Positions 1 through 64,000 of a stretch of 64,000 bases of DNA are shown here, piece by piece (the stretch's first letter is position 1; every line of letters begins with the position of its first letter). This DNA comes from Cetorhinus maximus (taxonomy: Eukaryota), in assembly GCF_964194155.1 (NCBI RefSeq), contig NC_135909.1, forward strand, positions 15,128,001-15,192,000, read 5' to 3'. The notes below the pieces were generated by a model. It was not told the DNA's origin. It worked only from the letters and a program-made list of their open reading frames with translations, and made no database searches. The translations under genes were made by a program, and so were the position numbers.

Positions 1-684
1 ACCGTACCTGCTCTTGCCCCATGAGCATGTATGGCCAAGGAGTGTGGCTCAGAGTATCAGACAAGCCCAGCTTAGGAAGCAGTCAGTGTCTGACCTGTGA
101 CCCTGCTGTGCCGCATATAACTGGGACAAGATCTGTACTTTGCCCTGGTGGATGGTGATGGTTAGGAGTGAGGAGGAGGGGTCTCAGTGCTCACTGTTAC
201 GGTGTGGGGGAAATGGCCGGAGAGTTTTTGTGAGAATGTTTGGCAAGCTGTTGGACATCATCTGTTTAAAGCAGTTCACGTTTTGAACCTCGTGGATTCT
301 GTAATCCATTGGGAGACTCTGAGTAACGTCCACCATCGAGAGCCTGACTTCACATTGAAACTATTACAGAGAAGGGACTGGATTCTGTAGCTTTGTCAGT
401 GGCTCTCAGCTGTCAGGAGCTGGGTTTAAACCCAGTTCTGTCTGCTGGGAGTAGTGGAGGAGGCAGAGGCCTATGTCTGTTCATTGTAAATCAGAAATAA
501 AAGCTGCTGGACAGTGCCAAAATCTCCTGGAGCCCTTGTCCCACCACACAGCCTGTCAGAAATGGTGGATCTCGTGCAGAGGCTACTGGACCATTGTTTT
601 GAAAAATTACATCTCGCATTTACATGGGATAGGCTGTTGTATTAATATGGGAATTAGATGCACTGAAATAGAGTAGAGAGAGCT

Positions 685-1062
685 ATACCCTGTATCTACC
701 CCTGTAATGTAACTGCCCTGGGATTGTTTGATGGGGACAGTGTAGAGGGAGCTTTACTCTGGATCTAACCCCGTGCTGTTCCTGCCCTGGGATTGTTTGA
801 TGGGGACAGTTTAGAGGGAGCTTTACTCTGGATCTAACCCCATGCTGTACCTGTCCTGGGGTGTTTGATGGGGACAGTTTAGAGGGAGCTTTACTCTGTA
901 TCTAACCCCGTGCTGTACCTGTCCTGGGAGTGTTTGATGGGGACAGTGTCGAGGGAGCTTTAGTCTGTATCTAACCCCGTGCTGTACCTGTCCTGGGAGT
1001 GTTTGTTGGCGACAGTGCAGAGGGAGCTTTACTCTGTATCTAACCCTGTGTTGTACCTGTCG
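685..1062. repeat. ~61-bp minisatellite, about 6 copies
   Basis: The unit gggacagtgtagagggagctttactctgtatctaaccccgtgctgtacctgtcctgggagtgtttgat recurs at a ~61-bp period. Confidence 0.9.
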
Positions 1063-1234
1063 TGAGTGAATGGCTCCATACAATTGCAAATCATTTTGCC
1101 TCTGGCCCCTGTGCCTGACCTGCCTGAATTCTGTTCATCTTTGTAACTAAGCATTTTCTCGGATTATGATGCAGAAAAAAAAAAGTCACAGTTCCGATTT
1201 TATTTTTTTTTAAATAATCTTTAGAATTGTCTTC

Positions 1235-1621
1235 CTAAACGGAGTTGGTGTACTTGGTGACCGCTTTGGTGCCTTCGGAGACGGCGTGTTTGGCCAATTC
1301 CCCCGGCAGCATGAGGCGGACGGCGCTCTGGATCTCCCGGGCCGAGATGGTGCGGCGCTTGTTGTAGTGAATGAAGTGCGACGCCTCGGAGGCGATGCGC
1401 TCGAAAATGTCGACAACGAAGGAATTCATAACGCTCATGGCCTTGGACGAGATCCTGGTGGAAGGGTGGACCTGGGTCAGTACCCTGTACACGGAGATGG
1501 AATAGCTCTGCTTGCGAGATTTTCTTCGCTTCTTAGGCGGCTTCTTGGTGACTTTAATCAGCGACTGTTTCGACGCCTTGCGGGACACACAGCCCTTCGT
1601 CGCAGCCGCCAAGTCAGGCAT
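1235..1621 (-). CDS. Divergent histone H2B variant (128 aa)
   Basis: Intact ORF with an H2B fold (QVHP..ISSKAM.VMNSF..DIFERIA.EAS; [21 protein letters not shown]) but many substitutions and a novel N-tail. No 3' stem-loop is visible; AATAAA lies ~30 nt past the stop. Confidence 0.9.
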
Positions 1622-1679
1622 TGCACTCTACAGAGTTTAAAAATGCGGATTGTAGGCCAGACTGTAATCGGTTCAGAAA

Positions 1680-2084
1680 ATGGTCAGGACCAAGCAAACA
1701 CCGCGCAAATCGACCGGAGGGAAAGCTCCCCGCAAACAGCTGGCTACCAAAGCGGCCCGGAAGAGCGCTCGAGCCACGGGCGGAGTGAAGAAACCTCATC
1801 GATACGAACCCGGCACTGTGGCTCCGAGGGAGATCCGCCGCTACCAGAAGTCCGAGCTGCTAATTCGCAAAGTGGCTTTCCAGAGGCTGGTGCGAGAGAT
1901 CGCTCAGGACTTGGGCGTCTTGCTCGTCCAGGGCTCGGCTGTCATGGCCCTGCAGGAGGCCAGCGAGGCTTACCTGGTGGGGCTCTTTGAGGAAGCCAAA
2001 CAGTGCGCCATCCACGCCAAGCGAGTCACCATCATGCCCGAAGACATCCAGCTGGCACGCCGCATCCGCGGGGAACGCGCCTAA
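1680..2084 (+). CDS. Divergent histone H3 variant (134 aa)
   Basis: Clear H3 ([26 protein letters not shown]...[12 protein letters not shown]) with ~18 substitutions and two single-residue in-frame deletions. The ORF is intact and followed by a perfect stem-loop. Confidence 0.88.
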
Positions 2085-2113
2085 AACCCGGCTTCAGCAC
2101 CAAGTACAACAAC

Positions 2114-2129
2114 GGCTCTTTTAAGAGCC
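2114..2129 (+). terminator. Histone 3' stem-loop of H3
   Basis: GGCTCTTTTAAGAGCC consensus, followed by AATAAA at 2142-2147. Confidence 0.95.
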
Positions 2130-2643
2130 ACTAAATCAAAAAATAAAAGATCTGTGACCGGCGTTTAGAACAGAAATTAATTCGGCCGCTCAGACTCGAA
2201 TCTCGTAAGTAATCGGCATAGAATTTAAAGCGTCCCACCCCCATGGGAAGTAAAGAAAATGCTGCCTATACGAGCAATTGAGACCGGAGACAGCCCTTTT
2301 CACAGACTGCGTGCGGGCAGATGCAATTGAATCAGATCCTGTCCGGGCGCAACACTCGCTGTGAAACTCGCTTGTGAATTTCTTCATGTAGCTCTCGTTA
2401 TTGCATCGAATAGATTCGGTACTTTTGACATTGATGGATTTACAGAATGATAATTTCTGATATCCTGTCCATAAATAGTTCACTAACAAAAGCGGGAGAT
2501 GTGTGAGCAGAGAAACAGCGCTATTCAGAGAGGGAACTGAAAACACAAGTTAACAAATCAGAAACAGATAAATCCACCGTTACAATAACTGCATCTCTGA
2601 CTCCCTCCTGACAGTGAGCAGCCCTTTCACTGATCCCGTGAGT

Positions 2644-2659
2644 GGCTCTGGAAAGAGCC
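2644..2659 (-). terminator. Histone 3' stem-loop of H2A (loop TTCC) with downstream purine-rich HDE
   Basis: Minus strand reads GGCTCT-TTCC-AGAGCC, then GAAAGGGCTG ~15 nt downstream. Confidence 0.88.
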
Positions 2660-2689
2660 TTTGGGTTATTAGATCACATTGTGGCCGCT

Positions 2690-3088
<399 letters not shown>

Positions 3089-3134
3089 TCACAAACACTT
3101 TCACAAAGGATGAGGAAATCGTCTCACATTCGCT

Positions 3135-3340
3135 TCTCTTTTATCTTCGGGAGGAATGGTGGTGCGGGCATTGCTGATTGGTCACTTTGTGCTGCGTCTC
3201 ATAATGTTGTTCATATCACCAATCAGATATCTACTGAACTCACCAATCCGGAGACTCTACGGAGTGAGGGCGGAAAATAACGGCGCCAAATTATCAGATT
3301 CCAACCTTTTTTATTTCAAATGCTGAAAGCCCGCCAAAAT
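3135..3340 (-). promoter_or_regulatory. H2A promoter: TATA-like GATAAAA, CCAAT boxes, E2F-like sites
   Basis: Minus GATAAAAG at ~3139-3146; CCAAT at 3177-3181, 3219-3223 and 3243-3247; TTTGGCGCC/TTTGGCGGG on the minus strand at ~3282-3290 and ~3330-3338. Confidence 0.65.
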
Positions 3341-4223
3341 GTTATGCAACGAATAAAGGACACAATATCGTACTAATTGGAAATAGGTATTTAGTATGCG
3401 AATGTTGGATGCACTTAATCTCTCTCTCTTTTTCCCTAGTCTACATTTTGTCTGTATCTGTCCGTTTCTGATTTTCGTCCTGGGTTTATCTGTATCTAAA
3501 ACAAGCCCAAAATAACGGCGCCAAATTTACAGAATCCAAACTTTTCTTTTTATTCGACATGGAAAAAACCGCCGATATATTTATAAAACAATAAATAGAT
3601 TTCATATAGAATATCCCATTAATAGTTAACTCGGTCTGACGAAAAAAAATTACAAATATCCGTCCGAGATGGGACTATTTCACATTTTATACCAAGTTCC
3701 AGATTCGCTTTTAGAATCCGGGATCCATTTTGGTTAATTTCAGTCCTTTTTGAAACCCTCTAACCAGCCGGCAGAAAGTCTCATTTTCATACCTCTACAA
3801 ACGGACGGTATATTGTAGATATTCGTGGGAATCAAAAGTGAACATTTTTGGTGTAAATTTGCCAGCGTTGTGACTGAAGGTTCCTGCACAACCGGGGCTG
3901 ATAGGAAATGAACTGATCGATTATTGAGACCAAACTTGACCAGAATTGGAAACTGACGCATTTGCGCTCTATTCTCTCTCTCTCTCCCCAAAGCCAGGGA
4001 AAGGGGCCGAATGTGAACGCGTCTGAGAACAAAGCGCAGTCATGAATTTATGGGGTATTATTAATGAGACCAATAATTGAACGACGGTTCAATCTACATT
4101 ACCGAGAATCGCTGTGATTGAGACGTGATCAAAATAACAATTAGACCATTGGGATAGCTTCATAGTAAAATCATAAATTTAGAAGTAAAGCAATCGTATA
4201 GCTTTTTCAAAGAGATTGTGGGT

Positions 4224-4239
4224 GACTCTTAAAAGAGCC
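4224..4239 (-). terminator. Histone 3' stem-loop of H2B (one G-U pair)
   Basis: Minus strand reads GGCTCTTTTAAGAGTC. Confidence 0.85.
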
Positions 4240-4276
4240 GTTGTGTTTCTGGTGTTTTTCAGTCCATTGTGGGGTT

Positions 4277-4654
4277 TTACTTGGAGCTGGTGTACTTGGT
4301 CACCTCCTTTGTCCCTTCCGACACGGCGTGCTTGGCCAGTTCCCCGGGCAGCAGCAGGCGCACGGCGGTCTGGATCTCCCGGGAGCTGATGGTGCTGCGC
4401 TTGTTGTAATGGGCCAGGCGGGAAGCCTCACCCGCGATGCGCTCGAAAATATCGCTCAGGAACGAGTTCATGATGCTCATGGCCTTGGAGGAGATGCCGG
4501 TGTCGGGGTGAACCTGCTTCATCACTTTGTAGATGTAGATGGAGTAACTTTCTTTCCTGGATCTTTTCCTCTTCTTGCCGCCCTTCGCGGGCAACATTTC
4601 CTGCGCTTTCTTGGCGCCCTTCTTGGAAATCTGCGCTTTCTTCCCGTTGACCAT
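4277..4654 (-). CDS. Histone H2B (likely start MVNGKK at 4654)
   Basis: [27 protein letters not shown]...[24 protein letters not shown] with a few substitutions (V66L, N67S, A117E) and a stem-loop. Confidence 0.93.
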
Positions 4655-4725
4655 GATCACAATCTTCAGACCCAGAATAACTGAAACCGCGGTCGAAACT
4701 CGCATTTTGTTGACGAAACCAGAGG

Positions 4726-4768
4726 CCTATGCTAATGAAGGATGGGTGAATGCCATGTTCCCGATTGG
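4726..4768 (-). promoter_or_regulatory. H2B octamer-like element and CCAAT
   Basis: Minus CTTCATTAGCATAGG resembles the H2B octamer (ATTTGCAT); CCAAT at ~4764-4768; no clear TATA box. Confidence 0.55.
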
Positions 4769-5189
4769 CTATTTCACAATGAGGTCAATTCGTGATGTTT
4801 TACATCTTTCTGATTAGTTAGTTTAAAAACACAATCACATTTATTGGTCCTTCAAGCCACAAAATCTCTCAGCAGTCAAACCTTCCTTTCCCGTTACCCG
4901 CCCCATCCGCCCAAATCCCAGACTTTCTGACTCCCTCTGCCGCACCAGCACATTCTCTATGCTGGGAATACCACATCACTCGATAATCCTGCTGATGCTG
5001 TTCATACATTTTCCCTTCCTCACCAGGACCAACTGCTCTTCTTTACTTCCAACCTTCAGCAGGACAGAGCAGTCCCGAATATTAGGGGTCAGACAGGGGC
5101 TCATGCGGCCTTTGCTGCTCATGTGAGGTGGGAATAAGGTTGATGAGCAGCAGCCGCAAGTCCCACATGTGACATTGATATCGTGGCAA

Positions 5190-5360
5190 TAACAAAATTC
5201 AATATTTCTGACTTCAACCTATTCAGGAAAGATCAGGCAAAAGAAGCAGCACGGGGGTTGAAGAGGGGATTGCATTGATCAAATAATCTATTATAATGCT
5301 TGGGAGGGATGATGTCACTGAGGGGGTCAAACACAAAATCTATTTGGTTATATTTATGGA
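5190..5360 (+). mobile_element. Degraded CR1-like LINE endonuclease fragment
   Basis: Conceptual translation resembles NI..FNLFRKD..G.ALI....DDV.EGS.T.SIWL of the CR1 APE domain. Confidence 0.4.
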
Positions 5361-5899
5361 GCAAGGCAGGAGCTATCCCATAGTATGATCCAAGCATTGT
5401 ATTAAACAATATTCTTTGTCGTTTCTCTGTCAGCTACTTGGTTGTGGGATTCATTCTCTGGCGATTATTATGTGCTTCTTCAGTGAGGCTTACAATCTCT
5501 ATCTCTCGGTCTATTGTCAGTGATGTTGAGATTTAATTCATAACCTGTGTTAGGAGGAAATTAAAAATGCTATCAGAGAATACATCCTTTAGAATAACTG
5601 GTAAGCCAAATCACATGTTTACGTGCTCAATAGGATAAAGTTAGTATGGAACTGGTGTGTAGGTTACCAATTGGATGTATTCAAATAAACTCAGATGTGT
5701 TATGATCAGAAAAAGTACAAAAGTAGTGAAATATAATCAATCAGGGAGTAGGCTCTTCATTGTTATTCTTAGGAATGATTGCGGTTCCCTTGCATATGCT
5801 TGAATAAAACCGGTTAAAAGGAAGCCTGAGCCTCTGTGGTTGTTGTGGGATCGGAGAGTGTAACATCTCCTCTTCACTTGCAACCTCCTAAAAATGTTT

Positions 5900-8800
5900 T
5901 CTTTTTCTCTATAACATTCAGCTTCCAAGTGAGTGTGGCATTTACAATGTGCCTGTCAGTCCCAGTATGTTATTCTGCATTTCATTCAGCATAGGCTGTT
6001 TTTATTTTAATATATTTTTATTATTCCCTTTCTCTCTGTACTTCTCTAGTCTTTGGTATGCCTGTGTGTTTTTTCTCTGCACATGTTAATTTCTGCCAAG
6101 TGAGTGGGCTTTTACTCTGTCCTTGTCAATCTTTGGTATAAGTGTGTGGCATTTTCCCATATCTGTCATTTTATTATTTGGAATGTGTCTCTACAACTGT
6201 TTCTGAAGGCCTCAGTTAGTTTTTATCGTCTGACCCCCATCGAGGTTGATAACCTTTAAAAATATCTCTGAATTCCCGTGACCACCTCAAAGGATCACAC
6301 AACAGGGTTTCACAATTTAAGACCTGTACTTTAGCAAGCTGAACATTGACTAATCGTCACTTAGTCAGTAATTAATACACAGAGATACAGAAAAGATCCC
6401 CCTCCCACTTAAATTCCTAACGTGACTGAAAATCAAATGCCAGTGTATGGTCTGTACTTAATACCTGATAAGTTCTGCTAGCGATCAATGGACTACCTGT
6501 CAGTAACTGATATTGTAACGTGGATTTTAATCTGTATTGATCACTTCCTGGTTTATTATGATGGTATCATTCCCTAACCCTCTGTTTCTGAAATCAAGGA
6601 TTTTTTCTTTCAACTCAGTAGCTGTAAGCCTGTAGTATTTACACGGGATATGTTAATTGCTGTTTTTGCTCTGTACCTACCAGTGTGTGAAAGATCTGGG
6701 TTGTACTCTGTACCTGTCAGACTTGATTAAGTATGGCTGTATGTTTTCATCTACTCCTGCCGAGCTACTGTATGCAGGTGCATTATTTTGTTTTGTTTTT
6801 AGCAGTTTCTGATAAATGAAATTATAATTGTCACTTTCTGCTTCATTGAGTTTTATTTTGCTCTGGACCTGTCAGTTTCTGGCATGTGTGACCTGGATAA
6901 TACTGTACCGAGTGTCACTGGTATGTCAATATGTGCTTTTCCCTGAATCTGTCAGTTTCTGTCACGTTTGTGTTGGCTTTAATTTGAACCAGGGAGTTTC
7001 TGATAAGTGAGTGTGAGTTTGGATCTGTACCTGCCCATTTCTGCTGTGTAACACGTCCTTGGTTTTCACTTTGTGCCTGCTCAACAATGTTATGAGAACC
7101 TGGGCTTTATTGCACATGTCACGTTCAGATGAATGATTGTGAATGATAATCTATACCACTTAGTTTGTTATAGGCATGTCGATTATTTACTTTTTGCCAA
7201 TTTATGTTAAGTGAGTGCTTCTTTTCTTCTGGCCCTGTCATTTCCTGCTGCACTGAATGGTGATTTTACTTTGGATTTGTCAATTGCTGATATGTGAATG
7301 TGGGTTTTCCAATGTACTTGGCAATTTCTGATCTGGAAGAAGGGACTTAACTCTTGTATCAGTTAATTTCTGGCATTTGGATGTGGGATCACTGTTAACC
7401 TGTCAGAGACTGATACATTATTTTGGATTTGCACTTTGCATGTCAGTTTCTAATATTTGAATCTGGATTCTGCTGAGTGCCTGTCAGGTACAGCTATTTA
7501 AGTATACATTTCACTCTGCACATGACAATTTGGAGTATGGATGAAAGACCATTCTTATATACCTTTTATATTCTGGCAAGTTTATTTGGTGCCATTCTGT
7601 ATCTGTCAGTTTATTTTTAGTATCAGTCTATACCTGCCTGTTTCCGATTTCATCCTGTACCTGTCAGTTTTACATTACAGATATGTACTATTCTGTACAT
7701 GTTTTTGGCCCCAATAATATATTGTGGGTTTTGATCCCTATTTCCCTGTCTCTGGGATGTGGTTGTAAATGTAAATATTACTCAGTACTTGATTTGTGAA
7801 AGTGTGCTTTTTTATTTTCCCTGCCTGTTCCTCACATTTGAATGTGGATCTTACCATGTACATCTCAGTTATTGGAATGTGAGTAAGGGTAATTATACTT
7901 TATCTTTAATCTATGCCAAGTAAGTTTGCTCTTTTTTTTCTGTCAGTCTGATCATCATTCAGTGATGTTTAGTTTATGATAAATGTGTTCAAGGTACATT
8001 GTATAACCAGTTACAATATTACTGTGGCTTCAAAAACAGATCAGAGCCTGTCTGCAGCTAGTGATTGACCTCCCAGTCCCCCAAAGCCTTTCCACGACCT
8101 AAAAATCACAAGTCTGGTCAGAGATGGAATATTCTGCACTGGCTTGGATAAGTGCACCTCCAACAACACGGAAGAATCTTGAAAACATCCATAAAGCTGT
8201 GGGTTTGACTTTCTCGCCATTCACCAGCTTAAGCATTTACTCCCTCAACCACTGGTGGACAGTGTGTACCATCTATGAGACACACTGCAACAACTTGCTT
8301 AAGTAGAGTGTAGGACTCAGGCGGTAACTCTCTGTGCAGAATGAGATAAATGGTGTGTGTCTCAGTCTTGGGTGCTTTATATGAAAGAAATTTGAATTGC
8401 GTATTTGGCTGTCTATGGTCAGTGTGAATGTGTGAGGTGAATTATGCACCTGTCAGAACAGAACATGATTTTGTGATTCATGGACTATGTCAGGCTCCAC
8501 TACTGTATGTTAATATGGGGCCAATTCTGCCCCTGCCAGTGTCTGGAAGTGAACGTGAGTTTGACCTTGGTTCTGCAATCATCAGTCTTTTAGTGTCTGA
8601 TTCATACTGTATATATCAGCCTCTGGTGCTGCCTTTATATGTTGTTTTTCTTTTGCACCTGTCAGTCTGTGGTGCTTTGTGGAACTGCAGGGTTAATTCT
8701 ATTAATGTCATTTTCTGATACTGTGTGTGTGTGGAATACATTGTGTATCATCATTGCTCTTATTAATTGAGAAAGTGTGTTTCCTTTTGTGCTTTCACTA

Positions 8801-10050
8801 TCCTGTGTACTGTGATCGTGTTGCATTAATTCTATATTGCCGCATCTTGTATAGTCTGTGAATGTGTGTTTTTCATCTCTGTATTACTCAGTCTCTGTTA
8901 CTGCTTGCAAGAGTGCAATTGATTCGACCTGGTACTATCTGTGAGATTGAGATTCTATCTGAATCTGTCAACATCTGGAGCTAAGTGTGAGCTTGAAGTT
9001 GATACTGACACTGTCAAACATTTTGAGTGGGTTTTTTTTTGTGTGCTAACTTGCGGCAATATTTTGTTACTGTTGGATTGACTCTATGTTTTTCAAACTT
9101 TTTTCTCATGTTTTTGTGCATGCCTGTGGTTTGATTTCTACATTTCAATTGCTGGTACCCTGTATGAAGTTGGATTAATTCAGTACTTTTCAGCTTGTGG
9201 AACATTATGTGAGTGTGGACATGCTTCCAATGTGTGTGTGGATTAACTCAGTTTTCATTAGCACCTTGATGACAGTGAGTATGATTTATTCAAGCTCTCT
9301 CTGTCTATACTATTGCCTGTGAATGTGCTACTCTATTTGTGTTTTTCAGTGCCTGGTGCAGTGCATGAGTTCAAGATTAACTTGTACCTGTCAGTATTTG
9401 GTACTTAATGTCATTGTGAGATTTTTCCTGTATTTTCTAATCTCCATTACTCCATGTTCATGAGATTATTTTTGTATCCTTCGGTTTCAGGTAGTGTAAA
9501 TGACCGTGGTATTTATTATATAGATTTCATCCTGGTTATTTCTATGACCATGGGCCACATTCTGGATCATTCAGCCTCTGGTACAGCAGGTAGATGTAAG
9601 AATAATTCTGTCGTTGTCATTCTCTGACATGTTTTGGAATTCCTTTATTTTCATCAATCTCTTGGGACTAGGTGAATGTGGGATTAATTCTACCTCTTTG
9701 ATTCTCTGGTTATCAGTGTGTGTAGGATTCATTCTGTATCTATGTGTCTCTGGTGCTGTATGTAAGTGGGAGATAATTCTGCCCCTGAACTATACTGGTA
9801 TCATGTTGGAAACTATTTGTTTAACACCCTCTTAATGTATCAATGTATGTTTACCTTGACATTTAATGTATTACATGCAATTGATGTATTTTATAGCCAG
9901 AGGTTACATTCAGTAGTTGTGTGGGAATTGTGAAATGGTATTCAATGTGCAGCTCTGTGAAAACAATTGTGAATGGTAACATACACGTCAATTGGATACA
10001 TATCCTGGTATCTAATTCCTGCAGTTTGTAGTAAAGGAATTGCTGTTGAA
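5900..10050 (+). repeat. Highly degenerate ~40-45-bp satellite-like repeat region
   Basis: Recurrent ctgtacctgtcagt / gtgggattcattctgta motifs throughout a T-rich strand. Confidence 0.5.
8050..8305 (+). mobile_element. Non-LTR retrotransposon RT C-terminal fragment (L2/Crack-like)
   Basis: ORF 8124..8306 MEYSALAWISAPPTT.KNLE.I.KA matches a post-RT LINE motif (MEYxxxxW). Confidence 0.6.
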
Positions 10051-11964
10051 TCGTCTGAATCATGGTGAGATTTTTTTGGATTGGTTTGCAATATGTAGCC
10101 CTGAATAATTGCACATTATTCATTATGTTACAATCAGTTAGTTGTTGTCATTTCTAGCGAAGAGTTTTTATTTAATTTGTGACCAAGGTGACTCAGTGTA
10201 TTTAAATCTGCCACTGGGCGTGTATTTTTTTTAATCCTGTGGTTGATGTTCGCTGGGTTGGTCGGGAATGAAAAAAAATCAGCTTTGTCTGCTCTGTTGA
10301 ATCTGGGATTGAAAAGTTGTCTCTTACCTTGGGAACAGTGTGGGACTGAACACTCATTTTCTTTGTGAGAGTGGATCTAATGAGCTGTCAGTATCTTGTG
10401 CATTGTGAGTGATGCTGTACCTGCTTTGTGTTGGAACTGGCTGGGGAACATTTCCCTTATGTCGAGGAATAATCTGGTTCCTCCAAATATTTGTCTGCAA
10501 AAAAAATAACTAATTTAACCGTAGAATAGATTAAATAAAAGATACAAAAGTTATCAATGTAACCTTTCAAATAACAGTCATTAGGAACCATCGGAAATGG
10601 AAAACCTTCAAACAATGTCTGACTCCACTGCAGTAAGACACCAATCTGCTTCTGCTGACCGGGTGTTTTGAGCGATTTTACAACAATTTTGTGACATTCA
10701 GAAACAGCCCAATCCATGCACTGTTCCCTGAGTTGAGCTGCCCGCTGGAGCTTTTGCTCGAGCCATGTTTCTTATTCCCGCTCCCATTTCAGCTAAGTAT
10801 CCAACCGCAAACAAGCAGCCGCTGATTTAAATGTGTCCTTCACACATCTCACCTGATACCTGCAATAGATTTTGTTTGTACAACTGTTCTAATCGTTTTT
10901 GTGCAGTTATTTTTTTCCACTGTTCTTTGTTCAATAACAACAAACAGTATCGGAAAATGCAAGGTACAGACTGAAATGGCACAGATATATTGTACCAGCG
11001 AATGACAGATACAGAGTGACTTCAACACTCACATTACCAGAAGCGGACAAAAAGAGCAAAATCCTTCCACACGTCCAGTTCCACTGACAGGTTAAGAATG
11101 TGTCCCAGCTGTCTCAGAGTCAGGAAATGAAATATATAGATGGAAAATAACACAGATGCACTGTACCAGAGAATTAGCGATACAAAATAAATCCAACACT
11201 CACATATAGTTCCACTGACAACGTATCGACACTGCCATAGAATAGAGAAGATTGACAGGTTCAGAATGTCTCTCACACGCTCACACAGCACCAGTGAGTG
11301 ATAGATACAGAATGAATCCCACATTCACAAGCTGGACCAGATAAGGGCAGAGAAGAATGTATCGCAGTCACGCATAGAACAGGCTGATGGTTTTATCACA
11401 ACCTTATTACCCCAGCTGGGTACACCAGAATTCAATAAAATGTCATCTCCGCTCTTAGCATTCCTAAATCCCTCCTCCCAGATCCAATAAAATGTGAACA
11501 ATTCTTGTCTGCTGTGTCACCCAATGATTTCTAAACTTCGTTCTACCGGAGTGTGCTGACATCTACTGGTCTTAAGCGAAAACTGCAACAGACGGGAAGA
11601 AATTTTGATGATCAATTTTGCAGAAGCAGGTCAATGCGAGGAATTGGTGGTGGGATCTGATCGGGTAGACAGATAAATGTCAGTAGGAAATCCAATAAAG
11701 AAGTCGGTTTTAACTTATTTTCCCGTATAGTCGGTAGAATTTGGAAGTGTTTATCTTAAGGAGCAGTTCAGACGAATAGCAGAAACATTGTTAAGGGAAA
11801 GCTCGATAAGTATAGGAGGGGGAATGGATTTCAGGGATAAGCAGGTATTGTAACGTGAAGCAGTCTGGCTGGCGGATCTTGCGGAGAAATGTGCCAATTA
11901 GACCAAATGGCTGTTTTATATATGGTGCCTTCTGGGTAGAATGAATGCAGGTTTGCAAAGTATT

Positions 11965-12420
11965 TTCAGAGACAGACAGGTAAAATCGCACATTCACAGA
12001 CAGTAACAAAGACTGACAGAGACAATCACACACTCTCAAACAGTAACAGACACTGACAGACAGATACAATCACACACTCACAGGCTGTAACAGACACTGA
12101 CAGATGCAATCACAATCACAGGCAGTGGCAGAGACTGAGAGTTGCAGTCAAACACTCACAGGCAGTAGGAGAGACTGACAAATACAATCACACACTCACG
12201 GACAGCAACAGAGAGTGACAGGTGCAACCACACTCTCACACACTTTAACAGAGAATGATAGATACAATCACACACTCACCGACAGTACCAAGTACAGACA
12301 GATAAAATCACACAATCACAGTCAGTAACAGAGGCTCGAAAATTCAATCACAAACTCACAGACGGTAACAGACTGACAGACACAATCACGCACTTCCAGA
12401 CAGTAAATTGGACTGACAGA
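11965..12420. repeat. ~40-bp degenerate tandem repeat
   Basis: acagagactgacagatacaatcacacactcacaggcagta repeated about 10 times; it is the reverse-strand relative of the 6-10 kb repeat. Confidence 0.75.
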
Positions 12421-13164
12421 CTCAGAACAAATCCCACATTCAAAGAATCAGAGACGTCCAGCAGCTGCTGTATCTTGTAGCTGTACTGACAGATACATAA
12501 TGTATCCCATACTCAAACCAGAGACTGACATTTACAGCATGAGCCTAAAATTCACATTCCGCATTAGACCAAGGTTCACAGAATGATACAATCCATCACA
12601 CACAGCACCTGAGGCTGACAAACATGGAACTGATCCCACACTCGCATGCAATAGCACATATAGAATGCACATTGAAACCTGCATCCACGTACCGTACCAG
12701 AAATGAGAGATGCAGTTTCAGAATCACTCCCAAATCCACATCGAAGACAAGAAGCCAACAGGCACAAAATGATTCTCACATTCACAGAGTACCATGAACT
12801 GATAAATAATTAAACTCAACATCTCACACTGTATCAGAGACTGACAGAGGATGGATTCAACATTCACATCTAACACCAGAGACTGATAGTAAAATCATGA
12901 TACACCACAGTCCCCTGTCTCTCACACACACAGGCACAGACACACACACACAAACACACACACACACACACATACATACGTGCGCGCATACAATGCCACT
13001 AACTGGTAGGTAACGATTCTCACATGCACAAGTTGTACCAGAGGCTGATAGACAAAGTAATGATTTCCCCACTCAATTACAATATCAGGGTTTGATAAAT
13101 GCGGATTGAGTTTTACCGGCACACAGAGTTCCACAGACTGAAATTCACTGAATGATTACACACT

Positions 13165-13275
13165 ATGTCTTCAAACTCACGGGAATACAATACGACTCTG
13201 GGAGACTGGCATGGACATGGCGGGATGAATGGCCTCCTCCTGATTTATAACCATTCGATGATTCTATGATTCTAA
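13165..13275 (+). mobile_element. CR1 LINE 3' end
   Basis: gaatggcctcctcct... followed by a gattctatgattcta octamer-repeat tail typical of CR1. Confidence 0.65.
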
Positions 13276-13709
13276 CCTGTCCCCATAATTTAAGACTGTT
13301 GTCCCATTCACATTCTGGTGAAGTTGCGCTGCAGTCACTGCACAAAAGTCATGAATGTGATTTTTGAAATTTTCGGTTGATGCCCGGCCTCAGCAAGTTT
13401 TTGTGGGAGAGACTTCCAGATTCCCATTACTCTTCTTTGAAGATGTGCATCTCGTCATTACTCCCGAACAATTCCCCCTTGGTTTGGACACTCCCCACTA
13501 GACGAAGTAGCTCCTCTCTAACTACCCGATTAATTCATTTAATCATGGTGAATATCAATCAGAGGAAGTCTTAATCTTCGAATTCAAGCTATTACAAGAC
13601 AAGTCTGTGCAATCTGACCTCATCAATTGCATTGGAGTAGCACATTAGTGATTCCAGAACTACCTTAGGCTAAATGCTCACAAATACAAAGAAGCCAACA
13701 ACACTTTGT

Positions 13710-13885
13710 TTGCGGGTCCCGCTGACGTCATCACTCTTCGGCTGGAACGTGAAGTTGGCACCGGCCCCTTCCCTAGGCGCATGCGCGCTACCGCTGACGT
13801 TATCGACGTGCGTCCTTTGAAATCTCACCATTCACTTGCTGGCCCGTCACCCCGCCGCCTCACCAATCGCCGCTGGGCTCCGTAA
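13710..13885. promoter_or_regulatory. CpG-rich orphan promoter-like island
   Basis: TGACGTCA (CRE, 13723-13730), GCGCATGCGC (NRF1, 13777-13786), a second TGACGT, a GC box and CCAAT (13863-13867), set in AT-rich surroundings. Confidence 0.6.
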
Positions 13886-14149
13886 TCATTGTGACATCTT
13901 TACTTTTTGGACAAATCAGGATTTCTCCTGTGTTTTAACCAAATAAATCGAACGACCCTATTTCCCTTTCACTGAGCTGTAGGTAATATTGCTTTCCCTG
14001 CTTGTGTGTGTTTAATTTCATTAACACAACCGGCAGCGACACCAAACACAGCCAAGCATCAATGGAAACACCGATAAGGAAAGCACAGTTCACTAACAGT
14101 CCATCGCCTTACCCTCTCGGAAACACCACAGACGCCATGACACTATGGA

Positions 14150-14985
14150 AACATTACGATGCAGAAATAGGCCATTCAGCCTGTCATGTCTGTGCCGCCA
14201 AAAAAAAGAGCTAGCCGCTGATTTTAATCGGACTTTCCTGTACCTGGTCCGTAGCTTTGCAGGTGACAGCGCTTCAGGCGCAGATTCAAGTGCCTTTCCA
14301 ATGAGTTGGTCGTTTCAGCCTCAACCACCGATTTAGGCGGTGAATTCCAGACACCCGCCACCCTCTGCATGAAAAAGATGTTCCTCGTGTCCCCTCTAAT
14401 CCTTCTGCCAATCACCTCAAATCTATGCCCCCAGGTAATTGACCTCTGAGCTAGGGAAGACAAGTCTTTACTGTCTACCCGATCTAGGTCCCTCATAATC
14501 TTTTTGCACCTCAATTAGGTCACCCCTCAACCTCCTCTGTTCTAAGCAAAACAACCCTAGAATATCCAACCTTTCCTCACAGTTGCAATTTTCAAGCCCT
14601 TGTAGCATTCTTTTAAATATTCTCTGCACTCCCTCCAGAGCATTTGTGTCCTTCCTGTAATGTGATGACCAGAACTGTGCACAATATTCCAGCTGTGGCC
14701 TAACCAGCGTTTTATAGATTTCCAGCATTATATCCCTGTTTTTGTATTCAATATTTCGTTCAATAAAGGAAAACATTCCGTTACCACCTTGTCCCCCTGT
14801 CTTGCCTCCTTCAGGGAAATGTGAACATGCACTCCAACGTGTCTCAGTCCCTCAACCTGTCTCAATATCCTCCAGTTTATTGAGTGTTCCCTTTTTTGTC
14901 TGCCCTCCCCAAATGCATTACCTCAAACTTTCTGGGATTGAATTCCATTTGCCAAATTTCTGAGCACTCAAGCAAACCATGTATG
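14150..14985 (-). mobile_element. CR1 LINE 3' part (RT C-terminus, frameshifted)
   Basis: ORFs 14468..14776 and 14224..14514: MLEIYKTLVRPQLEYCAQFWS.HYRKD..ALEGVQR, LEQRRLRGDLIEV, FFMQRVAGVWN. Confidence 0.9.
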
Positions 14986-15004
14986 GCATCTTTCAAAACA
15001 CATT

Positions 15005-15190
15005 CTGACCTCTTTGCAGCCTTGGTCCAAAAATGGAGAAACAGTTGAACTCAAGCCGTGAGGTGCAAGTGTTCACTAATGTTCAGAGAAGCATTTGACC
15101 TAGTACGGGCATCAAGGAACCCCAGCAAAACTGAAAGTTCATGGAAATGAGGAGGGAAACTCTCCATTGGTTGGAGTCGTCCCCGGGGTT
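15005..15190 (+). mobile_element. LINE RT fragment (same as in the array units)
   Basis: gcagccttggtccaaa...gcatttgacc...catcaaggaaccccagcaaaactg is shared with 33830-34015 and the other units. Confidence 0.7.
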
Positions 15191-15296
15191 TCTAATACAT
15201 TCCAAAAGATTTCCAGCAGGAACAGTAATTCGCTTTTATTTGATACACTATGGGTGACAATGAAAATATTCCTTGACGGCATTTTGCAGTACAGGT

Positions 15297-15386
15297 GGCT
15301 CGTTGGACTAGGGGCATGATTTTCGCTTTGGGATTTTCATTGAATTAATGTACGAGTCGTCCCGGGTTTAATTCCCGGGCGAGCCC
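15297..15386 (+). pseudogene. tRNA-Pro(TGG)-like gene with an 18-nt insert at 37/38
   Basis: GGCTCGTTGG.CTAGGGG.ATGATT.TCGCTTTGGG [attttcattgaattaatg] T.CGAG..GTCCCGGGTTT.A.TCCCGG.CGAGCCC, 72+18 nt; B-box mutated. Confidence 0.8.
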
Positions 15387-15564
15387 GTCGTAATGCCGGA
15401 ACCTTTTTCGCACTTGAGGTGGTTTCACTATTTGAAATACAAACGTTAGGCCACCCCTCAGCCTTGTTATTACAAGAGAATAAAGATCCAAACTGTCAAT
15501 CCTTTCGTCCTTGTATACCACGCATTGCATTGTTTTTCTCTTAATTTTCTCTTAATTATTCTTA

Positions 15565-15935
15565 TTTTGTGGGATGTGGGCGTCAATTGCACGGCCAGAA
15601 CTTCCGGCCCTCCCTAATCTCCCTCGAACTGGATGGCTTGCTCAGTGATTTCCGAGGGCAGATAAGAGTCAACCATATTCCCATGTGCATGGAGTCACAT
15701 GTAAACCAGACCAGGTCAGGACGGCAGAATGTTTCCTCTTAAGTGCATTGATGAACCAAATGGTTTTTTTTAGTACAATCGACGATAGTTTCATGGCCGT
15801 CATTACAGAGACCAGCTTTCAATTCAAGAATCATGAAATAATTGAATTTAAATTCCACGAGCTGCCACGGTGAGATTTGAACACTTGCCCCTAGAGATGA
15901 GCCTGGGCCTCTGGATTCCGAGACCAGTGACATCA
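15565..15935 (-). mobile_element. Deu-domain SINE (SacSINE1-like)
   Basis: gggcagataagagtcaacc..gagtcacatgta..ggacggcag..attgaatttaaattcca..gagatttgaac..ggcctctggatt; duplicated at 28060-28428. Confidence 0.6.
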
Positions 15936-17299
15936 TCTTTCATCCCTGGAAACAACAACTGAACATTCAGCGAATCATTCAGCCGCTTGATGAGGAAATT
16001 GGAATTCCCTCCGCAGCATTTTATTAAACTGATTGATGCAAAACCTTTTGTTCCATTGGAAATATCAATATTTTATCGACATTAATCAGACATTGTGGAT
16101 TTCTTAGTAACGAAACACAATCCAAAGATGAGTGAGGGATGAATGCACGAAGTAACAAGGAAATACATTCTGAGAAAGAGCTCCGCATTGTTTGGAAGAA
16201 AAAGCAGAACTTGCAGCTGACGAGTGGGAACCTGGTTTACTGGACGTTCCACCAGGTTTCTGTATAAAGCAACGGGACAGGACAAGAAACTGCTATCTTC
16301 TGATTACATCATAATGTACATTGAAGTCAGACGCCTGATCCATTTGGACCAGGCTACCATTCCTTCCAGCCGGATAATGCCGTGTCCATAAAAACTGTGC
16401 TGCATTTATGTCTCTTGGATTTTTGAATGATCCACTGATTCCCAGACCCTTGGCCTCGGGATCTCAGATTGATTTTGGATCATGAAGTCAGTTCCTATTG
16501 TCCGCACCTCTCCTCAAAATGTCGCTGCAATTTTTTGTCCTCTCTAAATCTTTGCTCCTTGACCTTCACTCAATCGCTGCTTAATTCCTGAAATAAAAAC
16601 ACAGAACATCCCCTTCATCCAAACCGCTTCGAAAGGAATTCCTTCTTCCCTGTTTGAAAAGAAATTCTACCGAAGGTTCGGAGATGTTGAGGCGATCGTG
16701 TCAGAGTGAGGAACTGTTTCCGATGATTGGCAATCCAGGGACTGGGGCGGGGAGTGGGGCGGGGTGGAGGTGGAGTTTGGTGGGTGGGAGAGGTGGGGGG
16801 TAGCGGGTTAGAGGATGGGAGAGGTTAGGTGGGGGATAGGAGCTGGTGGCACTGGGGGCAGTAAAACATTCAGAGCTTTCCGTAGGTGAAATTCGAAACC
16901 AACTCTATAAACAAACGGGGATGAGAATTTCAGAGCTCCCTTCCGGAAACAACACTGCAATTTTAAATATCACTTTGATAGATTTCTATTCACCAAATAT
17001 ATTAGACAAAAGGGAGAAAGGTGGGTATTTCTATACATGGGGAACTTGCTGTTTGAAATATTACTGAAGACGCTGAGTTATGCATTCACTGTAATCGAAC
17101 TCAGTTTTCATTGATGATAAATAAGAACCGAATCAGCAATCCTCCCATCATGCTGAAATCAATTTATTTCTGCAACTACAAGATGACTGCAAACTGAAAA
17201 TAATGTGACTCCGATACTTTCTGTTCATAGCAACATGATACAGACACTTAGACACTTGCTGCCCAACAAATGATTTCAGTCCTGTGAAAGCGTTTGTGA

Positions 17300-17716
<417 letters not shown>

Positions 17717-17730
17717 TCTAATAACCCAAA

Positions 17731-17746
17731 GGCTCTTTTCAGAGCC
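17731..17746 (+). terminator. Histone 3' stem-loop
   Basis: GGCTCTTTTCAGAGCC plus HDE GAAAGGGCTG. Confidence 0.92.
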
Positions 17747-18357
17747 TCTCACAGAGTCTGTGAAAGGGCTGCTCACTGTGTGAACTCATTTCATTCTGGC
17801 TCTGAAGAAGCGTCATGCCCATTCCAAGAGATAATTCCCTCTCTCCACACAGATGCTGCCAGACCTGATGAAATTTTCCACCATTTTCATTAAAAATTCT
17901 AGTTTCGCTGCAAAAGACATTAGTATAAAACCTGAGAAAAGTCTCATTTTGGCTCTACATGCCTTTCAACCCGGTTTCAATTCGGAATCTTTACCTGATC
18001 TGTTTATAACAGGCGGGTAGAAAGCTCCTACTGATGGGCGAAATCCCCGTGACTACCGACAGTTCCGGGTCTCCCACATAAACATCATGAACTGTATGGG
18101 TTTAATTCATGTGACGGTTTAACAGATATTGAAGAGAAAATGGAGTGAGTCGTTCTTCCACTATATTGGAGTGGGAGAGTGGGGTCTGGGGAGGTAATAC
18201 ACCGCTCCACTCCCCACTTAAAACATCAACAACCTTAATAAATGAACTAGTGACAGAAAGAGAATGAAATGATGCTAATGCTGCTTTTCATTCAGTTACA
18301 GTTTGAGATTTCTCGCTCCCGTTCCCAGGTCAGTGCTCTTAATGTGACGTTTTGGGT

Positions 18358-18373
18358 GGCTCTGAAAAGAACC
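18358..18373 (-). terminator. Histone 3' stem-loop of H4
   Basis: Minus strand reads GGTTCTTTTCAGAGCC. Confidence 0.9.
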
Positions 18374-18406
18374 TTTTTGTGTGTTTGGTAGAAAGGGTCG
18401 AGTTGT

Positions 18407-18727
<321 letters not shown>

Positions 18728-18774
18728 TCACTCAGATCGCTGCAGAATATGAGAGACGAGCTGCTTCAAGTTCC

Positions 18775-18890
18775 TCTTTTAAATAGCCCGCCCCGACCTG
18801 ACTGAGAACGGGACAGAGAGTGAGAGGCGGGGCGGGGAGGAGACTGAGTGACAGACAGAACAAAGTCTGTGATCATCTAGCTCCGCCTCC
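18775..18890 (-). promoter_or_regulatory. H4 promoter
   Basis: Minus TATTTAAAA at ~18777-18785, TCAGGTC (H4 site II-like) and GGGCGG boxes; duplicated at 21853-21970. Confidence 0.65.
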
Positions 18891-19470
18891 TGCCTGTTCG
18901 AACTGATTTGTTTTTGAATTCTGGGCACCATTAGTGAACAGGGCGCTCGAAACAAATCTTACTCAATGGAACATCTTGTTTATCTATAGTTAGAAACCGG
19001 GATCTTTTAAATCCAGACCAGTCAGCAATGGTATTGAATTAGTGACAGCAAAACAATTATTTTAAGGGAGGTGCTGTTGTAGTTATTTCAGAGAGAACCT
19101 AGTCATCCCTTCCAGGATAAGTTGCATTTTTTTATTGTTCGGTACTTTGTGGATATCTACATGGAGCCGTTGTAGTTGGTCGCTATCTTTGTCTGTTTCA
19201 CGGCCCGTTACCTGGGCAGCAACAGACCTTTTCCTGTCTCGATGTGTCCACAGAAACAGCAGGAGCCAATTTATTGTGGACTGGTGCCCTCTGCTGGCTG
19301 CACGTGAGACGTGCAAAGAAGTAACTTCTTTGGGGACATTTTAAATGTGTGTGAAACAACATAAACATGGTGAGAATTATTGCAAAACAGTTTATCAATC
19401 AGACACAAGATGCCAAAGATATGGTGTGTTTCGCGGTACTATAAATGCTGACTGTAATTTGAAGAAGTGT

Positions 19471-19542
19471 GCGATGGTGGTATAGTGGTGAGCATAGCTG
19501 CCTTCCAAGCAGTTGACCCGGGTTCGATTCCCGGCCATCGCA
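19471..19542 (+). tRNA. tRNA-Gly(TCC)
   Basis: GCGATGGTGGTATAGTGGTGAGCATAGCTGCCTTCCAAGCAGTTGACCCGGGTTCGATTCCCGGCCATCGCA forms a complete cloverleaf, with TTTT downstream. Confidence 0.97.
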
Positions 19543-19609
19543 GTAGTGATTTATTTTCCGCCTTACCCGTGGTCAGACCGCAATTCTCTACACTGGTTAA
19601 AATACGCGT

Positions 19610-19820
19610 TGGGATCCTTACAGTTCCACGCTCTGTAAGATTGGTCTTATCGGCAACTTTGTGAATCGGGTCCGAGCCATTTGCTCACCGTGCAAGCTTG
19701 ATGCTGAAATCGGGCTCATCAAAGGCATCCTGCAGGGTAATGGCTACCCTGATCAGATCATGTCGCGCTGTGTATCACACAAGCTCATGACCGGGCCTAA
19801 GACGGTCACTTTCCACCCTG
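19610..19820 (+). mobile_element. Penelope-like element RT C-terminal fragment
   Basis: NRVRAICSPCKLDAEIGLIKGILQGNGYPDQI matches the PLE RA..ICS....E...I...L..NGYP motif; a copy lies at 23150-23330. Confidence 0.7.
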
Positions 19821-20024
19821 AAGTATATTCTCTATCAGTATAAATTGTTGTCTTCCCCTTACATTGGTTTTCTTGCGAGTGTCCTGTTGAGGGCAGAAGG
19901 AAAAGCTTTGACATGTCTCTTTTTTCAGCCACACTCAAATACGTTGGCGCTAATGTTCAATTTGTAAACCTGTTTCAGCTCTGCCAGTTTGGCTCAATCT
20001 ACGGTCCATTTTCTTTTTGATCTT

Positions 20025-20200
20025 GGATAAACTCAGCAGGTCTGACAGCATCTGCGGAGGGGAATACAGTTGACGTTTCGAGTCCGTATGAGTCTTCATC
20101 AGATCGCTCTGTATTCCCCTCCGCAGATGCTGTCAGAGCTGCTGAGTTTATCCAGGTATTTTTATTTTTTGCTAGATTTCCAGCATCCGCGGTCTTTTGT
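20025..20200. repeat. Inverted repeat of a Penelope-derived short element with a hammerhead-like core
   Basis: Arms tggataaactcagcaggtctgacagcatctgcggaggggaatacag and its reverse complement; minus-strand CTGATGA-agactcatacggactc-GAAACGTC. Confidence 0.75.
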
Positions 20201-20383
20201 TTTGTTTTTCTTTTTGATGTTTTTAGGTTGGTGAAATAAGCTGCTCTCTGATTGGTTACAAAAGCTACCCAATGCGATTCCGAACACCTTGACCATTCAG
20301 AAGTCGGCCGACTGCATTCCCCAGAAGTTTGGGGAAGGGTGAGTGCGGGAGGAATTCTTCATTCGTGGTGTAAGTGTGTGTAA

Positions 20384-20776
<393 letters not shown>

Positions 20777-21483
20777 AGCGGCCATTCTTTAATCTAATAA
20801 CCCAAAGGCTCTTTTCAGAGCCACTCGCAGAGTCTGTGAAAGGGCTGCTCACTGTTTGAACTCATTTCATTCTGGCTCTGAAGAAGCGTCATGCCCATCC
20901 GAAGAGATAATTCCCTCTCTCCACACAGATGCTGCCAGACCTGTTGAAATTTTCCACCATTTTCATTAAAAATTCTAGTTTCGCTGCAAAAGACATTAGT
21001 ATAAAACCTGAGAAAAGTCTCATTTTGGCTCTACATGCCTTTCAACCCGGTTTCAATTCGGAATCTTTACCTGATCTGTTTATAACAGGAGGGTAGAAAG
21101 CTCCTATTCATGGGCGAAATCACCATGACTACCGACAGTTCCGGGTCTCCCACATAAACATCATGAACTGTATGGGTTTTATTCATGTGACGGTTTAATA
21201 GATATTGAAGAGAAAATGGAGTGAGTCGTTCTTCCACTATATTGGAGTGGGAGAGTGGGGTATGGGGAGGTAATACACCGCTCCAATCCCCACTTAAAAC
21301 ACCAACAACCTTAATAAATGAACTAGTGACAGAAAGAGAACGAAATGAGGCTAAAGCTGCTTTTCATTCAGTTACAGTTTGAGATTTCTCGCTCCCGTTC
21401 CCAGGTCAGTGCTCTTAATGTGACGTTTTGGGTGGCTCTTAAAAGAGCCTTTGCTGTGTGTTTGGTAGAAAGGGTCGAGTTGT

Positions 21484-21804
<321 letters not shown>

Positions 21805-23008
21805 TCACTCAGATCGCTGCAGACTATGAGAGACGAGCTGCTTCACCTTCCTCTTTTAAATAGCCCGCCCGGACCTGACTGAGAACGGGACAGAGAGTGA
21901 GAGGCGGGGCGGGGAGGAGACTGAGTGACAGACAGAACAGAGTCTGTGATCATCAAGCTCCGCCTCCTGCCTGTTCGAACTGATTTGTTTCCGAATTCTG
22001 GGCACCATTAGTGAACAGGGCGCTCGAAACAAATCTTACTCAATGGAACATCTTGTTTATCTATAGTTAGAAACCCGCATCTTTTAAATCCAGACCTGTC
22101 AGCAATATCCCCGCCTCATTCCAGTCGCTTCTACAAACAGACAAACAGTCTGCTTCCATTTCTCGGACATCTTCTATTCCATTAACACACAACTCCCCTC
22201 CCAGAAGCATTGAGACTTTTACTAACCCCTTTTCCAGCTGAATTGGAGAATATAATGTGTTTGGGTTTGAGTTGTGACGCGGGGTTTGGCCAAGGTTGAG
22301 TTGGAGAGATTTGTAATCTACAAGGCAGTCAAGAGGTATGAGGATCAGGCAGAGAAGGAGAACGAAGGTCACAAACACACCAGCCTCTAAACCAGTTAGT
22401 CTGCAGGTATCACAAATTAATGGGACTAAGAACAAGATAAAATCGGATCACGGGCCTGTAATTTAGTTTATTGAGCGGGAATTCGAAAAGTTTTGCAAAG
22501 ATTGAACCGGTCAGTGAAAGTGTCTGTCTAAGAACTGGAAATGAATACCGGCTGAAATTTAAACGGTTGGTATTGAATTAGTGACAGTAAATCAATTATT
22601 TTAAGGGAAGTGTTGGTGTAGTTATTTCAGAGAGAACTTCCTCATCCCTTCCAGGATAAGTTGCATTTTGTTATTGTTCTGAACTTTGTGGATATCTACA
22701 TGGGGCCGTTGTAGTTGGTCACTATCTTTGTCTGTTTCACGGCCCGATCCCCGGGCAGCAACAGACCTTTTCCTGTCTCGATGTGTCCACAGAAACAGCA
22801 GGAGAGAATTTATGTGGACTGGTGCCATCTGCTGGCTGCACGTGAGACGTGCAAAGAGGTAACTTCTTTGGGGACATTTTAAATGTGTGTGAAACAACAT
22901 AAACATGGTGAGAATTATTGCAAAACAGTTTATCAATCAGACACAAGATGCCAAAGATATGGTGTGTTTCGCGGTACTGTAAATGCTGACTGTAATTTGA
23001 AGAAGTGT

Positions 23009-23079
23009 GCGATGGTGGTATAGTGGTGAGCATAGCTGCCTTCCAAGCAGTTGACCCGGGTCGATTCCCGGCCATCGCA
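23009..23079 (+). pseudogene. tRNA-Gly(TCC) copy with a 1-nt T-loop/B-box deletion
   Basis: Identical to 19471-19542 except GGGTCGATTCCC. Confidence 0.85.
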
Positions 23080-23424
23080 GTAGTGATTTATTTTCAGCCT
23101 TATCTGTGGTCAGACCACAATTATCTACATTAGTTAAAATACGCGTTGGGATTCTTACAGTTCCACGCTCTGTAAGATTGGTCTTATCAGCAACTTTGTG
23201 AATCGGGCCCGAGCCATTTGCTCACCGTGCAAGCTTGATGCTGAAATCGGGCTCATCAAAGGCATCCTGCAGGGTAATGGCTACCCTGATCAGATCATTT
23301 CGCGCTGTGTATCACACAAGCTCATGACTGGGCTTTCAAAAGTGGCCGACTACATTCCCCAGAAGATAGGGAAAGGGTGAGTGCGAGAGGAATTCTTCAT
23401 TCGTGGTGTAAGTGTGTGTAAGAT

Positions 23425-23565
23425 TGTAGAAAGACCGGCGGTAGAGCCCAGGACAAAGCCAAAGCCAAGTCTCGCTCCTCCCGGGCTGGACTGCAGTTCC
23501 CCGCGGGCCGTGTTCACAGGCTCCTGAGAAAGGGCAGCAATGCTGAGCGTGTGGCTGCTGGAGCG
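23425..23565 (+). pseudogene. Truncated H2A fragment
   Basis: Same ATG-less start as the 20390 copy; ends after RVAAGA. Confidence 0.8.
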
Positions 23566-23879
23566 CTCCGCTCTTCCGATTGTAACATTCCCGGCCGCTT
23601 TACGGGGACAGGATCAGATATCAGCCGTTTCTCTCTGTCCGATGAAACCTGTATGAAGGAGTCGGTTGGTAACCTATGTTATTGCGTTTCCAGTGAGCTG
23701 AGATTGGCTCTGTTTTAAATCGCTGCTTTGTTACCGCCGGTTACAGATAAGCGATTGACAAATTTAATCTGTTCCTAAAATAGCGCCAGGATTCTGTGAC
23801 GCAGAATGCAATATTACAGCTCCTAAAGCGTGAGATTAAAATTGTTGCCTGGAAATTTAGCCGTTCGGCTATAATCTTT

Positions 23880-24010
23880 CCCCCCCCCCCCCTCAAACTG
23901 GCGGGCTTTTCGAATTTGAAAATATAAGCCAATCGGCACTTCCAATTCCTGTTACCCGGCTCTCCGATTGGTTGAAGATTAGGATTGGGAATGGACTGAC
24001 CAATCAGTGC
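23880..24010. promoter_or_regulatory. Orphan histone-type promoter (three CCAAT boxes)
   Basis: CCAAT at ~23929, ATTGG at ~23966 and CCAAT at ~24000; ggcgggctttt..tttgaaa is shared with the H2A upstream region at 3315-3338; no ORF follows. Confidence 0.45.
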
Positions 24011-25426
24011 TAGAGCCTGTCTAAAGTCTCTCAAACCATTCACAATGATTATTTATAGAGGTTAAATTGTTGGAATCGGTATCTTCCACTCCACCTGTAT
24101 TGAGTCCTAAAATGTACTTTTTTCCAACAGGCAAATAATTGACGAAACCAGAATAAACGTGGTGTTTCCTCCAGAGATTTAATACTCAGCCAAAGCTTAC
24201 ACACATTGTTTGCTTTAAACCTACCATATCAGTGGCTTGTTGTTCTGCTGATAATGTATGTGGAATGAATCCAAACTTATAATTAGTCCCAGAGACTGAA
24301 AGTTATATAATGAATCCCACACTCACACAGAAGTAGAGAATAATTCTCAAGCATATTTTCAGTGCCAGATGCTGAAAGATACAGGCTGGTCACTGCACTC
24401 ACTCACAATAGCTGAATCTGAGTGATACTAAAGAAATATGACACACCAATTGTACCACTGAGAGATTTAGAAAGAGTCCAAGCATCACATAGAGTAACAG
24501 ATGCTGATGGATACAAATGGAAGACCACACACTAACACACACACTGTAAATTCTACTTTCACATACAATACCGATGATTGGGAAAACTGCAATTGAATCT
24601 CACAATGTTTTATAATACCAAAGATTGACAGATGTAAAATTAATCCCACTGACAGATACAGAATGAATCTCATGCACACAAACAGAACCAAGTGATGAAA
24701 GAAACATATGATTCCCACACTTACTTTACAATACCACAGGTACAGAGTGCCATTGACTGATCTGCATTGAACCAAATACCTCCCTTCGCCGTCCAATAAA
24801 ATGTGAACGCTTCTTGTCTGTTCTGTCGCTCTCTGAGTGTGCTGACATCTACTGGCCAGAGCTGAGAAGTGCAACAGAGCGGAACTTTTTTTATTAATTC
24901 AATGGATATGAGATTCGCTGGCTCGGCCAGCATGTATTGTCCATTCCTAAGTGACCTTGAGAAGGTGGTGGTGAGCTGCCTTCTTGGACCGCTGCAGTCT
25001 CTGTGGTGTAGTTAGACCCACAGTGCTGTGAGGGAGGGAGTTCCAGGATTTTGATACAATGACATTAACTGTGTGTGTTGCAGAAACAGCTCAATATGGG
25101 ATGTAATAGGGTGGACATAGAGGTGTCAACAATCAATTCAAAGAGAATTCGATATTACCTTGTTTTCCCACTGAGTCGGTAGAATTTGGAACTGGCTGTG
25201 ATGTTGAGCAGTCAAGACGATTAGCACAGCTGTATTTCAGGGAAAGCAAGATAAGCATAGGAGAGGGAATAGATTTCATGGATAAACAGGTAATATTACA
25301 TAAAGTAAACTGGGTTGAAGATGGTAGCAATAATGTACCAATGTGTCCAAATGGCCCAATGAAGTATATTCTTGGTAGAATGAATACTGATTTTCAAAGT
25401 ACCTCAGAGACTCACGGATACATATT

Positions 25427-25690
25427 GAATCCCACACTCACATAGTGCACCAGAGACAGAGCAATGCAGAGTGAATCATACACTCACACACATCCCCAGA
25501 GACTGACCAATACATAATGAATCCCACACTCACATAGTGCACCAGAGACAGAGCAATGCAGAGTGAATCATACAATCACACACATCCCCAGAGACTGACC
25601 AATACATAATGAATCCCGCACTCACATAGTTTTCCTGACAGAGCAATGCAGAATGAATGACACATTCCCAGAGGCTGACAAATACATCAG
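25427..25690. repeat. 92-bp tandem repeat, ~3 copies
   Basis: gaatcccacactcacatagtgcaccagagacagagcaatgcag starts at 25427, 25519 and 25611. Confidence 0.85.
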
Positions 25691-25784
25691 GAATCAGACA
25701 CTCAAATCCTTTACCAGGGACAGTGCGATACAGAATGAATCCGGCACTTATGCACATGGAATCTTAGAATAGTTACACCACAGA

Positions 25785-26365
25785 GAAAGCCCATTCAGCC
25801 CTTTGTGTCTCTGGTGGTTCTCTGCCAGAGAAACTCAACTGGTCCTGATCCCCAGACCTAGGTCGCTCATAATCTTCTTGCACCTCAATTAGGTCACCCC
25901 TCAACCTCCACTGTCCTAAGGAAAACAACCCTTGAATATCCAACCTTTCCTCACAGCTGCAATTTTCAAGCCCTTGTAGCATTCTTTTAAATATTCTCTG
26001 CACACCCTCCAGAGCATTTGTGTCCTTCCTGTAATGTGATGACCAGAACTGTGCACAAAATTCCAACCGTGGCCTAACCAGCGTTTTATAGATTTCCAGC
26101 ATTATATCCCTGTTTTTGTATTCAATACTTCGTTCAATAAAGGAAAACATTCCGTTACCACCTTGTCCCCCTGTCTTGCCACCTTCAGGGAAATGTGGAC
26201 ATGCACTCCAAAGTGTCTCCCTTCCACAACCTGTCTCAATATCTTCCCATTTATTGAGTGTTCCCTTTCTTTGTCTGCCCTCCCCAAATGCATTACCCCA
26301 AACTTTCTGGGATTGAATTCCATTTGACAATTTTCTGAACACACAACCAACCCATGTATGGCATC
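25785..26365 (-). mobile_element. CR1 LINE fragment (duplicate of 14150-14985, internally deleted)
   Basis: ORFs 25773..26342 and 26102..26350: QMEFNP.K..VMHLGR, YKTLVRPRLEFCAQFW. Confidence 0.88.
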
Positions 26366-26671
26366 TTTTAAATCACATTCTGACCTCTTTGCAGCCTTGG
26401 TCCAAACATGGAGAAACAGCTGAACTCAAGCCATGAGGTTCAAGTGTTCACTTATGTTCAGGGAAGCATTTGACCTAGTGCGGGCATCAAGGAATCCCAG
26501 CAAAACTGAAAGTTCATGGAAATGAGGAGGGAAACTCTCCACTGGTTGGAGTCGTCCCCGGGGTTTCTAAAACATTCCAAAAGATTTCCAGCAGGAACAG
26601 TAATTCGCTTTTGTTTGATACACTATGGGTGACAAGAAAAAGATCCTTTGACTGCACGTTGTAGTACAGGT

Positions 26672-26761
26672 GGCTCGTTGTTCTAGTGGCATGATTCTCG
26701 CCTTGCGAATTTCATTTTATTAATGTGCGAGAGGTCCCGGGTTCAATTCCCAAACGAGCCC
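26672..26761 (+). pseudogene. tRNA-Pro-like gene with an 18-nt insert
   Basis: GGCTCGTTG.TCTAG.GG.ATGATTCTCGC..[aatttcattttattaatg]TGCGAGAGGTCCCGGGTTCAATTCCC..ACGAGCCC; anticodon mutated. Confidence 0.8.
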
Positions 26762-27387
26762 ATCGGGCATCTTAACGCAGTAATTTTTTTTGCGCTCGAG
26801 GTGGTGGAAGTTCCGGAAATCAGGACCAGGTTTGAACACCCGGGAACTCATTGCAGAAAATGCATCACTAAACACACGCGTGATGAAAATGAATGTCAAG
26901 ATTAAAGAACGTTTCTCCGTGCCATGAGACTCTGAATTTATCCCTATGTGTCAAATAAGGCAACTCCCTCCGTGTGGATTCAGGTAGGAGGCTGATTGCA
27001 CTTGGCTACAATCTTGACTGAAAGGACAAGCAGAGCTGGGAACCCCAAAGTTTCATTACAATTTACCACATTTTAATGTGTTCCGGTGCTTACAATGAGC
27101 TGGGAGGGGTTTCCTTTTGCAACCAAATGCTTGTAAGTTCCGGTCTTCCAGCGCTGGATTTTCACACTGTGTAGAAACATGTTGGATATCAGGTTGAAGT
27201 GTTGAAGTGATTCACATCAGTCGGTTTGCAACAGTCCCTGATTTGATGTGATGGACATTTATGTTAATGGAAGAAACTACATTTCCATCTTTACACATCT
27301 GGCCGAACATTCAGAGCCTGTACCGAAGAGGATCATTTATTTCAACAGTTCATGAATGCAAAAAGTATAGAAGGGGGTTTAGTTTGT

Positions 27388-27469
27388 GCCGAGCTGGCCG
27401 AGAGGTTAAGGTGATGAAATATAAAGCCATTGTTTTTTGCACGTGAGGGTTCGAATCCCACCTTGGTCG
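27388..27469 (+). pseudogene. Degenerate tRNA-Ser(GCT)-derived copy
   Basis: Aligns to 34833-34914; the anticodon arm is destroyed. Confidence 0.75.
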
Positions 27470-29179
27470 TTGTTTCATCAGATGTTTCTGCCTTGGTGCG
27501 GGGATTTTGCAGAAGGTCTGCCTGGAATCACTGATGTGATCCTCCAACCCAAGTTCTGAGGCCAGATTGCATAGAGTTTTCTTCTAAGATCTCCGTTGCG
27601 ATTTTATTGTTAACAATAACTTGGGGATCCGATATCGAGTCCATTCGACTTGATATCTCTCTCTAAGAGGAGTTAGTGGAGCAGTGGAAATATCCGGGGG
27701 ACTTGTGTTCATTTCCCACCATGGCTGCTAGTGGAAATTAAACTCAATAATAAAAATCTGCAATTAAACGCTAATCACAGTGATGGTTCACTGATGTCTT
27801 CCCTGGCCAGGACATATGAGTTTGATTCCTAACTGCCCGCTGAGAAATCCACGGAGTTCAAGTACAATTTGGAATGTGTAACAGAGACTGGCCTTGCGAG
27901 CGACGCTCACATCCCATGAAATATTGTTTTCACTTTTTGAAATACAAGCGTTAGGCCACCCCTCAGCCTTGTTATTAGGAGAGAATAAAGATCCAAACTG
28001 TCAATCCTTTAGTCCTTGAATACCACGCATTGCATTTTCTTGTTATTTATTCTTCTTCTGTGGGCTGTGGGCGTCAATTGCACGGCCAGAACTTCCTGCC
28101 CTTCCCTAATCTCCCTCGAACTGGATGGCTTGCTCAGTAATTTCCGAGGGCAGATAAGAGTCAACCATATTCCCATGTGCATGGAGTCACATGTAAACCA
28201 GACCAGGTCAGGACGGCAGAATGTTTCCTCTTAAGTGCATTGATGAACCAGATGGGTTTTTTTTAGTACAATCGACGATAGTTTCATGGCCGTCATTACA
28301 GAGACCAGCTTTCAATTCAAGAATCATGAAATAATTGAATTTAAATTCCACGAGCTGCCACGGTGAGATTTGAACACTTGCCCCTAGAGATGAGCCTGGG
28401 CCTCTGGATTCCGAGACCAGTGACATCATCTTTCATCCCTGGAAACAACAACTGAACATTCAGCGAATCATTCAGCCGCTTGATGAGGAAATTGGAATTC
28501 CCTCTGCAGCATTTTATTAAACTGATTGATTCAAAGCCTTTTGTTCCATTGGAAATATCAATATTTTATCGACATTAGTCAGATATTGTGGATTTCTTAG
28601 TAACGAAACACAGTCCAAAGATGAGTGAGGAATGAATGCACAAAGTAACAAGGAAATACATTCTGAGAAAGAGCTCCGCATTGTTTGGAAGAAAAAGCAG
28701 AACTTGCAGCTGACGAGTGGGAACCTGGTTTACTGGACGTTCCACCAGATTTCTGTATGAAGCAACGGGACAGGACACGAAACTGCTATCTTCTGATTAC
28801 ATCATAATGTACATTGAAGTTAGACGCCCGATCCTTTAGGACCAGGCTACCAGTCCTTCCAGCCAGATAATGCCTTGTCCATAAAAACTGTGCTGCATTT
28901 ATGTCTCTTGGATTTTTGAATGATCCACTGATTCCCAGACCCTTGGCCTCGGGATCTCAGATTGATTTTGGATCATGAAGTCAGTTCCTATTGTCCGCAC
29001 CTCTCCTCAAAATGTCCCTGCAATTTTTTTGTCCTCTCTAAATCTTGGCCCGTTGACCTTCACTCAATCGCTGCTAAATTCCTGAAAAAAAAAAAATCCC
29101 ACCTTCTCCAGAACAAAAACATATTCATTCTCCTAAATAAGTCCCATCAGTGACTTACGGCGATAGTTGATAACACTTG

Positions 29180-29266
29180 GGGTCTCGTCCAAGATTTGAA
29201 TACGGCACCTCTCGCAGAATATCTCAATAAGAATGGCTAAGCGAGAATCATACCCATCCCACAGCC
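29180..29266 (-). pseudogene. Second-lineage tRNA-Pro (AGG-type) remnant with an 18-nt insert
   Basis: Minus strand: GGGTATGATTCTCGCTTAGCC[attcttattgagatattc]TGCGAGAGGTGCCGTATTCAAATC..GGACGAGACCC. Confidence 0.7.
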
Positions 29267-29267
29267 T

Positions 29268-29675
29268 CTTCATCTTCTTCTTCTTAGGCAATAACTCGTC
29301 ATTGAAAATTGCTTTTTTTCCACGCCGACGTTGCGGTTTCTGAGGAACCTAAAAAGTCCAATGCTGGCTCCGCACACTCTGCCACAGGTTGGGGCAGGTA
29401 GTGTTTGAGGAGGCGGGTGGGTGGGATGCTCGGATTTTGCTCCGCTCCTTCCGCTGTTTGCGCTTGGCCTCCACCTGGGCCTGTTGGAGACGTTCCAAAT
29501 GGTTGGCACCTTCGCGGATGTTTCTTCTCCAGTTTGGGCGTTTCGAGCACGAGATTCCCACAAATCGGTGGGAATGTTGCATTTTATCAGGGAGGCTTTG
29601 AGGACGCCCCTGAAACGTTTCCTCTGCCCTCCTGGTAGCCGCTTGCCGTGACGAAGCGGGCATCTAGTTCCATTC
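29268..29675 (-). mobile_element. RTE-clade LINE 3' end
   Basis: GKRLPGGQRKRFR..LKASL.KCNI, WRRNIREGA, a CGRVC..IGLF zinc knuckle and a (GAA)n tail at 29268-29285. Confidence 0.85.
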
Positions 29676-30119
29676 ACATCCAAAGCCAGTCAACTATCCT
29701 TTCACACCGCGAGAGTAACGCAGCAAATGTAAGAATTACACGTGGGCGGTGAAACAGAGTTCGTGTTGTAGGTAAGTGACTTTTCACCTGAACTGGAGAG
29801 GTAAATATTTTGTGATAGGGGTTAAGCCAGTGAAAGGGAAGCGGGAAAAAAGCAAAAACGACGCCCTGGAAAATCTTGGAAATCGGGAGAGATAAAATCA
29901 CAACAGAGTTTGTGCTGCATCGCCAGAGAGAGGGAAACATCAGCTCCGAGAGTTAAACAGCACAGAATGAGGGCACTCGGCTCCGTATGCGGAACAATAA
30001 AGAGAAAAAAATATGTAACTGGTGGACGTTTTAAATCGCGGATTGATGAACAACTGCCGAGGCTCAAACCCACATCTGCGAACAGAAGGGAATCAGAATG
30101 TTGGCAGTTTTTACAGAGC

Positions 30120-30260
30120 GATATTGTTGAGCTGAATGTTCACACTGGAAGGCTGTAAAGTTCCTCATTGAAGAATGAGCCGCTGTTCGTCGAGAGAACC
30201 TTGAGCTTCATCGGAACATTGCAGGAGTCCGAGAACCGAGTGATCAGGGTGAGAGCCAGG
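30120..30260 (-). mobile_element. Penelope-like GIY-YIG C-terminal remnant (one per unit)
   Basis: The minus frame of the unit consensus gives SVLGLLQCSNEAQ.SLEEQRLILQ*GTLQPSSVNIQLNN, matching the PLE LEEQ.LI..LGTLQP.GLN end motif. Confidence 0.7.
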
Positions 30261-31189
30261 TCGCCAGTCATTTCGTTTCACCAGCTTGACTGTGTGGATG
30301 AGTTGGTTGGACTTTCTGTTAATTTACCGCACATTCTTGGCTATCAGTTCTGTCGCCGGAAAAAGCCACATCAACACTTTCTGTCAAAAGTAACCCCATC
30401 CCAACCCTGACTGCCCTGAGAAACTGCCACTTAGACATGTGATGACCAGCTATTGAAGGGAGCGCTGCCTAACATCCCTGACCGTTAATTCCCCCTGAGC
30501 TGCTTTACTAAATATACTAAAATTACGAATTTAAAGTGACTTTCTGCAACTCCTATAATACAGCAAAAATATGGTCAGTAATATCAAGATGTAACCCTCC
30601 CGCCGCACCCACCAACATCCGCCCCCACAACACGCCTCTCCCCTCACAGCATCCCCCCAACCACCAGCCCCGCCCCCCAACACCCCCCGCAACCCCCTCC
30701 CCATCCCGCCCCAACGCCACCCCCAGTTCTTTCAGACTGAATATGTTTTCAAACAAGATTGCAACTCCATGTGGAAATCAGGCTGTGAGCATTTTGACCC
30801 GAGTGGGTTTTGTACAAAGTGGGTCACATGGTTTTTATGGCTCTGACAAAAAACATGCCTGGATGACTAAGTTTTAAAAAGTGGGCTTGATTTGACTTTG
30901 AGAAGAGAAGGACCAACTGCTTGGGCAGGAAGACCTTTTGGGCCTTTTGCACTCCAGAGCCAGTCCACAGCCGGAAGTTAATATTAACTGCTCCTGAGAT
31001 GCTCGACACACTGGGATACAGTACGCTCGATTATTCCATGATACCGCCCGAAAAGCAGTGCCAGAATCATTGATGTTGTCATCGATCAGTGCTGGGGAAG
31101 CGACTGGAGAACACTGACCCCATCTCAGGGACTGCACACTCTGCCCTTTGCCTTGATCTATTGACATTTAACGTTTGGCAAAATTCCCC

Positions 31190-31330
31190 CTTTTCTGAAA
31201 AAGAATCATAAGGACTCGAAACGTTGACTCTGTTTTTTTTCACCCCACAGATGCTGTTTAACCTGCTGAATCATTCCAGCATTTTCTGTTTTTGTTTCAG
31301 ATTTCCAGCATCAGCAGTATTTTGCTTTAA
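31190..31330 (+). mobile_element. Penelope-derived short repeat with a degenerate hammerhead (one per unit)
   Basis: gaagggtcataaggactcgaaacgttgactctg...cacagatgctgttagacctgctg; copies at ~36412, 38497, 43597, 47590, 48318, 53207 and 58283. Confidence 0.65.
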
Positions 31331-31431
31331 TTTCCCCTTTTTCTATTTTTTATGTCATGGTTTTCCATTATGTCTATGTGTGTGTGTTTGTGAGAGAGAG
31401 CGTGTGTGTCTGTGTGTTTGTGAGAGAGAGC

Positions 31432-31614
31432 NNNNNNNNNNNNNNNNNNNNNNNNNNNNNNNNNNNNNNNNNNNNNNNNNNNNNNNNNNNNNNNNNNNNN
31501 NNNNNNNNNNNNNNNNNNNNNNNNNNNNNNNNNNNNNNNNNNNNNNNNNNNNNNNNNNNNNNNNNNNNNNNNNNNNNNNNNNNNNNNNNNNNNNNNNNNN
31601 NNNNNNNNNNNNNN
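31432..31614. other. Assembly gap within a (TG)/(GA) microsatellite
   Basis: N-run; equivalent gaps at 43763-43987 and 58445-58592 fall at the same unit position. Confidence 0.98.
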
Positions 31615-32740
31615 TGTGAAAGAGAGCGTGTGTGTGTGTGTGTGTGTGTGTGTTTGTGAGACAGAGCGTGTGTGTGTGTTTGTGAGAGAGAGCGTGCGTG
31701 TGTGTTTGCGTGTGTGATTTAAGGTATCTCGAAAGATTAATTCGTATAATTTCATATTCCATACTGCTTTACTTTTCTATTCGGGAAGAGCTTTTTTTTT
31801 AACAATAAACTGATCAATTTGTTGCTTTTCTAAAGAATCCACGATAAAGTCTGTTTTAATGCAGGTAACAGTGGTGAAGTTAAATAATTGGCCATTTTAC
31901 TAAGTGAATTGAACATTTAAACTAATGTTGCGATCTGTGGAGTAGTGGGACTAGACCAACGGCGCACTCCTCCCATCCCGCTCGGAACTCAGAAACTTAG
32001 CTCCAGGTAACTGTCGATTCCTTCTGCAAAGCAGATGACATATTGGGCTTCCCACTAAACATGCAGAAAACTGAGATCCGGTTCCAATATTCCTGATTGA
32101 GGAACACCACCAGAAACTGCTGCACACAAAGTGCTTACTGAAGGGTCAAATTATTTTGTTTCAGTGAGTCATGAAAGTATTTTTGGAGCAGGTTAAGTAG
32201 CATTTCCTGTGTTTCAATGAGAAATTCTGATATGAATTTAAAAGGAAAGGGTAAATATTTGTAATACTCATTGGGCCCGTCCGCCACCTGACTGAGGCGA
32301 GCTCACTTCCCAATTTCATCACTGAGAGATACAGACAGGAAGAAAGAATAATAAACGGGATGGAAACAATGGATGAATTGGATTCCAATTACTTTCCTCT
32401 GGTTAATGTTGACAAAAGCACCATTGAAATTGATCAACAGATGGATTTTTCAGGATTTGCATTCTCAATGACTGATCCAGGAATCATAAGCTCGAAACAG
32501 ATGAGGGTTGAATAGTTGTTAGCATAGTTTAATGGGAGCTGAGTTGACCAGCGCTTGTTCACATGTTTTTAAAGACAAGTTAAACAGATCTTTATTCCAA
32601 TAACATGGACCCGCGAGCATAGAGCTGCACAGGTGCAAGGGAGGAGGGCAAGTGTCCCCTCCCCTCAGAAATGGGTCTCCCAAAAACAATTGGCACCTTC
32701 ACCCGCAGGAGACGCTCAGGCGAGTATACTAGCCGCTCGT

Positions 32741-32813
32741 TGCCGAAACCCGGGATTGAACCAGGGACCTTTAGATCTTCAGTCTAACGCTCTCCCAACT
32801 GAGCTATTTCGGC
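32741..32813 (-). tRNA. tRNA-Phe(GAA), intact
   Basis: Minus strand: GCCGAAATAGCTCAGTTGGGAGAGCGTTAGACTGAAGATCTAAAGGTCCCTGGTTCAATCCCGGGTTTCGGCA. Confidence 0.97.
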
Positions 32814-32827
32814 TGACGAAAGTTCCG

Positions 32828-32895
32828 TTTTTCGAGCCAGAATTGATGCAGGGACGTAAGGATACGAGTTTTACAGTCACCGACAGCCCTCCGCT
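32828..32895 (-). pseudogene. tRNA-Tyr(GTA) remnant with intron
   Basis: Degenerate match to the 3' two-thirds of tRNA-Tyr with a 17-nt intron; 5' end lost. Confidence 0.65.
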
Positions 32896-33459
32896 TATAT
32901 TAGAGAACATGATCGCATAATGACAAAGGACAGCCATCACCTCTTTTAAGCTCCCTCCAAATTTCGATTATTACTTTGCAAAGCCGAACGAAACATCAGT
33001 TCATTGCCAATCTTCGGCCAATCGCTACACAGGGATGTCTGACAAACAGCCTTCTTCATCCTTTGAATGAATAGTTTCCTGACGTCACTGTTAAATGTCT
33101 TAAACCTAATTTTAAGGTTCTATCCTTTGTTCTGTATTCCCCCACCAGAGGAAATGGTTTCTCCGCATTAAAACCTATTAATCATCTCAATTACCTCAAC
33201 CAGATAGCGCCTATACCTTCTCAACTCACGGGTATGTAAGCGTCACAGCGGGAGCACATCTAACTGCAGATCAGAAAACTGTGTATCGCACATGGTTATG
33301 GCTACTTTTGCCCCAAATCTGTGTCTGAATGAATGGAACCCGCTTGTGATAAACACTGTCGCCTTTCACTGTTCAGCTGATGAGTTTCATAGAGCCACGT
33401 ATGTGATTCCCTCAGTTCTGCTTTTCGACAAAAAGCTGGGGAAATGCAACACAGATGTC

Positions 33460-34015
33460 AGTCTTCAGCCAGCTCCACTCACTCCAAGTGAAATCCAGAA
33501 ATGGCTGAAGGCACGGGTAACTGCAAAGGCTTTGGGCCCTGACACCATTCCTGCAGCAGTACAGAAAACCTGTGCTCCAGAAATAGCCTCGCCCCTCGCC
33601 AAGTTGTACCAGTGCAGCTACCAGACTGGCATCTTCCCGGCAACGTGGGAAATTACTCAGGGCTGTCTTGTGCACAAAAAAAAAGGAAGATCCAACAGGG
33701 AAAAACCGCCCCATCCGTCTACACTCGTTTATTAAGGTGAGGAAAAATGTCTTCGAGATTGCGATCAAGTGACCCTTACTCAGCAATAACACTCTCACTG
33801 AAGCTCAGTTTGTTTTCTGCCAGGGTCACTCAGCTCCTGACCTCATTGCAGCCTTGGTCCAAACATGGAGAAAGCAGCTGAACTCAAGACGCGAGGTGCA
33901 AGTGACTGCACTGGAGTTCAAAGAAGCATTTGACTTAATGTGGCATCAAGGAACCCCAGCAAAACTGAAGTCAAAGGAAATAAGGCGGGAAACTCTCCAC
34001 TGGTTGGAGTCGTCC
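33460..34015 (+). mobile_element. LINE RT N-terminal fragment (L2/Crack-like), one per unit
   Basis: KALGPDTIPA.V.KTCAPEIASPLAKL.Q.SY.TGI.P..WE..Q...VHKK, RPISLL, ALEFKEAFD.MWH; copies at ~40545-41110, 45810-46042, 50205-50765, 55255-55785 and 60345-60890. Confidence 0.85.
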
Positions 34016-34129
34016 CCGGGGTTTCTAAAACATTGGAAAATATTTCCAGCATGAACTGTAATTCGCTTTTGTTTGATGCACTTTGTGTGAAAATGAAAGG
34101 ATTCCTTAACTGCATTTTGTTATGCCGGT

Positions 34130-34203
34130 GGCTTGTTGGTCGCTTTGGGTGTTCAACTGATTTATTATGCGACAGGTCCCGGGTTCAATTCCCGGACGAG
34201 CCC
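34130..34203 (+). pseudogene. tRNA-Pro(TGG) with insert, D-arm deleted
   Basis: ggcttgttggt/cgctttggg[18 nt]tgcgacaggtcccgggttcaattcccggacgagccc. Confidence 0.7.
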
Positions 34204-34832
34204 ATCCTAATGCAGCATTTTCTTTCGCCCTCGAGGTGGTGGCAGTTCCGGAAATAAGGACCAGGTTTGAACACCCGGGAAGTCATTGCAGGGAATGCAT
34301 AACTTCAACACACGTGATATAAATGAATGCCAAGTTTAAAGAGCGTTTCTCCGTGCCATGAGACTCTGAATTTATTCTAATGCATCAAATGAGTGAACTG
34401 TCTATTTGTGGATTCACTTGGGAGGCTGATTGCGCTCAGTTTCAATCTTGACTGAAAGGACAAGCAGAGCTGGGAACCCCAGTGTTTCATTTTAATTTAC
34501 CACATTTTAGCTGTGTTCCGGTGCTTGCAGTGAGCTGGGAGGGGTTTCTTTTTGCTACTAAATGCTTGTATGTTCCGGTCTTTCCGCGGTGGGTTTTCAA
34601 ACTGTGTAGAAACATGTTGGATATTAGGGTGAAGTGTTGAAGTGATTCACATCAGTCGGTTTACAACAGTCCCGGATCTGATGTGATGGGCATTTATTTC
34701 ACTTACATAAAATACATTTCCATCTTTACACAACTGGCCGAATATTTAGGGCCTGTACCAAAGAGGATCATTTATTTCAACGGTTCATGGATGCAAAAAG
34801 TATAGAAGGGGGTTTAAGAATCGGCATTTTGC

Positions 34833-34914
34833 GACGAGGTGGCCGAGTGGTTAAGGCGATGGACTGCTAATCCATTGTGCTTTGCACGCCTGGGTTCGAA
34901 TCCCACCCTCGTCG
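34833..34914 (+). tRNA. tRNA-Ser(GCT), near-intact
   Basis: GACGAGGTGGCCGAGTGGTTAAGGCGATGGACTGCTAATCCATTGTGCTTTGCACGCCTGGGTTCGAATCCCACCCTCGTCG, with one T-stem mismatch. Confidence 0.92.
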
Positions 34915-35124
34915 TTACTTTATCAACTGTTTCCGTCTTATTGCGGTGATTTTGCAGAAGCTCTGCCTGGAATCACTGATGTGATTCTCCAACCCAAGTT
35001 ATGAGGCCAGCTTGCTTCGACTTTTCTTGTAAGATCTTGGATTCGATACTTTTGTTCACAATAACATGGGGATCCGACTTAGAGTCCATTCGACATGATA
35101 TTTCCATCTCTCTCTAGGGAGAAA

Positions 35125-35372
35125 CATTGGAGCAGTGGAAATATTCCGGGGACTTGGGTTCATTTCCCACCATAGTTGCTGATGGAAATTAAACTCAATA
35201 ATTAAAACATGCAATTAAACGCTAATCTCAGTGGTGGTTCACTGATGTCTTCCGTGGCCTGGTCTACATATGAGTTTGATTCCTAACTGCTCGCTGAAAA
35301 AGCCACTGAGTTCAAGGGCAGTTTGGGATGTGTAACAAAGATTGGCCTTGCGAGCGACGCTCACATCCTCTG
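35125..35372 (+). mobile_element. Deu-type SINE remnant (one per unit)
   Basis: ggggacttgggttcatttcccaccatagttgctgatggaaattaaactcaat...ggttcactgatgtc...ggccttgcgagcgacgctcacatcc; also at 27680-27918. Confidence 0.6.
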
Positions 35373-35380
35373 AAGTAATG

Positions 35381-35480
35381 TTTTAAAAGGGTGAATGCGC
35401 ACCTCACTGATTGGATCTTCCATCAGCCCCTGTAATGGACAGACGTGTTGAATAATAAAGCGCTTTGTGACGTCAAGAAA
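35381..35480 (-). promoter_or_regulatory. CRE-CCAAT-TTTTAAAA promoter-like block (one per unit)
   Basis: TGACGTCA at 35468-35475, CCAAT (minus) at 35410-35414 and TTTTAAAA at 35381-35388; nearly invariant between units. Confidence 0.45.
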
Positions 35481-38400
35481 AAGATCAATTCAGAACATCT
35501 CAGTGAAACCGAGGCTCAAACCCACATCTGCGAACAGAAGGGAATCAGAATGTTAGCAGTTTTTACAGAGCGATATTGTTGAGCTGAATGTTCACACTGG
35601 AAGGCTGTAAAGTTCCTCATTGAAGGATGAGCCGCTGCTCCTCGAGCGAACCTTGAGCTTCATTGGAACATTGCAGGAGTCCGAGAACCGAATGATCAGG
35701 GTGAGAGCCAGGTCGCCAGTCATTTTGTTTCACCAGCTGGACTGTGTGGATGAGTTGGTTGGGCTTTCTGTTAATTTACCGCACATTCTTGGCTATCAGC
35801 TCTGATGCAGGAAAATGCCACTTCAACACTTTCTGCCAAAAGTAACCCCATCCCCACACTTAATGCCCTGAGAAACTGCCACTTGGACATGTGATGACCA
35901 GCAATTGAAGTGAGCGCTGACTAACTTCCCTGACCGTTAATTGCCCCTGAGCGTCTTTAGTAAGTCGAATAAAAGCTGACTTTCTGCAACTCCTATAACA
36001 CAGCTAAAATATGGTCAAGCAATATAAAGCTGTCACCCCCCCACCACCCCCCCCCACGGTCCCCCCACTCCCCGGCCGCACAGCCACCCTCAGCTCTGCT
36101 AGTCTGAATGTTCTTTCAGGCAAAACTTCAACTCCATGTTGAAATCAGGCTGTGAACATTTTGACCCAATTGGGCTGTGTACAAAGGGAGGTCACATGGT
36201 TTTCATGGTTCTGAATGAAAACATACCTGGAAAACTGTGTTTTCAAAAGTGGGATTTTTTTTCCTTCGAGAAGAGAAGGTCCAACTGCTTGATGTTGTCA
36301 CGGATCAGTGCTGGGGAGCGACTGTGGAACCCTGACCCCATCTCAAGGCCTGCACACCCTGACCTTTGCCTTGATCCATTGGATTTTAACGTTTGGCAAA
36401 ATTCCCCCCTTTCTAAAGAAGGGTCATAAGGACTCGAAACATTGACTCTGTATTTATTTCTCCCCACAGATGCTGTTAGTCCAGCTGATAATTTCCAGCA
36501 TTTTCTTTTTCTGTTTTTGATTTTCAAGATCCTCATCATTTTGCTTTAATTTCCCCTATTTCTCTTTTTAATATCATGGTTTTCTATTATGAGCGCGTGT
36601 AAGTAAGTGTGTGTGTGTTTGTGAGAGAGGGAGAGCGTGTGTGTGTGTATGTGTGTGTGTGTATGTGTGTGTGTGTGTGTGTATGTATGTGACTTTTTAT
36701 CTCGAAAGATTAATTCGCATAATTTCAGATCCATACTCTATGTTCATAAGCTTTACTTTTCTATTCGAAAATACCTTTTCTTATATTAAACAAACAAATT
36801 TATTGTTCTTCGAAATAATCCACTTTAAAATCTCTTTTATTTTCGGGAACAGAGGTGAAGGTTTATAATTGACCATTTTGGAAAGTCAATTGAACATTTC
36901 AACCAATGTTGTGACCTGTGGAGTAGTGGGACTAGACCAAGGGCACACTCCTCCCATCCCGCTCCTAACAGGGTGCTCACTCCGAAACTTAACTCCAACT
37001 TGCTTCGACTTTTCTTTTAAGGTCTTGGATTCGATACCTTTGTTCACAATAATATGGGGATCCGACTTCGAGTTCATTCGACATGATATTTCGATCTCCC
37101 TCTATGGTCAAACATTGGAGCAGTGGAAATATTCCGGGGACGTGGGTTCATTTTCCACCATAGGTTGCTGATGGAAATTAAACTCAATAATTAAACCTGC
37201 AATTAAACGCTAAGGTCAGTTGTGTTTCACTGATGTCTTCCCACTGATGTCTGGCCTACATATGAGTTTGATTCCTAACTGCCCGCTGAGAAAGCCATTG
37301 ATTTCAAGGACAGTTTGAGATGTATTACAGAGACTGGCCTTGCGAACGACGCTCACAACCCCTGAAATAATGTTTTAAAAGGTTGAATGCGCACCTCACT
37401 GATTGGATCTTCCATCAGCCCCTGTAATGGTCAGACGTGTTGGATAATAAAGCGCTTTGTGACGTCAGGAGAAAGATCAATTCAGAACATCTCAGTGAAA
37501 CCGAGGCTCAAACCCACAACTGCGAACAGAAGGGAAACAGAATGTTAGCAGTTTTTACAGAGCGATATTGTTGAGTTGAATGTTTACACTGGAAGGCTGT
37601 AAAGTTCCTAATTGAAGGATGAGCCACTGTTTCTCGAGCGAACCTTGAGCTTCATTGGAACATTACAGGAGTCCGAGAACCGAGTGATCAGGGTGAGAAC
37701 CAGGTCGCCAGTCATTTCGTTTCACCAGCTTGACTGTGTGGATGAGTTGTTGGACTTTCTGTTAATTTACCGCACATTCTTGGCTATCAGTTCTGTCACA
37801 AGAAAGTGCCACTTCAACACTTCCTGTCAAAAGTAACCCCATCCCAACCCTGACTGCCCTGAGAAACTGCCATTTAGACATGTGATGACCAGTAATTGAA
37901 GTGAGCGCTGCCTAACTTCCCTGACCGTTAATTCCTCCTGAGCTTCTTTGCTAAGTCGAATTAAAGCTGACTTTCTGCAACTCCTATAACACAGCTAAAA
38001 TATGGTCAAGTAATATGAATCTGTAACCTTCCCGCCTAACCTACCATCATCTGCCCCACAACACGTCCCTCCCCTCAGTGCACCCCCCCCAACTACAACC
38101 ACCCTCGCCATCCCCCTCCCCTCCACACCAATCCCCCCCACACCCCCTTCCACCCCGGCCCCACAGCCACCCCCAACTCTGCCAGTCTGAATGTTCTTTC
38201 AGACAAGCCTACAATTCCATGTTCAAATCAGGCTGTGAACAATTTGATCCAATTGGGCTGTGTACAAAGGGGGTCACATGGATTTCATGGTTCTGAAGGA
38301 AAACATGCCCGGGAGACTGTCTTTTAAAAAATGGGCTTTTTTTTTCCTTTGAGAAGAGAATGACCAACTGCTTGATGTTGTCACGGATCAGTGCTGGGGG

Positions 38401-39828
38401 AGTTACTGTGGAACAATGACCCCATCTCAAGGACTGCACACCCTGACCCTTGCCTTGATCCAATGACGTTTAATGTTTGGCAAAATTACCCCCTTTCTAG
38501 AGAAGCGTCATAAAGACTCGAAACGTTGACTCTGTATTTATTTCTCCCCACAGATGCTGTTAGACCAGCTGGTTTTCTCCAGCATTTTCTGTTTTTGTTT
38601 CTGATTTCCAACATCCCCATCATTATGCTTTAATTTCCCCTAGTTCCCTTTTTACTATCATGGTTTCCTATTATGGGTGCGTGTGTGAATGTGTGTGTGT
38701 GTGTGTTTGTGTTTGTGAGCGAGGGAGAGCGTGTTTCTGTGTGTATGTGTGTGTTGGTTCCTATGATGGTTGCGTGTGTGTATGTGTGTGTGTGTGTGTG
38801 TTTGTGAGAGAGGGAGAACGTGTGTCTGTGTGATTTCAGATCCATACTGTATGTTCATAAGCTTTACATGTCTATTCGAAAATACCTTTTTTTATAATAA
38901 ACAATTAAATGTATTGTTCATCGTAATAATCCACTTTAAAACCTCTTTTATTCTCGGGAACAGTGGTGAAGGTAAATAATTGGCCATTTTGGTGAGTGAG
39001 TTGAACATCTGAGCCAATGTTGCGACCTATGGAGTAGTGGGACTAGACCAAGGACGCACTCCTCCCATCCCTCTCGTAACAGGGTGCTCACTCAGAAACT
39101 TAGCTCCAAGTCACTGTCGACTCCTTCTGTAAAGCCGATGACATATTGGGCTTCCCACTAAACATGCAGAAAACTAAGATCCGATTCCAATATCCGTGAC
39201 TGAGGAAGACCCCCAGAAACGGCTGCACACAAAGAGCTTACTGAAAGGTCACATTATGTTGTTTCAGTGACACCTAGACGTGCCCTTGGAGCAGGTTAAG
39301 CAGCATTTTCCGTGTTTCAATGAGAAATTCTGATCTGAGTTTAAAAGGAAAGGGTAAATATTTGTAATACTCATGAGATCCGTCCGCCGCATGAGTGAGG
39401 CGAGCTCATTTCTCTACCTAATCACTGAGAGGCACAGACACAAAGAAATAATAATAAACGGGAGGGAAACAATGGATTAATTGAATTCCAATTACGGTCC
39501 CCTGGTTAACGTTAAAAAAGCACCATTGCAATGGATCAACAGACGGATTTTCAGGAATTTAAAATTCCAATGACTGATCGAGGAACCAGAAGCTGCGAAC
39601 ATATGAGCGTTGCACGGTTGTTAGCATAGTTGATATGGGTGCTGAGTTGACCAGTGCTTTTTCAAGAATGGTTAAACCGAGCTTTATTCCAGTTAGGTGG
39701 ACCAGCGGGCACAGAGCTGTCCGTGTGCGTTGGAGGAGACCCCTCCCCTCAAAAGCGGGACTGAGGCTTCCCAAAAAACCCTGGCGCAATCAGCTAGCGA
39801 CGCTCAGGGGAAAAGGCTTGCAACATGC

Positions 39829-39901
39829 TGCCGAAACCCCGGATCGGACCAGGGACCTTTAGATCTTCAGTCTAACGCTCTCCCAACTGAGCTATTTCAG
39901 C
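39829..39901 (-). pseudogene. tRNA-Phe(GAA) with T-loop/T-stem mutations
   Basis: B-box reads GGTCCGA; one T-stem mismatch. Confidence 0.85.
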
Positions 39902-39914
39902 TGGCAGAAGCGCG

Positions 39915-39982
39915 TTCTTCGAGCCAGAATTAAACCAGAGACCTAAGGATGTTAGTTTTACAGGCACCTGCAGTCCTCCGCT
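39915..39982 (-). pseudogene. tRNA-Tyr remnant with intron
   Basis: Same structure as 45162-45229; anticodon mutated to GCA. Confidence 0.7.
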
Positions 39983-41224
39983 TATATTAGAGAACATGAT
40001 CGTATAATGACAAAGGACAGCCAACATCTCGTTTCAGTTCCCTCCAGTTTTCCAGTTTTTCTTGATGAAGAGGGGGTGCAAAGCCCAACGAAGCATCAGT
40101 TCATTGCCATAAGCTCTCGGCCAATCGCTACACAGGGATTGTCCGACGAACAGCTTTCTTCATCCTTTGAGTGAATTGCTCCCTATTAAATGGCTTCGCT
40201 CTAAGTTTAAGGTTGTATACATTTGTTCTGCACTCCCTCGCCAGAGGAAATCGTTTCTCCGCATTAAAACCTATTAATCATCTCAATTACCTCAACCAGA
40301 TAGCGCCTACACTTTCCCAACACACGAGTATGTAAGCGTCACAGCGGGAGCACATCTAACTGCAGATCAGAAAAATTTGTGTGTCGCACTTGGTCATGGC
40401 TAGTTTTAAACCAAATCTGTATCTGAATTAATGGAACCCGCTTGTGATAAACACTGTCGCCTTTCACTGCAGCTGATCAGTTTCATAGAGCCACGTATGT
40501 GATTTCCTCAGTTCTGCTTTTGTACAAAGCCGGGGAAATGCAACACAGATGTTAGTCTTCAGCCAGCTCCATTCACTCCAAGTGAAATCAAGAAATGGCT
40601 GAAGGCACGGGTAACTGCAAAGGCTTTGGGCCCCGACACCAATCCTGCAGCAGTATTGAAAACCTGTGCACCAGAAATAGCCTCGCACCTCGCAAGTTGT
40701 TACAGTGCAGGTACAGGACTGGCATCTACGCGGAAATGTGTGAAATTGCTCAGGTCTGTCTTGTCCACAAAAAAACAGGAAAATCTAACCGGAAAAACCC
40801 GCCCCATCAGCCTACTCTAGTTGAATAAGAAGGTGAGGGAAAATGTCTTCCTCAGTGCGATCAAGTGACCCTTACTCAGCAATAACCCGCTCACTGAAGC
40901 TCAGTTTGTTTCCTGCCAGGGTCACTCAGCTCCTGACCTCATTGCAGCCTTGGTCCAAACATGAAGAAAACAGCTCAACTCAAGAAGTGAGGTACAAGTG
41001 ATTGCACTTGAGTTCAAAGAAGCATTTGAACTAATGGGGCATCAAGGAACCCCAGCAATACTGAAGTCATAAGAAGTAAGGCGGGAAACTCTCCACTGGT
41101 TGGAGTCGTCCCGGGGTTTCTAAAACATGCGAAAAGATTTCCAGCATGAACTGTAATTCGCTTATGATTGATGCACTTTGTGTCACAATGGAATGATTCC
41201 TTGGTTGGTTTGTGTTATGTCGTT

Positions 41225-41298
41225 AGCTTGTTTGTCGCTTTGGGTTTTCTCGTGAATTCATATGCGTCAGGTGCCGGGTTCAATTCCCGGACGAGCCC
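41225..41298 (+). pseudogene. tRNA-Pro(TGG) with insert, D-arm deleted
   Basis: Shares the deletion seen at 34130-34203. Confidence 0.65.
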
Positions 41299-41921
41299 AT
41301 CTTAATGCAGCATTTTCTTTTCGCGCTCGAGGTGGTGGCGGTTACGGAAATCAGGACCAGATTTGAACACCCGGGAAGTCATTGCAGGGAATGCATCGCT
41401 TTAACACACGTGATAAAAATGAATGTCAAGTTTAAAGAACGTTTCTACGTGCCATGAGTCTCTAAATTTATCCTAATAAATCAAATAAGGGAGCTGTCAA
41501 CTTGTGGATACACGTGGAAGGCTGATTACACTCAGTTTCAATCTTGACTGAAAGGACAAGCAGAGCTGGGAATCCCAGTGTTCCATTTTAATTTACCACA
41601 TTTTAGCTGTGTTCCGGTGCTCGCAGTGAGCTGGGAGGGGTTTCCTTTTGCTACCAAATGCTTGTATGTTGAAGTCTTTCCGCGGTGGGTTTTCACACTG
41701 TATAGAAACATGTTAGGTTAAAGTCTTGAAGCGATTCATATCAGTCGGTTTACAACAGTCCTTGATCTGATGTGATGCACATTTATTTTAATAACATAAA
41801 CTATGTTTCCATTTTTACACATCTGGCCGAATATTCAGGGCCTGTACCAAAGAGGATCATTTATTTCAACGGTTCATGGATGCAAAAAGTATAGAAGGGG
41901 GTTTAATAGACGGCAATTCGT

Positions 41922-42003
41922 GACGAGGTAGCCGAGAGGTTCAGGCGATGGACTGCTAATCTATTGTGTTTGGCACGCGTGGGTCCGAATCCCACCTTCG
42001 TCG
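41922..42003 (+). pseudogene. tRNA-Ser(GCT), mutated A/B boxes
   Basis: Aligns to 34833-34914; B-box reads GGTCCGA. Confidence 0.8.
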
Positions 42004-45000
42004 TTACTTTATCAACTGTTTCCGTCTTATTGCGGTGATTTTGCAGAAGCTCTGCCTGGAATCACTGATGTGATTCTCCAACCCAAGTTATGAGGCCAGC
42101 TTGCTTCGACTTTTCTTGTAAGATCTTGGATTCGATACTTTTGTTCACAATAACATTGGGATCCGACTTAGTGTCCTTTCGACATGTTATTTCCATCTCT
42201 CTCTCAGGGGAAACATTGGAGCAGTGGAAATATTCCGGGGACTTGGGTTCATTTCCCACCATAGTTGCTGATGGAAATTAAACTCAATAATTAAAACCTG
42301 CAATTTAACGCTAATCTCAGTGGTGGTTCACCGATGTCTTCCCTGGTCTGGCCATGGAATCAGTTTGATTCCTAACTGCCCGCTGAGAAAGCCACTGAGT
42401 TCAAGGACAGTTTGGGATGTGTAACAAAGACTGGCCTTGCGAGCGACGCTCACATCCCCTGAAATAATGTTTTAAAAGGGTGAATGCGCACCTCACTGAT
42501 TGGATCTTCCATCAGCCCCTGTAATGGACAGACGTGTTGAATAATAAAGCGCTTTGTGACGTCAAGAAAAAGATCAATTCAGAACATCTCAGTGAAACCG
42601 AGACTCAAACCCACATCTGCGAACAGAAGGGAATCAGAATGTTGGCAGTTTTTACAGAGCGATATTGTTGAGCTGAATGTTCACACTGGAAGGCTGTAAA
42701 GTTCCTCATTGAAGGATGAGCCGCTGCTCCTCGAGCGAACCTTGAGCTTCATTGGAACATTGCAGGAGTCCGAGAACCGAGTGATCAGGGTGAGAGCCAG
42801 GTCGCCAGTCATTTCGATTCACCAGCTTGACTGTGTGGATGAGTTGGTTGGACTTTCTGTTAATTTACCGCACATTCTTGGCTATCAGTTGTGTCGCAGG
42901 ATAATGCCACATCAACACTTTCTGTCAAAAGTTACCCCATCCCAACTCTTACTGCCCTGAGAAACTGTCACTTAGACATGTGATGACCAGCAATTGAAGT
43001 GAGCGCTGCCTAACTTCCCTGACCGTTAATTCCCCCTGATCTTTTTTGCTAAGTCGAATTAAAGCTGAGTTTCTGCAACTCCTATAACACAGCTAAAATA
43101 TGGTCAAGTAACATGAAGCTGTAACCCTTCCGTCCAACCCACCATCATCTGCCCCACCACACGCCCCTCCTCTCACCGCATCACCCAAATGTCACCATCC
43201 TCGCCCCCACCGCCCCCCCAGCACCACCCCCCCCCCCCACCCCTCCCCCGCCCCCCTTCCCCCGGACCCACAGCCACCCCGAACTCTGCCAATCTGAATG
43301 TTCTTTCAGACAAGCCTACATGTTAAAATCAGGCTGTGAACATTTTGACCCGATAGGGCTCTGTACACAGGGGGTCACATGGATTTCATGGTTCTGAAGG
43401 AAAACATACCTGGAAGACTGTGTTTTAAAAAGTGGGCTTTTTTTCCCTTTGAGAAGAGAAGGACCAGCTGCTTGATGTTGTCTCGGATCAGTGCTGGGGG
43501 AGTTACTGTGGAACACTGACCCCATCTCAAGGACTGCACATCCAGTCCTTTGCCTTGATCCATTGACTTTTAATTTTTGGCAAAATTGCTTCCTTTCTAA
43601 AGAAGGGTCATGAGGGCTCGAAACGTTGACTCTGTATTTACATCTCCCCACAGATGCTGTTAGACCTGCTGATTTTTTACAGCATTTTCTGTTATTGTTT
43701 CTGATTTCCAACATCCCCATCATTTTGCTTTAATTTCCGCTATTTCTCTTTTTACTATCATGNNNNNNNNNNNNNNNNNNNNNNNNNNNNNNNNNNNNNN
43801 NNNNNNNNNNNNNNNNNNNNNNNNNNNNNNNNNNNNNNNNNNNNNNNNNNNNNNNNNNNNNNNNNNNNNNNNNNNNNNNNNNNNNNNNNNNNNNNNNNNN
43901 NNNNNNNNNNNNNNNNNNNNNNNNNNNNNNNNNNNNNNNNNNNNNNNNNNNNNNNNNNNNNNNNNNNNNNNNNNNNNNNNNNNNNNNTGTGTGTGTGTAT
44001 GTGTGACTTATGGTATCTCGAAAGATTAATTCGCATAACTTCAGATCCATACTGTACGTTCATAAGCTTTACATTTCTATTCGAAAATACCTTTGTTTAT
44101 ATCAAACAGACAAATTTATTGTTTATCGAAATAAGCCATTTAAAACCGCGTTTATTCTCGGGAACAGTGGTGAAGGTAAATAATTGGCCATTGTGGTGAG
44201 TGAATTGAACATTTGAACCAATGTTGCGACCTGTGGAGTAGTGGGACTAGACCAACGGCGCAATCCTCCCATCCCGCTCGTAACAGGATGCTCACTAAGA
44301 AACTTAGCTCCAAGTCACTGTCGACTCCTTCTGTAAAGCAGTTGACATATTGGGCTTCCCACTAAACATGCAGAAAACTAAGGTCCGATTCCAATATTCG
44401 TGACTGAGGGAGACCACCAGAAACGGCTGCACACAAAGAGCTTACTGAAAGGTCAAATTATGTTGTTTCAGTGAGTCATAGAAGTGCCCTTGGAGCAGGT
44501 TAAGCAGCATTTCCTGTGTTTCAATGAGAAATTCTGATCTGAATTTAAAAGGAAAGGGTAAATATTTGTAATACTCATGAGATCCGTCCGCCGCATGACT
44601 GAGGCGAGCTCATTTCTCGACCTAATCACTGAGAGACACAGACACAAAGAAATATTAATAAACGAGAGGGAAACAATGGATTAATTGAATTCCAATTACG
44701 TTCCCCTGGTTAATGTTATAAAAACAACATTGCAATGGATCAACAGACGGATTTTCAGGAATTTAAATTCCCAATGAGTGATCGAGGAACCAGAAGCTGG
44801 GAACATATGAGAGTTGCACGGTTGTTAGCATAGTTTCATGGGAGCTGAGTTGACCAGCGCTTTTTCATATGATTTTTTCAAGAAAGGTTAAAGCGATCTT
44901 TATTCCAGTAACGTGGACCAGCGGACACAGAGCTGCCCGCGTGTTTTGGAGGAGGGCAAGTCTCCCCTACCCTCAAAAAGCTGGACTGGGTCTCCCAAAA

Positions 45001-45075
45001 ACTGTTGGCACCATCAGCTCGCGAGCAACACAGGAAAAAGCTGGAGACGCTCAGGCAAAAGGATTTGCAATTTGT

Positions 45076-45148
45076 TGCCAAAACCCGGGATTGAACCAGG
45101 GACTTTTAGATCTTCAGTGTAACGCTCTCCCAACTGAGCTATTTCGGC
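45076..45148 (-). tRNA. tRNA-Phe(GAA), 3 substitutions
   Basis: Full-length with A/B boxes intact and one anticodon-stem mismatch. Confidence 0.8.
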
Positions 45149-45161
45149 TGACAGCAAACCC

Positions 45162-45229
45162 TTCTTCGAGCCGGAATTAAACCAGAGACCTAAGGATGCT
45201 AATTTTACAGGCACCTACAGTCCTCCGCT
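45162..45229 (-). pseudogene. tRNA-Tyr(GTA) with a 17-nt intron, 5' half dead
   Basis: Minus strand: AGCGGAGGACTGTAG[gtgcctgtaaaattagc]ATCCTTAGGTCTCTGGTTTAATTCCGGCTCGAAGAA; further copies at ~49557-49624, 54619-54686 and 59698-59763. Confidence 0.8.
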
Positions 45230-46149
45230 TACATTAGAGAACATGATCGCACAATGACAAAGGACAGCCAACATCTCGTTTCAGTTTCCTCCAGTTTTCC
45301 AGTTTTTCTTGACAAAGAGTGGGTGCAAAGCCCAACGAAGCATCAGTTCATTGCCATAATCTCTCGGCCAATCGCTACACAGGGATTGTCCGACAAACAG
45401 CTTTCTTCATCCTTTGAATGAATTATTCCGTGACGTCACTATTAAATGGCTTCACTCTAAGTTTAAGGTAATATCCATTTGTTCTGCACTTCCCCGCCAG
45501 AGAAAATCGTTTCTCCGCATTTAAACCTATTAATCATTTCAATTACCTCAACCAGATAGCGCCTACTGCTTCTCAACTCACGAGTATATAAGCGTCACAG
45601 CGGGAGCACATCTAACTGCAGATCAGAAAAATGTGTGTGCCGCACTTGGCCATGGCTACTTTTGCACCAAATCTGTGTTGGAATTAATGGAACCCGCTTG
45701 TGATAAACACTGTCACCTTTCACTGTTTAGCTGATGAGTTTCACAGAGCCACGTATGTGATTCCCTCAGTTCCGCTTTTGCACGAAGTTGGGGAAATGCA
45801 TCACAGCTGTCTTCAGCCAGCTCCATTCACTCCAAGTGAAATCAAGAAATGGCTGAAGACACGGGTAACTGCAAAGGCTGTGGGCCCTGACACCATTCCT
45901 GCAGCAGCACTGAAAACCTGTGCTCCAGAAATAGACTCGCCCCACGCCAAGTTGTTCCATTACAGCTACAGGACTGGCATTTACCCGGCCATGTGGGAAA
46001 TTGCTCAGGTCTGTCTTGTCCACAAAAAAAACAGGAAAATCCATGTGAAGTGTACTCCAGAGTCCATAAGTGAAATGGTGTTGCCCTTGGCTCTGCTGCA
46101 GAACCAAACAGTCATCAGAACAGATGACAAAAGGCCCTCTAACCAGGCC

Positions 46150-46809
46150 GTGAATCATCAGCGGTCAACTCCTTTCCCTCCCCATCCAGGGATTTTCCAG
46201 TGACACACTGCGACAGGCTGGCCAACACTTTCAGTAAACTGCTGACACTGTCAGCAACCGGCAATGGAGCCTTGCTGAGGCGGTGCGGATACATAGAAGC
46301 ATGACTCAAATTCTTCTCACTCAATATAATGGACCCCAGCAGCGAGGTGATATTGATAATTGCTGCCTTGTTACAGCTCATCCCTACCAAATCCGGGGCC
46401 TGTTCTGCCACCTTCAGACTGGGTAGAAAAGGCTTGCTCACCAATAGGTGGCCAATCACATTTGTTAATTCGCCATCTTGTCCTCAGCAATGAGGGTTTC
46501 TAGATTTGCATAAGAGTTTATTCCAGCATTGTTGATGAGTGAGTTCAGTCCAGTTGTGCCCAGGCTTGCTTGCACTGCCTCCACCGCTTTTTGGATGCTG
46601 GCTGAATCTGTAACATCCAGCTCTATCACCTTCACTGCACGTTGTTCATCTGCTAACTTCTGCAGCTCCTGGACTGGGCTCGACTGCCAATAGGCTGCAA
46701 AGATCTGAGCCGGTGGACATCCGGAGCTGCTCAGCTGTTTAACGAGTTCCAGCCCGATCTCCTTGTTCGCCCCGGTAATTAGAACAGCCTCAGCCTTCAG
46801 TTCTGTCAT
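46150..46809 (-). pseudogene. Processed pseudogene of a C-factor (CsgA/sniffer-like) short-chain dehydrogenase
   Basis: VLITGANKEIGLELVKQL, LDVTD, LINNAGI, TNVIG.LLVSK.FLP.L, AAIINITSLLGSI, HRLSKA. It is intronless, has a frameshift at ~46465, and lacks the HPGWV.TDMG segment. Confidence 0.88.
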
Positions 46810-48479
46810 GATCAGCCTGAACCAGGTGGCGACAGCGCCGCTAAACCCGCGTTAACTCGGGCCGAGAATAGTCATTAAGGCTGAGATCTGCTAACCACCA
46901 AAAAAGGGGGAGGTTCTCCCTCCGACAGGGATAGTCAGCGATTTTCCGCACCCCTCGGGACTTCGCACCGCTGTCAGGAGGCCAAGGGACAAGATACCCC
47001 GACCCTTTCGAACGGTGAAGAGAAAGTCAATTTCCATCTATCAAGAGCCCGGCATCCCTCAAGGGCGGTCCGGCGGGCGGAAGCTGGTGTCCCTTCCTGA
47101 TACTAGAGACTGTTCAGCAGCGGAATCGCCGGTGATGAGGACAAGTAGTCGCTTCGCGGGAACCTAGAGACCTTTCCCCGTTTGTCCGATCCCCAAAGTG
47201 TTGGGTAAGGACTTACGGAGGCGGCCTCCTCCCAGGTGTGTGAGTGGATATCATATGTGACATTGACGTTGTGTTTGTTCTTGTTGTTCATTGAACACTG
47301 TTGTGTGTTTAACGAATAACATATCACGTTCAAATGATGACATGAGGGTAAACGTCTCCAGACATTCGAGCAGCGATCCTGAACCAGCTCCGTTCTTTGT
47401 GGTGTGAATTTCTTGCTTGACTGATCCCGCGGAACGGGGCATTGCAGGAATTCCTACCTTGAAAAAGTGCTGCTCTTCTCTCCGACAGGATTTCCGCTTG
47501 TCCCTTTTGCCTTTTTCACCCTAATTGCTTTCTATTTCCCTCCTAATGATTGCAGTGTATATTTCACCACATTTCTACTTCCCTTTAGCTCAGAAGAAGT
47601 CACCCGGACCCAAAACGTTAACTCTGTCTTTCTCTCCACAGATGTTTTCAGACCTGCTGAGTTTTTCCAGCATTTTTTTGCTTTTGTGCCGTGGAACTAA
47701 TGGTTATATTCGTACAAGATTATGTCCTGGTCCTCCACATAGCCCTCCCATTTGGCTGTGTTCCATCCTGGACGTCGTATCTCACGTCGCCAAAGGACAT
47801 GAAGGCTCGGACTGGGCACTCACGTGAGTGTTTCAAATCGCACTGAGTGATAATGAGTTAATCAGACACAAACACGCACACACACCAGCCGGAGATACTG
47901 TATGAGGAGAGTCAGAAATTCGCTTACAATGCCAGAGACTGACAAATACACAATGAATGTCACACTGATTCACAGCACCAGAAGCTGTGAGAACAAATCA
48001 CTTGTACACGCAGTTCCACTGACAGACTCAGAAAGTGACCCAATCCTCATATAGTATCGGAAAATGCAAGGTACAGACTGAAATGGCACAGGTATATTGT
48101 ACCAGCGAATGGCAGGTACAGAATGACTCCAAAACTTACTTACATTATCAGAAGCGGGCAGAGAGAGCAAGATCCTTCTACACGTCCAGTTCCACTGACA
48201 GGTTAAGAATGTGACCCAGTTGTCTCAGAGTCAGAAAATGAGAGATAGAGATGAGAAATATCACAGACGCACTGTACCAGAGAACTAGCAATGCAAAATA
48301 AATCCAACTGTCACGGACAGGTCCACTCGAAACTTTGACTCTGTTTTTTTTCTCCCCACAGATGCTGTTAGACCTGCTGATTTTTTCCAGCATTCTCTAT
48401 TTTTGTTTCAGATTTCCAGCATCCGCAATATTTTGCTCTAATTTCCCCTGTTTATCTTTTTTATGACATGGTTTTCGAT

Positions 48480-48518
<39 letters not shown>

Positions 48519-49470
48519 CTTATGGTATCTCGAAAGATCCATTCGTATAATTTTATATTCCATACTGTATGTTGATAAGCTTTACATTTCTATTCGAGAA
48601 GAGTTTTTTTTATAATGAACTAATAAATTTGTTTTTATCGAATGAATCCACGTTAAAGTCTCCCTTATTCTCGGGAACAGTGGTGAAGGTAAATACTTGG
48701 CCATTTTGGTGAGTGAAATGAACATTTAAACTAATGCCGCGAACTATGGAGTAGTGGGACTAGATCAACGGTTCACTCCGAAACTTAACTCCAGGTCACT
48801 GTCGACTCCTTCTGCAAAGCATATGACATATTGGGCTTTCCACTTAACATGCAGAAAACTAAGATCCGGTTCCAATATTCCTGACTGAGGAACACCACCT
48901 GAGTGAAGGGTCAAATAATATTTTTTCAGTGAGTCAAGGAAGTACTCTTGGAGCAGGTTAAGCAGCATTTCCCGTGTTTCAATGAGAAATTCTGATCTGA
49001 ATTTAAAAGGAAAGGGTAAATATTTGTAATAATCATGAGATCCGTCCGCCACATGACTGAGGCGAGCTCACTTCTCGATCTTATCACTGACAGATACAGA
49101 TACGAAGAAAGTATAATAAACGAGAGGGAATCAATGGGTTAATTGGATTCCAATTCCGCTCCTCTGGTTAGTGTTCACAAAAGCACCATTGCAATGGATC
49201 AATGACTGATCGAGGAATCAGCAGCTGGGAACATATGAGAGTTGCACGGCTGTTAGCATTGTTTAATGGGAGCTGAGTTGACCAGCGCTTGTTCAACAAT
49301 TTTTAAAGAACATTTAAACCGATCTTTATTCCGGTAACGTGGACCGGCGGGCACAGCGCTGCAAAACTGCAGTTGTGCCCTACCCTCAGAAATGGGACTG
49401 AGTCTCCCCAAAAGCAATCGCAACCTCTCGCAGCAAGCGGAACACCCAGAAAACTGGATTTGAAATTTAT

Positions 49471-49543
49471 TGCCGAAACCCGGGATTGAACCAGGGACCT
49501 TTAGATCTTCAGTCTAACGCTCTCCCAACTGAGCTATTTCGGT
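49471..49543 (-). tRNA. tRNA-Phe(GAA), G1A only
   Basis: Identical to 32741-32813 except the first base. Confidence 0.88.
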
Positions 49544-50878
49544 TGATGGAAAAGAGTTCTTTCAGCCGGAATTGAACCAGCGGCCTAAGGATACCAGCTT
49601 TACAGTCAGCTACAGTCCTCCGCTTATATTAGAAAACGTGATCGCATAATGACAAAGGACAGCCATCGCCTCGTTTCAGTTCCCTCCAGGTTTCGATTTT
49701 ATCTTCATAAGGAGAGAGTGCTAAGTACAACGAAGCATCAATTCATTCCCATTAGCTCTCGGCCAATCTCTACACAGGGATTGCCCTAAAAACAGTCTTC
49801 TTCATCCTGTGGGTTAATTGTTTCCTGACGTCGTTTTACATGACTTAACTCTAATTTTAAGGTGAAATCCTTTTTTCTGTGTTCCCCCACCAGAGGAAAT
49901 CGTTTCTCCGCATTAAAACCGTTTAATCATTTCAATTTCCTCAACCAGATAGCACCTACACCTTCTCAACTCACGGGCATTTAAGCGTCACAGCGGGAGC
50001 ACATCTAACTGCAGATCATGAAACTGTGTGTGTATCGCACATGGTCATGGCTACTTTTGCACCAAATCTGTGTCTGAATTAATGGAACCCGCTTGTGATA
50101 AACACTGTCACCTTTCCCTGTTTAGCTGATGCGTTTCATAGAGCCACGTATGAGATTTCCTCAGTTCCGCTTTTGCACAAAGCTGGAGAAATGCATCACA
50201 GATGCCAGTCTTCAGCCAGCTCCATTCACTCCAAGTGAAATCAACAAATGGCTGAAGGCACGGGTAACTGCAAAGGCTTTGGGCCCTGACACCATTCCTG
50301 CAGCAGCACTGAAAACCTGTGCTCCAGAAATAGCCTCGTTCCTCGCCAAGTTGTTCCATTACAGCTACAGGACTGACATCTCCCCGGCAATGTGGGAAAT
50401 TGCTCAGGTCTGTCTTGTCCACAGAAAAACAGGAAAATCCAAGCGGCAAAAACCGCCCCATCAGTCTTCTCTCGTTCATGAAGAAAGTGAGGGGAAATTT
50501 CTTCGATAGTGCAATCAAGTGACACTTACTCAGCAATAACCCGCTCACTGAAGCTCAGTTTGTTTTCTGCCAGGGTCACTCAGCTCCTGATCTCATTGCA
50601 GCCTTTGGTCCAAACATGAAGGGAACAGCTGAACTCAAGAAATGAGGTGCAAGTGACCGCATTTGTTCAAAGAAGCATTTGACCTAATGTGGCATCAAGG
50701 AACCCCAGCAAAACTGAAGTCAATGGAAATAAGGCGGGAAACTCTCCACTGGTTGGAGTCGTCCCCGGGGTTTCTAAAACATTCCAAAAGATTTCCAGCA
50801 GGAACAGTAATTCGCTTTTGTTTGATGCACTATGGGTGACAATGAAACGATTGCTTGACTGAATTTGGTCATGCGGGT

Positions 50879-50955
50879 GGCTCGTTGCTCTAAGGGCATG
50901 ATTTTCGCTTTGGGATTTTCATTGAATTGGCATGAGAGTGGTCCCGGACGAGCCC
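50879..50955 (+). pseudogene. tRNA-Pro(TGG) with insert, T-arm deleted
   Basis: ggctcgttgctctaagggcatgattttcgctttggg attttcattgaatt...gtcccggacgagccc. Confidence 0.7.
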
Positions 50956-51567
50956 ATCGGACATCTTAATGTGATAGTTTTTTTCGCGCTCGAGGTGGTG
51001 GCAATTACGGAAATCAGGACCAGGTTTGAACACCCGGGAAGTCATTGCAGGAAATGCATCACTTCAACACAAGTGAAGACAATGAATGCCAAATTTAAAG
51101 GACGTTACTCCGTGCCATGAGACTCTGAATTTATCCTGATGCATCAAATAAGGGAACTGTCCACCTGTGGATTCACTTGGGAGGCTGATTGCACTCAGTT
51201 TCAATCTTGACTGAAAGGACAAGCAGAGTTTTGTTTTAATTTACCACATTTTAGCTGGTTTCCGGTACTTGCAGTGAGCTGGGAGGGGTTTCATTTTGCT
51301 GCCAAATGCTTGTATGTTCCGGTCTTTCCGCGGTGGGTTTTCACACTGTGTGGAAACATGTGGGATATCAGGTTGAAGTGTTGAAGTGATTCACATCAGT
51401 CGGTTTACTGATCTGATGTGATGGGCATTTACTTTAAAGACAGAAACTACATGTCCAAATTTACACATTTGGTAGAATATTCAGGGCCTGTACCAAAGAG
51501 GATCATTTATTTCAGCGGTTCATGGATGCAAAAAGTATAGAAGGGGGTGTAATGAGCCACATTTGGC

Positions 51568-51649
51568 CGCGAGGTGGCGGAGAGGTTAAGGCGATAGACT
51601 GTTAATCCATTGTACTCCGCACGTGTGGGTTTGAATCCCACATTCATCG
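51568..51649 (+). pseudogene. Degenerate tRNA-Ser(GCT) copy (anticodon GTT)
   Basis: Aligns to 34833-34914 with many changes. Confidence 0.75.
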
Positions 51650-54532
51650 TTACTGTTTCCGCCTTATTGCGGTGATTTTGCAGAAGCTCTGCCTGGAATC
51701 ACTGATGTGATTCTCCAACCCAAGTTCTGAGGCCAGCTTGCTTCCACTTTTCTTGTAAGATCTTGGATTCGATACTTTTGTTAACAATTACATGGGGATC
51801 CGACTTAGAGTCAATTCGACATGATATTTCCATCTCTCTCTCTAAGGGGAGACAGTGGAGTAGTGGAAATATTCCAGGGACTTGGGTTCATAGTTGCTGG
51901 TGGAAATTACACTCAATAATTCAATTTTGCAATTAAACGCCGATCTCCGTGGTGATTCGCTGATGTCTTCCAGGGCCTGCCTTACATATGAGTTTGATTC
52001 CTAACTGCCCGCTGAGAAAGCCACTGAGTTCAAGGACAATTTGGGATGTGTAACAAAGACTGGCCTTGAGAGCGACGCTCACATCTCCTGAAATAATGTT
52101 TTAAAAGGGTGAATGCGCACCTCACTGATTGGATCTTCCATCAGCCCCTGTAATGGACAGACGTGTTGAATAATAAAGCACTTTGTGACGTCAAGAAAAA
52201 GATCAATTCAGAACATCTCAGTGACATCGAGGCTCAAACCCACATCTGCGAACAGAAGGGAATCAGAATGTTGGCAGTTTTTACAGAGCGATATTGTTGA
52301 GCTGAATGTTCACACTGGAAGGCTGTAAAGTTCCTCATTGAAGGATGAGGCGCTGCTCCTCGAGCGAACCTTGAGCTTCATTGGAACATTGCAGGAGTCC
52401 GAGAACCGAGTGATCAGGGTGAGAGCCAGGTCGACAGTCATTTCGTTTCACCAGCTTGACTGTGTGGATGACTTGGTTGGACTTTCTGTTAATTTACCGC
52501 ACATTCTTGGCTATCAGTTTTTTCGCAGGCAAATGCCACTTTCCGTCAAAAGTAACCCCATCCCAACTCTTACTGTCCTGAGAAACTGCCACTTGGACAT
52601 GAGATGACCAGCTATTGAAGTGAGCGCTGCCTAACTTCCCTGACCGTTAATTCGCACTGAGCTTCTTTGCTAAGTCGAATTAAAGCTGACTTTCTGCAAC
52701 TCCTATAACACAGCTAAAATATGGTCAAGAAATATGAAGCTGTAACCCTCCCGCCTAACTCACCATTATCTGCCCCCAGAATACGCCCCTCCCCTCACTG
52801 CATCCCCCCAACTGCCACCACCCTCACCAGCCTCCCACCCCACCCGACCCACCTCCCCTACTCCCCTGCCCCACAGCCACCCCCAGCTCTGCCAGTCTGA
52901 ATGTTCTTTCAGTCAAGACTACAACTCCATGTTGAAATCAGGCTGTGAACATTATGACCCGATAGGGCTGTGTACACAGGGGCTCACATGGTTTTCATGG
53001 TTCTGAAATGAAAACATACCTGGAAGTCTGTGTTTTAAAAAGTGGGCTTTTTTTTCCTTTGAGAAGAGAAAGACCAACTGCTTGATGTTGTCTCGGATCA
53101 GTGCTGGGGGAGTTACTGTGGAATACTGACCCCATCTCAAGGACTGCACAACCTGTCCTTTGCCTTGATTCATTGATTTTTAACGTTTGGCAAAATTCCC
53201 CCCTTTCTAAAGAAGTGCCATAAGGACTCGAAACGTTGATTATCTGTTTTTTTCACTCCACAGATGCTGTTAGACCAGCTGATTTTTTTCCGGCATTTTC
53301 TGTTTTTGTTTCAGATTTCCAGCATCCGCATCATTTTGCTTTTATTTCCCCTATTTCTCTTTTTTATGTCGTGGTTTTCATTATGAGTGCGTGTGTGTAT
53401 GTGTGTGTGTGTTTGTGAGAGGAGACCGTATGTGTGTGTTTGTGTGTGTGAGAGAGAGAGAGAGAGAGGGAGAGCGTGTGTGTGTGCGACTTATGGTATC
53501 TGGAAAGATTAATTCGTATAATTTCATATTCCATACTGTATGTTCATAAGCTTTAATTTTCCATTCGAAAATACCTTTTTTAAATGAACAAACAAATTTA
53601 TAGTTCATTGAAACAATCCACTTTAAATTATCCTTTATTCGCGGGAACAGTGGTGAAGGTAAATAATTGGCCATTTTGGTGAGTGAGTTGAACATTTAAA
53701 CCAATGTTGCGATCTGTGGAGTAATGGGACTAGACCAAGGGCGCACTCCTCCCATCCCGCTCGTAACAGTGTGTTCACTCAGAAACTTAGCTCCAGGTCA
53801 CTTGCGGCTCCTTCTGTAAAGCATATGAGAGACTGGGCTTCCCACTAATAATGCAGGAAACTAAGATCCGTTTCAAACATTCCTGACCGAGGAAGACACC
53901 CAGAAACTGCTGCACACAAAGAGCTTACTGAAAGGTCAAATTATATTCTTTCAGCGAGTCATGGAAGTGCCCTTGGAGCAGGTTAAGCAGCATTTCCTGT
54001 GTTTCAATGATAAATTCTGATCTGAATTTAATAGGATAGAGTAAATATTTGTCATACACATGAGATCCATCCGTCACATGACTAAGGCGAACTCATTTCT
54101 CGATCTAATCACTAAGGGGCACAGGGAACAAAATAATAATAAACGAGAGGGAAACAAGGGATTAATTGGATTCCAATTCCGCTCCACTGGATAATGTCAA
54201 AAAGAACACAATTGCAACGGATTTTCAGGAATTTACATTCCCAATGACTAATTGAGTTGCCAGGAGCTGGAAACATATGAGAGTTGCAGAGTTATTAGCA
54301 TAGTTTAATGGGAGCTGAGTTGACAAGCGCTTTTTCACATGTTTTTTTCAAGAAAAGTTAAACCAACCTTTATTCCAGTAACGCGAACCAGCACACATAC
54401 TTTGGAGTCTTTGCAAGTCTCCACCACACTCAGAAACAGGGCTGGGTATACCCGAAACACTCTGGCAACATCAGCTAGCGAATAACACACGCAGCAACTC
54501 GTGAAACCCATGTGAATGGATTTCCAACTTGC

Positions 54533-54605
54533 TGTCGAAACACAGGATTGATCCAGGACCCTTTAAATGTTCAGTCTAACGCTCTCCCGACTGAGCTATT
54601 CCGGC
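54533..54605 (-). pseudogene. Degenerate tRNA-Phe
   Basis: About 10 substitutions relative to 32741-32813. Confidence 0.8.
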
Positions 54606-55897
54606 TAACCGAAGGGCTTTCTTTGAGCCGGAATTGAACCAGAGACCTAAGGATGCTAGTTTTACAGGCACCTACAGTCCTCCTTTTATATTAGAGAACA
54701 TGATCGCATAATGACAAAGGGCAGCCATCACCTCGTTTCAGTTCCCACCAGGTTTCCAGTTTTTCTTGATAAAGAGGGGGTGCAAAGCGCAACGAAGCAT
54801 CAGTTCATTGCCATAAACTCTCGGCCAATCTCTACACAGGAATTGTCCGACAAACAGCTTTCTTCATCCTTTGAGTGAATTGCTCCCTGACGTCACTATT
54901 AAATGGCTTAACTCTAAATTTAAGGTTATATATATTTGTTCTGTGTTCCCCCAGCAGAGGAAATCGTTTATCCGCATTAAAACCGTTTAATCATCTCAAT
55001 TGCCTCAGCCAGCTAGCTCCGACACCTTCTCAACTGACGTGTCACAGCGGGAGCACATCTAACTGCTGATCAGAAAACTGTGTGTGTATCGCACATGGTC
55101 ATGGCTACTTTTGCACCAAATCTGTGTCTGAATTAATGGAACCCGCTTGTGATAAACACTGTCGCCTTTCACTGCTTAGCAGATGAGTTTCATAGAGCCA
55201 CGTTTGTGATTCCCTAAGTTCCGATTTTGCACAAAGTTGGGGAAATGCATCACAGATGTCAGCTCCTTTCACTCCAAGTGAAATCAAGAAATGGCTGAAG
55301 GCACGGGTAACTGCAAAGGCTTTGGGCCCTGACACCATTCCTGCAGCAGTACTGAAAACCTGTGCTCCACAAATAGCCTCGCCCCTGGCCAAGTTGTTCC
55401 ATTACAGCTACAAGACTGACATCTACCCGGCAATGTGGGAAATTGCTCAGGTCTGTCTTGTCCACAAAAAAACAGGAAAATCCAAGCGGCAAAATCCGTC
55501 TTCTCTCGTTTATCAAGAAAGTGAGGGAATATGTCTTCGACAGTGCGATCAAGTGGCAATAACCCGCTTACTGAAGCTCAGTTTGTTTTCTGCCAGGGTC
55601 ACTCAGCTCCTGACCTCATTGCAGCCTTGGTCCAAACATGAAGAAAACAGCTGAACTCAAGTCGTGAGTGACTGCACTTGAGTTCAAAGAAACTTATTGA
55701 CCTAGTGCGGGCATCAAGGAACCCCAGCAAAACTGAAGTCAAAGGAAATAAGGCGGGAAACTCTCCACTGGTTGGAGTCGTCCCCGGGGTTTCTAATACA
55801 TTCCAAAAGATTTCCAGCAGGAACAGTTATTCGCTTTTGTTTGATACACTATGGGTGACAATGAAAAGATTCCATGATTGCATCTTGTTATGCATGT

Positions 55898-55987
55898 GGC
55901 TCGTTGGTCCAGGGGCGAGATTATCTTTTTGGGATTTTCATTGAATTATTATGCAAGAGGCCCCGGGTTCAATTCTCGCACGAGCCC
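55898..55987 (+). pseudogene. tRNA-Pro(TGG) with an 18-nt insert
   Basis: Full 90-nt length; insert attttcattgaattatta. Confidence 0.72.
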
Positions 55988-56605
55988 AACCAATTAATGC
56001 CGAAATTGTTTTCGCGCTTGAGGTGGAGGCAGTTCCGGAAATCAAGACCAGAATTGAACATCCGGGAAGTTATTGCAGAAAATGCATCACCTGAACACAC
56101 GTGAAGAAAATGAATGCCAAATTTAAATGATGTTTCTCCGCGTCATGTCCTAATGCATCAAATAAGGGAACTGTCCATTTGTGGAGTCACTTAGGAGGCT
56201 GATTGCACTCAGTTTCAATCTTGACTGAAAGGACAAGCAGAGCTGGGAACCCTAGTGTTTTATTTTAATTTACCACATTTTAGCTGTGTTCCGGTGCTTG
56301 CAGTGAGCTGGGAGGGGTTTCCTTTTGCAACCAAATGCTTGTAAGTTCCGGTCTTTCAGCGCTGGATTTTCACACTGTGTAGAAACATGTTGGATATCAG
56401 GTTGAAGTGTTGAAGTGAATCACATCAGTCGGTTTATAACAGTCCCTGATCTGATGTGATGGGCATTTACTTTAATGACAGAAACTACATTTCCAAAGTT
56501 ACACATCTGGCCAAAGATTCGGGACCTGAACCAAAGAGGATCATTTATTTCAACATTTCGTGGGTGTAAAAAGTATAGAAGGGAGTTTACGGGAGCACGT
56601 TTTGT

Positions 56606-56685
56606 GACCAGGTGGTGGAGGTTAAGGCGATGAGCTGCTAATCCATTGTGTTTCGCACGCGTGGGTTCGAATCACACCTTTGTCA
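56606..56685 (+). pseudogene. Degenerate tRNA-Ser(GCT)
   Basis: Aligns to 34833-34914; D-arm deletion. Confidence 0.75.
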
Positions 56686-59629
56686 TGACTTTCCCAACTG
56701 TTTCCGCCTTATTGCGGTGATTTTGCAGAAGCTCTGCCTGGAATCACTGATGTGATTCTAGAACCCAAGTTATGAGGCCAGCTTGCTTCGACTTTTCTTG
56801 TAAGAACTTGGATTCGATACTTTTGCTCACAATAACATGGGGATCCGACTGAGAGTCCATTCGACATATTTCCATTTCTCACTAAAGGGAAACATTGAAG
56901 CAGTGGAAATATTCCGGACACTTGCGTTAATTTCCCACCATAGTTGCTGATGGTAATTAAACTCAATAATTAAAATCTGCAATTAAACGCTCATCTCAAT
57001 GCTGGTTCACTGATGTCTTCCCTGGTATGGCCTACATATGAGTTTGATTCCTAACAGCTCGCTGAAAAAGCCACAGAGTTCAAGGACAGTTTCGGATGTG
57101 AAACAAAGACTGGCCTTGCGACCGATGCTCACATCTCCTGAAATAATGTTTTAAAAGGGTGAATGCGCACCTCACTGATTGGATCTTCCATCAGCCCCTG
57201 TAATGGACAGACGTGTTGAATAATAAAGCGCTTTGTGACGTCAAGAAAAAGATCAATTCAGAACATCTCAGTGAAACCGAGGCTCAAACCCACATCTGCG
57301 AACAGAAGGGAATCAGAATGTTGGCAGTTTTTACAGAGCGATATTGTTGAGCTGAATGTTCACACTGGAAGGCTGTAAAGTTCCTCATTGAAGGATGAGC
57401 CGCTGTTCCTCCAGTGAACCTTGAGCTTCATCAGAACATTGCAGGAGTCCGAGAACCGAGTGATCAGGGTGAGAACCAGGTCGACAGTCATTTCGTTTCA
57501 CCAGCTGGACTGTGTGGATGAGTTGGTTGGACTTTCTGTTAATTTACCGCACATTCTTAGCTATCAGTTCTGTCGCAGGAAAATGCCACTTCAACACTTT
57601 CTGTCAAAAGTAACCCCATCCCAACCCTTAATGCCCTGAGAAACTGCCACTTTGACATGTGATGAGCAGTAATTGAAGTGAGCGCTGCCTAACTTCCCTG
57701 ACCGTTAATTCCCCCTGAGCTTCTTTACTAAGTCGAATTAAAACTGACTTTCTGCAACTCCTATAACACAGCTAAAATATGGTCAAGTAATATGAAGCTG
57801 TAACCCTCCCGCCCCACCCACCGTCATCTGCCCCCACGACCAGCCCCTCCCCTCGCTGCATCACCACAACTGCCACCACCAACACCCCCACCCCGCACCC
57901 CACCCCACCCCCGCCCCCCCCCCCCCCCCCCCCCCCCCCACCCCCCGGCCCTACAGCCACCCCAGCTCTGCCAGTCTGAATGTTGTTTCAGACAAGACTA
58001 CAACTCCATGTTGAAATCAGGCTGTGAACATTTTGACCCGATAGGGCTGTGTACACAGGGGGTCACATGGTTTTCATGGTTCTGAATGAAAACATACCAG
58101 GAAAACTGTGTTTTAAAAAGCGTTTTTTTTTTCCTTCGAGAAGAGGAGGACCAAATGCTTGATGTTGTCACGGATCAGTGCTGGGGGAGTTACTGTGGAA
58201 CACTGACCCCATCTCAAGGACTGCACACCCTGTCCTTTGCCTTGACCCATTGACATTTAATGTTTGGCAAATTTCCTCCCTTTGTAAAGAAGGGCCATAA
58301 GGACTCGAAACGCTGACTCTGTATTTACTTCTCCCCACAGATGCTGTTAGACCAGCTGATGTTTTCCAGCATTTTCTGTTTTTGTTTCTGATTTTTAACA
58401 TCCCCATCATTTTGCTTTAATTTCCCCTATTTCTCTTTTTAATANNNNNNNNNNNNNNNNNNNNNNNNNNNNNNNNNNNNNNNNNNNNNNNNNNNNNNNN
58501 NNNNNNNNNNNNNNNNNNNNNNNNNNNNNNNNNNNNNNNNNNNNNNNNNNNNNNNNNNNNNNNNNNNNNNNNNNNNNNNNNNNNNNNNNNNNTTAATTCG
58601 CATAATTTCAGATCCATACTGAATGTTCATAAGCTTTAATTTTCTATTCGAAAATTACTTTTCTTATAATAAACAAAGAAATTTATTGTTCATCGAAATA
58701 ATCCACTTTAAAACCTCGTTTATTCTCGGGAACAGTGGTGAAGGTAAATAATTGGCCATTTTGCTGAGTGAAGTGAACATTTGAGCCAATGTTGCGACCT
58801 GTGGAGTAGTGGGACTAGACCAATGGCGCACTCCTCCCATCCCGCTTGTAACAGGGTGCTCACTCAGAAACTTAGCTCCGGGTCACTGTCGACTCCTTCT
58901 GTGAAGCAGATGACATATTGGCTTCCCACTAAACATGCAGAAAACTAAGATCCGATTCCAATATTCGTGTCTGAGGAAGACCACCAGAAACGGCTGCACA
59001 CAAAGAGCTTACTGAAAGGTCAAATTATATTCTTTCAGTGAGTCATAGAAGTGACCTTGGAGCAGGTTAAGCAGCATTTCCCGTGTTTCAATGAGAAATC
59101 CTGATCTGAATTTAAGAGGAAAGGGTAAATGTTTGTAATACTCATGAGATCCGTCCGCCGCATGAGTGAGGCGAGCTCATTTCTCGACCTAATCACTGAG
59201 AGACACAGACACAAAGAAATAATAATAAACGAGAGGGAAACAATGGAATAATTGGATTCCAATTACGGTCCCCTGGTTAATTTTAAAAAAGCAACATTGC
59301 AATGGATCAACAGACGGATTTTCAGGAATTTAATTTCTCAATGACTGATCGAGGAACCAGAAGCTGTGAACATATGAGCGTTGCACGGTTGTTAGTATAG
59401 TTTATTGGGAGCTGACTTGACCAACGCTTTTTCATATGTTTTTTTCAAAAAAGGTTAAACCGATCTTTATTCCAGTAACGTGGACCAGCGGGCACAGAAC
59501 TGCACGCGTGCTTTGGAGGACAGCATGTCTTCCCAACCCTCAGAAGAGGACTGGGTCTCCCCAAAGACCTGTTGGCACCATCAGCTAGTGACCAACACAA
59601 ACTGGAGACGTTTCCGCGAGAGAACTTGC

Positions 59630-59763
59630 TACCGAAATCGGGAATTGAAACAGGGACTTTGAGATCTTCAGTTTAACGCTCACCCAACTGAGATATTCTT
59701 CGACCCAGAATCGAACCAGAGACCTAAGGATGTTAGTTTTACAGGCACATACCGTCCTCCGCT
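59630..59763 (-). pseudogene. Fused degenerate tRNA-Tyr/tRNA-Phe remnant
   Basis: The Phe 5' end and spacer are deleted (gagatattcttcgacccagaa). Confidence 0.7.
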
Positions 59764-60997
59764 GATATTACAGAACATGATCGCACAATGACAAAAGACA
59801 GCCATCACCTCGCTTCAGTTCCCTCCAGATTTGCAGTTTTTCTTGATAAAGAGGGGGTGAAAAGCCCAACGAAGCATCAGTTCATTGCCATAAGCTCTCG
59901 GCCAATCGCTACACAGAGGTTGTCCTCCAAACAGCCTTCTTCGTCCTTTGAGTGATTTGTTCCCTGACGTCACTATAAAATGGCTTCACTCGAAGTTTAA
60001 GGTTATATCCATTTATTCTGCACTCCGCCACCAGAGGAAATCGTTTCTCCGCATTAAAACCTATTAATCATCTCAATTACCTCAATCAGATAACGCCTAT
60101 GTCTTCTCAACTCACGAGTATGTAAGCGACACAGCGGGAGCACATCTAACTGCAGATCAGAAAACTGTGTGTGTCGCACTTGGTCATGGCTACTTTTGCA
60201 CCAATTCTGTATCTGAATTAATGGAACCCGTTTCTGATAAACACTGTCACCTTTCACTGCTTAGCAGACGAGTTTCATAGAGCCACGTATGTGATTCCCT
60301 CCGTTCTGCTTTTGCACAAAAATGGGGAAATGCATCACAGATGTCACTCTTCAGCCAGCTCCGGTCACTCCAAGTGAAATCAAGAAATGGCTGAAGGCAA
60401 CTGCAAAGGCTTTGGGCCCTGACACCATTCCTGCAGCAGTACTGAAAACCTGTGCTCCACAAATAGCCTCGCCCCTCGCCAAGTTCTTCCAGTGCAGCTA
60501 CAAGACTGGCATCTACCCGGCAATGTGGGAAATTGCTCAGGTCTGTCTTGTCCACAGAAAAACAGGAAAATCCAAACGGCAAAAACCGCCCCATCCGTCT
60601 TCTCTCGTTTATCAAGAAGGTGAGGGAAAATGTCTTCGACAGTGCGAACAAGTGGCAGTAACGCGCTCACTGAAGCTCAGTGTGTTTTCTGCCAGGGTCA
60701 CTCAGCTCCTGACCTCATTGCAGCCTTGGTCCAAACATGAAGAAAACAGCCGAACTCAAGGCGTGAGGTGCAAGTGACTGCACTTGAGTTCAAAGAAGCA
60801 TTTGACCTAATGTGGCAACAAGGAACCCCAGCAAAACTGAAGTCAAAGGAAATAAGGCGGGAAACTCTCCACTGGTTGGAGTCGTTCCCATGGTTTCTAA
60901 AACATTGGAAAAGATTTCCAGCATGAACTTTAATTCGCTTATGATTGATGCACTTTGTGTGACAATGAAAGGATTACTTGACTGCGTTTTGTTATGT

Positions 60998-61064
60998 GGG
61001 TCACTTTGGGATTTCCATTGTGTTATTATGCGACTTGTCCCGGGTTCAATTCCCGGCTGAGCCC
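60998..61064 (+). pseudogene. tRNA-Pro remnant with insert
   Basis: ctttggg atttccattgtgttatta tgcgac..gtcccgggttcaattcccggctgagccc. Confidence 0.65.
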
Positions 61065-61692
61065 ATCTTAATGCATCATTTTCTTTCGCGCTCGAGGTGG
61101 TGGCGGTTACGGAAATCAGGACCAGGTTTGAACACCCGGGAAGTCATTGCAGGGAATGTATCACTTCAACACACGTGATGTAAATTAATGCCAATTTAAA
61201 GAACGTTTCTCCGTGCCATGAGACTCTGAATTTATTCTAATGCATCAAATGAGTGAACTGTCTATTTGTGGATTCACGTGGGAGGCTGATTGCACTCAGT
61301 TTCAATCTTGACTGAAAGGACAAGCAGAGCTGGGAACCCCAGTGTTTCATTTTAATTTACCACATTTTAGCTGTGTTCCGGTGCTTGCAGTGAGCTGGGA
61401 GGGGGTTCCTTTTCCTACCAAATGCTTGTAAGTTCCGGTCGTTCCTCGACGGGTTTTCAAACTGTGTAGAAACATGTTGGATATTAGTTTGAAGTGTTGA
61501 AGTGATTCACATCAGTCGGTTTACAAAAGTCCTTGATCTGATGTTATGAGCATTTATTTTAATGACATAAACTACATTTCCATCTTTACACATCTGGCCG
61601 AATATTCAGGGCCCGTATCAAAGAGGATCATTTTTTTCAACGGCTCATGAATGCAAAAAGCATAGTAGGGGGTTTAATAGACGGCAGTGCGC

Positions 61693-61730
61693 GACGAGGT
61701 GACCGAGAGGTTTGAATCCCACCTTCGTCG
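61693..61730 (+). pseudogene. tRNA-Ser with the internal 44 nt deleted
   Basis: gacgaggtgaccgagaggtt/tgaatcccaccttcgtcg; the deletion lies between two GGTT motifs. Confidence 0.75.
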
Positions 61731-63189
61731 TTACTTTATCAACTGTTGCCGCCTTATTCCGGTGATTTTGCAGAAGCTCTGCCTGGAATCACTGATGTGA
61801 TTCTCCAACCCAAGTGATGAGGCCAGCTTGCTTCCACTTTTCTTGGAAGATCTTGGATTCGATACTTATGTTCACAATAACATGGGGATCCGACTTAGAG
61901 TCCATTCGACTTGACATTTCCATCTCTCTCTAAGGGGAACATTGGAGCAGTGGAAATATTCCGGGGACTTGGGTTCCTTTCCCGCCATCGTTGCTGATGG
62001 AAATTAAACTCAATAATTAAAACCTGCAATTAAACGCTAATCTCAGTGGTGGTTCACTGATGTCTTCCGTGGTCTGGCCTACAAATGAGTTTGATTCCTA
62101 GCTGCCCGCTGAGAAAGCCACAGAGTTCAAGGACAGTTTGGGATGTATAACAAAGACTGGCCTTGAGAGCGACGCTCACATTCCCTGAAATAATGTTTTA
62201 AAAGGGTGAATGCGCACCTCACTGATTGGATCTTCCATCAGCCCCTGTAATGGACAGACGTGTTGAATAATAAAGCGCTTTGTGACGTCAAGTAAAAGAT
62301 CAATTCAGAACAATTCAGTGAAACCGAGGCTCAAACCCACATCTGCGAACAGAAGGGAATCAGAATGTTGGCAGTTTTTACAGAGCGATATTGTTGAGCT
62401 GAATGTTCACACTGGAAGGCTGTAAAGTTCTTCATTGAAGGATGAGGCGCTGCTCCTCGAGCGAACCTTGAGCTTTATTGGAACATTTTGTGACTGGATT
62501 CAAACTCAAAATCCTGTCTCAATGACATGTCAAATAAAGTTGTCGGCTGCTTGAAAACACAGCAGTTAAACTTTCTGCCTGATCATGAGAGCGATTGTGA
62601 CATTTACAAAACTAAATCATTTGATAATATAGTTCAAAAACCATCAAGACTGAAAACCTATGAGGAAAAGGCAAGTTATTATTGAGAACTCTACTGAGAA
62701 AGCTGCATTGGACAGCACAGAAATCAGGTGAAGAGTCTGAGTAAATCGACACCAGTGAACAAGTCAACATCAAAACTGAGTCAACTCTTGTGAAGATCAA
62801 TGAGTAAAAGCTGAGTGCTCCGTGCACCATCAGCTCATCAAGTAGATGTATTGTCTGGATAAAGCGTTCTGTTTAGAACAGGATTTATTGACCTGAGTTG
62901 AGCAGGCACGTTATTGCAGAACAAATAAGTCACCTCTAGATTTTCCTTTGAAAACATAGAAACTAGGTGCAAACTTCTAGTTTGTTGATATATTAAATTG
63001 AAATAAACTGGAATTACAATGCAAATGAATTGATATTCAAAATCAAACCTTACTTTCAGGTAAATTACGTGGAGCAATTAAGTTACAAACAAGGACTCAA
63101 GTGACCTGTGAGCTCAAACACAGAGAGAGTAAATTTCAGAGTGAAGACTTAATAATGTCAATTTTTTGCAAGTGAGGGTTAAGTGCAGA

Positions 63190-63325
63190 GGGGAAGGAGC
63201 TGCTGTGTAATTTTAACCGAGATACTGCAGCAAAAGTACAAGAGGGAAGGAGTGGAACTCTTTAAATTTTAACTGAGAGACTACAGCAAAATTACAAGAG
63301 GGATTGAGTGGAACTCTCTAAATAA
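63190..63325. repeat. ~56-bp tandem repeat, 2-3 copies
   Basis: agagggaaggagtggaactct..aattttaactgaga.actacagcaaaa.tacaa recurs. Confidence 0.6.
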
Positions 63326-63469
63326 CGAGAACTTTAATTAAATAGACAACTCATTTCAGTGAAATGTTGGGACAGCTGAGAGCTGTTGCCTACACATCCT
63401 GTGCTCTGTGGGAACTCCAAATAAGACTGATGAAAATAGTCAGATTCATAATACATTAGCAAACCAAAC

Positions 63470-64000
63470 AGAATACAGAAAGTGCAGAGGAGAGATGGTA
63501 AAAGGAAATTAGATCAGAAGAGAGAGCGTATGAGAAAAGATTTGCAGGGACCAACTGAAAACACTGAAGATTTTTTTACCAACATAAGGGCAGTCACTGA
63601 AAGGGGGGCTGATTTGGAGATCCCGTGTGGGGAGAGGGCATGGCTGACGTACTAAATGAGAACATACAAACAAACTAATTAGCAGCAGGAGTAGGCCACT
63701 CAGCCCCTCGAGCCTGCTCCGCCATTCAGTAAGACCCTGCCTGATCTGATTGTAACCTCAACCTCACATTCCTGCCTACCCCCAATAACCTTTCACTCCC
63801 CCCCTTGTTAATCAAGAATCTATCTAACTCTGCCTTTAAAATATTCAAAGACTCTGCTTCCACCAGCTTTTGAGGAAGAGAGCTCCAAAGACGCTTGACC
63901 CTCGGATAGAAAAGAAACTCTGTCTGAAATAAGCGACCCCTTATTTCTAAACAGTGACCCCTGGTTCCAGATTCTGCTACAAGAGGAAACGTGCTCTCCA
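63470..64000. mobile_element. CR1 LINE fragments (ORF2 piece on +, 3' end on -)
   Basis: gagcgtatgagaaaaga..gagggcatggctgacgtactaaatga, then gcaggagtaggccactcagcccctcgagcctgctccgccattc typical of a CR1 3' UTR in reverse. Confidence 0.6.

Follow-up and report, generated by a model that had tools for sequence, protein, structure and literature searches.

Replication-coupled deposition of H3 goes with the SAVM motif, and H3.3-type variants carry S31 together with an AAIG motif at positions 87-90. In CENP-A, the centromeric H3, loop 1 is longer, the tail is unrelated, the alphaN region is altered and K79 is absent. Unstable nucleosomes have been described for H3 proteins of mouse and human: in mouse H3mm18, R83C together with R72L opens SHL 2.5, and the particle is destabilised by its loss of arginines (PMC8855299), and human H3.6 and H3.8 are reported to form unstable nucleosomes (PMC10914216). 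The H3 gene considered here lies in a stretch of 64,000 nucleotides of the basking shark Cetorhinus maximus (contig NC_135909.1, positions 15,128,001 to 15,192,000, forward strand), hereafter the window, and its features are collected in Table 1.

The divergent H3 gene and its surroundings

The H3 open reading frame is intronless, has 134 codons and is H3.2-derived, with 85% identity to canonical H3.2 and a full-length phmmer match (E 5e-65); changes were scored against H3.2 (PDB 1eqz_C) and the canonical genes of the same genome. The initial annotation had listed A1V, A7P, P30R, R42E, L48P, loss of T58, LP65-66VA, FKTDLRF78-84 to LGVLLV, DTNL106-109 to EAKQ and K122E, together with two indels that keep the frame and retention of tail lysines K4, K9, K14, K18, K23, K27 and K36. 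All of this is borne out, each deletion amounting to a net 3 nt, and S86G has to be added. At the codon level the best reading of loop 1 is loss of K79 with F78L, T80G, D81V, R83L and F84V. We take R42 and R83 to bind DNA, K122 to lie near the dyad, K79 to be the DOT1L site, L48 to belong to the alphaN helix and L109 to sit at the H3-H3' bundle. An H3.3-type variant was rejected, as A31 and SAVM (87-90) are present, along with S96, instead of S31 and AAIG. CENP-A was rejected as well, since loop 1 is one residue shorter and tail residues 1-39 hold 3 changes. Nor is the gene an unprocessed pseudogene as judged by a disrupted frame, which is open in the window copy and in 14/17 copies overall; its rate of change is compatible with neutrality without proving it.

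Table 1. Coordinates of the H3 gene, its signals and the neighbouring histone genes in the window
Feature	Position	Strand	Remarks
H2B retrocopy (ORF 1235-1621), at upstream edge of H3 promoter	1200..1631	-	in 4/17 copies
Junction of private 147-bp promoter deletion; CCAAT boxes and GC box gone, TATA-like TTTAAA kept at 1636-1641	1625..1641	+	
Divergent H3 ORF, 134 aa, SAVM (87-90) and S96 kept	1680..2084	+	translation, phmmer, canonical alignment
L48P codon	1824..1826	+	1/14 intact copies; also both white shark proteins
T58 deletion junction (3 nt; canonical TCC ACC GAG to TCC GAG)	1851..1856	+	all 17 copies
Inverted repeat, codons 70-85, with canonical left arm; rewritten loop 1 (1911-1928, K79 lost) as right arm	1887..1931	+	
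Histone 3' stem-loop	2114..2129	+	identical in 17/17 copies; Rfam RF00032, 41 bits
Histone downstream element, private G>T in window copy	2146..2154	+	intact in 16/17 copies
Cassette H2A, private G29D in window copy	2690..3079	-	beside all 17 copies
Cassette H2B	4277..4654	-	within the 9 kb fetched for 6/17 copies

The window copy shares with replication-dependent H3 genes the lack of introns, the clustering, the stem-loop and, with one change, the downstream element; the CCAAT/GC-box promoter of such genes is found in the sister copies and not in the window copy, where the deletion leaves the start codons of H2B and H3 just 58 bp apart. Of the other copies examined, 15/15 retain TATA, GC box and proximal CCAAT. 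Over 108 nt of proximal promoter these copies show 7 changes, with 9.8 expected (P=0.24), and neither promoter nor 3' signals are more conserved than spacer DNA. A loss of 31 nt of leader relative to canonical genes is common to all copies. With three private lesions (the 147-bp deletion, L48P and the G>T in the downstream element) the window copy is the most damaged of the intact copies and, having lost its CCAAT and GC boxes, it is likely to be silent or weak.

The neighbouring H2B had been put forward as a partner of the H3. It is an inserted retrocopy that accompanies just 4/17 copies, and co-evolution of the two was rejected on these grounds. The retrocopied H2B (ending KYTNSV) is divergent and spread over many chromosomes, and its copies end soon after the stop codon with short A-rich ends and, in many cases, flanking duplications (L018-L030); a parent-like copy with a stem-loop is represented by L023. 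A query with H2B plus H3 returned 1,502 first-look candidates. Upstream of the H2B retrocopy, in a block inserted in the subfamily of the window copy, a tandem repeat of about 64 bp occupies window positions 690-1070. On the other side of H3, the cassette H2A ends in SAERSQRK in all 17 copies, the SQ lying four residues from the end as in H2A.X, and its omega is 0.33 by IQ-TREE (range 0.33-0.5). A dead 3' remnant of H4 (41 codons) is found upstream of all 14 intact copies. Non-canonical or truncated H2A/H4 copies also occur at 17309-17716, 18407-18718, 20393-20752, 21484-21795 and 23431-23565, so that decaying histone copies are common in the window. Nine tRNA-family matches at 19471-54605 are interspersed with histone genes and repeated blocks, and tRNA genes among histone genes are reported alike for a stingray cluster (10.1101/2025.06.08.657570).

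Copies in the basking shark and occurrence beyond it

A pattern laid over the T58 junction gave 19 matches in the Cetorhinus genome, 17 of them H3 loci and 2 unrelated. Fifteen of the loci are on contig C32 and the other two, which may be duplicates, on small contigs. The frame is open in 14/17 copies and broken in three, by insertions in two and by a 49-nt deletion in one. The insertions are 2.4-2.5 kb long, with poly(A) and target duplication, and their label as LINEs rests on these two features and on long open frames. The LINE-like copies sit at the same loop-1 base, one in L070 (3056-5460) and two in tandem in L072 (3051-5585), with different 5' ends and duplication lengths; closely spaced repeats of the 3' end of that LINE are found elsewhere too. 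Targeting of the LINE to the new loop-1 sequence was rejected, as exact 3' ends number 1,695 in the genome and a sample of 30 flanks revealed no common motif. A 136-aa NCBI model named 'H3.2-like' (P0040, XP_078389063.1) carries LSKKVLLA; it is likely an artefact of annotation, probably produced by splicing across the LINE insertion in a broken copy. One further copy lacks the H3 stop codon, giving 4 extra residues, and another the H2A start codon (L041 / L059).

A general H3 pattern has 236 matches genome-wide. Sixty other cluster H3 loci, drawn from 100 listed matches and biased to intact genes because pattern matches were exact, comprise 54 exact H3.2, 5 with one or two changes and 1 with a damaged start. 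As these loci are mostly exact H3.2, the divergent lineage is a distinct clade and not general noise. A1V, P30R, R42E, T58 loss, P66A, K79 loss, D81V, R83L, D106E and N108K are fixed in 14/14 intact copies. L48P and L109Q, which had also been listed as changes of the variant, hold for the window copy and fall away as family traits, being found in 1/14 and 5/14 intact copies, respectively. K37N is seen in 5/14 intact copies, and the 3 broken copies have K18R. The commonest form of the family is an 8-copy type, and the predicted peptide forms include EIAQDFSVLLAQG. Four subfamilies can be distinguished, with spacer DNA divergence up to 5%. Canonical codons for A7, P30, S86 and K122 are restored in single subfamilies, so that copies are mosaic, which suggests gene conversion and makes tree-based omega approximate. 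Members of one subfamily agree at 98-99.5% through most of the 9 kb used for comparison; the H3 gene has thus been copied as a passenger of large duplications, in which broken copies persist.

The initial annotation had allowed that the substitutions might be private to this assembly or species. They are carried by 17 copies here, and two proteins of the white shark Carcharodon carcharias have both indels. Among the best 120 of 8,000 candidates per protein search, named proteins of the lineage come from Cetorhinus maximus and Carcharodon carcharias only. Their NCBI models are called 'histone H3, embryonic-like' (e.g., XP_078388947.1 in Cetorhinus, XP_041037801.1 and XP_041037802.1 in Carcharodon carcharias) and belong to the same lineage, having T58 loss and a shortened loop 1 in common with the window H3; the name is automatic and no tie to embryonic expression was seen. 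In both white shark proteins T58 is absent and loop 1 reads LSVLLV. Unlike the Cetorhinus family they keep A1, R42, D106 and N108 and have E59K, R63H, Q68L and R69S added. A skate match (P0157) was rejected as a member, being near-canonical with T58 and K79.

With a sister copy as reference, sequencing contigs of four organisms (A-D) were also compared. One contig of organism D bridges the T58 site gap-free with flanks of 46 and 64 letters, and another is gap-free over loop 1, with 26 letters on its left, below the 31-letter bar. Variant-type contigs of organism B have a 4-nt insertion in the gene that shifts the frame (depth 674/715); besides this insertion its record 31 shows 2 differences from a variant copy and no gap at T58, past which it reaches just 26 letters, again below the 31-letter bar. 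Contigs of organisms A and C reach the spacer of the cassette and not the diagnostic stretch, which is no sign of absence. Spacer contigs of other organisms are about 7% different from the reference (28/377; 7/98). The lineage is older than the split between basking and white sharks, which belong to two families. No description of it was found among the papers listed for H3 variants of sharks and Lamniformes, in a collection with few subscription papers; a preprint dealing with hypermutability of histone genes yielded no passage about sharks, and the H2B variants treated in the available text of PMC8857922, retroposed and of fast turnover, do not include the shark family.

Mutational origin and selection

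Loop 1 of the window copy has 9 differences in 21 nt, a clustering with p=0.002 in 20,000 random placements, and in 5 copies tested the count is 8-9 over the same length (p=0.0003-0.012). Codons 70-76, immediately upstream, can pair with the new sequence, the arms differing by three gap letters. The hairpin is calculated at -14.8 kcal/mol for the L070 type, -11.2 for the 8-copy type and -9.5 for the window copy, against -6.7 for the canonical sequence. Compared with 3,000 canonical patches given an equal count of random changes and a 3-nt deletion, the respective values of p are 0.0003, 0.005 and 0.027, in a test chosen after inspection of the sequence and with imperfect pairing of the arms. 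Shuffling gave z of -4.75 (L070 type) and -3.26 against -0.56 for canonical. When the L070 patch is matched in reverse complement to the entire canonical gene, the arm of codons 70-76 comes out best, and the reverse-complement score alone has p=0.005 for the L070 type and 0.06 and 0.20 for the other two types. Template switching, by homogenisation of arms, is described in PMC8604942 as a source of clustered nonsynonymous changes without selection, in yeast at up to five neighbouring residues. The rewritten loop 1 is probably the scar of one such template switch. The loss of T58 is located in a TCC ACC repeat, a site typical of slippage, by which we infer it to have arisen.

Selection on the family is hard to discern. 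The 14 intact copies have 21 nonsynonymous and 11 synonymous changes, i.e., an omega of 0.68 (p=0.32 against neutrality; p-values against omega=1 are binomial), and with 32 changes in total power against weak purifying selection is low. IQ-TREE with GY94 gave 0.69 for 8 distinct variant alleles and 0.013 for 41 canonical alleles, and counts in 63 canonical-type coding sequences (of 65 loci, 2 not being extractable) were 4 nonsynonymous and 58 synonymous, omega 0.024. Nonsynonymous density in the family is 0.071 per site against 0.089 in the H3-H2A spacer. Were the family to change at the rate of the spacer, 1.5 stop codons would be expected in it, and the probability of having none is 0.23, so little weight attaches to the open frames. 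Mutation is slow in sharks, with 7e-10 per base per generation in the epaulette shark (PMC10587355). Relative to canonical genes the window copy has an omega of 0.59 (p=0.12) that falls to 0.46 (p=0.07) once loop 1 is left out, and copies generally 0.44-0.58 outside loop 1 (p=0.07-0.18). The value outside loop 1 of the window copy is the best hint of constraint, in a count that includes synonymous change on the canonical side. Every point estimate is below 1 (0.44-0.69), and an omega near 0.7 can also be expected from a mixture of positive and purifying selection. Survival of all seven tail lysines by chance has P 0.27-0.36; this, with K37N and K18R in the copies named above, led us to reject their selective keeping. 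The view that the substitutions reflect a variant rather than random decay is therefore not upheld: an omega of about 0.7 does not differ from 1, lysine retention is at chance level and the loop-1 cluster has a mutational explanation.

Competing explanations and known H3 systems

It seems probable to us that the H3.2-derived lineage is a non-essential offshoot under relaxed constraint, evolving at a near-neutral rate, with a loop 1 that probably stems from a single template switch. Before basking and white sharks separated, one canonical H3.2 gene would have been freed of constraint, with some 200 redundant canonical genes to cover for it, and would then have undergone the slippage deletion of T58, a fold-back copying of codons 70-76 over loop 1 that removed K79 and R83, and the 31-nt loss of leader. 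It would next have been copied passively inside large segmental duplications, along with the dead H4 fragment and H2A, with most frames kept open by the slow mutation of sharks and probably also by gene conversion in patches. Promoter-intact copies may still be transcribed in S phase. If protein is made, it would likely be a weak binder of DNA, with no methylatable residue at position 79, and be far outnumbered by canonical H3. The evidence fits relaxed constraint with one templated mutation better than a designed variant. Counted against drift are the omegas, all below 1, the 14/17 frames without premature stop, frame-keeping indels on the stem, the stem-loop invariant in 17/17 and promoter elements kept in 15/15 other copies, as well as the existence of two white shark proteins with intact sequence, even if only open frames are to be seen in a protein database.

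Mackerel sharks could instead possess in this family a functional, replication-coupled H3 that evolves fast, is devoid of K79 and R83 and makes nucleosomes looser, probably in the germ line or the embryo, and this would hold even if the window copy is not functional. Both indels are common to two shark families, 14/17 frames are open, ten differences are fixed in 14/14 intact copies, promoter and 3' signals and SAVM are kept, and arginine losses including R83C destabilise nucleosomes of mouse H3mm18 (PMC8855299). We nevertheless consider such a function possible but unlikely: omega does not differ from 1, broken copies and dead H4 were amplified alongside intact ones, organism B has a frameshift, and the white shark proteins, with E59K, R63H, Q68L and R69S added and R42E and N108K absent, leave no stable variant signature outside the indels and the loop. 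A fuller version, in which a multi-copy replication-coupled variant with loop 1 rewritten in one template switch (K79 and R83 deleted) is expressed from promoter-intact copies and forms unstable nucleosomes that DOT1L cannot mark, we likewise regard as doubtful. Two frame-keeping indels on the stem and an omega of 0.44-0.58 outside loop 1 might also point to a gene selected on the lamniform stem that has lost constraint since; as these indels fit CC microhomology and fold-back repair, 31 nt of leader went on the same stem and the omega comparison includes canonical-side synonymous change, we find this improbable. That the family is an artefact of assembly or sequencing is hardly credible: its four subfamilies differ by up to 5% in spacer DNA, a second species has named proteins of the lineage, and contigs from independent runs are gap-free at the indels. 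Two of the 17 copies, on small contigs, may still be duplicates, and the private 147-bp deletion is as read from the assembly.

The initial annotation had spoken of a nucleosome-destabilising, DOT1L-blind variant. The part of this that stands is that K79 is missing in 14/14 intact copies and that weak nucleosomes are likely if protein is made; the preference for selection over decay does not. The lost contact residues and the instability of H3mm18, H3.6 and H3.8 indicate that the protein, if made, is likely a poor nucleosome builder on which K79 methylation is not possible, and this consequence holds under drift as under selection. SAVM being kept, any deposition would be replication-coupled. 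Under relaxed constraint the family would be a clear case of a striking histone 'variant' without selection, through redundancy, a template-switch patch and passive duplication, and a warning that copies of this kind are included when histone genes of sharks are counted or labelled 'embryonic-like'. If functional, it would offer a vertebrate H3 that naturally lacks K79 and R83 and is deposited by the S-phase route, allowing a direct test of the roles of K79 methylation and loop-1 DNA contacts; on the fuller version, it would be a natural vertebrate K79-null histone, founded by a single fold-back mutation.

H3mm18 and other mouse H3mm proteins are similar in being lineage-restricted H3 paralogues with about a dozen changes and loss of DNA-binding arginines including R83 (PMC8855299). 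H3mm18 is, however, H3.3-derived, lies outside the clusters, has no indel among its listed differences and comes with expression and structure data, whereas the shark family is H3.2-derived and multi-copy. Human H3.6, H3.7 and H3.8 are also young divergent H3 genes, H3.7 deriving from replication-coupled H3.1 (PMC10914216); the shark family is not orthologous to them and has 17 copies and a loop-1 patch resembling a template switch. With CENP-A it shares an altered loop 1 and alphaN region and the absence of K79, but has a shorter loop 1 and a tail that is 92% canonical. The closest likeness is to canonical H3.2 (in the same genome L050-L054, L073-L132), with which the family has in common the intronless and clustered organisation, stem-loop and downstream element, a CCAAT/GC/TATA promoter, SAVM and S96, and from which it differs in two deletions, the lack of K79 and R83 and an omega of about 0.7 against 0.01-0.02.
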